A program made the position numbers and the translations under genes. The notes below the pieces were generated by a model. That model was not told the origin of the DNA. It worked only from the letters and a program-made list of their open reading frames with translations, and searched no databases. From the NCBI GenBank assembly GCA_963719495.1, contig CAVRCI010000009.1, positions 32,001-96,000 of the forward strand: a DNA stretch of 64,000 nt. The letters run 5' to 3'. Origin of the DNA: an uncultured Verrucomicrobiae bacterium. Its GTDB lineage: Bacteria > Verrucomicrobiota > Verrucomicrobiia > Chthoniobacterales > JAATET01. Of the stretch, positions 1 to 64,000 are shown piece by piece. Numbering within the stretch: the stretch's first letter is position 1; the number at the start of each line of letters is the position of its first letter.

Positions 1-1
1 A

Positions 2-574
2 AACGCCGGACCGACCCCGATCAGCATGCAAATGACGATCCAAGTCGAAGGCGACCGAGCCCGCATCGACGTCGGCGACCAGATGTCCACCCTCATGGGC
101 GGCGAGACCGAGGATATCACCACCCTCATGCACGCCCAAAAAATGGCCATGACCATCCCAGCCGCCGCGATGGAAGCCATGAAGGCCAAGCTGAAAGACT
201 CCTCCCCCGAAGCGGACGAGAAACCCGACATCAAACCTACCGGCGCAAAGAAAGAGATCAGCGGCTTCGCCTGCGAGGAATACACCGGCACCGTCGCCGG
301 CATGCAAGCCACCTACTGGCTCACCAACGACCTCCCCAACCAGAAGGAAGTCGTCGCCCAGCTCAGCGCCCTCTCCGGCGACACCGATCCCTTCAAAGGA
401 ATCTTCGACAACTCCGACTTCCCCGGCTTCCCGATCCAAACGGAGGTCGACTCCCCCCAAGCTGGAAAGAGCACCGTAACGGTCGAATCCGTCACCGAAA
501 AAGAAATTCCAGCCACCGCCTTCGAAGTCCCGTCCGACTACAAATCCGCCGCCATGCCCACCATGGGCCAATGA
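2..574 (+). CDS. DUF4412-like domain protein (5' end probably outside window)
   Basis: Frame is open to the window edge. Motifs 'KPTGAKKEISGFACEEY', 'YWLT', 'GFP' and 'IPATAFEVPSDYK' are typical of DUF4412 proteins. Confidence 0.75.
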   Translation, partial: NAGPTPISMQMTIQVEGDRARIDVGDQMSTLMGGETEDITTLMHAQKMAMTIPAAAMEAMKAKLKDSSPEADEKPDIKPTGAKKEISGFACEEYTGTVAGMQATYWLTNDLPNQKEVVAQLSALSGDTDPFKGIFDNSDFPGFPIQTEVDSPQAGKSTVTVESVTEKEIPATAFEVPSDYKSAAMPTMGQ

Positions 575-576
575 TT

Positions 577-666
577 CAAGGAGCGGCGGCTTCCAGCCGC
601 CGAAGTCCAGCAAATCTGGCAAAGCCAGAGATCCGAAACTCAAGGAACGGCGCTTTCCAATCGCCG
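577..666 (+). repeat. Pair of 26-nt REP-like palindromic direct repeats
   Basis: CAAGGAGCGGCGGCTTCCAGCCGCCG (577-602) and CAAGGAACGGCGCTTTCCAATCGCCG (641-666), each with an internal CGGCG...CGCCG stem. Confidence 0.6.
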
Positions 667-719
667 CACCAACCCAACGCCGAAGGCGCACTCTTTCCCA
701 CCCCGCGCAAACAACCCCC

Positions 720-3700
720 ATGCGCCCCCCAGCCGCCCCCCGAGCCGCAGCGGCCCTCTTCACTCTCTTCGCCCTCTTCACCCTTACCACCCTCACCCCG
801 GCCCACGCCGACCTCACCCCCGACGAGCGACGCCAGTCCGCCCGCTACGCCGAGATCCTCCAGAGCGACCCGGCGCACGTCGTGGCGCGTCAGCGACTCT
901 GGGCTCTCCACGCAACCGCCGGCGACACCGCCACCCTCCTCGACGACTACGCCACCCGTTCCGCGGAGTCCCTCCCCGCCGCCCTCACCCACGCCTACCT
1001 CCTCCTCGAAAGCGGTGACCCCACCAGCGCTCTCACCGCCCTCGACGCCACGGCCACCACCTTCCCCGAGGACCCCACCCCTCTCCTCGCCAAAGCCGAA
1101 ATCCTCGCCGCGCAAAGCGAAGACCCCATCCCCACCCTCGTAGCCGCTCTCGCCCTCGCGCCAGAAAACCCCGACATCGCCGACCGTCTCACCCGAGCCC
1201 GCCTCGCCGCCGGCGACCCAACCAGCCTCCTCGCCGACGCCCCCAACGACCCCGCCCTCCGCCGCGAACTCGCCGACCAGCTCCTCGCCGCCAATCGTCC
1301 CGACGAAGCCCGCCCGCACCTCGAATGGCTCGCCGCCAAAGGCAACCCCACCCAGCGCGTCGACGCCCTTCGCACCCTCTCCGACGTCGCCGAGCAGAAG
1401 GGCGACCTCCCCGCCGCCATCGAATTCGCCGACCAAGCCGCCAACCGCCTCGGCCCCACCCACTGGCTCCGCCCCGACCTCGAGACCCGCGTCACCAACC
1501 TCCGCGCCCGATCCGGCACCCTCGAAGCCCGCCGCGATCGTCTGTGGGACACCACGCTCAAATCCCCCGGCGACTGGCGGGCCTGGCGCGAAATTGCGAG
1601 AATCGAAAGCGTCCTCGGCAACCCTGCCGCGCAGGTTGCGGCTCTCGAAAGCGCCGTCGCCGCCGCTCCGAGCGACGATTCACTGCGCTACGAACTCATC
1701 CGCGCCGAAGCCGATTTCGGTGACCTCGATCTGGCCTACACCCTCGTAGGAAAGCTCATCGCCCAACGACCCAACGACCCCGAGCCCATCTTTCTTCGCG
1801 CCGACCTCGACGTCCGCGCCGGCCGCCTCGCCGCCGCCCGGTCCAGCGTCGACGCCCTCGTCGCGGCCAATCCTTCCCTCCGCCCCCGCGCCATCGCCTT
1901 CTTCGAATCCACCCGTCTCGACGAAGCCGCCACCGCCCTCCGCGCCCAGGCCGCCGCCGACGGCGATCCCGAGGCCAGTCTCGCCCTCGCCAATTCCCAC
2001 CTCGAATCCAGCGATCTCCCCGCCGCCATCGCGGCGCTCACCGCCGCCAAACTCGACGCCGACACCAACCTTCGCGCCGCCGCCCTCCTCCGCTCCCACG
2101 ACCACGTCGCCGCCACCATCCCATTCCTCGAAGCCGCCCGCCTCCAGGCCCCCGACCACCTCGAGCCCGTCCAACAACTCGCCGCCGCCCTCGTTGCCAC
2201 CGACCAGACCGAAAGCGCCGTTGCCGTCCTCGAAGCCGCCCTCGCAACCCAGCCCGACAAAGCCGCGACCCTCGACCGCCAAATTTACGATTCCCTCGCC
2301 GCCACACCCGACCAACTGACCGCGCACCTCGAAACCATCCAGTCCGATCCCGAACGCTTCGCCCGCTGGCAACTCTGGAGCGGAGACGCCGAACCTCCCG
2401 ACCCCAACGAATCCCGCCCCATCGTCCCCGACGCCGAGACCCTCGACGAACTCGCCACCGCCGCCCGCGAAGCCCCCGCCTCCGTCGAGGCCCTCACCAA
2501 CCTCGCCGCCGCCCGCCAGTCCGCCAGCGACTACTACGGCGCGCTCGAACCCTGGACCGAAGCCTTCGCCCGCGCCCCCGCCAACGACCGCACCGACCTG
2601 CTGCCCCCCATCCTCGCCGCCACCGCCCGCCTCCAACTCCCCGACCGCGGCCTCGGCTTCCTCGTCGACTACGCCCGCTCCCGCCCCGGCGAGGCCGACC
2701 GCATCACCGCCTGGGCGGACGCCGTCACCTTCGCGGAAAAAAACGCCAACCTCGATCTCCTCGAATCCGAACTCGCCACCTCCCCCGACGAATACCCGAC
2801 CGCCGTCGCCCGCGCCGCCATCCAATCCGCCCGCGGCGACGACCCAGCCGCCTTCCGCACCCTCGAATCCTCCGCCCGCCTCGCCGCCGATCCCGCCGCC
2901 GCCCGCGACCGCACCCTCGCCGCCGCCGCCCGCACCGGCGAGGACGCCGCCGTCATTCGCTCAGCCGCCCGAGTCACCGCCGAGTCCAACGCCTTCTCCG
3001 ACTGGCGAGCCGCCGCCACCGCCCTCGAAGCCGTCGGAGCCGCCGACACCGCCGGAGCCACCTGGCGCGCCATCCACCGCAAATTCAACCGCGACCCCGA
3101 CGCCCTCACTGCCGTCGCCGCCTACGCCGACCGCACTGGCGAAGCCGAAACCCGCGCCACCGCGCTCTACGCCGCCGCCGAACTCGATCCCCGCGACCCC
3201 GTCCGCCTCGCCGAAGCCGCCGCCCTCGCCGAAACCCGCGGCGACCGCGACCGAGCCATCGACTTCTACTACCAGATCCTCGCCGCCACCCACCCCCTCG
3301 AGCCCGACCCCGCCCGCTTCCCCGGCTTCGACGAAGTCTCCGCCGAAGTCACCAACGCCGCCCACTCCCTCGCCATGCGCGCCATCGGCGGACTCGCCGA
3401 CGTCGCGAGCGTGGCAACCGTCCGATCCACCGCCGACCGCTCCACCGCGGTGGCCACGGCTGCCGCCCGCCTCGCCGCCATCCGAGCCCTCGCCCACCTC
3501 TCTACCGGTGGCTCGACCCGCGAAGAATGGCTGGCCTGGTGCGCGCAAGCCACCCCCTTCGAGGCGGCGTGGGGGTTCTACAGCGCCGACGAGTTCGCCC
3601 CCGCCCACGCCGCCCTCCTCACTCTACTCGCCACCACCCCCGACCCCGCGCCCGTCGAGCGCGCCCTCATCTGGAACGCCCTCCGCCGCTCCTCCTTCGA

Positions 3701-6431
3701 AACCCTCCGCGCCTGGATCAATTCCGACCCCACCGTCCGCCGCCGCCGCACCGAACTTCTCTTCCTCGGCCTCAGCCGCCTCCTGGGGGCCCACGCCGCC
3801 GACCCAACCCCCGCCCAAATCGAAACCCTCTTTCCCAAAAACACGTCATCGGCTTCCACTCGCTCGCCAAAGAATCCTCAACGCCCGCCCTCCCCAAAAT
3901 CCCCAAACTCCGATGCGGCCGCACCAAAGTTTGGGGACGGATCCGATTCCTCACTCCCTTCGTGCGCTGTCACCAACGTCGAACGCTGGCGAGCAGCCTG
4001 GCTCTTCGCCTCCCACGCCAAGCTCACGACCGCCCTCCAGCTAGGCGAAAATTCCGGCGATTTCCCCAACGACCAACAGCTCGCCGAGACCCAGCTCGCC
4101 TCCTGGCACCTCCTCCTCGGCGATCGCGACGCCGCCCTCGCCGACCTAGCCCTCACCGCCGACCTACCCGCCGACCGACTCGACGCCCCCGCGATCACCG
4201 CCCTCCGCATGCGCTGGCTCCTCATGACCCCGCCCGAGCGCGCCGCTCTGGCCAAATCGATCTCCCCCGATGCCTTCGCCAGCCAAGCTCTCATCGCCGC
4301 CCTTTCCAACGATACCGAAGGGATCTCAAAAGCGGCGATCCGCCTCGTCGATTCATGGAAACAAAAGAGCGGCGGCAGCCAGGGCAGCACCCCCATTTCG
4401 AGTTTCGTCCGGAGCGGAGTCTCCCAGCTCCACCCGTGGAACCTCCCCGCCCTCGCTCTCGCGATCTGCGAAGCCGCCGCCGACTCCGAAGCGCTGGTCG
4501 CTAGTCAATCCAACGACGGCCGCGCCTGGCGCACCGAACTCGCCGCCCTCACCGCCGCCTCCCGCCTCATGCTCGCCGCACCGCGCGAGACCGCCTTCGT
4601 CGTCGACGACCTCGACACCCGCAACTTCGATTTCCAAACCTGGGCCACCCTCGCCCGCACCCTCGACACCAACGGCTACACCGCCGCCGCGATCGCCGTC
4701 CGCGACGAACTCCTCTCCCGCTTTCCCAACGAACCCGCCACCCTCAACGAGCGGGCCACCTCCGCCGCCGCCGCGGATGACCTCCCGCTTCAGGCCGACC
4801 TCCTCGAACGCAACCTCGCCTCCGGCCGCCTCGGCTCGAACTTCCCCGCCATCGTCGACCAAACCGAGCAACTCGCCACCCTCCGCTTCAAGCTCCACGA
4901 TCCCGCCGCGGCCCTCCCGTTCATCGATCGCGTTCTCGCCCTCGCACCCGCCGATCCCCGACTCGTTGACCTGAAAGATCGCGCGCTCGCCAATCTCGGG
5001 CGCACCGACGAACGCCGCGAATTCTGGAACCGCCAGATCGAATTCGATCCCGCCACCGGTGGCCTCGGGCGGGCTCGTTTTCTCGTCGAAATCGGCGAAG
5101 CCGCCCCAGCCATCACGTCCCTCCGCCGCCTCCTCGCCACCCGCCCGCCGAACACCGCCGAGGTCCGCACCCTCCTCTTCCAAACCGAAGCCCGCCACGG
5201 CGACCGCGCCGCCGCCATCGCCGAGCTCGAGCGCCTCGCCGCCACCGACCAATGGGAAGCCGTCGGCCAGCTCGCCCCCGCCATCGCCGAGTCCGGCGAC
5301 CCAGCCCCGGTCGCAAAGATTCTTCGCCAAGGCCTCCGTGCCGCCTCGAATCCCCGGGTCCGTTTCGCCTGCGGGCGCATTCTTTTCCATCTCCCCGGGC
5401 CGCCCCCCAGCATCGCCGAGGCCCAACACGATCTCGATCAAATGCGCCACGCCGCCGAAGCCGACCTCGAACTCATTCCGAAACTCTATGAAACTGGATC
5501 CGAATTCGCGGCCCGGTCCCCCGCCAACACCGAATGGTTCCTCGACCAAATGCGAGCCGAATGGCAAGACGGCGACGGCTCCCGACTCGCCGCTGAGCAG
5601 CTCATCGTCCGCAATCCTCCCAGTCTCGACGTCCTTCTCGATCAATACCTCGTCCCCCGGCACTACGACGCGGTGGCCTGGGCCACGATCGCCGACCAGC
5701 TCGCGACGAGCGCCCATCCCGCCGCCGCGGCCCGCGTTTTTCACGAACTGGCCAACCGCGCTCCCGACCAACCCGGCTTCATCTTCCGCGAAGCCACCCA
5801 ACTTTGGCTCGCGGGCGAACGCTCCGCCGCCATCGCCCGCGTCGAGCCGTGGCTCGCGATCCGCGAATTCGATCCCAGCCTCCAGCGACAGGCCGCCGAC
5901 TTCTTCCGCGACATCGGTCGGCCCACCCGGGCGATCGAACTCTACGCCGAAATCGTTGCCGAAGACGTCGCCGTCCGTCACTCCGACGCCTGGATCGAGC
6001 TCGCCAAACTCCAGCAAAACTCCGGTCGCCTCGACGCCGCCAAACTTTTTCTCCTCACCGCTTTTCAGAACCCAAACAACCGGGATTGGCCCGCCGCCGA
6101 AGCTTTCCTCGCAGCCCGCGGCGATCTCACGTCGCTCGACCCCGAAGTCAACGAATTCCACCTCCGCGCCGACGACTGGCGGCAGGTCCGACTGGCCATC
6201 GCCCAGCGCCTCGTCGACCAAGGCAGCTACCAACGAGCGCTTACCTGGATAAGTCCAGCCATCCTCCCCAACGAATCCGCCGCCACCCTCCTCATGCGGA
6301 TCGCCAAGCGCGGCGACCTCCGCGACGAAGTCACCACCTTCTGGCAAACCGCTATCGCCCAACTCCCCGAAAGCGCCGACCTAAAAACCCAGCACGCCAC
6401 CTACGAGGCGTCCGCGGCAAAGCCGCGCTGA
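720..6431 (+). CDS. Very large secreted tetratricopeptide-repeat (alpha-solenoid) protein, 1903 aa
   Basis: Long ORF with consistent high-GC codon usage, signal peptide ending 'TPAHA', and many A/L-rich helical repeats ending in 'P.D/P.N' turns. Confidence 0.85.
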   Translation: MRPPAAPRAAAALFTLFALFTLTTLTPAHADLTPDERRQSARYAEILQSDPAHVVARQRLWALHATAGDTATLLDDYATRSAESLPAALTHAYLLLESGDPTSALTALDATATTFPEDPTPLLAKAEILAAQSEDPIPTLVAALALAPENPDIADRLTRARLAAGDPTSLLADAPNDPALRRELADQLLAANRPDEARPHLEWLAAKGNPTQRVDALRTLSDVAEQKGDLPAAIEFADQAANRLGPTHWLRPDLETRVTNLRARSGTLEARRDRLWDTTLKSPGDWRAWREIARIESVLGNPAAQVAALESAVAAAPSDDSLRYELIRAEADFGDLDLAYTLVGKLIAQRPNDPEPIFLRADLDVRAGRLAAARSSVDALVAANPSLRPRAIAFFESTRLDEAATALRAQAAADGDPEASLALANSHLESSDLPAAIAALTAAKLDADTNLRAAALLRSHDHVAATIPFLEAARLQAPDHLEPVQQLAAALVATDQTESAVAVLEAALATQPDKAATLDRQIYDSLAATPDQLTAHLETIQSDPERFARWQLWSGDAEPPDPNESRPIVPDAETLDELATAAREAPASVEALTNLAAARQSASDYYGALEPWTEAFARAPANDRTDLLPPILAATARLQLPDRGLGFLVDYARSRPGEADRITAWADAVTFAEKNANLDLLESELATSPDEYPTAVARAAIQSARGDDPAAFRTLESSARLAADPAAARDRTLAAAARTGEDAAVIRSAARVTAESNAFSDWRAAATALEAVGAADTAGATWRAIHRKFNRDPDALTAVAAYADRTGEAETRATALYAAAELDPRDPVRLAEAAALAETRGDRDRAIDFYYQILAATHPLEPDPARFPGFDEVSAEVTNAAHSLAMRAIGGLADVASVATVRSTADRSTAVATAAARLAAIRALAHLSTGGSTREEWLAWCAQATPFEAAWGFYSADEFAPAHAALLTLLATTPDPAPVERALIWNALRRSSFETLRAWINSDPTVRRRRTELLFLGLSRLLGAHAADPTPAQIETLFPKNTSSASTRSPKNPQRPPSPKSPNSDAAAPKFGDGSDSSLPSCAVTNVERWRAAWLFASHAKLTTALQLGENSGDFPNDQQLAETQLASWHLLLGDRDAALADLALTADLPADRLDAPAITALRMRWLLMTPPERAALAKSISPDAFASQALIAALSNDTEGISKAAIRLVDSWKQKSGGSQGSTPISSFVRSGVSQLHPWNLPALALAICEAAADSEALVASQSNDGRAWRTELAALTAASRLMLAAPRETAFVVDDLDTRNFDFQTWATLARTLDTNGYTAAAIAVRDELLSRFPNEPATLNERATSAAAADDLPLQADLLERNLASGRLGSNFPAIVDQTEQLATLRFKLHDPAAALPFIDRVLALAPADPRLVDLKDRALANLGRTDERREFWNRQIEFDPATGGLGRARFLVEIGEAAPAITSLRRLLATRPPNTAEVRTLLFQTEARHGDRAAAIAELERLAATDQWEAVGQLAPAIAESGDPAPVAKILRQGLRAASNPRVRFACGRILFHLPGPPPSIAEAQHDLDQMRHAAEADLELIPKLYETGSEFAARSPANTEWFLDQMRAEWQDGDGSRLAAEQLIVRNPPSLDVLLDQYLVPRHYDAVAWATIADQLATSAHPAAAARVFHELANRAPDQPGFIFREATQLWLAGERSAAIARVEPWLAIREFDPSLQRQAADFFRDIGRPTRAIELYAEIVAEDVAVRHSDAWIELAKLQQNSGRLDAAKLFLLTAFQNPNNRDWPAAEAFLAARGDLTSLDPEVNEFHLRADDWRQVRLAIAQRLVDQGSYQRALTWISPAILPNESAATLLMRIAKRGDLRDEVTTFWQTAIAQLPESADLKTQHATYEASAAKPR

Positions 6432-6537
6432 ATCCTGCAGCCGGTTTCGCCGGGCGAGCCGTCAAGTCGGACGTGATCAACCCACCGGACACCGGGTCTC
6501 CTCGCGTCGACCGCCACACCGCGACGAGACAGCTCCC

Positions 6538-7275
6538 TCACGGAATCACCAGCACCTGACCGACCTGCAGATTCACGCCCCCATTCAGCGCATTGTGATT
6601 CGCATCCGCGATGTCCTTCCAACGCTGCGCGTCATCGTAAAACCGACGCGCCAGGGAGGCCAACGTATCGCCCTTCCGCACCGTATAACGCTGAGTCTCC
6701 GACCCGATCCGCTTCTCCGCGGCCGCCGTCCTGGGGTTCGTCGAATAACCCTTTTTGTCGCGAGCGGGCGCCGCCTTCTCCACGACCGCTTTCGGCTTCT
6801 TCTTCTCGGCTTTCAGTTCGTCTTCCAATCGCTCGATCGTTTTCTTCAATTCCGTGGACTCCTCCGCAAGCTCGAGGTTCGCGTTCTTGATCCGAGCCGC
6901 CTCCCGCTTCGTCATGAGCCCGCTGTCCGCCGCCCGGGTCGCGATCACCAATTCGATTCGCTCGATGTATCCTTCGACCTCGGCCTTGAGAGCGTTCGAC
7001 TCGGTCATCTTGAGGTAGCGCCGGTAGTGGTGCAGAGCCGACACGGGATCCTTCAGCTTGTCGTCGTAGATGAGCGCGAGTTTGTAGTGGATGTCCGCCG
7101 TCTTCGGCGTCCCGTCGAGAGCCGCCTCATACATCCAAACCGCCCGCGGAAAATCCCCCTCCTGCACCGCGGCCCGCGCCTGCTCCTCGGTCCCCGCCCG
7201 CGTTGGCATCTCGAAATCATCGCAAGCCACCAATCCGAGACATCCCACCAAAACCAAACCCCGAATCCCCGTCAT
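6538..7275 (-). CDS. Lipoprotein with TPR, coiled coil and C-terminal LysM domain
   Basis: Lipobox-like 'LVAC', TPR 'ADIHYKLALIYDDKLKDPVSALHHYRRYL', LysM 'YTVRKGDTLASLARRFY...WKDIADAN...LQVGQVLVIP'. Start is uncertain (7275-7299). Confidence 0.85.
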   Translation of the reverse strand: MTGIRGLVLVGCLGLVACDDFEMPTRAGTEEQARAAVQEGDFPRAVWMYEAALDGTPKTADIHYKLALIYDDKLKDPVSALHHYRRYLKMTESNALKAEVEGYIERIELVIATRAADSGLMTKREAARIKNANLELAEESTELKKTIERLEDELKAEKKKPKAVVEKAAPARDKKGYSTNPRTAAAEKRIGSETQRYTVRKGDTLASLARRFYDDAQRWKDIADANHNALNGGVNLQVGQVLVIP

Positions 7276-7357
7276 CACATCCGTCGACATCCCCCACACC
7301 TAGCGACCCCATCCCCGGCTCGCCAATCAAACAACGTGAATTCATTCTCCCGTCGCC

Positions 7358-7693
7358 ATGCTCAACGCCTATCTCCTCCTCGCGCTCGCCATCGTGGCCG
7401 AAGTCGTCGCCACGTCGTTTCTTCCCATCACAGCCCATTTTACACGACCGCTCCCGAGCCTCGTGGTCCTGATCGGTTACGCCACCGCCTTTTACTGCCT
7501 CACCCACATCCTCGACCGCATTCCCATCGGGATCACCTACGCCATCTGGTCCGGGCTGGGGATCGTGCTGCTGGCAGTCGTCGGAATCGTTGTCTACGGG
7601 CAGAAGCCCGACCTACCCGCGGTCGTAGGAATCACTCTCATTCTGGCAGGAGTCATCACGATCAACGCGTTCTCAAAAATGACGCCGCACTGA
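7358..7693 (+). CDS. SMR family (EmrE/QacE-like) small multidrug transporter
   Basis: 111 aa, four TM helices, 'LAIVAEVVAT' with the conserved Glu, 'IPIGITYAIWSGLG'. Confidence 0.92.
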   Translation: MLNAYLLLALAIVAEVVATSFLPITAHFTRPLPSLVVLIGYATAFYCLTHILDRIPIGITYAIWSGLGIVLLAVVGIVVYGQKPDLPAVVGITLILAGVITINAFSKMTPH

Positions 7694-7851
7694 AATAATG
7701 AGCGCGTCGTCGAAGCGATTGAGGGGCAAAGCCGCCCCCACCCGTCATTCTGAACGTAGTGAAGAGCAGCCGACCGCCTTCCACGTCTTCCTATTCACCA
7801 AGAAGGCAATCTCTGGCTTAAACCAAATCTCACGATTGACCTGACCATTGC

Positions 7852-7941
7852 TGTAGCGGCGGTCTGTGACCGCCGCCGTCGTCTTGAGCAGCGTCAACTT
7901 CCGGGGCGCAAGATCTGCGGCGGTCACAGACCGCCGCTACA
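7852..7941. repeat. GTAG-type REP doublet (REPIN-like)
   Basis: Perfect 25-bp inverted repeat TGTAGCGGCGGTCTGTGACCGCCGC (7852-7876 / 7917-7941) with a 40-bp spacer. Each arm is GTAG plus an imperfect palindrome. Confidence 0.85.
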
Positions 7942-8056
7942 TTTTCCGATCACCCTCCGAATACAAAATGCCAGGGATGTTTCGCTCCGCTGCCAATGAC
8001 ACGGGTTGTTTTGAACAGAGCACCAGCGGCTGGGAGCACCGGAGCTTGGGAAGGCT

Positions 8057-8194
8057 CGGGGCAGACGCCATCGGCTCTGCGATGGTGCCCGAAGGGCGAG
8101 ACGCTTGGGAAAGCGCGAGTCCACCCGCGGGGCAGACTGCATTGGCCCTGCGACGCGGCCCGAAGGGCGAGACGAGCGGGAGCGAGCGAGTCAA
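8057..8194. repeat. Tandem dimer of a 67-nt structured repeat
   Basis: 8057-8123 and 8128-8194 align without gaps at 53/67 positions and share GCCCGAAGGGCGAGACG. Confidence 0.7.
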
Positions 8195-8444
8195 CCGAAC
8201 GAAGAGAACGAAGGGAAATACGGATACAAATTCGGCTTTGAACAGAAGGCCGCAAAGGCCGCAAAGACTTGGCAGAATGGGCCTCGCCGCCGTTGACCGA
8301 GTCATCCCCGCTTCTCGACGCGCTTGCGGGTTAGTGGTCCTCAACACGGCAGGTTCTAAAGCGATCGCCCGATCACACCCATCGGCGTCCCTTCCCCTCA
8401 GCCGTCAATCTTCCGGACCGCCACGACAACCCGCGGCCATCCCC

Positions 8445-8915
8445 TCACCGCCGATTAAACCCGGCCATCGTCCGATCCGCTTCCCGCTTCGCCTCCCGGC
8501 TCTTCAGCGCGGCCCGTTTGTCGACCGCGTGCTTCCCTTTCCCGACGCCAATCTCGACTTTCACCCTCCCCTGCTTCCAATACATCTTCAGCGGCACCAA
8601 CGTCCGTCCGCTCACGTTCGCCTCACCGAAAAGCTGGTCGATCTCCCGCTTGTGCAGCAGCAGCTTCCGTTTCCGTTTCGGCTCGTGCTGCTCCGCGCTC
8701 GCCTGCGCGTACGGCTGGATGTCGGCGTCGCAGAGGAAGATCTCGCCGTTGTCGATTCGCGCGTAGGCCCCGCGCAGGTTCACGTGACCCGCGCGAATGG
8801 ATTTGACCTCGGTGCCCCTCAACTCAATCCCAGCCTCGAGTTTCTCCTCGATGTGGAATTCGTGATAGGCCTTCCGATTAGTGGTGATTTCGGACGATGC
8901 CATCGGCCCGCCCAA
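8445..8915 (-). CDS. smpB: SsrA-binding protein SmpB
   Basis: 'NRKAYHEFHIEEKLEAGIELRGTEVKSIR', 'RKLLLHKREI', 'GKGKHAVDKR'. True start is probably the second Met (8903). Confidence 0.97.
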   Translation of the reverse strand: MGGPMASSEITTNRKAYHEFHIEEKLEAGIELRGTEVKSIRAGHVNLRGAYARIDNGEIFLCDADIQPYAQASAEQHEPKRKRKLLLHKREIDQLFGEANVSGRTLVPLKMYWKQGRVKVEIGVGKGKHAVDKRAALKSREAKREADRTMAGFNRR

Positions 8916-8931
8916 CGTCCCAACGGGACGT

Positions 8932-9141
8932 CTAGCCCTCCAGGTCGACCGGCTCGCGGGTGACGAGCTTTCCGGCCATGATTTCCGCCATCGCCGTGTC
9001 GGCGAAGGTCATCCGCGGCTCGACCTCGACGTGCGGGCGCACCCCGCTGCTGAGCTGCCGGACGCGCCGGGAGATCAGATTGATGAGAATTTGCTTATCC
9101 TCGATGACCTCGTTGGCCTGGTGCAAAAGTGCGTAATTCAT
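8932..9141 (-). CDS. rpoZ: RNA polymerase omega subunit (PVC-type short form)
   Basis: 69 aa, 'LINLISRRVRQL...RP.VE...A..EI..GKL'. Confidence 0.8.
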   Translation of the reverse strand: MNYALLHQANEVIEDKQILINLISRRVRQLSSGVRPHVEVEPRMTFADTAMAEIMAGKLVTREPVDLEG

Positions 9142-9189
9142 GGCTGGTAAATCCTGACTGCGAGCCGCACGCGGCCCATGGTGAAAAAA

Positions 9190-9819
9190 TTAAGCGTCAC
9201 TCTCTTCGCCGTCGGTCTCACCCGGCAGGCTTTCGCCGACGAGGTAACGCACGAAGCGGCGAATGATGATGTTCTCGCCGAGCTCGGCGATTTTTTGGTT
9301 CACGACATCCTTCACCGTGATGTCCGGGTTCTTGATGAACGCCTGCTCGAGGAGACAAATCGTGCTGTAGAATTTGTCGACTTTGCCGTCGACGATCTTC
9401 TCGACGATGTTCGCCGGCTTGTCCTTCATCTGCGCCGCGTAGATCTCGCGCTCGTTGGCCACGACGGTCGCATCCACCTGCTCACGGCTGACCACGGTCG
9501 GTTGGGAGGCCGCGATGTGAAGCGTGATGTCTTTGACAAATTCCTTGAAGACGTCCGTCTTGGCGACGAAGTCGGTTTCGCAGTTCACTTCGACGAGCAC
9601 ACCAACCTTGCCTTGAAGGTGAATGTAGGAAGCGACAACGCCTTCCTTCGCGGAGCGGCCCGCCTTTTTGCCGGCGCTGGCCATTCCCTTCTTACGGAGG
9701 ACCTTTTCGGCTTGTTCGAGATCGCCGCTGGTCTCTTCGAGAGCGCGTTTGCAATCCATCATTCCCGCGTTGGTTTTTTCGCGGAGGGCTTTAACTAGTG
9801 CTGAGGTGACTTCGGCCAT
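9190..9819 (-). CDS. tsf: Elongation factor Ts (short form)
   Basis: 'VKALREKTNAGMMDCKRAL', 'EVNCETDFVAK', 'LGENIIIRRFVRY'. Start set at MAEVTS. Confidence 0.97.
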   Translation of the reverse strand: MAEVTSALVKALREKTNAGMMDCKRALEETSGDLEQAEKVLRKKGMASAGKKAGRSAKEGVVASYIHLQGKVGVLVEVNCETDFVAKTDVFKEFVKDITLHIAASQPTVVSREQVDATVVANEREIYAAQMKDKPANIVEKIVDGKVDKFYSTICLLEQAFIKNPDITVKDVVNQKIAELGENIIIRRFVRYLVGESLPGETDGEESDA

Positions 9820-9824
9820 TGGGA

Positions 9825-9944
9825 GAGTTTTAAGTTTGTAAGAATTAAGAATTAAGTGGGTGAGCGGGCGTTCGGCGGAATCAAGTCTGTAAAATCGGAG
9901 CAACAAGCTCCGACTTAATCCTTAAAACTTAATTCTCAAAACTC
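9825..9944. repeat. Inverted pair of AT-rich heptamer arrays in the rpsB-tsf spacer
   Basis: 9825-9857 (GAGTTTTAAG...AGAATTAAGAATTAAGT) faces its approximate reverse complement 9913-9944. Internal hairpin TCGGAGC-AACAA-GCTCCGA at 9895-9913. Confidence 0.65.
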
Positions 9945-9948
9945 CCCC

Positions 9949-10701
9949 CTACTCGGCGACGGCTGCGAGATCGACTTCGGTCTTAGCCTTCATGCCACGG
10001 CCGCTCATCATGGCGTCGACGAGCTTCTGTAGGATCACGCGGATCGAACGGATGGCGTCGTCGTTGCCGGCGATCGGGTATTCAACGCGTTCGGGGTCGC
10101 AATTCGTGTCAACGATGGCGACGATCGGCACCTTGAGACGGTTCGCTTCGGCGACGGCGATCTCTTCCTTGTTCGTGTCGATCACGATGAGGGCGTCGGG
10201 AAGTTTCTCCATCGTGAGGAGTCCTTCGAGATTTTTGTGGAGGCGCTCCCACTCGCGGTGGAGGGCGGACGCTTCCTTCTTGTTCATCCGCGAATAGGTC
10301 GGGGATTTCTCGATGTCCTGAATGACGCGATAACGCGCGACGCTCTTGCGAATCGTCTGGAGATTCGTGAGCGTTCCGCCGAGCCAGCGCTGGTTCACGA
10401 AGAGCTGACCGCTGGCCTGCGCCGCTTCGCGAACCGCTTCCTGCGCCTGCTTTTTGCAGCCGACGAAGAGCACTTTGCCACCGCCCTTGACGAGGTCGTG
10501 GAGGTATTTTGTTGCGGACTCGAGCTGGTCGACCGTCTTGCTGAGGTCGATGATGTAAATGCTGTTTTTCTCCTGAAAGATGAAATCCTTCATCTTCGGG
10601 TTCCAGCGTTTCGTTTGGTGGCCGTAATGCACCCCGGCCTCGAGGAGTTCTGTCATCATTTCCATTTTGGATGAGAGGTCTGCTTTGTCGTCGGTAGTCA
10701 T
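9949..10701 (-). CDS. rpsB: 30S ribosomal protein S2
   Basis: 'LLEAGVHYGHQTKRWNPKM', 'RWLGGTLTN', 'PIAGNDDAIRSI'. Confidence 0.98.
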   Translation of the reverse strand: MTTDDKADLSSKMEMMTELLEAGVHYGHQTKRWNPKMKDFIFQEKNSIYIIDLSKTVDQLESATKYLHDLVKGGGKVLFVGCKKQAQEAVREAAQASGQLFVNQRWLGGTLTNLQTIRKSVARYRVIQDIEKSPTYSRMNKKEASALHREWERLHKNLEGLLTMEKLPDALIVIDTNKEEIAVAEANRLKVPIVAIVDTNCDPERVEYPIAGNDDAIRSIRVILQKLVDAMMSGRGMKAKTEVDLAAVAE

Positions 10702-10722
10702 GCCAGTTGGTTCGTGGTTAGC

Positions 10723-14844
<4,122 letters not shown>

Positions 14845-14873
14845 AGGTGTCGAGTTGAGGTCCAGGTGATGGA

Positions 14874-18671
<3,798 letters not shown>

Positions 18672-18946
18672 GGGTCGGAGATACAGGGTGTTGGCTAGTG
18701 CCTTGAAGGGGGACCTTAGTTGGAGTGACTAGGAGTCGCAGTCAGTCGAGACGACAAAAAGCCCGCGTGGTGAATTTCTTCACTTTGCGGGAGCTTGATC
18801 GAGAATGGCTGCGGCGCGTAATCGCTGACTTGGGACCTTGGGCAAAAGGGTGATCGTTAGAGTTAGAGCCGGACCACGCGAGTCGCAACAAAAAACTTGC
18901 CAAAAGCAAATTTTTCGAAGACCCGCGCGGCTCCCCGGCGGGAAGG

Positions 18947-19327
18947 TTACTTGATTTCGACCTTGGCGCCGGCTGCTTCGATCTTCTTCTTGATCTCTTC
19001 AGCTTCTTCCTTGGTGACACCCTCTTTGAGGGCCTTGGGAGCGCTCTCGACGAGGGCCTTCGCTTCCGCGAGACCGAGGCCGGCCACGTTGGCGCGCACT
19101 TCCTTGATGACGGCGATCTTGTTCGCGCCGGTTTCGGTGAGGATCACGTCGAAGGAGGTTTTCTCTTCAACGGCCTCGGCGGCGGCTCCGCCACCACCAG
19201 CCGCGGCGACCGCAACGGGAGCTGCGGCGCTGACGCCCCACTTTTCTTCGAGTGCCTTCACGAGGTCAGCGATTTCCAGAACGGTGAGTCCGCTGAGCTT
19301 GTCTACGATTTCGGTATTATCTGCCAT
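18947..19327 (-). CDS. rplL: 50S ribosomal protein L7/L12
   Basis: '[13 protein letters not shown]', 'KIAVIKEVR', '[12 protein letters not shown]'. Confidence 0.98.
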
Positions 19328-19468
19328 GGTATTTTTGTTGGTATCGTCGCCATCCGAAGCTTCGGAGGAATTAAGGCCGGCCGCTGCCGGTCCGACGAGG
19401 AACCTTTGAGGTTGGTTTGGGTATCCGCGGGGTTCGGCGTGAGCCTTGGCCGCGAAAGTGTTTTGCGG

Positions 19469-19993
19469 TTAGGCGGCGACGGCTCCTTCGGCGTCGGCCT
19501 TGGCTTGGAGAACGCGGGCCAGGCTGGCACCGGGTTCGTTGAGAGTGCGCACGAGTTGCGTCGCGGGCTGCAGGAGCAGGCCGAGGAGCTGGGCTTGGAG
19601 CGTCTCCTTCGAAGGGAGATCGGCCAACGCGACGAGTTGGTCTGGGGTGAGCGGAGCGTTGTCAAGGACGCCGGCCTTGAGGGTCGGCTTCTTGAATTCC
19701 TTCGCGAAAGTCTTGAGGACCTTCGCAGCAGCGCAAATGTCGACGTCGCCGGTGACGATCGCGTTCTGTCCGGTGAGGGACGTGGCGAGGTCGGGCATGC
19801 CGAGCTCGCGGGAGGCGATCTTGACGAAGCTGTTTTTGACGACGTTGATCTGGGCACCGCTGCCGTGGAGGCGGGTGCGGAGCTCCGCGAAATTCGGCAC
19901 CGTCATGCCGGTGTAATCGGCGACGATGAGGTAGGGCGAACCCTTGAAGCGGGCGCTGAGATCTTCGACGATCGTGGTTTTTTCCGGGCGCAT
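19469..19993 (-). CDS. rplJ: 50S ribosomal protein L10
   Basis: Starts MRPEK at 19993. 'DYTGMTV...LR', 'VVKN', 'LADLPSKE'. Position between rplA and rplL. Confidence 0.96.
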   Translation of the reverse strand: MRPEKTTIVEDLSARFKGSPYLIVADYTGMTVPNFAELRTRLHGSGAQINVVKNSFVKIASRELGMPDLATSLTGQNAIVTGDVDICAAAKVLKTFAKEFKKPTLKAGVLDNAPLTPDQLVALADLPSKETLQAQLLGLLLQPATQLVRTLNEPGASLARVLQAKADAEGAVAA

Positions 19994-20012
19994 GGTAAGT
20001 CGTGGTTCGAAG

Positions 20013-20714
<702 letters not shown>

Positions 20715-20722
20715 TTTTAGGA

Positions 20723-20757
20723 GCAGTGCGAACGTCCGGCGGGTGCCAGACTCCTGC
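20723..20757 (-). promoter_or_regulatory. Putative L1-binding autoregulatory RNA hairpin in the rplK-rplA spacer
   Basis: mRNA reads GCAG-GA-GUCUGGC-ACCC-GCCGGAC-GUUCGCA-CUGC: two stems around an asymmetric GGAG-containing loop just upstream of the rplA start, the known L1 target architecture. Confidence 0.55.
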
Positions 20758-20777
20758 GAGGTTGAGTGAAAAGTGAC

Positions 20778-21212
20778 TTAGACTTCGACGCCTTCGACTT
20801 CGATGCCCATCTGGCGGGCGGTGCCGCAGAGGGTGCGGAAAGCGGCTTCGTCGTCGGCGGTGTTCATGTCCTGCTTCTTGATTTTGACGACGTCCATGAC
20901 CTGCTGCTTGGTCAGCTTCGCGACCTTGAGTTTGTTCGGCTCCTTGGACCCGGCAGCGATGTTCGCGGCCTTCTTGAGGAGAATGCCGGCGGGCGGCTGC
21001 TTGGTGATGAAGGTGAAGCTCTTGTCCTTGAAGACGGTGATGACGACCGGAAGGATGTCGCCCGCCTGTTTCTGCGTGGCGGCGTTGAATTCCTTACAGA
21101 ACGCCATGATGTTGACGCCCTGCTGACCGAGGGCCGGGCCGACGGGAGGCGCGGGATTTGCGGATCCGGCGGGGATCTGAAGTTTGATGAATGCGACGAT
21201 TTCTTTGGCCAT
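20778..21212 (-). CDS. rplK: 50S ribosomal protein L11
   Basis: '[22 protein letters not shown]', 'FCKEFNA', 'GTARQMGI'. Confidence 0.98.
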
Positions 21213-21564
21213 GACTCGAAAAGGGTTCGCGCTGCGGGCAGCGGAAAAGGGTCGAGAAGGTCTAGAGGTTCCCCGTGACGGTCAAGGCTTTTTGTAAAAA
21301 TCTTCGTGAATATGCGAACTTTTGCCCGAAGGCAGTCTCTGATCACGATGGCAATCGAGTTGATCGGTCGTTGCCCCAGAACAAGCAGCTCGACGACAGC
21401 TCACCGAAATGGTCAGCCGGACGCCGTCAAACACCAGACCGCCATGTCGCCGATAGCCGCCATTCCTTTTCTGATCGCGACTCGACGGTCCAAGCCTGAA
21501 GAGCACAGAACCGGTACAAACGAACCAAATGTGTCAATATGAAGACCCCCTTCCGACCCTTTTT

Positions 21565-22078
21565 CGATCCCAACCTGCTGGCGTGTCTGATCCAGCACCG
21601 GCCCCTGCTCGATGTGAAGCTCCAGAAACGCGTGAATCGAACTCGGCTCGCGCCGCGCATCGAGCGAGTCCGTGGGCTCGGATCCCCGCTCGCGCATCGC
21701 GTTCGCCAACTTTACCCCGCCTAAATCCATCGCGCCAAGCAGCCGGTCCGGCGTCAGCCGCCCGGTGAACGCCTCACTCCCCAACATTCCGCCGAATCGC
21801 CCCTCCTCGTCGCTGAACGAAATCACCTCGATCTGATGCGCTAAACGCACGTCCGCCTCGATCATTACCCGCGCCACCTCCAACCCACAGAGCACGCCCA
21901 GCGTCCCGTGCCCCCCCGCACGGAACGGAATCGGTGTGCGATCCGATGATCACCGCCGGCTCCGTCTGGTGCGGCGGCCAGTGCCCGATCACGTTCGCCG
22001 CCCCGTCGATCCGCACCGCCATCCCCATCCCCCGCATCTGCTCCAGCAACCAATACCGCGCCGCGAAGTCGGACTCGG
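21565..22078 (-). pseudogene. Zn-dependent amidohydrolase (M20, allantoate/N-carbamoyl-amino-acid hydrolase type) remnant
   Basis: 'GSHTDSVPCGG' then a frameshift near 21910 to 'LGVLCGLE...SDEEGRFG...FLELHIEQGPVL'. The N-terminus is cut at the repeat array and the C-terminal half is absent. Confidence 0.85.
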
Positions 22079-22153
22079 GCGATGGGGTCAGCGATGGGGT
22101 CAGCGATGGGGTCAGGCGATGGGGTCAAGCGATGGGGTCAAGCGATGGGGTCA
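22079..22153. repeat. Six tandem copies of GCGATGGGGTCA (left end array of the Y1 element)
   Basis: Copies start at 22079, 22091, 22103, 22116, 22129 and 22142, with 0-1 nt spacers. Confidence 0.95.
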
Positions 22154-23260
22154 GGGTTCAAAATTCAAATTTGATCTCATCCACTCTTCCCCGGTCTCCG
22201 GCAAAGGCTTTCTCGCAATCCCGGAGTTCCACTTGCGGAGCCCTTGGCTCACGTTGGCGGCGCTTTTCATCGAGAGATTCGTCGCCAGCCAGCCATTCGA
22301 GACCGTCGTGCGACGGCGGATCACCGCGGCGATAGCCAGCTTTCTCGAGTCGGACCCATTGAGCGCAAACAAGTCGTCCGGGTGAAGTTTGCACCGCTCC
22401 AATCCCTCCTGAAGCAATCGCTCCGCTTCTCCCAGATGGTGCGCTTTCTGCTCCGAAGCGAAATTGTATGCAGTCGAGCGAGGTTTGGCGATGGAGCCTT
22501 TTCCGAGCAATAGCAGATTTTCTGCGAACGCCTGCGTTCCCCAATACCAGCCGCGTTGCAAATTGCTCATTCGGGCATCGACCTCGGCATCGATTACCGG
22601 GATGCCGCATCGGGTCGCCTCCTCAGCAACCGCTCGACGGTCAAGACGTTCGACCATCCCCCGCCGACCTTCTACCGTGTCCGCATAACCGAAGAGGCTC
22701 AATGCCTCCGCGCACGCCATCCACCTTGGCCGCCGTTCGGGCAAGACCGCGTAGGCACTCGCGAGACTACTCCACGGGTAGTCACTCACACTTTCTTGAC
22801 ATTCGGGTGACACCAACCCTGCGCGGACCGGATTAAGGTGGATGTAATCGACCAGCGATTCGTAATAAAAACCAGTCCGCCCATCGATGATGATCGCCTT
22901 GTAACGGTCCCCAAAGAGCCGTCCCCATCCGCGATGCCGGACGTTGAATCGGCGCGTGTAGGTGTTCTGCAGCCACTTCATTCCGTCAACGAGGTTGGCC
23001 TCCGGCGTCTGCACAAACACGTGATAGTGATTGCTCATCAGCACCCACGCATGAATTCGCCAGCCCGTCATCCCACACACCTCGCCAAGGGTTCGTAAAA
23101 ATGTCTCCCGGTCTTCGTCATCCACAAAAATCCAATCCCGCCGATTCCCTCGCGCCATCACGTGGTAAAACGCGCCACAATACTCAATGCGAATGCTTCG
23201 TGCCATAACCTCCATTCGCCCTCAACCTTCGCATCCTGTCAAGATTTGAACCCTGACCCC
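22147..23260 (-). mobile_element. Y1/RAYT-like element bounded by perfect 16-bp inverted repeats
   Basis: GGGGTCAGGGTTCAAA (22147-22162) and TTTGAACCCTGACCCC (23245-23260) tightly enclose one transposase gene, whose stop codon lies inside the left IR. Confidence 0.85.
22151..23206 (-). CDS. HUH/Y1 tyrosine transposase (IS200-like/RAYT) with long C-terminal helical extension
   Basis: 'YHVMARGNRR..IF', HUH motif 'MSNHYHV', 'LFGDRYKA', catalytic Tyr region 'DYIHLNPVRAGLV', 'YPWSS'. Start 23206 or 23215. Confidence 0.92.
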   Translation of the reverse strand: MARSIRIEYCGAFYHVMARGNRRDWIFVDDEDRETFLRTLGEVCGMTGWRIHAWVLMSNHYHVFVQTPEANLVDGMKWLQNTYTRRFNVRHRGWGRLFGDRYKAIIIDGRTGFYYESLVDYIHLNPVRAGLVSPECQESVSDYPWSSLASAYAVLPERRPRWMACAEALSLFGYADTVEGRRGMVERLDRRAVAEEATRCGIPVIDAEVDARMSNLQRGWYWGTQAFAENLLLLGKGSIAKPRSTAYNFASEQKAHHLGEAERLLQEGLERCKLHPDDLFALNGSDSRKLAIAAVIRRRTTVSNGWLATNLSMKSAANVSQGLRKWNSGIARKPLPETGEEWMRSNLNFEP

Positions 23261-23459
23261 CTAATTGATTGTCATGACCCCCTGATGACCCCCTGATTGT
23301 CAAGATTTGAACCCTGACCCCCTAATGTGACCCTGATTGTCAAGATTTGAACCCTGACCCCCTAATGTGACCCCCTAATGAGATTTGAACCCTGACCCCC
23401 TAATCTGACCCCCTAATCTAATGACCCCTGACCCCCTAATGACCCCCCTGATCTGACCC
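23237..23459. repeat. Irregular tandem array of nested end copies (...TGACCCCCT[A/G]AT)
   Basis: Three copies of TGTCAAGATTTGAACCCTGACCCCCTAAT (23237, 23298, 23338), one AGATTTGAACCCTGACCCCCTAAT, and many shorter TGACCCC(C)T(A/G)AT units. Confidence 0.95.
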
Positions 23460-23869
23460 AGAGGGTAAGCCAGCTTCTTCATGTAAAAGGCCGGAATATC
23501 GTCACCCTCATCCGTCCGCAAGGCCGCCGCGATGCAACTCAGAGAATTCGGTATTCCCTTGCTCGCATTCGTCGTTCCGTCGACCGGATCCAGTGCGATC
23601 TCAAACCTTGGAGCCTCTTCCCGCCACGTCCCCACCTTTTCACCGACAAACAAACCCGGCGCCTCGTCCTTGATACCCTCGCCAATCACGATTTCGCCGC
23701 GCATGTCCATCAGGTCGAACATTCCGCGAATCGCGTCGCACGCGGCCAAATCCGCCGCTTCCTTCTCGCCCTTCCCGAGCCATGCCAGCGTGTTCAGAGC
23801 AGCGATCTCGGTCGCGCGGAGAAAATGCAGCTCGATCTGTCTCTCAGTGTCAGGAGCAGTTTGCGTCAT
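23460..23869 (-). pseudogene. glpX: Class II fructose-1,6-bisphosphatase, 3'-truncated
   Basis: 'RATEIAAL', 'GKGEKEAAD', 'IVIGEGIKDEAPGL', 'DPVDGT', 'YMKKLA'. The sequence runs into the repeat array after about 137 codons, whereas GlpX is normally over 300 aa. Confidence 0.88.
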
Positions 23870-23922
23870 CTTGGGTGCAGAGGGAATCCGATTGGGGTTT
23901 GATCATTCGCGCCGGAGCAATT

Positions 23923-25170
23923 TTACCGGGCACTGAGCACGCTGTGTTCATATTTCTTCACCTCGTCGAGCCAATCGATCCCCACCGGCACGTCCCTCCG
24001 CCGACAATGCTCGTCCCACACCGCCCCGAGCGGTAGCGTCTTGCATTCTTCGAGCACGCCCAACCGTGACGTGAAGTCACCTTCCAGCTCCAATTTGCGC
24101 AGCCGATCCGTTGGCTCGAGCAAAGCCGCGAGCAGGCACTTTAGAGTGTTTCGCGTGCCGATCACCCACGCCGCGATTCGATTGATGCTGGCGTCGAAAA
24201 AATCCAGACCAACGTGCGTCCGATCCAGAAACTCTCCCCGCACCAACTCTTCGGCGATCGCCCGCGTTGCGTCGTCCATCAACACCACGTGATCGCTGTC
24301 CCAACGGACCCCGCGACTGACGTGAAGCAGGAGTTCGGGAACAAACTGCAGCACCGAGGAAATCTTGTCGGCCAAACTCTCCGTCGGATGGAAATGCCCC
24401 GCATCGAGACAGAGAAGCTTCTGCCGCGTCACGGCATACCCCATGTAAAACTCGTGCGAGCCGACGACATACGACTCCGATCCGATTCCGAAGAGCTTGC
24501 ACTCCACCGCGTCCAGATTGTGCGCTGGATCGATCTCCTCGGCAAACACCTCATCAAGCGCCTGCTCCAGCCGCGCCCTTGGAGCCTTCCGGTCAATTGG
24601 CAGATCTTTGTAGCCATCTGGTATCCACACGTTCGTCACCGCCGGCGACCCCAACTGCCGCCCGATCTCCGCCGCAATCCGGCGACACACGATCCCGTGC
24701 TCGATCCAGAATTTCCGCACTCCGTCGTCAGCACTGCTCAGCGTAAACCCATCAGCCGCAAACGGATGCGAGAAATAGCTCGGATTGAAATCCATCCCCA
24801 TCTCCCGCTCTTTCAACCAATCAATCCAGCTCTGGAATTGCTCCACCGTGTATTCGTTGCGCTCGATCTTCTTTCCATCCAAGTCCGCGTAGCTCGCATG
24901 CAGATTCAGCCGGTGCTTCCCGGGGATCAACGCCAGAGCCTGATCGAGGTCCGCCCGCAGTTCCGCCAAATTCCGCGCCTTCCCGGGGTAATTTCCCGTC
25001 ACCTGAATGCCGCCGGAAAGTTCGCCATCCGGTCGTTCCGCCCCCGCCACGTCATCCCCCTGCCAGCAATGCAGCGAAATTGGGATGGATGCCAGCCGCT
25101 TGAGGGCTCGCTCGGTGTCGACGCCGAGCGTGGCGTATTGTTCTTTTGCGATCTGGTAGGGAGAAGTCAT
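23923..25170 (-). CDS. rhaA: L-rhamnose isomerase
   Basis: '[11 protein letters not shown]', 'TGNYPGKAR', '[18 protein letters not shown]', '[15 protein letters not shown]', '[10 protein letters not shown]'. Confidence 0.96.
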
Positions 25171-25303
25171 GAGATAAGGATCTGGAGGTTTCGGTTCACT
25201 GTGACGTCAACGCCACGATTCTCCTCGCAGCCTAGCGGTCTCCGCGCCGTTGGGAATTGGACAAACGCCCTTTTCCATATAAAAATCGCCCAAGCTTTCG
25301 GTC

Positions 25304-26185
25304 GTGCGCAATTCCTCCATTTACCTCCCCCTCGTTCCCGAACGACTGGTGTGGGGACTCGCCGTAATGTCGACCGGCTACACCCGCACTCCGCCGCACT
25401 CCCCTTACCCCTCCCCCACCCTGCGCCACCCCGACGACCACATGTTCACCTGGGAGCGAGGCCGCACCCTTGACGCCTTTCAGTGCCTCACCATCCACCG
25501 CGGGGCGGGCTGGTTCGAATCCCGCGAGACCGGCCGTCTTCGAGTCACCGAGGGCTCCGCCATTCTGCTGTTTCCCGCAGTTTGGCACCGCTACAAACCC
25601 GACCGCGAAACCGGATGGACCGAGACCTGGATCGAATTCGCCGGCCCCGTCCCCAACGAACTTCGTCGCACCGACACACTCGATCCCAGCCACGCGATTT
25701 ACCCGAGAGCACTTAGCCCGGAACTCCTCTACCTCACCCGCAGCGCCATCGAATTCTCGCAGAATCAACCGCCTGGATTCGCCGGCCAGCTCGCCGCGAC
25801 CACCCTCCAAATTCTCGCCGCGCTCGTCGCCTCGCGAGAGCGGATCCGGCAGCCTCCCAGCCACGTTCAAAAGATCGTTCAGCGGGCAAAGACTCTCCTC
25901 CTCGAACGCTTCGACGAAGCCCACCGCATCCGCGATGTCGCCCGCGAACTTGGCATCGCGGAATCCCACTTCCGCCGCATCTTCAAGAAATCCACCGGCC
26001 TCTCGCCCAAGGAATACGTCCTCGATCTCCGACTCCGCGAAGTCCGAATCCTCCTTCAAGGGTCCGCCCTGACCATCGGAGAAATCGCCGACCGCACGGG
26101 CTACAACTCCGCCTACCACCTCTCGGCGGAATTCAAAAAACGCACCGGGATCTCGCCTTCGGCGTGGCGACAGAATCGGCGGTAA
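25304..26185 (+). CDS. AraC family transcriptional regulator (divergent from rhaA)
   Basis: Cupin 'LLFPAVWHRYKPD..TGWTETWIEF' and double HTH 'FRRIFKKSTGLSPKEY...IGEIA..TGY...FKKRTGISP'. Confidence 0.93.
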   Translation: MRNSSIYLPLVPERLVWGLAVMSTGYTRTPPHSPYPSPTLRHPDDHMFTWERGRTLDAFQCLTIHRGAGWFESRETGRLRVTEGSAILLFPAVWHRYKPDRETGWTETWIEFAGPVPNELRRTDTLDPSHAIYPRALSPELLYLTRSAIEFSQNQPPGFAGQLAATTLQILAALVASRERIRQPPSHVQKIVQRAKTLLLERFDEAHRIRDVARELGIAESHFRRIFKKSTGLSPKEYVLDLRLREVRILLQGSALTIGEIADRTGYNSAYHLSAEFKKRTGISPSAWRQNRR

Positions 26186-26540
26186 TCTCGTCCCGGGCAT
26201 CTCTCAGCCTTTCATTCGATCGTTTTGCAAATAGGCCGAATAAACAACGCACACCATCCGTGTGTCGTTCCGATTCGACCCGAGATCTTCACGCGAAAGT
26301 TACTTTTCGCGCACAATTCTTACGTCTTTGTTGATTTCAATGAATTTTTGTCGGCTTGAGAGTATCATATCCCGATATGAATCGTTTCCGTCACGAAACT
26401 CAACCCACGCCAAGTTCATGAACTCAGCCTCTTCTCAATACGATCAACAACAGATCGCAAGCTCCCATCCGATGGTCACCATCGCTATCTTCAGCGCGGT
26501 TCTGGCCGTCCTCATTGGTGCGAGGGGAATTGGGGATTGA

Positions 26541-26709
26541 GGGATTGGGGTCAGTGGGGGATTGGGGTCAGGGATTGGGGTCAGTGTGCAAAAAGCAAAT
26601 CGCTTCCGCAGTTGAGTCAGTCACGACCGCGGATCGAGGTTCGAGTCATCGGCGCTAACTTTTCACTTTTCTTTTTTGCACACTGACCCCAATCCCTGAC
26701 CCCAATCCC
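26541..26709. mobile_element. Non-autonomous GGGGTCA/TGACCCC-ended inverted-repeat element (MITE/REPIN-like)
   Basis: Perfect 37-bp IR (26558-26594 / 26673-26709), 78-bp spacer. GGGATTGGGGTCA occurs three times on the left and its complement twice on the right. Confidence 0.85.
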
Positions 26710-26781
26710 ACCAGAATGAGAACTGCTGCCGAAAAACCCGGCGGGTTGCGCTTTGCGGCCGATGTGTATAAAACTTAACAG

Positions 26782-27339
26782 ATGTCCTTCCTACGCAACC
26801 TATCGATCGGCCTCATCCTCTCCATCACCGCCAGCGGCCCCGCCGCGGCCCAGCTCATCTTCACCGTCGACACCGCTGCGAAGAAATTTTATTTCTCGGG
26901 ATCTGACACGGGGAATCCGGGCTTCGACGGCGTCGGGGGACGCCTGACCTGGGAATCGTCTCCGAGCTCGGGATCGCAAACTTCATTTGCAATCCAAAGT
27001 GCCCTCACGTCCTCCGGGGCGGTGGGTTTGGCTGACCTGAAGATCTCAGACAACGGCCAAGTGCTCATCGACCTCGACCTCAACTCGACCGCCACGCTGA
27101 CCATCACTCCAACGCCGTCCGTCCGCTTCGACTACACAAGCCTTCCAGCCAATCAATTGAACCTACTCGAGAGTTTCGCCATCACCGGGACTCCGATCAA
27201 TCTCACGCTCGGCACCGGCTTTTCCGACTTTCAAGTCGCCGCCGTGCCCGAGCCCCGATTCGTCGGTGTGCTCGCAATTGTCGGCATCCTCAGTTTGGTG
27301 CTTGTCCGGCGACGTCCCCGATCATTCGCGGTTCGGTGA
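26782..27339 (+). CDS. PEP-CTERM sorting domain protein
   Basis: Signal peptide, S/T/G-rich body, C-terminal 'VPEP' + TM helix + 'RRRPR'. Confidence 0.88.
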   Translation: MSFLRNLSIGLILSITASGPAAAQLIFTVDTAAKKFYFSGSDTGNPGFDGVGGRLTWESSPSSGSQTSFAIQSALTSSGAVGLADLKISDNGQVLIDLDLNSTATLTITPTPSVRFDYTSLPANQLNLLESFAITGTPINLTLGTGFSDFQVAAVPEPRFVGVLAIVGILSLVLVRRRPRSFAVR

Positions 27340-27406
27340 CTTGAAAGAGCGTCGTCGTACTCGCTCCGCTTCAACCGTGCTTGGGGTTCTCGGCCCCCAC
27401 GTCAGC

Positions 27407-27952
27407 TCAATCGTCAGCAGGCGCGACCGCGGCGCTCCCGTTAAATCGGTAGAGAATGAGCGGAGTCCTGTCGGACGTTCGGACCAAACGTTCGACGAAT
27501 CTGACCTCCTTACGGTCGCCCAGATCGAGGACCCTGATCTTCATCTTGAGATCCACACCACTGAGCGGGATGGTCTTCTCGACGGTGATCGGACCCCGCC
27601 GCGCCCGGTATTTGGCGCTCAACGAGGATTCGTTGCCCAATAACGCGAGCAGACCGTCGATTTTGACGCGCCCGTTCTTGCGAAAATCCAGAGTCGGACG
27701 GGACCGATTGGTCTCTCCCCCAACGTCAAGTTCCCGGATCAACCGCATCCTCGATTCCCGACCGTCCCGCTTCGACCGAATGCACATCCGTCCGCTTCCC
27801 GGGTGAAAGACACTTAAGATCTTCGCGGTCACATCGCCGTCGTGAATTCCATCCAGCGAATTTCAATCGGTGTCATTTTGATTCCGCCGGTCGGGCATCG
27901 CAGCCAGCGTAAGCGCGAGGATTCCCATCAGGAGGAACTTTCCGTTCGCCAT
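27407..27952 (-). pseudogene. Hypothetical secreted basic protein interrupted by an in-frame TGA
   Basis: ATG 27952 encodes a signal-like 'MANGKFLLMGILALTLAAMP', in frame with the 27407..27832 ORF but separated from it by TGA at 27863-27865. Confidence 0.5.
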
Positions 27953-28046
27953 TACATCATTGGAACACGCTTTAATCGGTGCGCACAGAATCCCGGAAAA
28001 TATCGAGCTAGCGAGTGACCCGGCTTAAGCGCGGAGACCTGACGGC

Positions 28047-29072
28047 TTATTCGGTCACGGCGTTCGCTTCCGGGCTGAGCGAATCCGCTGCTTGAGTCGG
28101 TTCCGCCGGAGCCTCCCCGCTCACCCAACGATCGATCAGGGGCAGCGAGAACGCGAGCATGCAGCTCACCGCCAAGCCGATGATCGCCTTGATCGCGTCT
28201 CGGCCACAGGAGGCGTAGGCTTTCTTCATCTTCCGGTGCTTCAACCCATACGTCAGCGCAAACTCCCGTCCCGCCAGCAGCCCGAGGAACACCCACGTCG
28301 TGCTCATCGGAATCGCGCTCATTTCCTTGAAGACAAACAGAATGATGCCGTATTGAAAATCGATGATCGTCGCCGACCGGATGTCCCCGACGTTCGTCTT
28401 CGAGCTCACGATCTTTTGAATGGCCCCGCCTCGCTTGTAGAAGATCCAAGCGTGCAGGACATACATTACCAGCAGGGAGGCAATGAACTCGGCGACCCCT
28501 AACCGCCGCGGCAGAAACACGAAGATGTTCGCCAGGTCCTGGATCAACCACTGACTCCACAGAAAACCGGTGGCGCACCATTGCAGGACGGTCCAGTAGC
28601 CGGCAGCCGGTTGATCCGCGGTCTGCAGAAACCGCCGCTCCAGCCTCACGATCACAAACCGGGCGATCAGAAACGCAGCTAAAAACGCCACCCCGTAACC
28701 CGAGATGCTCTTCATGAGCATTGCCTCGAGGTTGGCGGGCGCAAACACCGTCAGCACCAAAAACGTCGTGCTCACCGGCACTCCGAATCGGGTGAGGATT
28801 AAGATGAACAACGGCGGGATGACCTGCACCCACGTGATCCCACCCTCCGGGAGCGGAAATTTCGCCAGACGCCCGAACGACACGTCTCCGTCCCCCGTGA
28901 CCCACCCGTAGATAAAGACCGCCGTGAGAATCCCGCACGCAAAGAGCCAAAGCACCCACCACGGGCGCTTCGCGTTCGACGAGAGGAAAGTGCCGAGCGT
29001 TTGGATCGCGTCGTTCGCAACGATCGAGTAGGCCGCCAGCAGGAAGCCGATGATCATGAAACTCTCGGTCAT
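28047..29072 (-). CDS. Integral membrane protein, divergent PiT (inorganic phosphate transporter)-like
   Basis: Two internal repeats with PiT-like motifs: 'VANDAIQ'/'QDLAN' and 'GVPVSTT'/'IPMSTT'. About 9-10 hydrophobic segments. Confidence 0.65.
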   Translation of the reverse strand: MTESFMIIGFLLAAYSIVANDAIQTLGTFLSSNAKRPWWVLWLFACGILTAVFIYGWVTGDGDVSFGRLAKFPLPEGGITWVQVIPPLFILILTRFGVPVSTTFLVLTVFAPANLEAMLMKSISGYGVAFLAAFLIARFVIVRLERRFLQTADQPAAGYWTVLQWCATGFLWSQWLIQDLANIFVFLPRRLGVAEFIASLLVMYVLHAWIFYKRGGAIQKIVSSKTNVGDIRSATIIDFQYGIILFVFKEMSAIPMSTTWVFLGLLAGREFALTYGLKHRKMKKAYASCGRDAIKAIIGLAVSCMLAFSLPLIDRWVSGEAPAEPTQAADSLSPEANAVTE

Positions 29073-29206
29073 GGAAAATCGGGGAGATTCCCCGGGGGCG
29101 CGAGGCGTGACAGGCCCGTCCAAGGAGGTCAAATCGCGAAGCGGATTGTGACGAAATCGTCACCTTTCGACGGCGAGACCGCCGCCGGACACCACGGGCC
29201 CGGCGA

Positions 29207-29977
29207 TCACAAAATCGTGCCCTTCAGAATCGCGATCGCGATCGAGAAGTAGATGATCAAGCCGCCCACGTCGGCCAGCGTTGCGACGAACGGAGCCGAC
29301 GACGTCGCCGGGTCCGTCCGGCAGGCGCGCAGCAGGAGCGGCAGGATACTTCCCAGTAGCGATCCGCACAGCACGACCGCGACCGTGCTCAGGCCAATCG
29401 TCCAGGCGATGCCCCACCAGTAGTCGCCGTAACCCCGATTGATCACCGCGATTCGCGCGAAGGCGACGCAGCCCAGCACCAGACCGAGGATGGCCCCGAC
29501 GACCAACTCCCGCCCCACGACCCGCCACCAATCCAAGAGCCGCACCTCGCCCATCGCCATCGCCCGGATGAGCAACGTCGACGCCTGGGACCCGGCGTTT
29601 CCTCCGCTCGAAATGATCATGGGAATGAAAAGCGCCAGCACCAGCGCCCGCTCGAGCTGTTCGTCGAAGTAATCCAGCACGGTGGCCGTGAACATTTGAC
29701 CAATCATCAGAACGACGAGCCACCCCAGCCGCCGCCCCACCACCTGCCGATACGGCATCACGAGGAAGGCCTCCCGAGGATTTCCCGCCGGGCATTCGCA
29801 CTCGGCGAGCGCGCGCAGCACCCGCGACCGGGCCGGCTCGTCGATCTCCAGAACGTTCGCGGCAGCGTCGATCGCGGAGACTTCCGCCAACTGCGTGGCG
29901 GCACCCTCCCAATCCTCATTTTTGACGGCCGCTCGGAACGCTTTCGCGTCACGGGCCTTGATTGTTTCCGCTTTCAT
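29207..29977 (-). CDS. mgtE: MgtE magnesium transporter with most of the cytosolic N/CBS region deleted (possible pseudogene)
   Basis: Membrane domain 'RRLGWLVVL', 'FIPMIISSGGNAGSQ', 'DPATSSAPFVATLADV'. Only about 70 aa precede it. Confidence 0.8.
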   Translation of the reverse strand: MKAETIKARDAKAFRAAVKNEDWEGAATQLAEVSAIDAAANVLEIDEPARSRVLRALAECECPAGNPREAFLVMPYRQVVGRRLGWLVVLMIGQMFTATVLDYFDEQLERALVLALFIPMIISSGGNAGSQASTLLIRAMAMGEVRLLDWWRVVGRELVVGAILGLVLGCVAFARIAVINRGYGDYWWGIAWTIGLSTVAVVLCGSLLGSILPLLLRACRTDPATSSAPFVATLADVGGLIIYFSIAIAILKGTIL

Positions 29978-30159
29978 TGCCTCGAGACAGGATTCCGATC
30001 TTCTCACCTGCACGCCGCGACCCGGATCGGCAAGCATTCTCGGTCTCGCCGGGTAGGATCCGACTTCAGCCAACCCGGCCAAAGGCGAAGGGGTCGGTCT
30101 GTGCATTGCGAAGGGGTCGCGAAGGTCGGTCCGTGCATTGGTTCAGCGATCAGACGATC

Positions 30160-30930
30160 ATGACACCCAAAAATATCGTCTTGATCCACGCCATGTTTCA
30201 AAACTCGCTGAGCGGGATCGCATGGGTTCACTTTGTCGAGGCGCGCGGGTATTCCTGCACGGTCCCGGATTGGCCGCTTCACGCGGGTGAGCCGAAGGCG
30301 TTGCGCGCGAAGCCGTCGGAGGAACTCGGCGATTCGTCGCTCGACGAAATCCTCGTCGTCATGGACGCCGTCGTGCGAGCCCAGCCGGAGCCACCAATCC
30401 TCGTCGGGCATTCCGTCGACGGTCCGATCGTGCAAATCCTCGCCGCCCGCGGCATCGGGTCGATGGTGGTGTTGATCGATGGGGGCACCCCTTATGGAAT
30501 GATGACACTCGACTGGGAGTTCCTCAAAAACAGCGCACTCATCGGCAATTCGCTCAAGGGCAACGAGCCGTTCTTCACGGATTTCGACTTGTTCAAAGCG
30601 GGGTTCTGTAACGCGATGACGGAGGCGGAAGCGTAATCGGCGTTCGACCGAACGGCGACTCAAGACAGCCGGAACGTGCTGCACGACCGCATGGGCGACA
30701 GTGGCAAGGTCGACGTCGACAAGCCCGGCGTGCCGCTTCTCCACTCGGCGGGAGCGAGGACGCAATCACTCCCGCGGCGTTGAGCAAGAAGGGGGGCGAA
30801 GCCCTATGCCGACGAGGATCGGGTGTCGGATTTCAATGAATTCGATGACCGGTGTCACTCCATCTGCGGTCAGCCGGACTGGGAGGAAGTCGCGACCTAC
30901 CTCGCGGATTGGATCGAGCGTCAAGGCACC
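30160..30930 (+). pseudogene. Alpha/beta hydrolase pseudogene
   Basis: 'IVLIHAMF', 'PDWPLH', 'ILVGHSVDG'. In-frame TAA at 30634-30636, then further frameshifts before the family-like tail 'HSICGQPDWEEVATYLADWI'. Confidence 0.8.
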
Positions 30931-30989
30931 GGGCCGCTGCGACGGGCGCGCCGACCACCGGGCGTCCGAGGAGGGGCGGGGCGGGACTG

Positions 30990-32777
30990 CTAAAATTTCC
31001 AGAAGATCGGTATCAACCATGTCGCCATGCCCCAGAGCATGAGGTTGAGCGGGATGCCGACCTTCGGGAAGTCCGAGAATTTGTAGCCGCCCGCGCCGAA
31101 GACGTAGGTGTTCGTCTGGTAGCCGATCGGGGAGCAGAAGCTGGCGCTCGCGCCAAACATGACCGCCACGATGAACGGGCGGGCGTCGACGTCCATGCTG
31201 GCGGCGATGCCGATCACGATCGGCGTCATGAGGATGGCGACGGCGTTGTTCGTCACGAGCTCCGTCAGGATGGAGGCCATGAGATAGATCGCAGCGAGGA
31301 CCACCACGGGGCCGAAGCCCGACAGTCCGGTCGCGACGGTCTCGGCGATCAATTTCGCCCCGCCCGTCGTCTCCATCGCCTTGCCGAGGCCGAGCATTCC
31401 CACGATCAGGAAGAGAATCTTCCACTCGACCGAGGCGTAGGCCTCCCGCGGGTCGAGGCATCCGGCGAAGACAACGATCACCGCCGCCGCGAGTGCCGCC
31501 GAGACGATCGGGATGATTTCGAAGGCCGACAACGCCATCACCAGAATGATCGCGATGATCGCGATCGGGGCCTTCTTCCGGCGAAACGGCTTCTCGGTCG
31601 TCTCGTTCAGGCTCAGGAAATCGTCCTCCTCGCGCAGACGAGCAATGTTCTCGGTCGGTCCTTCGAAGATGACCGTGTCGCCGAAAGCCATCGGGATGTC
31701 CTGAAAATTCTCGAACAAGTTCTGCCCCCGCCGGTGCAACGCCGCCGCCGCCACGCCGTAACGGCGCCGCAACTTCATCGCGCGGATCGTCTGCCCGATG
31801 AACCGCGAGTCCGGCCCAATGATCGCCTCCACGAGCTGCAGCGACCGCGACGCCGTCCCGACCTCCGGCTCGTTGTCATCGTCGAACGCCAGCCCCTGCG
31901 TCTCCTGAATCGCCGCGATCCCGCGGGCGTGCGCCTTGAAGACGAGCACGTCCCCCGCCTCCACGACAAGCCGGTCGATCGCGACGTCCGACACCCGCCG
32001 CCCGCCGCGGAAGACTTCGAAGACCCGCGTCGTCTGGCTTTTGCCAATCTCCGTCGCCGCGATTTCCTTTCCGATCATCGGCGAGCCCGTCTTCACTACC
32101 GCCTGACTGCAGAAGCTGCGCGTGTCCTCGCTTGAAAGTAGCGACGACAGCGTCTGCCGATCCGGCAGAATCCGCCGACCGACCGTGAGCATATAAGTAA
32201 CGCCGATGATCGAATACACCGCGCCCATTTTCGTGATCTCGAAGATGGAAAATTTCGGCTGCCCCATCTCGTGCGCCACGCCCGAGACCAGAATGTTCGT
32301 CGACGTGCCGATGAGCGTCATGGTTCCCCCCAGGATCGCGAAGGTCGAAAGCGGCATCAACAATTTGGAAGAAATGACCCCCGAACTCCGCGAAAACGCC
32401 AGCAGCACCGGCAGGAAAACCACCACGACCGGCGTGTTGTTCACGCACGCCGACAGCGGAACCACGACGACCGCCATCAACACCAGCGCCCGGATCTCGC
32501 TCTTCCCGGCCAACCGGGTAAAGGCCCGCGCGAGCGAATCGATCGCCCCCGTCCGCTCCAGCGCCGCGCTGAGCACGAACATCGCGCCGATCGTGATCGG
32601 CGCGCTGTTGCTGAACAAATTGAGCACGTCCTTCTCGTTCAGGACGCCGAGCGCGATCACCGCGACCAGCGCCCCCAACGCCACCAGATCCGGCGTGACC
32701 CACTCCTTCACGAAGGCCATCAGCACCACACCCGTCACGGCGAAGACGGCCAGCATTTGAAAAGTATCGAGCGACAT
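30990..32777 (-). CDS. SLC13/CitMHS family permease with two TrkA-C domains
   Basis: 'SACVNNTPVV', 'GGTMTLIGTSTN', 'TELVTNNA', 'PIGYQTN...GGYKFSDF'. Confidence 0.93.
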   Translation of the reverse strand: MSLDTFQMLAVFAVTGVVLMAFVKEWVTPDLVALGALVAVIALGVLNEKDVLNLFSNSAPITIGAMFVLSAALERTGAIDSLARAFTRLAGKSEIRALVLMAVVVVPLSACVNNTPVVVVFLPVLLAFSRSSGVISSKLLMPLSTFAILGGTMTLIGTSTNILVSGVAHEMGQPKFSIFEITKMGAVYSIIGVTYMLTVGRRILPDRQTLSSLLSSEDTRSFCSQAVVKTGSPMIGKEIAATEIGKSQTTRVFEVFRGGRRVSDVAIDRLVVEAGDVLVFKAHARGIAAIQETQGLAFDDDNEPEVGTASRSLQLVEAIIGPDSRFIGQTIRAMKLRRRYGVAAAALHRRGQNLFENFQDIPMAFGDTVIFEGPTENIARLREEDDFLSLNETTEKPFRRKKAPIAIIAIILVMALSAFEIIPIVSAALAAAVIVVFAGCLDPREAYASVEWKILFLIVGMLGLGKAMETTGGAKLIAETVATGLSGFGPVVVLAAIYLMASILTELVTNNAVAILMTPIVIGIAASMDVDARPFIVAVMFGASASFCSPIGYQTNTYVFGAGGYKFSDFPKVGIPLNLMLWGMATWLIPIFWKF

Positions 32778-32931
32778 GATGCGAGTCCCCGCAAAAAGCA
32801 TCCCCCCGACGGCGCTGTCGAGCGAGAAACGTCCCGCCTCGGTCCCGCCCGATCTGGGACCGCACCCGCCAGCTCTGAGGCTTAATATCAAATGCATTGC
32901 GATTGGCGGCACCGCCTATCAGCATTCGCGC

Positions 32932-34401
32932 ATGAAAGCCTTCCTTGCTCTCGCCCTCGTTGCCCTCGCGTCCAGCTTCACCGCCACCGCCCAGATCCCA
33001 ACCGGTGCCGCCGCCGACCTCGTCCTCGGTCAACCGGATTTCGAAACCAACGGGACCGCCCCAGTCAGCGACACCTCGCTGAACCGTCCGAGGGGGATCG
33101 CCATTGATCCGACCACGGGGAAACTTTTCATTGCCGACACCAACAACAATCGCGTGCTCCGCTATCCATCCATCTCTTCGCTGACGGATGGCACCGCGGC
33201 CGATATCGTCCTCGGGCAAACCAATTTCACCGACGTCGATCCAAACCGAGGGCTAGCAGCTCCGACTGCGAGCACGCTCGACGACCCCAAGGGTCTCGCC
33301 GTTGATGCCGCTGGCAGGCTCTGGGTCGTTGACGAAAACAACAACCGTGTTCTCATGTTCGAGAACGCCTCGGCTCTCACCTCGGGTGCGCCAGCGAGCA
33401 AAGTGCTCGGGCAATCCGACTTCATTTCATTTAACAACGGTTCTTCGGCATCCGGGATGCAGCTCCCAAATAGCCTCCACGTTGATCCAGCCGGGAACCT
33501 CTGGGTCTGCAGTGGGTCAGGAGCCGCCCGAGTAGTCCGCTTCGCAGACGCCGCCAACAAAATGAACGGAGCCGATGCCGATCAAGTCATTGGGCAAGTG
33601 GCCTTCGGCGCGGTTGGCAGCGGACTCGCCGCTGACAAATTTGACAATCCCCAGGGCGTTTTCGTCGACGCGGTCGGCACGCTTTGGGTCGCCGATCATG
33701 CGAACCACCGGGTTGTTGGATTCTCCAATGCCGCCTCACTTGGCAACGGTCCCGACGCCGACCGCGTCTTCGGCCAGCCCGACTTCGTCAGCAACGCGCA
33801 GAACACGACGGCCGACGGGATGGATTCTCCCGTTTCCGTATCGGTCGACCCGTTCGGTGCGCTCTGGGTCATCGAACGCTTGAATAACCGGATGGTCCGA
33901 TTCGACGAAATCTCAACGAAAGCCAACGGAGCCAACGCAGACGGCGTCATCGGGCAAGTCGATTTTGTGTCATCCACCAGCGGTCTTTCGGCCACCAAAC
34001 TTAGTAGCCAATTCACGTCCTCCCTGACCTTCGACGGCTTTGGCAATCTCTGGACGACCGACAATAGCAACAATCGCGCTCTCCGCTTCACCCGCCCACC
34101 AACGCCAGCCGCTCCCCCCGACACGACCCGCCCCGCGATCCGCCTCCGCGGGCGCAAGTCCATCGAGACTCTCCGCAAGCGCGTTGTCGTCCGCGGAACC
34201 GCCACCGACGCCGGCGGCATTTCGGAGATTGACGTCAAGACGCGGCGCGGTGCCGAACTCAAGAAACTGCGGGGAACCATCCGCTGGAAAGCCGTCTTCC
34301 GCGTCACCAAGGACCGCGGACGCGTCGTCGTGAAGTTCCGCGCCGTCGACGCGGCGGGTAATCGCTCCAAAGTCTCCCGCTTCCGCATTCTTCGGCGGTA
34401 G
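32932..34401 (+). CDS. Secreted NHL-repeat (beta-propeller) protein with basic Ig-like C-terminal domain
   Basis: Signal peptide 'MKAFLALALVALASSFTATA', repeated 'ADxVLGQ.DF...P.G..VD..G.LWV.D..N.RV', Pro linker, about 95-aa K/R-rich tail. Confidence 0.9.
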   Translation: MKAFLALALVALASSFTATAQIPTGAAADLVLGQPDFETNGTAPVSDTSLNRPRGIAIDPTTGKLFIADTNNNRVLRYPSISSLTDGTAADIVLGQTNFTDVDPNRGLAAPTASTLDDPKGLAVDAAGRLWVVDENNNRVLMFENASALTSGAPASKVLGQSDFISFNNGSSASGMQLPNSLHVDPAGNLWVCSGSGAARVVRFADAANKMNGADADQVIGQVAFGAVGSGLAADKFDNPQGVFVDAVGTLWVADHANHRVVGFSNAASLGNGPDADRVFGQPDFVSNAQNTTADGMDSPVSVSVDPFGALWVIERLNNRMVRFDEISTKANGANADGVIGQVDFVSSTSGLSATKLSSQFTSSLTFDGFGNLWTTDNSNNRALRFTRPPTPAAPPDTTRPAIRLRGRKSIETLRKRVVVRGTATDAGGISEIDVKTRRGAELKKLRGTIRWKAVFRVTKDRGRVVVKFRAVDAAGNRSKVSRFRILRR

Positions 34402-34455
34402 CGGCGAGCCTCCATTTGTCATTCCGCATCTCACATTTCTCAATAGAAGAGACCG

Positions 34456-35859
34456 ATGCTGAATTACATCTGGCTCGGTCTCATCCTCGCGGGCGTCCTT
34501 CTCGGCGCGCTCACCGGGCGGATCGCCGACGTCACGCAGGCGGCGTTCGACTCGACGGAGCTCGCCGTGATGAAGATCGCGCTGCCACTCATCGGCATCA
34601 TGGCCTTCTGGCTCGGCATTATGCGGCTCGCCGAAAAGTCCGGCCTCGTCGCGATCCTCGCGCGCCTCCTCCGACCGGTCCTCACCCGTATTTTCCCCGA
34701 CGTCCCCGCCAGCCACCCCGCGATGGGCAGCATGCTCATGAACATCGCCGCGAACATGCTCGGCCTCGCGAACGCCGCGACGCCCCTCGGCCTCCGCGCC
34801 ATGCAGGATCTCGAGAAGCTCAATCCCCGCCCCGGCACCGCGACCAACGCGATGGTCACCTTCCTCGCGATCAACACCAGCTCCGTGCAGCTCATCCCCG
34901 CCACGACGGTCGCCTACCTCGTCGCCGCCGGATCGCTCAACGCCACCGCCATCATCGGCCCGGCCTTCGTCGCCACCCTCTGCTCCACCATCGTCGGCAT
35001 CACCGCCGCCAAATTCCTGGAAAAACTCCCCACCTACCGCCTCCCCCCGATCCCGGAACCGCCCGAACCACCGAAAAGCGCCGCCGAGCAACCCACCAAT
35101 CACCAGTCACCGGTCACCAATCACGAAACCGAAAAAGCCCCTCCCCCCTTCACCCGCTGGGCCCTCCCCGCCCTCGCCGCGCTTGCGCTCGCCTTCGCGA
35201 CGATCTTCGCGCTCATGGTCTTCACGCCCGAGACGTTCGCCGCCATCGCGAACAACACTCGCGCCGCCCTCGGCCTGGCGGGCGAACCCTTCGCGCTCCC
35301 GGATCGCTGGCTGGGCAATCCCCTCTACCTCCGCGCCATCGACACGATCTCGCTGCTCGCCATCCCGCTGGTGCTGACGTTTTTCCCGCTCTTCGCCGCC
35401 GCGCGCGCCATTCCGGTTTACGAAGAATTCGTCGAAGGCGCGAAGGAAGGCTTCCAGGTCGCGATCCGCATCATTCCATTCCTCGTCGCCATCCTCGTCG
35501 CCATCGGGATGTTCCGTGCCGCCAAGGGGATCGAGCTCATCGCCACCGGTCTCGGGTCGTTCTTCAGCGCCGTCGGATTCCCGGTCGAACTCCTCCCGCT
35601 CGTCCTGATGCGTCCGCTCAGCGGCGGCGGCGCGAGCGGGATCTTCAACGAACTCATCCGCGAGGTCGGACCTGATAGCCTGATCGCCCGGATGGCGTCC
35701 TGCATCATGGGCAGCACGGAGACGACTTTCTACGTGATCGCCGTTTACTTCGGCTCCGTCGCCGTCCGCCGCACGCGCCACGCCGTCCCGGCCGGTCTGC
35801 TCGCCGACGCGACCGGCGTGATCGCGTCGATCATCGTGTGCCGTTTGCTCTTCGCCTGA
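34456..35859 (+). CDS. Fused SpmA/SpmB-like nucleoside-recognition (Gate) domain membrane protein
   Basis: 'MLNYIW', 'ANMLGLANAATPLGLRAM', 'FVEGAKEGF', 'GSTETTFYVIAVYFGSV...RHAV'. Confidence 0.92.
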   Translation: MLNYIWLGLILAGVLLGALTGRIADVTQAAFDSTELAVMKIALPLIGIMAFWLGIMRLAEKSGLVAILARLLRPVLTRIFPDVPASHPAMGSMLMNIAANMLGLANAATPLGLRAMQDLEKLNPRPGTATNAMVTFLAINTSSVQLIPATTVAYLVAAGSLNATAIIGPAFVATLCSTIVGITAAKFLEKLPTYRLPPIPEPPEPPKSAAEQPTNHQSPVTNHETEKAPPPFTRWALPALAALALAFATIFALMVFTPETFAAIANNTRAALGLAGEPFALPDRWLGNPLYLRAIDTISLLAIPLVLTFFPLFAAARAIPVYEEFVEGAKEGFQVAIRIIPFLVAILVAIGMFRAAKGIELIATGLGSFFSAVGFPVELLPLVLMRPLSGGGASGIFNELIREVGPDSLIARMASCIMGSTETTFYVIAVYFGSVAVRRTRHAVPAGLLADATGVIASIIVCRLLFA

Positions 35860-35927
35860 GTTGGCTCCCGAACTTTTTGTTGCAACTCGCGGGACATTTC
35901 GGAGAGCTAGAATTCGACCTCCCGCCA

Positions 35928-36860
35928 ATGCCTTTGATCCCCCGCCAACTCTTCGCCGCCACGCTGGTCGTGCTCGCCGCGCTGTCGTCCATCCGCGCCG
36001 GCACGCTCGTGACCATCACCACGCCGGTCGGGACCATGACGCTCGAACTTTATGACGACACGAAGCCCACAACGGTCGCGAATTTTCTCAATTATCTCAA
36101 TAGCGATCGCTACGAAAACCTCTTTGCGCACCGGCTCGATCCCGGGTTTGTTCTGCAGTCCGGCGGATTCACGCTCGTAGGATCAATGCTCACACCGGTC
36201 TCGACCGATCCGCCGATCGCGAACGAATTTACCACCGACGCCCGCTTCAGTAACACGCTGGGAGCCATCGCAATGGCCAAGGTCGGCGGAAACCCTGACT
36301 CCGCCACCTCACAGTGGTTCCTCAACCTCGGCGACAACAGCTTCCTCGATTCGACGAACGGCGGGTTCACCGTCTTTGGACGGGTGGTCTCGGGAATCGA
36401 CGTTCTGCGCAAATTCAACACGGATTTCAATGACAGCACCAGCGGAGCGCAGGGAGTCTACAACAAGAGCGCGGAGTTGGGACCACCTTACGGCGAACTG
36501 CCGCTCCTCGCCGATGCGCTCCAAGTCGGCAACCTCATCTACACAACCGTCGCCATCGTGCCGCCACCACTCCCACCGCCGGGACCCGACGCCCGCCCGG
36601 TCGTAAAGATCAAAGGCTAGAAGACCGTAAAAACCAGCCGCTCCCGAATCGTTTTGAAGGGAACCGCCAGCGACGACAACAACGTCGCCAGAATCGAATA
36701 CAAGACCCCCGGGTCAAAATTCACAAAAGCCCGCGGCACCCGCCGCTGGAAGGTCCGCACCCTGCTCCTACCCGGTCGCAACGTCATCAGGATCCGAGCC
36801 GTCGACGCCGCCGGTCAGCGCTCGAAAGTCCAGCGAGTCAAGGTGATCCAGAAAGATTGA
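35928..36860 (+). CDS. Secreted cyclophilin-type peptidyl-prolyl isomerase; C-terminal domain cut by in-frame TAG at 36618-36620
   Basis: 'P.TVANFLNY', 'HRLDPGFVLQSGGF', 'GAIAMAK...SATSQWFLNL.DN.FLD', 'FTVFGRV'. The frame continues past the TAG to 36860. Confidence 0.88.
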
Positions 36861-36963
36861 TGCCAAGCGTCCCCTCGCGCTTCCAGCCGATAACCGACCC
36901 AAAGCGAAGCGCAAACTCCGGGAAGTTCACCGCTTCCAAGCGTGAAGGATTAGCCCGGAAAAA

Positions 36964-37389
36964 TCACCGGGGGGAATGGACGGCGACGGACGAGTTTCGC
37001 AAAATCGTGGTGGAAAACAGAATAAGACAAAAGCAGCGCCAGCGACCTGGCCACGGCCGCGGGCTCCCGCGTGGATGACGCGATCCACGCAACCCGGCTT
37101 CGCGGACGCAAGATTGGGGGTCGCCCGCATCACGGTAAGCGCGAAGCCCATAGGCTCGACGTCTCCGCTCTCCAAGAGCATTTGAAGCGCCTCGAGCGCT
37201 TTCCGCCTTCGGAACCGAGTAGTGGGTCTGGAAAGCTAAGCAGGCCTCGATGATGGCGATGTCCGCGACCCTGGGTCGATCCGCCCCGCGGAGGCAGCGC
37301 TCCAATTCCTCCCTCGCCTTGGCGGCTTGATCGGGAGGATCTTCCGTCACGAGCCGCACGATGAAGCTCGTATCGAGGGCGGACTTCAT
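36964..37389 (-). pseudogene. PIN-domain (VapC-like) toxin, frameshifted
   Basis: 'MKSALDTSFIVRLVTEDPPDQA...IIEA...HYSVPK', then a frameshift near 37200 to '...KPGCVDRVIH'. The 3' end is approximate. Confidence 0.75.
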
Positions 37390-37400
37390 CCCTCCGAGTC

Positions 37401-37656
37401 CTAGGCCAGGGCCCGCCCCGCGGAACCTTTGTGTTTCTCGCGGCTCCACGGTTCCTTCGCGCTTCGGGAACATTTCGCGAGAGAGCCGATCCACGAAGAG
37501 CGGCGTTTGACGGGAGGCTTCAGCACCCTGACCGTCTCGCTCTCGTGACGCAGAGGAAGCCATTCCATCGAATTCCCCCGACTGGACTCCCAGCGCCTCA
37601 CAAACCTCGATCGGAAAGGTCGCCTGGCGTTTTGCAGTGAGCTTGATGGTTGCCAT
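37401..37656 (-). pseudogene. AbrB/MazE-type antitoxin, frameshifted
   Basis: 'MATIKLTAKRQATFPIEVCEALGVQSG' is an AbrB fold start. The continuation 'EWLPL...VLKPP' is in another frame after the C5 run near 37575. Confidence 0.75.
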
Positions 37657-38019
37657 TGATCACATCGATCACCGACGCCTCACCTGTCAGCCGAAGGTAG
37701 GGCGCTCTCCACGGATGGCCACGTCGCCACCAGGCCCTCATTCGCACCAAGTCCCCGTTTCGACCGAGTTCCGTAAACTCCAACTCCCACCGCGCCGCAG
37801 CGGCTCGCGGGGACGCTCGCCCTCCCCGACCAGCGACTCCCTCACCATTCCCATCGATTCGCATCGATTCGCGTCCATTCGCGGTTCCATTTCTTCCGTT
37901 CCGACAAAATGCAACACCCGCAAAACCCACGGATGACGCGAATGAGGAACTCCGCTACCGTCTCCCACCTGACCTTTCTCCGCGCAGCGCGCGCCGATCT
38001 CCGACAAACCTCACCTTAC

Positions 38020-39876
38020 ATGAATTTCCTCAAACCAATCCTCTGGGGCAACACCGTCGCTCTCTCCTGGATGTGGGGCCTTGGCCTCTTCTTCTCCGTC
38101 CAGTTCACGTCGCAATTCGGTATTCTCGGACTCCTCATGTTCGCGATCCCGAACTTCCTCGGGCTCATGGCGTTCGGCCTCGTGACCCAGGTGATCGCCA
38201 ACCGCGAGTCCGGGAGCGATTCGCTCAACGCCTTTTTCACGAATTGGTCCCGCCCCTTCCGACTCGTCTTCTTCCTTTATCAACTGATCGCCATCACGCT
38301 CACGATCTTCGCGTTCATCCACTACGTCTGGCAGCCCCTCGGCCTCCAGCCCGCCGTCCTTTTTCTCCCGCTCACGCTGCTCATCGTCCTCGCGGCCGCC
38401 ATCCTCTTCGGTGAGGAATTCGACATCCGCCGCATCAAATACTCGCACGCCGTCCTTTTCGGCATCGCCCTGGCCGCCATCCTTGTCCTCATCTTCGGGC
38501 GCGACGATTTCTCCAACCTTTCCTCCCTCACCCCCGACCTCCGTCCCGCCGAGGATCTCAGTTTCTGGGGCTACGTCGTCCCGATCTGCGTTGGCTTCCT
38601 CGTCGGCCCCTGGCTCGACCTGCAGCAGTGGCAGCGCGCCATTCAGATGAACCGCGAGCGCGTCTCGATCGCGTGGTCGTACGTGAGCGGCAGCACGCAA
38701 TTCTTCGCCCTTCTCCTCTTCCACGGCGCCCTCACCCTCTGGGCCCTCGACCTCGGTGCAGCCCAATTCATTCGCACCGGCCTCACCGGCCACACCTACG
38801 GCCAGGACCTCCTCATGCGCTTCTTCTACGAGGCATCGGACAAAGCGCCCTACATCTTCGGTGCCTACTGCGTGTTCGTTTCCGTCTGCGTCCTCACCAC
38901 GCTGGACAGCGGTTACATCGCGCTCCGCTGGTTCCTCCAATCCAACGTCAAAGCCAGCAACCACCCGATCTTCTCGCTCGTCCCGACGAAGCTCGTGACC
39001 TCCCCGATCCCGGCAATGATCGTCTGCGGCGTCATCGGCCTCGCCTCCGCCGTCCTCGGGCTCGAGCTCGAGTATTACATGATTTTCTTCGGCACGTTCT
39101 TCGTCGGCTACGCGACCCTCGGCATCGTCCGTTGCTTCCTCAACAGCCCCGCCAACGCGATCCCGCAGATCAAAATGTTCAGCATCGGCAGCCTCGCGGT
39201 CGTCATTTTCGCGTTCGGTTACTTCCTCCGCAACCCGCTCTTCCAAATGATCGGGTCCATCCTCCCGCTCGCCTACATCCTCTGGCTCCTCCTCAAACCC
39301 GGCTCCGCCGACGAATTCACCACCGACAACGAAGAACTCAACGCCCCCGCCAACCGCTCCTTCGGGGAAGCCACCCCCGACCCTCACCCCACCAATCACC
39401 AGTCACCAGTCACCACTCACGGCTCTGCCCCCGCCCCCCTCACGGCGCACGACCTCGGCGGAAATTTCGAGGAGGACAAGTGGTTCGTCCACCGCTTCAT
39501 TGCCACCTACGCCGACACGAACAGCGTCGGCAACGTCTACTTCGGCATGTACGCCATGTGGGTCGGCAAGACGCGCGAGCTGTTCTTCAACCGCGTGATG
39601 CCGAAGTTCAACATCGCCGAGACCCAGTTCTACATCCTCACCCGATCCTTCGAGCACAAGTTCGTCCGCGAGACCCGCGAGTTCGAAGCCGTGGCCGTCC
39701 GCATCCGGATCTCCAGCTTCAACCGCAAATTCGTGACCCTCGAACACGAGGTCCACGACTCCAAAAACCAACTTTTGGGCAAGGGCAAACAGAGCCTCCT
39801 CTTCGTTGCCTCGTCGGATTATCACATGATCGACATCCCGCACGACGTGCATTCCGCGTTCCTGGTGCACACTTGA
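38020..39876 (+). CDS. SSS-fold membrane transporter fused to a C-terminal hotdog-fold thioesterase
   Basis: About 13 TM segments with SSS-like motifs ('SWMWGLGLF', 'GPWLDLQQWQRA', 'TTLDSG'), a Pro-rich linker, then 'YADTNSVGNVYFGMYAMWVGKTRELFF'. Confidence 0.8.
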   Translation: MNFLKPILWGNTVALSWMWGLGLFFSVQFTSQFGILGLLMFAIPNFLGLMAFGLVTQVIANRESGSDSLNAFFTNWSRPFRLVFFLYQLIAITLTIFAFIHYVWQPLGLQPAVLFLPLTLLIVLAAAILFGEEFDIRRIKYSHAVLFGIALAAILVLIFGRDDFSNLSSLTPDLRPAEDLSFWGYVVPICVGFLVGPWLDLQQWQRAIQMNRERVSIAWSYVSGSTQFFALLLFHGALTLWALDLGAAQFIRTGLTGHTYGQDLLMRFFYEASDKAPYIFGAYCVFVSVCVLTTLDSGYIALRWFLQSNVKASNHPIFSLVPTKLVTSPIPAMIVCGVIGLASAVLGLELEYYMIFFGTFFVGYATLGIVRCFLNSPANAIPQIKMFSIGSLAVVIFAFGYFLRNPLFQMIGSILPLAYILWLLLKPGSADEFTTDNEELNAPANRSFGEATPDPHPTNHQSPVTTHGSAPAPLTAHDLGGNFEEDKWFVHRFIATYADTNSVGNVYFGMYAMWVGKTRELFFNRVMPKFNIAETQFYILTRSFEHKFVRETREFEAVAVRIRISSFNRKFVTLEHEVHDSKNQLLGKGKQSLLFVASSDYHMIDIPHDVHSAFLVHT

Positions 39877-39919
39877 CGGGGTGTTGTTGGTTGTTGGTTT
39901 TTAGTTATTGGTAGGAGAG

Positions 39920-41242
39920 ATGCCGCACCGCCTCTCTCTCTTACTCTCAATCGTCGTCATTCTCTCCGCCTGCGATCCAGCCCCGCGGTCGGAAAATGCC
40001 GATCCCGCCAATACCCCCACGCCAACACCCCCGCCAATCACCACTCACCAGTCACCAATCACCACCCCCCCCCCACCCCCCACACCCGTCCCGATCCCGG
40101 CAGTCCCCCGCAAACGAATCGACGTCTCCAAGCTCTACAACGACGTCCTCGTCGAATCGAAATTCGTCACCATCCCCAGCGACCGCACCGCAACCCAGGA
40201 TCGCGCCGACGATTCCAGCTACGGACTCAAGCTCACCGTCGAAGCCCGCATCCCGTCACCCAGCGCCGACTTCGCCTCCGTCGCCCGCAACACCCCCAAG
40301 CTTCCCACGGCTCTCCCCGGTCTCGCCGAGCTTTTCTCGACCGCCAAGGTCTCGCCCGCCTTCGCCGAGCTCTACGATCGCAAAGTCACGTACACGAAAG
40401 CCCGCCTCAATCGCCTCGACACCCTCCTCACCCGCCACAACTTCTTCGACTGCGACACGATTCTCGAACTCCAGAATCCCGTCACCGGACGCCGCGCGCT
40501 TTTCCTTCAAGGCGACATGGACGTCAATACCGACGGCTCCGACGGCGACCGCAATTTCACCGTCGACGGCGATTCGCAGTTCTTCCAACCCCAGACCAGC
40601 TACCGCTGGAAACGCCTCACCGACCGCCCCAACCCCTTCCTCGCCCTCACCCAGCGCCTCCTCGCGGAAGCCGAGAAGGAATACGAAATCGTCGGCCTCC
40701 CCGTCGACCGGAACCGCCAGCTCGAAGCCACGATCGCCCACGAGAAAGCCACCCTCTACGAGATCGACGTCTACAGCTTTCTCATCTCCGGAGCCGACCC
40801 CTTCATCGTCCTCCCCGGCTTCATGATCCGCGACGCCACCGGCCCGTTCGCCCCGAAGATCGGCGACTACGCCGCCGTCATCTACGACGGCATCACCTAC
40901 CCCGCCCTCCTCGGCGACGTCGGGCCGTCCTTCAAAATGGGCGAAGCCTCCCTCCGCATCACCAAGGAGCTCAATCCGAGGAGTTCCGCCTTCTCCCGAC
41001 CCGTCAGCACCCTCGACGTCACCTACCTCGTCTTCCCGGGCACCGCCGAGCCGGAGTCCGGCCCACCCGACCTCGCCCACTGGCAATCGAAAGTCACCAC
41101 CTACCTCGCGGATTTGGGACTCAAACCAACGAACCTCCACGCGTGGGAAAACGTCATCCAACCCTGGCCAACCCCCACGCCAAGTCCGACTCCGGCACCG
41201 ACCCCAACTCCGTCCCCCCCGCCAACGCAAAGCCTGAACTAG
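39920..41242 (+). CDS. Lipoprotein with GH75 (chitosanase-like) domain
   Basis: Lipobox 'LSAC', PT-rich linkers, 'DMDVNTDG', 'PFIVLP', 'GDYAAVIY...GDVGP...GEASL'. Confidence 0.78.
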   Translation: MPHRLSLLLSIVVILSACDPAPRSENADPANTPTPTPPPITTHQSPITTPPPPPTPVPIPAVPRKRIDVSKLYNDVLVESKFVTIPSDRTATQDRADDSSYGLKLTVEARIPSPSADFASVARNTPKLPTALPGLAELFSTAKVSPAFAELYDRKVTYTKARLNRLDTLLTRHNFFDCDTILELQNPVTGRRALFLQGDMDVNTDGSDGDRNFTVDGDSQFFQPQTSYRWKRLTDRPNPFLALTQRLLAEAEKEYEIVGLPVDRNRQLEATIAHEKATLYEIDVYSFLISGADPFIVLPGFMIRDATGPFAPKIGDYAAVIYDGITYPALLGDVGPSFKMGEASLRITKELNPRSSAFSRPVSTLDVTYLVFPGTAEPESGPPDLAHWQSKVTTYLADLGLKPTNLHAWENVIQPWPTPTPSPTPAPTPTPSPPPTQSLN

Positions 41243-41317
41243 GCCTCCCCCGCGCCATCCGCTTCCAGCCGATATATCCCCATTGCGAAGCGCAAATTCC
41301 GCCATCGCGAGATCGAC

Positions 41318-41680
41318 TTACGATCCAGCCGTCGCCGTTTCACGAGCCGCGGCACTCGCACGAGCCGCGCTCCCGCGACCCGCACCCTTCCGGCGATCCG
41401 GACCCGAATAGAGCTCGCCACGTTCCGCCGGCGGAGTCGCCGCGAACTGCGTCCCCAACCGCGCGGAACCCGGGTCGTCCCACCTTTCGATCACCAGCTC
41501 GTCCTCGCGTTTCTTGGGACTGACCAGTGCGAAAAACACTCCGGAGACGACCGCAAGGGCAATGAGAATCGGCCCCACCGCCGTGCCCAGGGTGTTTGTC
41601 CCCGAGATCAACACAACTCCGCGGCAGACGAAAAACGTCGCAAGGCCAAAAATCGCAAATCGAGCAAGGAACCGAATCAT
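41318..41680 (-). CDS. Hypothetical small membrane protein (2 TM)
   Basis: Fills the gap between flanking genes. Two hydrophobic helices followed by a polar tail. Confidence 0.55.
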   Translation of the reverse strand: MIRFLARFAIFGLATFFVCRGVVLISGTNTLGTAVGPILIALAVVSGVFFALVSPKKREDELVIERWDDPGSARLGTQFAATPPAERGELYSGPDRRKGAGRGSAARASAAARETATAGS

Positions 41681-41817
41681 TCGCCGAACCTACGGCAGAG
41701 TTTCGTGAATGTCCATACGGAGAAACCCCTATCTTCGTCGGTCCCGCGAAATCTCCCCCACCGACCCTCCGGTGATTATCCGTGTCCATCCGCGTCCATC
41801 CGTGGTTCAAATCAGGG

Positions 41818-42564
41818 ATGTCCGACGCTCTCCACACCGCCATCGAAGCCGCCCACGCCGCCGGCGGACTCCTCCGCGCGAATTTCGGTCGCGAGCTCAC
41901 CGTCGACGAAAACCTCGCGCACGACATCAAGATCGAACTCGATAAGCGCTCCCAAACCCTCATCGAGTCCATCCTCCTCGTCAAATTCCCCGACCACGCC
42001 ATCTACGGAGAGGAAGGCGTCACCGGCGACCAATCTTCCGACAACCAATGGATCGTCGACCCCATCGACGGCACGGTAAACTTTTTCTACGGCGTCCCCC
42101 ACTTCGCGATTTCCATCGCCCTCCGCGTCCGCGGCACGATCCAGACCGCCGTCATCTACGACCCCATGCGCGACGAACTCTGGGCCTGCGAACGCGGCCA
42201 AGCCGCCACGCTCAATGGCCTTCCGATCCAGGTCAGCACCCGCACCGCTCTCTCCGAAGCCATCGTTTCCGTCGGCGTCTCCAAGACGCTCGAATCCGTC
42301 AACGACAGCCTCCCCCTCTTTCAACGCATGCTCCGCTCCGCCAAAAAATGCCGCATGCTCGGCAGCGCCTCCCTCGACATCGCCTACGTCGCCTGCGGCC
42401 GCCTCGACCTCTACACCGAGTCGCTCATCTCCCTCTGGGACATCGCCGCCGGCCTCCTCCTCGTCGAAACCGCGGGCGGAAAAGTCGACCTCACGCCCCG
42501 CGAAGACCAACCCGACAAATACGCCATCACCGCCACCAGCGGCAAAATCGACTTCGGCATATGA
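41818..42564 (+). CDS. suhB: Inositol monophosphatase family protein
   Basis: 'GEEG', 'WIVDPIDGTVNF', 'RMLGSASLDIAYVACGR', 'WDIAAG'. Confidence 0.93.
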   Translation: MSDALHTAIEAAHAAGGLLRANFGRELTVDENLAHDIKIELDKRSQTLIESILLVKFPDHAIYGEEGVTGDQSSDNQWIVDPIDGTVNFFYGVPHFAISIALRVRGTIQTAVIYDPMRDELWACERGQAATLNGLPIQVSTRTALSEAIVSVGVSKTLESVNDSLPLFQRMLRSAKKCRMLGSASLDIAYVACGRLDLYTESLISLWDIAAGLLLVETAGGKVDLTPREDQPDKYAITATSGKIDFGI

Positions 42565-42618
42565 CCTTCGACCTTGTGACCTTCGACCTTCGACCCTAAT
42601 GACCTTCGACCTTCGACC
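42563..42618. repeat. GACCTTC heptamer tandem repeat filling the suhB-ispF spacer
   Basis: Several exact and degenerate GACCTTC units between the two genes. Confidence 0.85.
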
Positions 42619-42621
42619 CCA

Positions 42622-43110
42622 ATGACCACCACCGGCATCGGCTACGACGTCCACCGCTTCATCGAAGGCCGCCCCCTCGTCCTCGGCGGCGTCGAAATTC
42701 CCCATTCCCACGGACTCGACGGTCACTCCGATGCCGACGTCCTCGCCCACGCCATCGCCGACGCGATCCTCGGAGCCGTCGGCGAACCCGACATCGGCCA
42801 CCATTTTCCAAACACCGACGAATCCATCCGCGGCATCAGCAGCCTCGAAATCCTCACCCAGGTCCTCGTCATCGTCCGGGCAAAGGGCGCCACCCTCCTC
42901 AACGTCGACGCCACCCTCATCGCCGAGGAGCCAAAAATCGCCCCCCACCTCGCGGCGATGAAATCCATCCTCGGCTCCACCCTCGACCTCCCCCTCGATT
43001 TCATCGGCATCAAAGCCACCACCAACGAGACGATGGGCTTCGTCGGCCGGTCCGAAGGCATCGCCGCCATGGCCGTGGCCACCGTTGACCGCCCCGGCCC
43101 CCACGCTTAG
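42622..43110 (+). CDS. ispF: 2-C-methyl-D-erythritol 2,4-cyclodiphosphate synthase
   Basis: 'GIGYDVHRF', 'GHSDADV', 'DIGHHFP', 'IKATTNE.MGFVGR.EGIAA'. Confidence 0.97.
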   Translation: MTTTGIGYDVHRFIEGRPLVLGGVEIPHSHGLDGHSDADVLAHAIADAILGAVGEPDIGHHFPNTDESIRGISSLEILTQVLVIVRAKGATLLNVDATLIAEEPKIAPHLAAMKSILGSTLDLPLDFIGIKATTNETMGFVGRSEGIAAMAVATVDRPGPHA

Positions 43111-43120
43111 ATTCGCGTTC

Positions 43121-43696
43121 ATGACCGCTCTCCGCAAAGAAGACATCTTCGTCACTCCGGCGGAATACCTCGCCGGGGAAAAACTCAATCCCGGACCCCG
43201 GCGCGAATACGTCGACGGTGTCGTCTACGACATGGCGGGCAGCACCGCCGCGCACTCCCGGATCGCGAGCAGCATCGTCCGTGATCTCGGCACTCAACTT
43301 CGCGGAAAAAAATGCGAAGTCTTCGGACCGGACATCAAGATCCACGTCGTCGCGGATCATTCCGAGTTCTACTACTATCCCGACGTCTCGGTCGATTGCA
43401 GCGGCAGCGCCGACATTCGACGCCTCCACAACGAGGAGCCGGTCGTGATTTTCGAAGTTTTATCCCACGCCACCGAGCGCGTCGACATCGGCGAAAAATT
43501 GCAGAACTACCTGCGGCTTCCGTCGCTCAAGGTCTACGCGCTCGTTGGACAAACCACGCCCTACGTCGTCGTCCACCGCCGCACCGGCGACCAATGGTTC
43601 ACGGAATTCGTCGGCGACCTCTCCGCTACCCTCGACCTCCCCGAGATCGATTGCACCCTCCCCCTCGCCTCGATCTACGAGCGAATGGGCTTCTAG
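43121..43696 (+). CDS. Uma2/DUF820 family putative endonuclease
   Basis: 'EYVDGVVYDMAG...H', 'YYYPDVSV', 'IFEVLS..TE..D.GEK...Y'. Confidence 0.93.
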   Translation: MTALRKEDIFVTPAEYLAGEKLNPGPRREYVDGVVYDMAGSTAAHSRIASSIVRDLGTQLRGKKCEVFGPDIKIHVVADHSEFYYYPDVSVDCSGSADIRRLHNEEPVVIFEVLSHATERVDIGEKLQNYLRLPSLKVYALVGQTTPYVVVHRRTGDQWFTEFVGDLSATLDLPEIDCTLPLASIYERMGF

Positions 43697-43715
43697 GCCC
43701 ACCCACCCCTCCGCC

Positions 43716-45134
43716 GTGCCCGCGCTCAATCCGCAATCCGCAATCCGCAATCCGCAATTCTTCAACACCCTCACCCGCCAGATCGAACCCTTCACCCCGA
43801 TCGACCCCGTCGGCAAAGCCGTCTCGATCTACACCTGCGGCCCCACGGTCTACAACCACGCCCACATCGGTAACTTCCGCGCCTACGTTTTCGAGGATCT
43901 CCTCCAACGCCACCTCGAATCCCGCGGCTACGACGTCAACCGCGTGATGAACCTCACCGACGTGGACGATAAAACCATCCGCGGCTCCCGGGAAGCCGGC
44001 GTCCCGCTCGCCGAATTCACCGCCCCATTTAAGCAGGCCTTCTTCGAAGACCTCGACGCCCTCCGCATCAAACGCGCCGACGCGTTCCCCGAGGCCACCG
44101 CCCACGTCGACCGAATGATCACGATGATCACCACCCTCGTCGACCGCGGCCACGCCTACCAGGCCGACGACAAATCGGTCTACTTCCGCATCGCCAGCTT
44201 CCCCGCCTACGGCAACCTCGCGCACCTTGATCTCGACGAACTCCGCCCCACCGGCCGCATCGCCAACGACGAATACGAGAAGGAGGCCATCGGCGACTTC
44301 GCCCTCTGGAAAGCCTGGGACGCCGATGACGGCGACGTCGGCTGGGACAGCCCGTGGGGACGCGGCCGCCCCGGCTGGCACATCGAGTGCAGCGCCATGG
44401 CCACCGAGCTCCTCGGTGACCGCATCGACATCCACTGCGGCGGCGAGGACAACATCTTCCCCCACCACGAAGCCGAGATCGCCCAGACCGAATGCTGCAC
44501 CGGCCAGGCCTTCGTCGGCCTCTGGCTGCACTGCCGCCACCTCATGGTCGACGGACAGAAAATGTCCAAGAGCGCCGGGAATTTCTTCACCCTCCGCGAC
44601 CTCATGGGCAAAGGCTGGACCGGCCGCGAAGTCCGCTACGCCCTCCTCGCCGTCCGCTACCGCGAACCCCTCAACTTCACCGACGATGGCTTGGCGGCAG
44701 CCCGCGCCGCCCTCCACCGCATCGACGAGTGGTCCACCCGCATCGGCGACGCCCGCGCCACCCCGGGCGCGGACCCAGCCACTTTCACGCTCACCGCATT
44801 TTCAGCCCACCTCGACGACGATCTCAACATCTCCGCCGCCCTGGGGGCGCTCTTCACGACCATCACCGAGACCAACAAACGCCTCGACGACGCCGGACTC
44901 ACCGAAGCCGACCTTGGCGAACTCCGGGCGTGGCGCGACGCCATCCAGACCGTGCTGCAATTCCAGCGGGAAAACACCACCATCCCCGCCGCCGTCCAAT
45001 CCCTCGTCGACCAACGCGCCGCCGCCCGCATCGCCAAGGATTTCGCACTCAGCGACCAACTCCGCGACGCTATCACCGGAGCTGGCTGGACCGTCAGAGA
45101 CACGAAAGACGGGCAGAAACTTTCGCTGAATTGA
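43716..45134 (+). CDS. cysS: Cysteine--tRNA ligase
   Basis: 'YTCGPTVY...HIGNFR', 'GRPGWHIECSAM', 'FPHHE', 'KMSKS'. GTG start inferred. Confidence 0.97.
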   Translation: MPALNPQSAIRNPQFFNTLTRQIEPFTPIDPVGKAVSIYTCGPTVYNHAHIGNFRAYVFEDLLQRHLESRGYDVNRVMNLTDVDDKTIRGSREAGVPLAEFTAPFKQAFFEDLDALRIKRADAFPEATAHVDRMITMITTLVDRGHAYQADDKSVYFRIASFPAYGNLAHLDLDELRPTGRIANDEYEKEAIGDFALWKAWDADDGDVGWDSPWGRGRPGWHIECSAMATELLGDRIDIHCGGEDNIFPHHEAEIAQTECCTGQAFVGLWLHCRHLMVDGQKMSKSAGNFFTLRDLMGKGWTGREVRYALLAVRYREPLNFTDDGLAAARAALHRIDEWSTRIGDARATPGADPATFTLTAFSAHLDDDLNISAALGALFTTITETNKRLDDAGLTEADLGELRAWRDAIQTVLQFQRENTTIPAAVQSLVDQRAAARIAKDFALSDQLRDAITGAGWTVRDTKDGQKLSLN

Positions 45135-45567
45135 CCGGCGGCCGATTCGAAATCGCTCGAGGTCGGGAAGGAGCGCCGCGCGTCTCGTGGCCTTCACCCG
45201 GCGCGCCCAATTGTCATATCAACGTCCCCGACGAAAGCGTCTGGAGAGTCACTGAAAACGGGGGGAGGACGTCTCGTCCTCGCGTTTCAATCCTGAGAGC
45301 GGAACGCCCTCTCCCCGCTTGGCTGATCAATTCCTTCGCTTGGTTTGAAAGCGCCCTGGATCGCGAAAGGACCGGGACGAACAGCAGTGCGGTTCACTCG
45401 TTTGCAAAACAAGGGCCGCTCACCCTGAAATGGGGACCGCATTCGCCAAAGTCACCTCAGACCATCCCGTCGTTCTCGTAAATCCTGACCGGCTTGCCTT
45501 TCCAGAATCAAGGCGGGGATGAGACGTTGTCCTTCCACCCGGACCTCCAGCGGAAGTTGCGACTCCC

Positions 45568-46386
45568 CTACCCGGCTCCCGCCACACCCAGCGCCCGCCG
45601 CCGGATTCGGCTCGGCGCGACACCGCGGAACTTTCGAAACTGGCGGCTGAAAAAATACCCATCCCGGTAACCAAGCCGGGCCGCGATCTCCTGCACGCTC
45701 ATTTCCGTTTCACGAAGATACGATTCGGCCCGGGCGAGCCGCTCTTCCACGATGAACCGGTTCGGGCTCAGACCGGTGACCCCTTTGAAGCGCCGGGTAA
45801 ATTGGGAGGAGGAAAGCCGCGCGTCCGCCGCCATTTCGGCGACTGAATAAGCCGCCGCGGGATTCCGCCGGATGCGCTCCACGATTTGGACGACCACCAA
45901 TCCACTCGGATCACTCGGCGGCAATCCTCGCTCGAATTCCAGACTGCGCAGCAGCAAACCCAGCCCGTCACCGAGCACAAACCGGCCCTCGTGCGGCCCC
46001 AGAAAAAAAGTCTCGGTGAGATAGCGGCACAGATGCGAAGCCCAGATGAAGTTTCGTAGCCGCACCGGCGCTCCACCGCGCCCCAGCCGATCCAAAGCTT
46101 CCGCCGCGCACCCGCTGGCGCGCAAATGAGCGGTAAAATTGGTCATTCGCAGCCCACCCGTCGCCCGCGCGACAACGCTCAGACCAGCCGGAAGCAGGAA
46201 CATCGACCCGGCTGAAAATAACCAGCGGCGACCACTCCATTCGAAAACCCCCTCTCCCTCCAACGCCAACCACAAATTGTGATGATCGACTTCCTCCCGA
46301 CGCCAGGACCACTCCGCCGGATGTTCGTAGATCGCGATTCGATCGATTTCGACGCTCTCGCCGATTCGGGCCATCTCGATCGTCAT
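45568..46386 (-). CDS. AraC family transcriptional regulator
   Basis: Cupin N-terminus and 'FTRRFKGVTGLSP...VQEIAARLGY.D.YFFSRQFRKFRGVAPS'. Confidence 0.92.
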   Translation of the reverse strand: MTIEMARIGESVEIDRIAIYEHPAEWSWRREEVDHHNLWLALEGEGVFEWSGRRWLFSAGSMFLLPAGLSVVARATGGLRMTNFTAHLRASGCAAEALDRLGRGGAPVRLRNFIWASHLCRYLTETFFLGPHEGRFVLGDGLGLLLRSLEFERGLPPSDPSGLVVVQIVERIRRNPAAAYSVAEMAADARLSSSQFTRRFKGVTGLSPNRFIVEERLARAESYLRETEMSVQEIAARLGYRDGYFFSRQFRKFRGVAPSRIRRRALGVAGAG

Positions 46387-46457
46387 GCGCGGATAGTGCA
46401 AGAACACCTCGTCTCAGTCCATTGCCCAACCGCGCCGATCCGGATTATTTTCTAACC

Positions 46458-47627
46458 ATGAACCTTTCTCCCAAGATTCGTCTCGGCATCATCGGCCTCG
46501 GCAACATGGGGACCACCCACGCGAAGAGCATCCTCGACGGATCGGTCCCCGGACTGGAACTCACCGCCGTTGCAGACTCGGATCCAGCCCGCCTGGAAAG
46601 CTACGCCGATCTCGCCCGCTTCGACGACGGTTTGGCCCTCATCGCCAGCGACGCCGTCGACGCCGTCCTCGTCACCACCCCGCACTACAGCCATACGCCG
46701 CTCGGCGTCGCGGCGCTCGAAGCCGGCCGCCACCTCCTGGTGGAGAAGCCCATTTCCGTTCACAAGCTCGACTGCGAAGAGCTCATCGCCGCATACCGCC
46801 CCGAATCCGGCCAGATCTTCGCCGCCATGTTCAATCAGCGCACCGACCCGCGCTACCGCAAACTCAAGGAGCTCATCAACGACGGCACGCTCGGCACGAT
46901 CCGCCGCATCAATTGGATCATCACCGATTGGTTCCGCACCGAGAGCTACTACCAATCCGGTGGCTGGCGGGCGACCTGGGCCGGAGAAGGCGGCGGCGTC
47001 CTCCTCAATCAGTGCCCCCACAATCTCGATCTCTGGCAGTGGCTCTTCGGCGTACCCGACCGCGTGACCGCCCGCTGCCAGATCGGGCGCTTTCACGACA
47101 TCGAGGTCGAGGATTCCGTCACCGCCCTGCTCGAATACGACACCGGCGTCCAAGGCGTCTTCGTGACGACCACGGGCGAGGCTCCCGGGACCAATCGACT
47201 CGAAGTCGTTGGAGACCATGGCCGCATCGTCATCGACACCGAGCGGCCCGGGCTCACTTTCAAACGCAACGAAAAGTCGAGCGCTACCTTCTCGCGGGAA
47301 AGCACTTCGAGTTTCGCCAAACCGGACGTCTGGGATGTGTCCATTCCCATCACCGGGAACGGCGAACAACACGTCGGAATTCTCGAGAATTTCGCCGCCG
47401 CCATCCGCGGGGAAGAGCCGCTCATCGCCCCCGCCCAGGAGGGCATTCATTCGGTCGAACTCGGGAATGCCATGCTGCTCTCCAGCTTCCGCGACCGACC
47501 GATCTCCCTCCCGCTCGACGCGAACGAATACGCCGCCGAGTTGAAAAAAAAAATCGCTGACTCGACCTTCACGAAGAAGGCTTCGACCTCCGCGGCACCA
47601 GCCGGTGATTTTTCGAAAAGTTACTAG
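46458..47627 (+). CDS. Gfo/Idh/MocA family oxidoreductase
   Basis: 'GIIGLGNMG', 'HLLVEKP', 'WRATWAGEGGGVLLNQCPH'. Confidence 0.95.
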   Translation: MNLSPKIRLGIIGLGNMGTTHAKSILDGSVPGLELTAVADSDPARLESYADLARFDDGLALIASDAVDAVLVTTPHYSHTPLGVAALEAGRHLLVEKPISVHKLDCEELIAAYRPESGQIFAAMFNQRTDPRYRKLKELINDGTLGTIRRINWIITDWFRTESYYQSGGWRATWAGEGGGVLLNQCPHNLDLWQWLFGVPDRVTARCQIGRFHDIEVEDSVTALLEYDTGVQGVFVTTTGEAPGTNRLEVVGDHGRIVIDTERPGLTFKRNEKSSATFSRESTSSFAKPDVWDVSIPITGNGEQHVGILENFAAAIRGEEPLIAPAQEGIHSVELGNAMLLSSFRDRPISLPLDANEYAAELKKKIADSTFTKKASTSAAPAGDFSKSY

Positions 47628-47661
47628 TCGACCCGCACCAAACCCCTGACCTGTTATCAAC

Positions 47662-48741
47662 ATGAGCCGAGATGGAATGAACTACCTCCCCGAGAGCCAG
47701 CCGGCTCCCGTTGTGAAACCGGGCGAATTCGTCTTCGCCGCGTCCCACTTCGACCACGGCCACATCTACGGTCAGGCCCGCGATCTGGCGAATGCGGGTG
47801 GGGTCTGCCGCTACATCTACGAGCCCCGCGAGGAAAAACTCGGCCCACTCGAGAGCCTGATCGATGCCGGCACGAAGGTCGTCGGTTCGTTCGACGAGAT
47901 CCTCGAGGATCCCGAAGTCGCCCTCGTGACCTCCGCCGCGATCCCCAGCGAGCGAGCCGCCATCGGTCTGCGCGTCCTCGATGCGGGCAAGGACTACTTC
48001 ACTGACAAATCACCCGTCACCACCCTCGACCAGCTCGAGTCCGTCCGCGCCAAGGTCGCCGCCACCGGCCGACGCTACATGGTCTGCTACTCCGAGCGGC
48101 TCTGCAACGAGTCGGCCTGGCAGGCGGGCGAGCTCATCCGCGAAGGAGCCATCGGTCGCGTCCTCCAGGTCCTGAACCTTGCGCCGCACAACCTGGCCGC
48201 CTCCAGTCGGCCGGATTGGTTTTTCGAAAAGGAACGCTACGGCGGCATTCTTACCGACATCGGCTCGCACCAATTCGAGCAATTCCTCACCTACGGAAGT
48301 GCCACCGACGCGACGATCAATTCCGCCCGCGTCGAGAATTTTGCCAACCCCGAGCACCCCGGCCTTGAGGATTTCGGCGAAGCTTCGCTCACCCTCGACT
48401 CCGGAGCCTCCGCCTACTGCCGCATCGATTGGTTCAACCCAAGGGCTTCGCGCACTTGGGGCGACGGCCGCACGTTCGTCCTTGGCACCGAGGGTTACCT
48501 CGAACTCCGCAAATACGTCGACGTCGCCCGCGAAGGCGATGGCGACGTGATTTTTCTCGTCAACGACGACGTCGAGACCGAGATCCCCTGCCGAGGCAAA
48601 GTCGGCTTCCCGTTCTTCGGTCAATTCATCCTCGACGTCCTGAATCGGACCGAAAATGCAATGACCCAGGCCCACGCCTTCAAAGCCGCCGAACTCTCGC
48701 TCCAAGCGCAGAAGCTGGCCGACGGTCACAGGAAGGGCTAA
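47662..48741 (+). CDS. Gfo/Idh/MocA family oxidoreductase (second)
   Basis: 'DHGHIYG', 'KDYFTDK', 'YGGILTDIGSHQ', 'WGDGR..VLGTEGYLE'. Confidence 0.92.
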   Translation: MSRDGMNYLPESQPAPVVKPGEFVFAASHFDHGHIYGQARDLANAGGVCRYIYEPREEKLGPLESLIDAGTKVVGSFDEILEDPEVALVTSAAIPSERAAIGLRVLDAGKDYFTDKSPVTTLDQLESVRAKVAATGRRYMVCYSERLCNESAWQAGELIREGAIGRVLQVLNLAPHNLAASSRPDWFFEKERYGGILTDIGSHQFEQFLTYGSATDATINSARVENFANPEHPGLEDFGEASLTLDSGASAYCRIDWFNPRASRTWGDGRTFVLGTEGYLELRKYVDVAREGDGDVIFLVNDDVETEIPCRGKVGFPFFGQFILDVLNRTENAMTQAHAFKAAELSLQAQKLADGHRKG

Positions 48742-49205
48742 TCCGCCGAGCCTCTTCGCACGACTTCTAAGATCGCGACACAACCAGCCGGCACGACGAG
48801 ATTCGTGATTCCGTCCCGGACCGGCCCCGGTGGCTCGGCCCGCTCCCGCGTCCAGCCGTCGTTTGCCTCCACCTTCCCGAGGTCCGCCACCACCCGCAAC
48901 GTGCGTAACGCGGCGTCACCCGATCGACGCTCGAGCGCCCGCGGATCGACGACGACCGGCTCGTCCCGGTCGAGCGATCGGTTCGCGAAGTGGACGTGGA
49001 CCTTACCCGGCGCGCGGGTCGCCAGCACGTCCAGCGTCGCGATTTTCGACCCGGGTCTGGCCCAGCCGACCTTGAAGGGACGCGCGCGGAAGCGAATACC
49101 GCTCATCGTCGTCTCGAGGAGTTCGTCTCCGCTGTGACGGTGGTAGAAATCGACGACCGCGCTCTGCGCGTTCATCACGACCGGGCCAACCCCGTCGCTT
49201 TGGTA
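48738..49205 (-). pseudogene. Orphan C-terminal beta-sandwich remnant of a glycoside hydrolase (GH51-like)
   Basis: 'LDVLAT...KVHVHFANRS...V' and terminal 'VPAGCVAILEV' resemble GH51 C-terminal domains. No catalytic domain or credible start. Confidence 0.4.
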
Positions 49206-49549
49206 ACGGCGGCCAGCGGGGGGGGGTTGGGGATTTAGACCGCTGCCCGGGCTCGGCGGCGAAAACCTGAGGCTCGCAAACCACACGCGGACGGAAAGAA
49301 CGCGGGACTGCATTTGAGATGCGCCGCGTAGTTTCTTCGTCATCGCGAAGACTCCCACCGGCGGACAAGTCGGGTCGTGGTCCGCAAGTTGACAATTCAT
49401 CGGGCCGTCGCCGATGGCCAGATTCGAGCGAATCGCGGCCGCGAATTGCTCGACCGACGTGGCGTCGAACGCCCCGCCGAACGTTCAGTGGTCGACGCAA
49501 ATGACGAGCCGCGGTGCGCCGGAGTCGGGTTCGCCGATCATCAGTGGGC

Positions 49550-49810
49550 CTAGATGCCCTTCGTCCGCCGAGCCTCGATGACCTCGGGCGCCAGGGACCA
49601 TTCGAGCAGCTTGTGATCGGCGAAATGCGGGGTGTCCATCGCCGCAGGGCGTTCGTTCTTCGGACATTCGGCGAGCTTTTTTTCGAAATGGTCGAACAGC
49701 CGCTGGAATTTGCATTCCTCGAAGACTGTGACCTTCGGCAGGACGTAGCCCTCGGGGCGGTAGGGTGTGACTTGCTCGGGAGTGATGCGGGGGTTGGAAA
49801 TGGTGCTCAT
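49550..49810 (-). pseudogene. Phytanoyl-CoA dioxygenase (PhyH) family N-terminal fragment
   Basis: 'ITPEQV..Y..EGYV', 'MDTPHF.D.KLLEW'. Stops after 86 aa, before the HxD iron motif. Confidence 0.7.
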
Positions 49811-49939
49811 TGGGGCGAACGGTAAGGGAATCCGATTGATCGGTTCGTTCTCCAGAGTGAAAAAATTATGCTCTGGTTTGATATTTAAGTCAGAAAGCTT
49901 CAAAAAAACACCCGCCTGAATAATCCCGAAGGCCACCCC

Positions 49940-51889
49940 ATGATCGAACTCGCCTCGCTCTTCCAAGACCACGCCGTGCTCCAGCGCGACACCCTCATTC
50001 CCTGCTGGGGCTGGACGCAACCCGACACCCTCGTCGTCGCCAAGCTCGGCCCGCACGCCGCGCAAACGCTCAGCAACGACCGGGGCGAATTTTTTCTCAA
50101 ATTCCCCGAAATGCCCGCGGGCGGACCCCACACGCTGCGCGTCGAGATATCCGCGACCGGCGAATCGCGCACGGTCGAGGACGTGCTCATCGGCGAAGTC
50201 TGGCTCGGCTCGGGGCAGTCGAACATGAGATGGAAAACCGCCGACTGCGGCCGCTACGTCGAGCAGCTGGCGGGCGACGCCGAGCATCCCGCGATCCGAC
50301 TCTTCACCGTCGGCAACCGCGATCACCTCGGTCGCCAGACGACCTGCGATGGCGAGTGGCAACTCTGCACCCGTGAGTCCGCGCTCGAGTTCTCCGCAGT
50401 GGCGTTCTCGTTCGCGCGAACGATCCACCAGCAGCTCGCGGTGCCCGTCGGCATCATCTGCAGCGCGTGGGGCGGCACGCGGATCGAGACGTGGATCAGC
50501 GAAGCGGGACTCTCGCAAATCCCGGGGCTCGAACCCGCGCTCCGCGACTACGCCCGGCTCGCCCACTCGCCCGAGCGCTGGGCGCGAATGGACGAGGCCA
50601 ACGCGGACGGCCTGATCTCCAATCTGCCCATCGACGCGGGCAACTGCGGGCTCGAAAACCGCTGGGCGGCCGCGAATTTTGCGGACGACGATTGGCCCAC
50701 GATGGACCTGCCCTGCCGTTGGCAAAACGCGGGCCACGAGCACTCCGGCGTTTTTTGGTTCCGCAAGACCGTGAGGATTCCCGCGTCCTGGGTCGGACGC
50801 GCGCTCACCCTCGACCTCGGCTGCATCGACAAGCTCGACGTCAGTTACGTCAACGGCCGCGAGATCGCACGGACCGGTGCCGATCACGATAGTTCGTTCT
50901 GGAGCGTCGAGCGCAGCTACCCGGTTCCGGCCACCCTCGCGGCGGACAACGAACTCGCCCTCGCCATCCGCGTCGTCTCGTTCAGCGGCGACGGCGGACT
51001 CACCGGCCCCGCCCCGGCCATGCGCCTGCACCCGGCCGACGCACCCGACGACGCGATCTCACTGGCGGGCCAATGGCGATACGCCGTCGAGCAGAACTAC
51101 GGCGTGGTCGACGCCGAACACCTACCCGGCCACCGCAACCCCAACTCCTTCCACCTCCTCTTCGACAACAAGATCTCGCCGCTCGTCCCCTACGCGCTCC
51201 GGGGATTCCTTTGGTATCAGGGCGAATCGAACGCCGCCCAAGCGGCCCAATACGCCACGCTCCAATCCGCGCTCATCGCCGACTGGCGGCGCGCCTGGGC
51301 CCGGCCCGGTCTGCCGTTCAACCTCGTGCAACTCCCGAACTTCGGCGCGCCCGAAGGCTACTCTCCGCACGGCCACTGGCCGAGACTGCGCGCGGCCCAG
51401 GCCGAGGCGGCGGAGCAGCCAAACGTCGGTCTCGCCATCACGCTCGACCTCGGCGACCCGCTCGACATCCATCCCCACGACAAAGCGCCCGTCGGCGAAC
51501 GCCTAGCGCGCATCGCCCTCGCCGACACCTACGGGATGAACATCCGCGCAGACGGTCCGGTGCTCGAGAGCGTCACCCGAAACGGCGGCTCCATCCGCTG
51601 CGCCTTCGCGAACGTCGGCGACAGTCTCCGTTGCCGGGGAGGCGGGACGCTGGAAAACTTTTTCATCGCCGGGAGCGATGGTGATTTCCGGCCCGCCGAA
51701 GCTATCATCGAAGGCACCACGGTCGTCGTCGCCAACCCGTCGATCCCCGAGCCGGAGCAAGTCGCTTACGCCTGGTCCGACTCCCCCCTCCCCGGCCTAC
51801 TCGTCGACGCCGAGGGCCTCCCCGCCGCGCCGTTCCAGCGGCGGATTTCGGATTCTCACGCGAAGCCCCGAAGCCGCGAAGGGATCTGA
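49940..51889 (+). CDS. Sialate O-acetylesterase (SASA/SGNH) with inserted beta-sandwich domain
   Basis: 'GEVWLGSGQSNM', 'FSAVAF', 'WGGTRIETW', 'LWYQGESN', 'DIHP..K..VGERLA'. Confidence 0.93.
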   Translation: MIELASLFQDHAVLQRDTLIPCWGWTQPDTLVVAKLGPHAAQTLSNDRGEFFLKFPEMPAGGPHTLRVEISATGESRTVEDVLIGEVWLGSGQSNMRWKTADCGRYVEQLAGDAEHPAIRLFTVGNRDHLGRQTTCDGEWQLCTRESALEFSAVAFSFARTIHQQLAVPVGIICSAWGGTRIETWISEAGLSQIPGLEPALRDYARLAHSPERWARMDEANADGLISNLPIDAGNCGLENRWAAANFADDDWPTMDLPCRWQNAGHEHSGVFWFRKTVRIPASWVGRALTLDLGCIDKLDVSYVNGREIARTGADHDSSFWSVERSYPVPATLAADNELALAIRVVSFSGDGGLTGPAPAMRLHPADAPDDAISLAGQWRYAVEQNYGVVDAEHLPGHRNPNSFHLLFDNKISPLVPYALRGFLWYQGESNAAQAAQYATLQSALIADWRRAWARPGLPFNLVQLPNFGAPEGYSPHGHWPRLRAAQAEAAEQPNVGLAITLDLGDPLDIHPHDKAPVGERLARIALADTYGMNIRADGPVLESVTRNGGSIRCAFANVGDSLRCRGGGTLENFFIAGSDGDFRPAEAIIEGTTVVVANPSIPEPEQVAYAWSDSPLPGLLVDAEGLPAAPFQRRISDSHAKPRSREGI

Positions 51890-51929
51890 TACCAAGCGCA
51901 TTCTTCGCGCCATCGCGCCTTCGCGTGAG
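51855..51929. repeat. 27-bp inverted repeat built from CGCGAAG-containing octamers
   Basis: 51855-51881 versus 51903-51929, 23/27 complementary. The left arm overlaps the last codons of the esterase gene. Confidence 0.7.
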
Positions 51930-52268
51930 CCTAATAATTTCCGGCCAGCGGCCTCGCACTTCGCACTTGAGATCGATGACCACGCTGTCCGACCCGGCGC
52001 GCCCGACGGTGCCGGGCACCGCCGCCCGGGCGGAGTCGCCCGCGGACAGGAGAAGATTCCCGGATTCGACCGCGAACGAAACGGCGTCGGATTTCCGCAC
52101 GATTCGCAGCTCGACGCTCGCGTCCTCCACGCCGGGGTTTTCGACCCACACGTCAAATTCGAAGGCGCTTCCGGACTGATCCAATGCCAAACCGCGCGGC
52201 AGGGCGCGGGCGATCCCCCGGTCGCCGACGCCGGCGTAGGAACGCCCGGCTTTGCGAATCACCGGGGC

Positions 52269-52472
52269 GAACTCGCCGAGAACGGGGATCGTCCGCAGCG
52301 CCCGAAAAATCCCCCCCACCCCGAGCGTGTCCCCGATGGTCTGCTGGAGGCCGTGTTTCTTCGGGATCTCGAAATCACGCACCGTCGAGGGTTTGAAACC
52401 CCCGACCTGGATCGCGCGGATCACGTATTTGGCGTCCCGGATGGCGGCGCGCCGGTCGAGCGTGGATCCGAT
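52269..52472 (-). pseudogene. Internal fragment of a GH4 alpha-galactosidase/glucosidase (MelA-like)
   Basis: 'DRRAAIRDAKYVI..IQVGG...DFEIPKKHGLQQTIGDTLGVGGIFRALRTIPVL' is the GH4 signature. Only about 68 codons remain. Confidence 0.85.
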
Positions 52473-53128
52473 CAGTCGCCGAGACGACGCAGCCGTTCCT
52501 TCCAACGGGGATCGCCGGCGTCGGCGTCGTATTCCGCCTGCCGCCGCGCGACGGCCGGACGAATGATCTCGGTCCGCACGTCGATGTCGTCCTCGAAGAT
52601 CTCCCGCCACAAGACTTGCGTCTGCGTCGTGTAGTCGGACCCGCTCTCCTCGTCGAAGTTCGGCCGATAAAGGTCCACCGCCAGTTGCAGGTGGCGCTTG
52701 AATTCCTCGGCGGTCGGGTGGCCGGTCTTCCGAATGACGAGGCGGAAGGCCTCCAGGTCCTTCTCCTCAAGCCGACCGATCTTGCTCGTGAGAATGTCCC
52801 ACGCATGCGGAAAAACGAACGTGTGGCTGCGCCGGAGCTCCCGGTGCGCCCGCTCCTCCCAGCCGAGCGCGGTGCGAAAAACGAGCCGGTCGCAGACTTG
52901 GAATTCGAGATCCACCCGTTCGTCGGCGTAGCGCAAGGGTCGGGCGGCCTTCGCGATCTCATCATCGCCGATCACGTCAACGTCGCGGCTGAGAAAAGCC
53001 GGTTCGAGCGTCACCTGCAGCACACCGCTGCCGAATACGACAACCGTGCGGGGTGGCTCGGACGGCAGCGCCTCAGCGAGCTGATCCAATAGGTTCCCGG
53101 CGGGTGATGCCCAGGTGATGGACGTCAT
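52472..53128 (-). CDS. DUF6036-like nucleotidyltransferase-fold protein
   Basis: 'VVVFGSGVL...SRDVDVI' (GS...DxD), 'GWEERA', 'DILTSKIGR..EKDL'. Confidence 0.72.
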   Translation of the reverse strand: MTSITWASPAGNLLDQLAEALPSEPPRTVVVFGSGVLQVTLEPAFLSRDVDVIGDDEIAKAARPLRYADERVDLEFQVCDRLVFRTALGWEERAHRELRRSHTFVFPHAWDILTSKIGRLEEKDLEAFRLVIRKTGHPTAEEFKRHLQLAVDLYRPNFDEESGSDYTTQTQVLWREIFEDDIDVRTEIIRPAVARRQAEYDADAGDPRWKERLRRLGD

Positions 53129-53315
53129 AAGAATCAATTCCTTCGAAGGCTTGTTTGATCAACCGCGGCGTCACGGCCAGATCGTGACCGAGGATGCGCC
53201 CGACGCGCACGTCCCGCGGAGTCAGCGTCCCGCGGTCCTCGCGCAGGAGAATCCGCGCGGCAATGCGCGACTTCCGCCACGCCCGCGCGATTTGTTTGGT
53301 CTCGACCCGGGTCAT
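53073..53315 (-). CDS. Small basic hypothetical protein overlapping the start of the nucleotidyltransferase gene
   Basis: 80-aa ORF from ATG 53315, same strand, overlapping the downstream gene. No family recognised. Confidence 0.45.
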   Translation of the reverse strand: MTRVETKQIARAWRKSRIAARILLREDRGTLTPRDVRVGRILGHDLAVTPRLIKQAFEGIDSYDVHHLGITRREPIGSAR

Positions 53316-53500
53316 CGCTGGCAAACCTAGCGCTGGTAGCACCGGGCCTCAAGGAGCAACGCCGCGGGTTGTGGTCGCGAAAGCGGGCAGAGAAAGCGAG
53401 GGAACACGCGGCGCGAAGTTCCCTACCCAAGTGGGTGGGGCTGGTCGCGCCGCGCCAGCCGACTTCTTCCGCGGTGGCAGCTCCCGCTTCGCCACCGGAG

Positions 53501-55234
53501 TCACCCACCAAGGCGCTGGGAGCGTCGGCCCGCCCACACGAGCAGAGCGCCGACGGCCAGGACGAAGGCGCTGAGCGCAAGGATCACGAGCCGTCCCTCG
53601 GTCGGATTGGGCAGCACCAGAAGCAGCAGGGTAAAAGCGCCGAGAATAAAGGTCACTCGACCGACGAGCCTCGCCTGGATGCTGTCCTTCGACTCGCCGA
53701 TCTCGGCCGCAAAGTCGACCGCGGTCGCCATTTTTTCGAAGAGCGCCCGCTCGCGATCGCGTTGCGCGATGCCCTGAAAACGGGCGAGCGGAATGGAGAC
53801 GAGTGAACCGAGCAGCGCGAACCCGAGCACCCAAGCACCTCGCTCCTGGATCGTCCACTCGTCGCCCGTGACGCGGGCGTCGAGGAACGAGTAGACGGAC
53901 GGGAGCAACGCCGTCCCGGAGATCACGAAATACGACCACGTCGGCAATCGGCGAACGATGAGACCCACCACGAGCGGCATCAGGATCGGCGTGCCGATGA
54001 CCGAGCCGATGAGCAGAAACGTGTCGAAGAGCGCGACTTTTTCCTGACCGGCCAGCAGCAGGCTCATACCGATGACGGTCAGCCCCAGCGCGGTGCTGAT
54101 CAGCCGACAGAGTCGAACGAGAGCGCGGTCTCCGAGCGGTGGGCGGCGGGTCGCCTCGCGGATGCGGGCGATGAGGTTGTTCACGATGATGCCGGTCTGG
54201 CCATTGATGCCGGTGTCCATGCTGCTCATCGTCGCGGCGAACATGGCGGCGATCATGATCCCCATCAGCCCGTTCGGCAGCACGTGCGCGGCGACAACGG
54301 CGTAGGCTCCGGTCGCCGGATCGTTGCCGCCGAGCGCCAACACTTCGTCCGCGTAGAGGAACCGCGCCACCATCGGCGGGATGAACCAGACCGTGCAACC
54401 GATCGCCATCAGGCCGAACGACCACCAGGCGGCGCGAGAGGCTTCGCGTCCATCCTTGACCGACAGATACGGCCCGGCGCTGCCGATGCTCGTGAGGCCA
54501 ACGAGCTGCATGACGAAGATGACGACCGCCCACTGCCACGTGTATTTGTTGTCGGCATATTCACCCTCGGGCTTAATCAAGCGGTAAGCCTCGCTCAGCT
54601 CGGGAGCGTTGTAGTGAGCAATGAGCCCGCTCACGCCTCCCACCTCGCGCAGGGCAAGAAAACCGACGATGAGGGTAATTCCAAAGAGGACGATCCCCTG
54701 GACGACGTCGGTCGCCATCACGGCCCAGCGGCCACCGCTCACCGAGTAGAACAGCACGATCAAACCAACGACGACGATGACGCCCCGCAGCGGGAGGCCG
54801 AACGTCGAACTGACGAAAATCGCCAACGCCCAGAGTTGGATCGCCGACGAGAGCGGCCCTAGAACGAGGCCCGCGAAAACGGAAAACTGCTCGACCGGCG
54901 TGCCGAATCGCTCGCGGATGATGTCCATCGGCGTGTAGGCCCGCGATTGGCGAAACCACCGCGCGAGGAATAACCCGCCGATGGCGAGGGCCGACAAGTT
55001 CGCCAGGTAGATGACGAGCGGGGTGAGCCCGGCGTTGAAGACGGCGGACCCGTTGCCCGTGAACGTAAAAGCACTGATCCCCGCCATCGTCGTGCTCGTG
55101 CCGACCATCCACCACGAACCCTGCGCCCCACCCCGGACGAAGTCGCTGAGGTTCCGGTTGAACCGCGAGAAGACCCCGCCCAGCACAAGGAGAAAGACCA
55201 GGTAGACGGCGAGAGTGGCGGATTCGATGAGCAT
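53501..55234 (-). CDS. Sodium:solute symporter (SSS) family transporter
   Basis: 'WWMVGTS...SAFTFTG', 'ERFG', 'GGRWAVMATDVVQ', 'AAMFAATMSSMD'. Confidence 0.93.
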   Translation of the reverse strand: MLIESATLAVYLVFLLVLGGVFSRFNRNLSDFVRGGAQGSWWMVGTSTTMAGISAFTFTGNGSAVFNAGLTPLVIYLANLSALAIGGLFLARWFRQSRAYTPMDIIRERFGTPVEQFSVFAGLVLGPLSSAIQLWALAIFVSSTFGLPLRGVIVVVGLIVLFYSVSGGRWAVMATDVVQGIVLFGITLIVGFLALREVGGVSGLIAHYNAPELSEAYRLIKPEGEYADNKYTWQWAVVIFVMQLVGLTSIGSAGPYLSVKDGREASRAAWWSFGLMAIGCTVWFIPPMVARFLYADEVLALGGNDPATGAYAVVAAHVLPNGLMGIMIAAMFAATMSSMDTGINGQTGIIVNNLIARIREATRRPPLGDRALVRLCRLISTALGLTVIGMSLLLAGQEKVALFDTFLLIGSVIGTPILMPLVVGLIVRRLPTWSYFVISGTALLPSVYSFLDARVTGDEWTIQERGAWVLGFALLGSLVSIPLARFQGIAQRDRERALFEKMATAVDFAAEIGESKDSIQARLVGRVTFILGAFTLLLLVLPNPTEGRLVILALSAFVLAVGALLVWAGRRSQRLGG

Positions 55235-55255
55235 GGCGGCGGTGGTCGGGACGGC

Positions 55256-55290
55256 AAAAAGGCGATCGGAGGATCATCTCCGACCGCCTT
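55256..55290 (-). terminator. Putative intrinsic terminator between the PEP-CTERM gene and the SSS gene
   Basis: Minus strand reads AAGGCGGTCGGAG-ATGATC-CTCCGATCGCC-TTTTT. Confidence 0.65.
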
Positions 55291-55314
55291 GGAAGGGGGC
55301 AAATTCCTCAGCCG

Positions 55315-56106
55315 TTACGCGCGGCGGCGACGTCTGAAAGCGAGGAGCGCGAGGCCTCCGGCGACCAACGCGCCGACGGTGCTCGGCTCGGGCACGGCGG
55401 CCAAGCTGACGTTATCGAACGACAGCTGCCGATAATTTAGCGCACCAGAATTCCCCGCCGCGACTTGGAAGGATTCGAAACTCGTGCTCGTCGTCGAGTT
55501 GAAGCCAATCGTGGATCCCTGCGAGACCCCGTTCACCGTCAGCGAATACTGCGACGTGTCGAAGTTGATCGCGCCGGAGATCGAGAAGAACCCCGTGACG
55601 TCGTCGAGATCGAAACTCCCCGAGCCATTCGACGCGTTCGTCGCGGACGTGCCGTCGAAGTATTGCAGCCGGCCGTTGTCGAAGATCTGGAGTCGGATCG
55701 CCGTGCCACTGGCCGCGTCGCCCCCGGCGATGCGGATGGTGGCGGATGTCGCGAAATCACTCGTCCCCGGGTTGTTGTCCGAGCGAAGGTCGAACGAGAA
55801 ATTGTAGATTCCGCTGGCCGCGTTCGTTCCGCCGAGGTCCGCAGCGCTCGGCGTGAACGTGTTCGTGATGAAGTTCGCCGGATCGCTGGCGGGCGTCTGG
55901 GCGATCTGATTCCCGGCGTCGTCGACGACGCCAAGCCAAAGACCCGAGCCGGACCACTGGGTGCCGGTCGTGGGTTCGCCGGACAACGCGCCGACCGAGT
56001 AACCCTCCCCGGATTCGAAACCGATCAGGATCGCGTGGGCGCTCGGAAGGAAGCTGGTGGCAAGGAGGGTGGTAAGAAGTGCGGGGGTGAGGAGGTGTTT
56101 TTTCAT
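55315..56106 (-). CDS. PEP-CTERM sorting domain protein (beta-sandwich-like body)
   Basis: Signal peptide 'MKKHLL...SAHA', C-terminal 'VPEPST' + TM + 'RRRRR'. Confidence 0.92.
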   Translation of the reverse strand: MKKHLLTPALLTTLLATSFLPSAHAILIGFESGEGYSVGALSGEPTTGTQWSGSGLWLGVVDDAGNQIAQTPASDPANFITNTFTPSAADLGGTNAASGIYNFSFDLRSDNNPGTSDFATSATIRIAGGDAASGTAIRLQIFDNGRLQYFDGTSATNASNGSGSFDLDDVTGFFSISGAINFDTSQYSLTVNGVSQGSTIGFNSTTSTSFESFQVAAGNSGALNYRQLSFDNVSLAAVPEPSTVGALVAGGLALLAFRRRRRA

Positions 56107-56283
56107 GGGAGGAGTATTTCTTTTCAAATAACGCAAAGCAGGCTTGGTCGTCAACAAAAAATTCGTTTCTCACACGCGCGATCGCGGATTTGATTTCCAG
56201 CCGCGAGAATCGCGATTTTTAACCGCTTCGGCAGCGGACTGCGAATCGCTTGCCTTTTTGGCCTCAATCAACCTCCCGCCAAC

Positions 56284-56300
56284 TTATTGAATAACAAATA
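56284..56300 (+). promoter_or_regulatory. Candidate operator TTATTGAATAACAAATA (copy 1)
   Basis: Exact 17-nt match to 57469-57485, AT-rich in a GC-rich background, with a TTATT-N-AATAA palindrome. Confidence 0.6.
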
Positions 56301-56401
56301 CAAACCGCTTGACCGCCGGCACCCCGTTGATACGCTCCCCCTCGACGGCGCACCATGCGCGGTCCTACACCCCAAAAATAATCAGTCACCCCCGTATCCC
56401 C

Positions 56402-57193
56402 ATGAAACGACCAATCCCCCTCCCACTCATCGCCCTCCTGGGCTTCACGCCGATCCTGGCCCAAGCCTTCACGACCAGCTTCGAAGCCGGTGAAGGCTAC
56501 ACCGCCGGCGAGCTAGTCGGACAACCTTCCTCCGGCACGACCTGGGGAGGAACGAGCGGCATCGCGACCGTCGTCACCAGCGGGGGCAATCCCAACGGCC
56601 ACGTGAGCCTGGTTGGAGTTTCGTCCGACTTGTCACCCGTCAATTTTGCCCCAACCGACCTGGACTTGGGGGGTGCCACGTTCCCGCAGAGCATCAACTT
56701 CAGCTTCGACATCCGGAACGATAGTTTCGACGGAGGAGGCGACGACTTATTGGGGCGAATCGTCGTCCTGCGGGACGCGGCGGCACCGAACCGGAGCCGC
56801 TCGCTGCGGTTGTCGCTGAACGTGAACGGAACCGTCGAAGTCGTTAGCGACACGTTCGTCGGCGGCTCGCTGAACGTCATGGCCTTCGGCGACGCCACGT
56901 CGTTCAGCAACTTCAGCGGCACGCTGAACTTCGCGGACCAAACGAGCACGCTCTCGATCAATGGTGCGGCCGTGAACGGCGGCAGCCCCTTCAACTTCAA
57001 CGTTCAATCCGGCACCGGCTCGGACGCCTACGGATTCTTCGAAGCGAACGTCGCGGGCGTCGGCAACACGTATTCGCTCGATAACCTCTCGCTCACGGCC
57101 GTTCCAGAACCCGGCACCGCCGGTATCTTCCTCGGTGGACTCGCCGCGCTGCTCGCCTTCCGACGCCTGCGCAGCCGCAAGACCGCCGCGTAA
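56402..57193 (+). CDS. PEP-CTERM sorting domain protein (paralog of 55315..56106)
   Basis: Signal peptide, 'FEAGEGYTAGEL.GQP', C-terminal 'VPEPGT' + TM + 'RRLRSRK'. Confidence 0.92.
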   Translation: MKRPIPLPLIALLGFTPILAQAFTTSFEAGEGYTAGELVGQPSSGTTWGGTSGIATVVTSGGNPNGHVSLVGVSSDLSPVNFAPTDLDLGGATFPQSINFSFDIRNDSFDGGGDDLLGRIVVLRDAAAPNRSRSLRLSLNVNGTVEVVSDTFVGGSLNVMAFGDATSFSNFSGTLNFADQTSTLSINGAAVNGGSPFNFNVQSGTGSDAYGFFEANVAGVGNTYSLDNLSLTAVPEPGTAGIFLGGLAALLAFRRLRSRKTAA

Positions 57194-57341
57194 TTCGCCT
57201 CCACTCGATTCCGATCCTCCGCCGCACTGGGAAAACGCGCGGCGCGAGGGCTGGCCCGCGGGGTCGGATCTCCCAAACGCTTAAAACCTCCTCATCCCAA
57301 CGTCCCCTCGGAATCTGCACGAGATCAGACGACCGTGGCAG

Positions 57342-57383
57342 CGGCTTCCAGCCGATTACCAAGCCAAAATCGGCTGGAAACCG
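57342..57383. repeat. REP-like inverted repeat
   Basis: CGGCTTCCAGCCGATT / AATCGGCTGGAAACCG, 15/16 complementary. The CTTCCAGCCG core also occurs near 590, 36880 and 41262. Confidence 0.55.
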
Positions 57384-57468
57384 ATTCAGCTCGACACGCC
57401 ACAGCGCTCAAATAATCCCCGATCCGCAAGATTGGGTTGAATTCATCTCCGGGTCGCGTATTCTTCGT

Positions 57469-57485
57469 TTATTGAATAACAAATA
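57469..57485 (+). promoter_or_regulatory. Candidate operator TTATTGAATAACAAATA (copy 2)
   Basis: Ends 6 nt before the ATG of the prepilin-like gene. Identical to 56284-56300. Confidence 0.6.
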
Positions 57486-57491
57486 ACCTCC

Positions 57492-58157
57492 ATGTCTTCA
57501 ATTCCCCCCATCAGACTTTCCCGCCGGTCCGTCGGCTTCACCCTCGTCGAGATCCTCGTGGTCGTCTCGATTATCTCCATCCTGACCGCGCTGTCGGTCG
57601 GCGTCTTCCGCTCCGTGTTCGACCGCGCGAAGGAGACTGAGTCAATGGCCTCCCTCCGAAAGGTCGGTCACGCGATCCTGCTCTACACCACCGAAAACGA
57701 GAACCAACTCCCCGGCCCCCTCTACACATCGGTCGTCTCCCGGTTCCGCTCGTCGGACGGGAATCAGCTCGCGACCCGCATCGCGCCCTATCTCGGCTAC
57801 ACCGTCACGGATCAATGGCAGGGGATGCAGGAACTCATCCCCAACAATCGCAAGATCACGCCCGCGCAAGCGGCGCAATCCTCCATTCTCACCTTCAACG
57901 CCAATGTCAACGATTACGTCGTCGACGACGTTCCGCGCCGACCTTTCGGCTATCCAGGCAGCGAGTCCTACTCGGCCCAGCCGCTGCGCATGGTGCAGAT
58001 CACGAAGCCGGACTCCCTGTGGATCTTGAACGAAAAACCCTTCGGAACCCAAGAAGGCAAGGACGCCTACGTCGCGGGGACCGACAAGCGGATGTTCCTC
58101 TTCGCCTCCGGTCGGGTCTCGTTCGAAGCCCCGGACTTCTCGGCGCGCAACCAGTAG
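57492..58157 (+). CDS. Prepilin-type N-terminal cleavage/methylation domain protein (PVC-type pilin-like)
   Basis: 'RRSVG|FTLVEILVVVSIISILTAL', 'RAK...SLRKVG.AILLY..EN...LPG', terminal 'FLFASGRV'. Confidence 0.9.
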   Translation: MSSIPPIRLSRRSVGFTLVEILVVVSIISILTALSVGVFRSVFDRAKETESMASLRKVGHAILLYTTENENQLPGPLYTSVVSRFRSSDGNQLATRIAPYLGYTVTDQWQGMQELIPNNRKITPAQAAQSSILTFNANVNDYVVDDVPRRPFGYPGSESYSAQPLRMVQITKPDSLWILNEKPFGTQEGKDAYVAGTDKRMFLFASGRVSFEAPDFSARNQ

Positions 58158-58201
58158 CTGCCGTCGATCCGATTCCAATTTCAACTCACCACCACTTCTC
58201 C

Positions 58202-58909
58202 GTGAAAATCCTCTCCGCCGACAACTTCGCCGCCGCCCTGGTCCTCATCGCCTCCGGCGGCTCGCTCCGCGCCGTCACCGTCGACTTCGAATCCGCCGAG
58301 GGTTACGAAGTCGGGAAAACGCTCAACACCCAGCCGAGCGACTCCCGTCCCGTCTGGATCGGGCCTCCCGGGTTCGGCGAGATCGCCGGCGGCGAGGGCG
58401 TCGACGGTGGGCAGGCCGCCCGATTCGCGGAACCCGGTGGCTACGCGACCGCGTGGATGCTGCCGGAGCAACTCGGCGAGATCCCGGAGCAAGTCCGGTA
58501 TTCGTTCGCCGTGATGGTAAACGGATTGACGCCGAACTCGTTCGACGTACCGGTGCGGGTGCGCGCGGGATTGGACGGCGACGCGACGGCGCTGCGGCTA
58601 CAAATCTACGCCGGCGGGAAAATCGAATTCTTCGACGGCGACCAACCCGTGCGGGTGAAGACCGAGGACGGCGAGGATTTCTTCGTCCGCGAGGGAGTCT
58701 ACACGACGTTCACCGGAGAGATCGACTTAGCGAAGTCCACGTTCACGATTGCGGTAGACGAGGTCCCGCAGGGCGAGGCGGATGGGGCCGCGTTTCAATT
58801 CAACGTCCCGGGGGAACGTAAGGGCTTCGGGCGTTTCGAAATCACGAACAGCCAGGCGGGCGATGGGGATTTCTTCGTCGACCGGATCGAGTTCGGGGCA
58901 AAGGAATAG
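58202..58909 (+). CDS. Secreted paralog of the two PEP-CTERM proteins, lacking the anchor
   Basis: GTG start, signal peptide, 'DFESAEGYEVG', 'ALRLQIYAGGKIEFFDG', 'FTGEIDL..STFTIAVD.VPQG'. Confidence 0.8.
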   Translation: MKILSADNFAAALVLIASGGSLRAVTVDFESAEGYEVGKTLNTQPSDSRPVWIGPPGFGEIAGGEGVDGGQAARFAEPGGYATAWMLPEQLGEIPEQVRYSFAVMVNGLTPNSFDVPVRVRAGLDGDATALRLQIYAGGKIEFFDGDQPVRVKTEDGEDFFVREGVYTTFTGEIDLAKSTFTIAVDEVPQGEADGAAFQFNVPGERKGFGRFEITNSQAGDGDFFVDRIEFGAKE

Positions 58910-58961
58910 TTAAGAATCACCGGCGATTTGACAGTGAAACGGCACGGCTCTCGCGGAGATC

Positions 58962-60131
58962 ATGGGTAGCGCGAATCGGCAGACCACGAAAGTCTCGGAC
59001 GTCGCGAAGGCGGCGGGCGTTTCGGCGACGGCCGTCTACTCGCTGCTGAACGGTCGCTACTACGGCAGTGATTCGACGTCGCGGATCGGGCTTTCGGAGG
59101 ACACGCGGGAACGCATCCGCCTCGCCTGCCGGGAGGTCGGCTACGTGCCGGATGACCCGGCGACCCGCGTCCGCGTCCAGCCGGAACTCGGCGGATTCCT
59201 CATGATGCTCTGCGAGGAAGTGCGGGATCAAATTGCCAACCCCTACTTCTCGCCCATCCTCCAGGGTCTGTCGGCGCACGCGGCGAAGGACCGGCGGGGG
59301 TGTTCCTTTTGCTCCTTCGATCTCGAGACCGACTACATGTTCAACCCCGACCAGCTGCCCGACGCGGTGCGCGGGGGATTCGTTAACAAAGTCGTCATCG
59401 CCGGCGCCATCAATTACTCGCTGCTCCTGGCGCTCAACCGGGCGGCGTGCCGGATCGTCTACGCGTCGCGGGTCGTCGGCCTGCCGCACGTCCACGCGGT
59501 GGCGCCGGATTACCGCGAGGCGGCGCGGGCCGCGATGGCGCACTTCGCCGAGCTCGGGCACCGGCAGATCGCGGTGGCCATCCCGTCGTTCGTGAAGGAC
59601 GACGCATTCTACTTCCGCGAACTCACGGTCGGCTGCCGCGAGGCGTGGGCTGCTCTCGGCGGTCCCGACCCGGGGCCAACGCTCGTGCGGGACCAACGCC
59701 CCGCCGACAGCCCGCTGGAATTTTTTGATTGGATCCAGCGCAAACTCCCCGGCGTGACGGCCATTTTTTCCTTCGACGACGCGACGGCCATCAGCCTGCT
59801 CAACTCCGCCCGACGCGCCGGTGTCGACGTTCCGGGTGATCTGTCCCTCATCGGCTGCAACGACGAACTGCGGCCCTACAGCCCGCTGCCGCTGACGACC
59901 GTCCACTTCCCGATTTTGGAAATGGGCGTGCGGGCCGGTGAGTTGCTCGACCGCGCGGTGGCCGGGAGCCTGGGGCGCGAGCAACCCACCGTCGAGGTCC
60001 TGCCGGTCGAGCTTCGCGTGCGGGCGACCACCGCCGTCTGCCGGACGCCCGAGCCGGACGAAGAACCCCCGACCCCGACGCGGGCCACCCGAAACTCGAA
60101 GAACGGCAACGAGGGGCTCCGTGCGAAATAA
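58962..60131 (+). CDS. LacI family transcriptional regulator
   Basis: 'KVSDVAKAAGVSATAVYSLLN', 'LGHRQIA', 'VPGDLSLIG', 'LTTV'. Confidence 0.93.
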   Translation: MGSANRQTTKVSDVAKAAGVSATAVYSLLNGRYYGSDSTSRIGLSEDTRERIRLACREVGYVPDDPATRVRVQPELGGFLMMLCEEVRDQIANPYFSPILQGLSAHAAKDRRGCSFCSFDLETDYMFNPDQLPDAVRGGFVNKVVIAGAINYSLLLALNRAACRIVYASRVVGLPHVHAVAPDYREAARAAMAHFAELGHRQIAVAIPSFVKDDAFYFRELTVGCREAWAALGGPDPGPTLVRDQRPADSPLEFFDWIQRKLPGVTAIFSFDDATAISLLNSARRAGVDVPGDLSLIGCNDELRPYSPLPLTTVHFPILEMGVRAGELLDRAVAGSLGREQPTVEVLPVELRVRATTAVCRTPEPDEEPPTPTRATRNSKNGNEGLRAK

Positions 60132-62718
60132 TTTCCCGACCCTGTCTCTGCTCGCGCTCGCCGCCAGCTGCGCCTGCCTGCTGCCAACCCGGGCCGCCGA
60201 CCCGCCGCCCGCCGTGCCGGCGGCGGTGATCGACGCTCTGGCGGAGCCCCGCCCGCGATTGCTCATCGACCAGGCTCTGGTCGACTCGTGGCGTGCTGGC
60301 GGGCTGGATCGCGAGCCGCTCAAATCGTGGGCCGCCAAGGCGCGTCGGGAGGCCGACGAGATCCTGCGCCAGCCCGTGGTCGATTACCCGGCGGCGCCGG
60401 CGAGCATCCTGGAATCGGGCAGCCGCGTCGTGCTCGGGCGGACTTACACGCTGGCCTTCGCGTATCTGGTGACTGGCGACCGCCGCTACGCCGACCGCCT
60501 CTGGGCGGAACTCGAGCGCGCGAGCGAGCTGGAATCCTGGCGGCCCAACGCGCAATTCCTCGACACCGCCGAGATGATGCACGCCTTCGCGATCGGCTAC
60601 GATTGGCTGCACGACACGTGGACGCCCGCGCAACGGGACACGCTCCGCCGGGCGCTGGTGACGCACGGCCTCGACGCGGCGCGGGACGCCTACGACGGCA
60701 ACCTCACGAGCTACGCGGGCTGGGCCGCGAAGAACAACTGGAACTTCGTCTGCAACGCGAGCGTGATCACCGCCGTCATCGCGCTGCTCCCCGACGAGCG
60801 CGAACTCGGCGCGGACTTGATCGCCCGGGCCGTCGGCCACCTCCGCCCCGCGCTCGAATCCTTCGGCCGGGACGGCGGTTGGGACGAAGGCCCCACCTAC
60901 TGGGGCTACGCCACGCGCTACGTCGCCCTACTCCTCGAAGTGCTCGGACCCGACGCCGTCGAGCGGTTGGCGCTGCTCGACCGCGCGCCCGGTATCGCGC
61001 CGACGGGCTGGTTTCCGATTTACCTGACCGGCCCCACCGGTCGGGCGTTCGACTTCGCCGACGCGGAGGATCGCCCGACGCGAGCCACCCAATTGTTCGA
61101 TTTCGCCCGCATTTTCGACGAGCCGGCATTCGCCCGTGCGCAATTGGCCTGCGCCTCCGGGACGGTCGGCGACATCATCGCGCTCAGCGCCCTCGGCGAG
61201 ACCGAGTCCGGAGCGCGTCCGCCGCTGGACCGGCTCTTCCGCGACGTCGGCGCGGCGAGTTTCCGCAGCTCGTGGGACGATCCGAACGCGAATTTCTTCG
61301 CCATCAAGGCCGGGTCGAACGGCGCGAACCACGGCCACCTCGACCTGGGAACCTTCGTGTTCGAAGCGCTCGGGCACCGTTGGATCCACGAGGTCGAGAA
61401 GGAAAGCTACGCCGCGCCCGGCTACTTCGAGGTCGGGCCGAAGTCCCGCCGCTGGTCCTACTACCCGTCCCGGGCCGAAGGGCACAACACCCTGGTGCTC
61501 AATCCCTCGCCCGCGCCGGACCAATACTTTCGCGCGAAATCCAAGGTCGTCGCGTTCGAATCCTCGCCGGCCGACGCGTTCATCACGGTCAACCTCACCG
61601 ACGCCTACGCCCCCGCCGGCGTCCGCGTCTGGCGCGGCGCGCGGCTCACGGAGTCCCGGAATCGCCTGCTCCTGCGGGACGAAGTGCGGCTAAAACAACC
61701 GGGCGAAGTCGTCTGGTCCGTGCACGTCCGCGACCCGGTAACGATCTCCGCCGACGGACGCACGGCGACGCTCGCCTTCGAAAACAAACGCCTGCGCCTG
61801 CGGCTGACCGTATCGGCCGAGGCGAAGTTCGAGGTCCTCGACGCCGCCCCGCTCGTCCCGATCCCCGGCGTGACGCAACGCCGCAATCCCGGCCTCGAGA
61901 AGCTCGTTGTGCGCCTGCGCGACGTCACCGAAACGGCGATCTCCGTCTGGTTCGAACCCTTCGTCACGGGCGTCGACCCCGACTACGATGCGGCGACCGA
62001 CTTCGGGCCACTGGCGGATTGGACTCTGGTAAACGGCGAGCCCGCCGGACTCACCGGACTCGCCGTGGGCGGCGAAGCGGTCGGCGGATTCGATCCCGCC
62101 ATTTTTACTTATACCCTCGCGCTGAAAACACCGTCCGTCGCGGTCACGAGGACGCCCGCCAACGATGCTCTCACGGTCGCCGCTCCGGCGTCGCCGGATC
62201 TCCCGACCGCCCTCTGGGCCATCACCGACACAAAGGACGACGCGGCCGCCGCCCGCTACCGCGTCGTCCTCGAGCGGCACGTCGCCCCACCCACGACGCT
62301 GACCCCCACCCCGCCCGCCCGCGAGTTGACGGTGCTCGCGGGCGACGGCGAAACGGGCAACCCGCCCGAAGACGCCTTCGACGGACAATTGACCACGCGG
62401 TGGTCGGCGGAGGGCCGCGACTCGCCGCTCACCATCGACCTCGGCGCGCCGCGCCGCATCGACGAAGTCGGCGTCGCCTACCACCAGGGTGCCGCGCGGT
62501 GGTCGGAATTTTCCGTCGAGGCTTCCGACGACGGGACCACCTGGCAGCCGCTTCTCGGTCGGACGCGCACCTCCGGCGTCACCGAAGCCATCGAGCGCTT
62601 CCGATGCGCGAGTCCGGGTAATTTTCGGTTCGTTCGATTCACCGGGCACGGGAATTCCGTGAACGATTGGAACAGCGTGACGGAATTGGTTTTTCTCCCG
62701 CTGAACGACTCCGACTAG
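60121..62718 (+). CDS. Secreted heparinase II/III-like polysaccharide lyase with C-terminal F5/8 type C (CBM32-like) domain
   Basis: 'FLDTAEM..AFAIGYDW', 'NNWNFVCN', 'DGGWDEGPTYWGY', 'HGHLDLGTF', 'GHNTL'. C-terminus 'AFDGQLTTRWSAEG...WNSVTE'. GTG start. Confidence 0.88.
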   Translation: MRNNFPTLSLLALAASCACLLPTRAADPPPAVPAAVIDALAEPRPRLLIDQALVDSWRAGGLDREPLKSWAAKARREADEILRQPVVDYPAAPASILESGSRVVLGRTYTLAFAYLVTGDRRYADRLWAELERASELESWRPNAQFLDTAEMMHAFAIGYDWLHDTWTPAQRDTLRRALVTHGLDAARDAYDGNLTSYAGWAAKNNWNFVCNASVITAVIALLPDERELGADLIARAVGHLRPALESFGRDGGWDEGPTYWGYATRYVALLLEVLGPDAVERLALLDRAPGIAPTGWFPIYLTGPTGRAFDFADAEDRPTRATQLFDFARIFDEPAFARAQLACASGTVGDIIALSALGETESGARPPLDRLFRDVGAASFRSSWDDPNANFFAIKAGSNGANHGHLDLGTFVFEALGHRWIHEVEKESYAAPGYFEVGPKSRRWSYYPSRAEGHNTLVLNPSPAPDQYFRAKSKVVAFESSPADAFITVNLTDAYAPAGVRVWRGARLTESRNRLLLRDEVRLKQPGEVVWSVHVRDPVTISADGRTATLAFENKRLRLRLTVSAEAKFEVLDAAPLVPIPGVTQRRNPGLEKLVVRLRDVTETAISVWFEPFVTGVDPDYDAATDFGPLADWTLVNGEPAGLTGLAVGGEAVGGFDPAIFTYTLALKTPSVAVTRTPANDALTVAAPASPDLPTALWAITDTKDDAAAARYRVVLERHVAPPTTLTPTPPARELTVLAGDGETGNPPEDAFDGQLTTRWSAEGRDSPLTIDLGAPRRIDEVGVAYHQGAARWSEFSVEASDDGTTWQPLLGRTRTSGVTEAIERFRCASPGNFRFVRFTGHGNSVNDWNSVTELVFLPLNDSD

Positions 62719-62745
62719 CGGCCTTCCGGTTTTGTCCCTGGCCTC

Positions 62746-63120
62746 ATGAAGACTCCCCTTCACCCAACCCGCGTGGCAGGACGACGCGGTCTTCTACGAA
62801 ATCTACCCGCAGAGTTTCTCCGATCCGAACGGCGACGGGATCGGCGATCTGCCGGTCGACCATCCCGACGTCCAGGCAGGCCACGCACCGGGAACTGCGC
62901 CGCATCGTGACCTACTGGATCGACCAGGGAGCCGATGGATTCCGCGTCCACATGGCCGCGTCGCTCTATCAAGTCCGACGACTCGCGGGAAGCCATCGGC
63001 GGCTTCGGGCAGTCGGTGCGGGGTTGGTCCGACGAGACCTATCCCGAAGCCGTGCTTGTCGTTGAATGGTCGCTGCCGGAGGTCGCGTTGCGGGCCGGGT
63101 TCCACGTGCCGCCCGTAAGT
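62746..63120 (+). pseudogene. GH13 alpha-amylase/alpha-glucosidase family remnant with large internal deletions
   Basis: 'W..DAVFYEIYPQSF.D.NGDGIGDL' is joined almost directly to 'YWIDQGADGFRV.MA', with frameshifts. Confidence 0.8.
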
Positions 63121-63174
63121 TTTACCGTCTTCCGATCTCGCTGAGGGCCGCCAGCGCGACGACGACGACTGCAC

Positions 63175-63384
63175 GCCGGAGGCTCGTTTGCGGAATTTGA
63201 GGGGCGTCTTTCCGTTGGCGGACCGGAACCGATGGTGAAAGTGGCTTGGGCTGTCGAACCCGCATTCGAGCGCGATCTCGTGGATGCTCATCCGCGTCGT
63301 CTCGAGCAATCGGCCGGCGTCGCGGATGCGCTCGAGCGTCAGCCATTGCGGACGGGCAGGTGGAGGACCAACGCAATTTCTCAC
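63175..63384 (-). pseudogene. AraC C-terminal HTH remnant
   Basis: 'ERIRDAGRLLETTRMSIHEIALECGFDSPSHFHHRFR...G.TP..FR' without an N-terminal domain. Confidence 0.75.
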
Positions 63385-63567
63385 CGAGCCATCAACCCAG
63401 CGCAGGTCTCCCCGCGGATCGAGAAATTTCGATTCCGGTGCAGCCGTGACCCGATCCTTCGCAACCAAATGCGCCCCGGTCGGCTTCACGCTTTAAATCC
63501 CGCCCCCTCACAACAACGCTCCCCTTCCAGCCGTTCCGCCAATCCACCCAGGACCACCACCGAGCCG

Positions 63568-63792
63568 ATCAGCCGCTACCTCGACGCCGCCATTCTTACG
63601 CCGGAGACGCCTCGCGACCGAGCGGTGGAGGCTCTGGAAACCCGCATCGGGTTCGGAGTTTACAGCGTCTGCGTGCGCTCCTGCGACCTCGAGATCGCCA
63701 CGGATCTCCGCGCCAGCGCCGACACCGGCGACACCGGCGGCTGCGCCGGGGTTTTGCCGGGGAGGATATCCTTCTCCACGCCGGACCTCTGA
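63568..63792 (+). pseudogene. Deoxyribose-phosphate aldolase (DeoC)-like N-terminal remnant
   Basis: 'ISRYLDAAILTP', 'SVCVRSCD' resemble the DeoC N-terminus. No start codon and an early stop. Confidence 0.55.
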
Positions 63793-64000
63793 CCGGCGAT
63801 GCGAAATTCACGTTCGCGGTCACCGAGACCCCGACGTCCGCTCCGTCCGTGACCAAACGGATGCTCGCTCTGCTGCATTCGCCGCGGATGGATTCGCACT
63901 TTGCCCGGCCGCTCCACGACAACGCCGAAGCGATCCTGGTAGACATCCGCAATCTGCGAACATACGTCGTTGATCTCAAGCCGGTGGAGCCGCGCTACCT

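Follow-up and report, generated by a model that had tools for sequence, protein, structure and literature searches.

Organization of the element

The window, a stretch of 64,000 nucleotides from the genome of an uncultured Verrucomicrobiae bacterium (G000), carries an intact HUH/Y1 transposase gene enclosed by a terminal inverted repeat (TIR), with arrays of partial end copies outside both arms (Table 1). The 16-bp repeat is perfect; the longest inverted repeat obtained in 200 shuffles was 10 bp. Both the gene and the repeat around it had been proposed in the first-pass annotation of the sequence, and were found as proposed.

Table 1. Features of the element and its surroundings (positions are those of the window)
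Feature	Position	Strand	Remarks
Degenerate TIR-like end, putative	21532..21570	+	Recognised by eye; faces the other edge of the amidohydrolase fragment
Zn amidohydrolase fragment, internal and frameshifted	21569..22078	-	Homology to relatives is lost at the left array's outer edge
Left array	22079..22141	+	Five extra end copies of 12-13 nt each
Outer 5-nt segment GCGAT, left end	22142..22146	+	Outer edge is the putative nick point; repeated in each copy
Left (downstream) arm of the 16-bp TIR, GGGGTCAGGGTTCAAA	22147..22162	+	The TGA of its TGACCCC core is the transposase stop codon
HUH/Y1 transposase gene, TIRYT-type	22151..23215	-	354 aa; H63-Y64-H65, Y124xxxNP, W148-S-S, helical C-terminal domain (~255-350)
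Right (upstream) arm of the 16-bp TIR	23245..23260	+	TTGACA just inside on the minus strand (23242)
Right array	23261..23459	+	Extra cores: 10 full, 2 shortened; inner-end stretches of 0-17 nt per copy; CT(A/G)AT comes next in most
glpX, 5' part	23458..23869	-	Truncated where the right array ends
Miniature non-autonomous element, GCACAC-TGACCCC TIR type	26542..26708		3 left and 2 right end copies

The open reading frame matched Pfam Y1_Tnp with an E value of 3.7e-11. Its likely start codon is Met4 (23206), at which every aligned homologue begins. The motifs HYH, YIHLNP and WSS are present with a HuH-Y distance of 59; among 22 aligned proteins H63 and Y124 are invariant and H65 nearly so, WSS is invariant in the alignment, and the catalytic residues are intact. 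Two NCBIfam models scored under their cut-offs, the RAYT model NF047646 with 61.8 bits (cut-off 80) and the IS200 model NF033573 with 18.9 bits (cut-off 55). Among named records, most of the closest homologues belong to Verrucomicrobiota, and G000 itself has seven paralogous gene matches. Other Y1_Tnp matches of this genome, which are not close paralogues, lie at G000:C13:356865, C4:155919, C10:2659, C14:101784 and C13:379694.

The AlphaFold model of the transposase (mean pLDDT 77.4) had TnpA-REP 4er8 as its best structural match (Z 16.6). The same entry was the one relevant match in a sequence search of the PDB (E 0.11), two other matches being unrelated. Residues 262-352 of the model match domain IV of DnaA with a middling Z score of 7.6, below 8 (rmsd 3.0, 79 aligned), and the top four structural matches of residues ~250-352 were all DnaA domain IV (Z 6.9-7.6, with a second match of the last 90 residues at 7.3). 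The C-terminal helical domain is predicted from this model to resemble DnaA domain IV. Pfam Bac_DnaA_C or HTH_23/28 was found in none of 22 TIRYT-clade proteins, profile and sequence comparison of the C-terminus with DnaA-C-bearing homologues gave no link, and an Atlas lead with 12% PF08299 is without Pfam or profile backing.

At the left end the 12-mer GCGATGGGGTCA occurs six times, at 22079, 22091, 22103, 22116, 22129 and 22142; the last overlaps the TIR and five are extra. At the right end, 11 full TGACCCC cores and two shortened TGACCC cores lie within 23254-23459. The extra copies there match the inner end of the element over 0, 0, 17, 17, 0, 12, 1, 0, 3 and 0 nt, that is over 7-24 nt when the core is included. 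Full cores are followed by CT(A/G)AT in nine of 11 cases, by CCTGA(T) in one and directly by the next core in one. The long copies match the right end over 12-17 nt, as against 9 nt for the left end. The five extra left copies, the variable inner length and the prevailing CT(A/G)AT on the right had all been described at first pass and are confirmed by these counts.

No stable fold was obtained at the ends or arrays (seven folds, z from -0.8 to 1.1), and GTAG is absent from the arrays and TIRs of the focal element. The TTGACA of the upstream end was re-copied twice by the array (23242, 23303 and 23343, minus strand); a full sigma-70 promoter was not found at the upstream TIR. The focal arrays are internal to contig C9, and RVT_1 had no match in G000, a genome that is 98.6% complete. 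A reverse transcriptase had earlier been reported absent nearby, and the RVT_1 search of G000 agrees with this. The arrays had also been called telomere-like; their internal position contradicts this, and a telomere- or telomerase-like system is not supported, given that position together with the lack of an RVT_1 match.

Element boundaries and neighbouring genes

Homology of the amidohydrolase fragment to its relatives ends at 22076-22078, at the +5 edge, i.e. 5 nt outside the last left motif, and GCGAT is unlike the sequence of the relatives. Target duplications were looked for in 74 facing end pairs, some of which share an end; at offsets 0-8, at most one pair had a direct repeat of 4, 5, 6 or 8 nt. 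The outer 5-mers of facing ends are alike as inverted repeats, agreeing at 2.96 of 5 positions as against 1.84. The outer 5 nt are therefore probably part of the element. An empty site was found neither among the homologous loci nor in G000; five candidates were self-matches, and the relatives are other species.

On the right, the sequence is homologous to glpX from 23458 onward, a position within the last shortened core; this points to a deletion at a later time. The missing counterparts of the broken glpX and amidohydrolase genes were not found in G000, which has only intact second copies of the two, on C5 and C12. In G002 an intact glpX-rhaA pair lies 3.5 kb from rplK; the corresponding interval of G000 measures 2.2 kb and contains the element along with the amidohydrolase fragment and the degenerate TIR-like end. 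This comparison places the focal element at a rearrangement joint. As judged from the sequence, the amidohydrolase fragment was possibly captured from another lineage.

Several features of the surroundings were recorded separately. The truncated glpX, which adjoins rhaA (window 23458-25170), is ~74% identical to the glpX of relatives, and the intact second glpX (G000:C5:56375-57437), which is not beside rhaA, is 80-90% identical to them. The amidohydrolase fragment (21532-22078 region) lies between two outward-facing ends and shows 82% identity to the gene of G005, compared with 68% to the C12 copy of G000. In a congener, araC-rhaA-glpX is bounded by end arrays on either side (C11:285883 and C11:290286), with a TIRYT gene adjoining (G001:C11:285883-290309; L359, L381). 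The miniature element has the outer 5-mer AATCC at both ends, and a full gene with the GCACAC TIR type is present at G000:C1:181948-183095. Tandem GACCTTC / GACCCTAAT units at 42562-42627 of the window loosely resemble decayed end copies.

End arrays across genomes and homologous loci

TGACCCC clusters of identical build are numerous in G000. The 497 sites of the motif include 63 close same-strand pairs with at least 4 nt of common flank, as against a median of 0 for 45 NNNCCCC heptamers. Paired-core arrays were found in 21 of the 26 genomes that have the gene and in one of the 15 that lack it (Fisher p 7e-6, a value overstated by kinship and by the need of arrays for TIRs).

At 77 homologous loci, 63 upstream ends could be examined, and 52 of them have a core at 43-61 nt from the start codon; cores were present at both ends in 32 of the 52 loci with both ends examined. 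At least two cores were seen at 17/63 upstream and 9/63 downstream ends, and a single core at 35/52 upstream and 33/42 downstream core-bearing ends. The end arrays are internal, optional and common. The flanks of homologues show the conserved inverted repeat and lineage-specific arrays that had been foreseen for them. The accompanying view of a functional self-amplifying system was not sustained, since most homologous ends are single.

Five plasmid matches were obtained, all of them distant, and no phage match. Three plasmids were examined; two of these three finished isolate records show, by eye, a two-copy stutter at the upstream TIR, with the break at +5 to +8 in L385 and at +8 in L387. Three further observations concern other repeats. 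Identical 291-nt stretches with mixed TIR types occur at G000:C13:507600-507890 and C14:29410-29700, from either a recent duplication or an assembly overlap. Longer duplications of hundreds of nt, including part of the gene, are seen beside elements at L027, L042, L356 and L358 and are possibly the long tail of the array-forming process. The metagenome stretches L111, L128, L161 and L180 contain palindromic 11-nt units (GGTCTGACCCC type), a separate class of TGACCCC repeat with its break near +0.

Geometry of the duplications

To describe the arrays, 155 distinct arrays from 231 sources (G000, loci of relatives and named GTDB loci) were collected with a fetch pattern that spans spacings of 10-40; excluded were arrays near a locus edge and those in which no two copies agree in the 3 nt that follow the core. 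Arrays of one genome and of related genomes are not independent. A core spacing of 12 (core plus 5 nt) was found 61 times, and all shorter spacings together 7 times. In 168 of 353 junctions the unit parsed as an outer prefix joined to an inner suffix; the other 185 did not parse. The outer part never exceeded 14 nt (0/168 over 15), whereas the inner part was longer than 15 nt in 11 units and reached 94 nt, so that the inner break varies from 0 to more than 90 nt.

The outer break was assessed at the outermost junctions. Among 155 of these, 94 parsed, of which 57 fit a break at +5 and 37 exclude it, and 61 were unparsed. With spacers of at most 50 nt, 56 of 93 fit +5, as compared to a mean of 19 and a maximum of 33 on random placement; this result supports the proposal of the first-pass annotation that the outer endpoint is fixed and lies a few nt outside TGACCCC. 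The +5 position was likewise found in 15/29 units of at least 17 nt (null 3.7), 15/32 outermost junctions with a unique breakpoint and 28/54 two-copy arrays. For short duplications of 5-11 nt, whose starting point is within the core, the maximum is again at +5 (31/378 TIR ends, background 5/241), followed by +6 (25/378, background 6/241). Of 508 copies in all arrays, 442 carry the outer 5-mer of their own array, for which the chance of sharing is 1.5%, and the remaining 66 differ from it; 84 different 5-mers occur among the 155 arrays. Unit lengths are mixed in 76 of 80 arrays with at least three copies. The end arrays are local head-to-tail tandem duplications whose outer break is mostly fixed and whose inner break is variable.

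The offset depends on the TIR type. It is +5 in 19/21 ACGGAC, 7/10 GACACC and 5/7 GACGCC arrays, and in 7/27 GCACAC arrays, where most breaks lie at +6 to +9 with a peak at +7/+8. Secondary short duplications may be responsible for some of this shift. None of five ATCGAC arrays is at +5 (+9 to +14), and ATCGAC and GTCGCC taken together give 0/8, with breaks at +9 or more. TIR types with different offsets coexist in genome G001. For the focal TIR type two arrays parsed; the break is at +4/5 in the first of them and at +8 to +12 in the other. A pattern scan of metagenomes, in which 80 of 123 stretches were used, returned mostly chance or unrelated pairs rather than known TIRYT ends; among its 59 two-copy arrays, one of 11 pure duplications fit +5.

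Probable nicked strand and origin of the arrays

HUH enzymes leave a 3'-OH and a 5'-phosphotyrosine (Corneloup et al., PMC8266576), so the side of the break on which microhomology is found bears on the strand that is cut. Before the break, microhomology was not enriched (0.47 vs 0.40-0.51). After it there was a modest excess (0.81 vs 0.58, p 0.04, and vs 0.40, p < 0.001). The asymmetry was not significant for two-copy arrays against a permutation null (p 0.17), nor in the metagenome set (p 0.18). Enrichment on both sides, as given by a first test, was rejected; its left signal came from compound arrays and was gone when matched to the true inner end. A nick at +5 in the TGACCCC strand duplicates inner DNA only via backward slippage and therefore needs microhomology before the break, where none is enriched. 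With the nick in the GGGGTCA strand, the outer 3'-OH could copy inward, and joining of its new 3' end to the bound 5' end would yield units of precisely this form and select for matches after the break. Since the enrichment lies after the break and not before it, a nick in the GGGGTCA strand is favoured over slippage of a primer. Directly after the 5-mer comes a pyrimidine in 29/36 longer units (44% expected) and in 265/336 plain ends, which corresponds to a purine at the acceptor 3' end. Substitutions in the outer 5-mer were C/T in 9 of 23 cases, too few for a mutagenic signature.

From these sequence patterns, the arrays probably originate when the enzyme repeatedly nicks the GGGGTCA strand 5 nt outside the motif, a host polymerase extends inward and the strand is resealed early. 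The right outer junction of the focal element, at 23458, is off +5 and counts against a nick at this position. So do the unparsed junctions, more than half of the total, the 37 parsed outermost ones that exclude +5, and the one in 11 of the metagenome set.

An enzyme that only initiates, by binding or nicking near +5, and leaves the duplication to host slippage, template switching or fill-in of staggered breaks is an unlikely alternative. Some microhomology does follow the break, the left array has uniform units of 12-13 nt with occasional single extra bases, compound junctions are frequent and G/C runs are present, all as host repair would give. Yet microhomology is unenriched on the very side where a 3' end slipping at +5 would need it, and neither the unique-breakpoint junctions at +5 nor the mixing of unit lengths in nearly all larger arrays (15/32 and 76/80, see above) is in keeping with this explanation.

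Excision of end fragments or circles by two cuts, with re-insertion beside an end, appears quite improbable. HUH enzymes do join strands, an excision/integration model has been published for RAYTs (BIME, Fig. 7A of PMC3333891), and some arrays have mixed 5-mers (the 66 deviating copies) or other inner types. On the other hand, the copies come overwhelmingly from their own locus and their own end, and the focal ends show no mutual exchange. Units of 5-12 nt are also very short for circles. The first-pass annotation had left open whether fragments are re-inserted or re-copied in place. Re-copying in place fits better, because the copies carry the flank of their own locus and the inner sequence of their own end; the part of the proposal concerning re-insertion fits less well.

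It is highly improbable that the G-rich motif is unstable without any enzyme, through stalling at a G-quadruplex or slippage in the homopolymer. Forks could conceivably stall at arrays of GGGG runs once four copies are present, but other NNNCCCC heptamers have a median of 0 pairs, the +5 peak is already there in two-copy arrays and the offset varies with TIR type. Most genomes compared are probably metagenome assemblies, but an assembly or sequencing artefact is scarcely credible, because the stutter recurs in the finished isolate plasmids and the same architecture, with non-identical units, is seen in 22/41 genomes of very different contiguity.

Nicking of the GGGGTCA strand, followed by priming and rejoining, would proceed as follows. 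The DnaA-IV-like tail would bind the TIR as duplex DNA. The HUH/Tyr124 site would then nick at a distance set by the protein, whatever the 5 variable bases, and stay on the 5' end of the element, and the outer 3'-OH would prime strand displacement into the element. After 5 to ~100 nt the new strand would come to an end, either because synthesis stalls or because a second, loosely placed cut is made, and the 3'-OH of this strand would attack the phosphotyrosine, adding one partial end copy. A full copy would restore the site and the cycle could repeat, with slippage perhaps further expanding uniform units. If the bound end were joined to an unrelated 3'-OH, one-ended rearrangements such as truncated neighbour genes may result. 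Ton-Hoang et al. (PMC3333891, legend to Fig. 7B) proposed the same chemistry for the amplification of BIMEs by RAYTs. The arrays themselves probably arise as by-products when initiation aborts, and are unlikely to be a functional structure.

Read in this manner, the arrays are a fossil record of the reaction. They predict the nicked strand, its site (+5 in several TIR types, +7 to +10 in others) and a purine preference at the acceptor 3' end, and likely mark a cut site that is unmapped in the literature found, in which two papers name TIRYTs and biochemistry on TIRYTs was not met with. Should the ends indeed be joined to unrelated 3' ends, TIRtrons would locally cause gene truncations and rearrangements.

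Comparison with known systems

The element is a TIRtron/TIRYT, an HUH/Y1 gene between GGGGTCAG inverted repeats, and the class, which was thought possibly undescribed at first pass, has already been described (probably as subclass 2.1 of TnpA-Y1). RAYT-like genes flanked by GGGGWSAS TIRs were named TIRtrons by Di Nocera, De Gregorio and Rocco (2013, PMC3733652), who noted TIR dimers and clusters. In their account the TIRs lie at a similar distance from the gene and can overlap it, and further members of the TIR families are scattered over the genome, singly, as dimers or in groups. The focal element shares the Y1 domain with HUH and Tyr, flanking TIRs instead of REPs and the GGGGWSAS motif (GGGGTCAG) at a conserved distance; its TIR family is dispersed in G000, with 57 paired-core matches, the seven paralogues and miniature elements. 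The TIRtron text of that paper is silent on partial head-to-tail copies with a fixed outer break, on the variable terminal 5 nt, the cut site and a mechanism.

Most TIRtrons were placed in TnpA-Y1 subclass 2.1 by Quentin et al. (2018, 10.1101/279083), where this subclass ranks second in size among the Y1 groups (14.9% of strains) and is characterised by YxxxNP, a HuH-Y distance of 58-67, a serine motif and a DnaA-C/HTH-like tail. The transposase has YxxxNP, the spacing of 59 and the serine motif after the core, and the likeness extends to a long C-terminus, the absence of REP hairpins and the GGGG[AT][CG]A[CG] inverted repeat, and perhaps to a DnaA-C/HTH-like fold of that C-terminus. The focal clade differs in being without Pfam Bac_DnaA_C or HTH_23/28, and arrays are not treated in the portion of that study concerned with the subclass.

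To RAYT/TnpA-REP the element is related by the nearest solved fold (4er8), by locus-specific tandem arrays and by the published nick-prime-recut-rejoin model (PMC3333891; PMC8266576). A large RAYT Group 1 has IS-like tendencies (Bertels et al. 2017, PMC5581495). The REPs of RAYTs, as these reports describe them, are GTAG-tagged single-stranded hairpins that are cleaved at C|T, and amplification involves entire BIME units (PMC3333891; PMC8266576), whereas the focal element has neither hairpin nor GTAG, and its units are partial with an outer break at a fixed distance across variable sequence. A RAYT/REPtron was ruled out by the missing GTAG hairpin REPs and the NF047646 score. In the open-access main text found, no account of fixed-end partial arrays was met with; this end architecture is not described there, while the class itself and the mechanism for the sister RAYT family are already published. 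For the nick-prime-rejoin model of BIME amplification, the arrays are supporting evidence at the genome level from a sister family.

With IS200/IS605 the common feature is the Y1_Tnp core fold. TnpA of that family has ~150 aa, YxxxQ and subterminal hairpins, often with tnpB; none of the short TnpA, YxxxQ, hairpins or tnpB is seen at the focal element. IS200/IS605 was ruled out by the length of 354 aa, YxxxNP, the NF033573 score and the lack of hairpins, and a DDE-type IS or MITE by the lack of target-site duplication.

IS91 resembles the element in having an HUH transposase that is assumed to start priming of replication at one end; where termination fails, flanking DNA is mobilised (PMC13181058). 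Its ends are described there as asymmetric (oriIS, terIS) and without TIRs, whereas the focal ends are symmetric and both stutter; IS91/ISCR was ruled out by the symmetric TIRs. As a tentative extension, which we regard as possible though doubtful, TIRtrons may be symmetric rolling-circle-like elements in which both ends are nick-and-prime origins, a DnaA-like domain reads the TIR as duplex, a ruler places the cut (at 5, 7-8 or 9-10 nt, depending on the subfamily) and the 5'-bound end is joined to any suitable 3'-OH. If so, the end arrays would renew themselves, transposition would leave no target duplication and neighbour genes would be captured or deleted, and TIRtrons would represent a mode of HUH transposition distinct from those of IS200/IS605, IS91 and RAYT.
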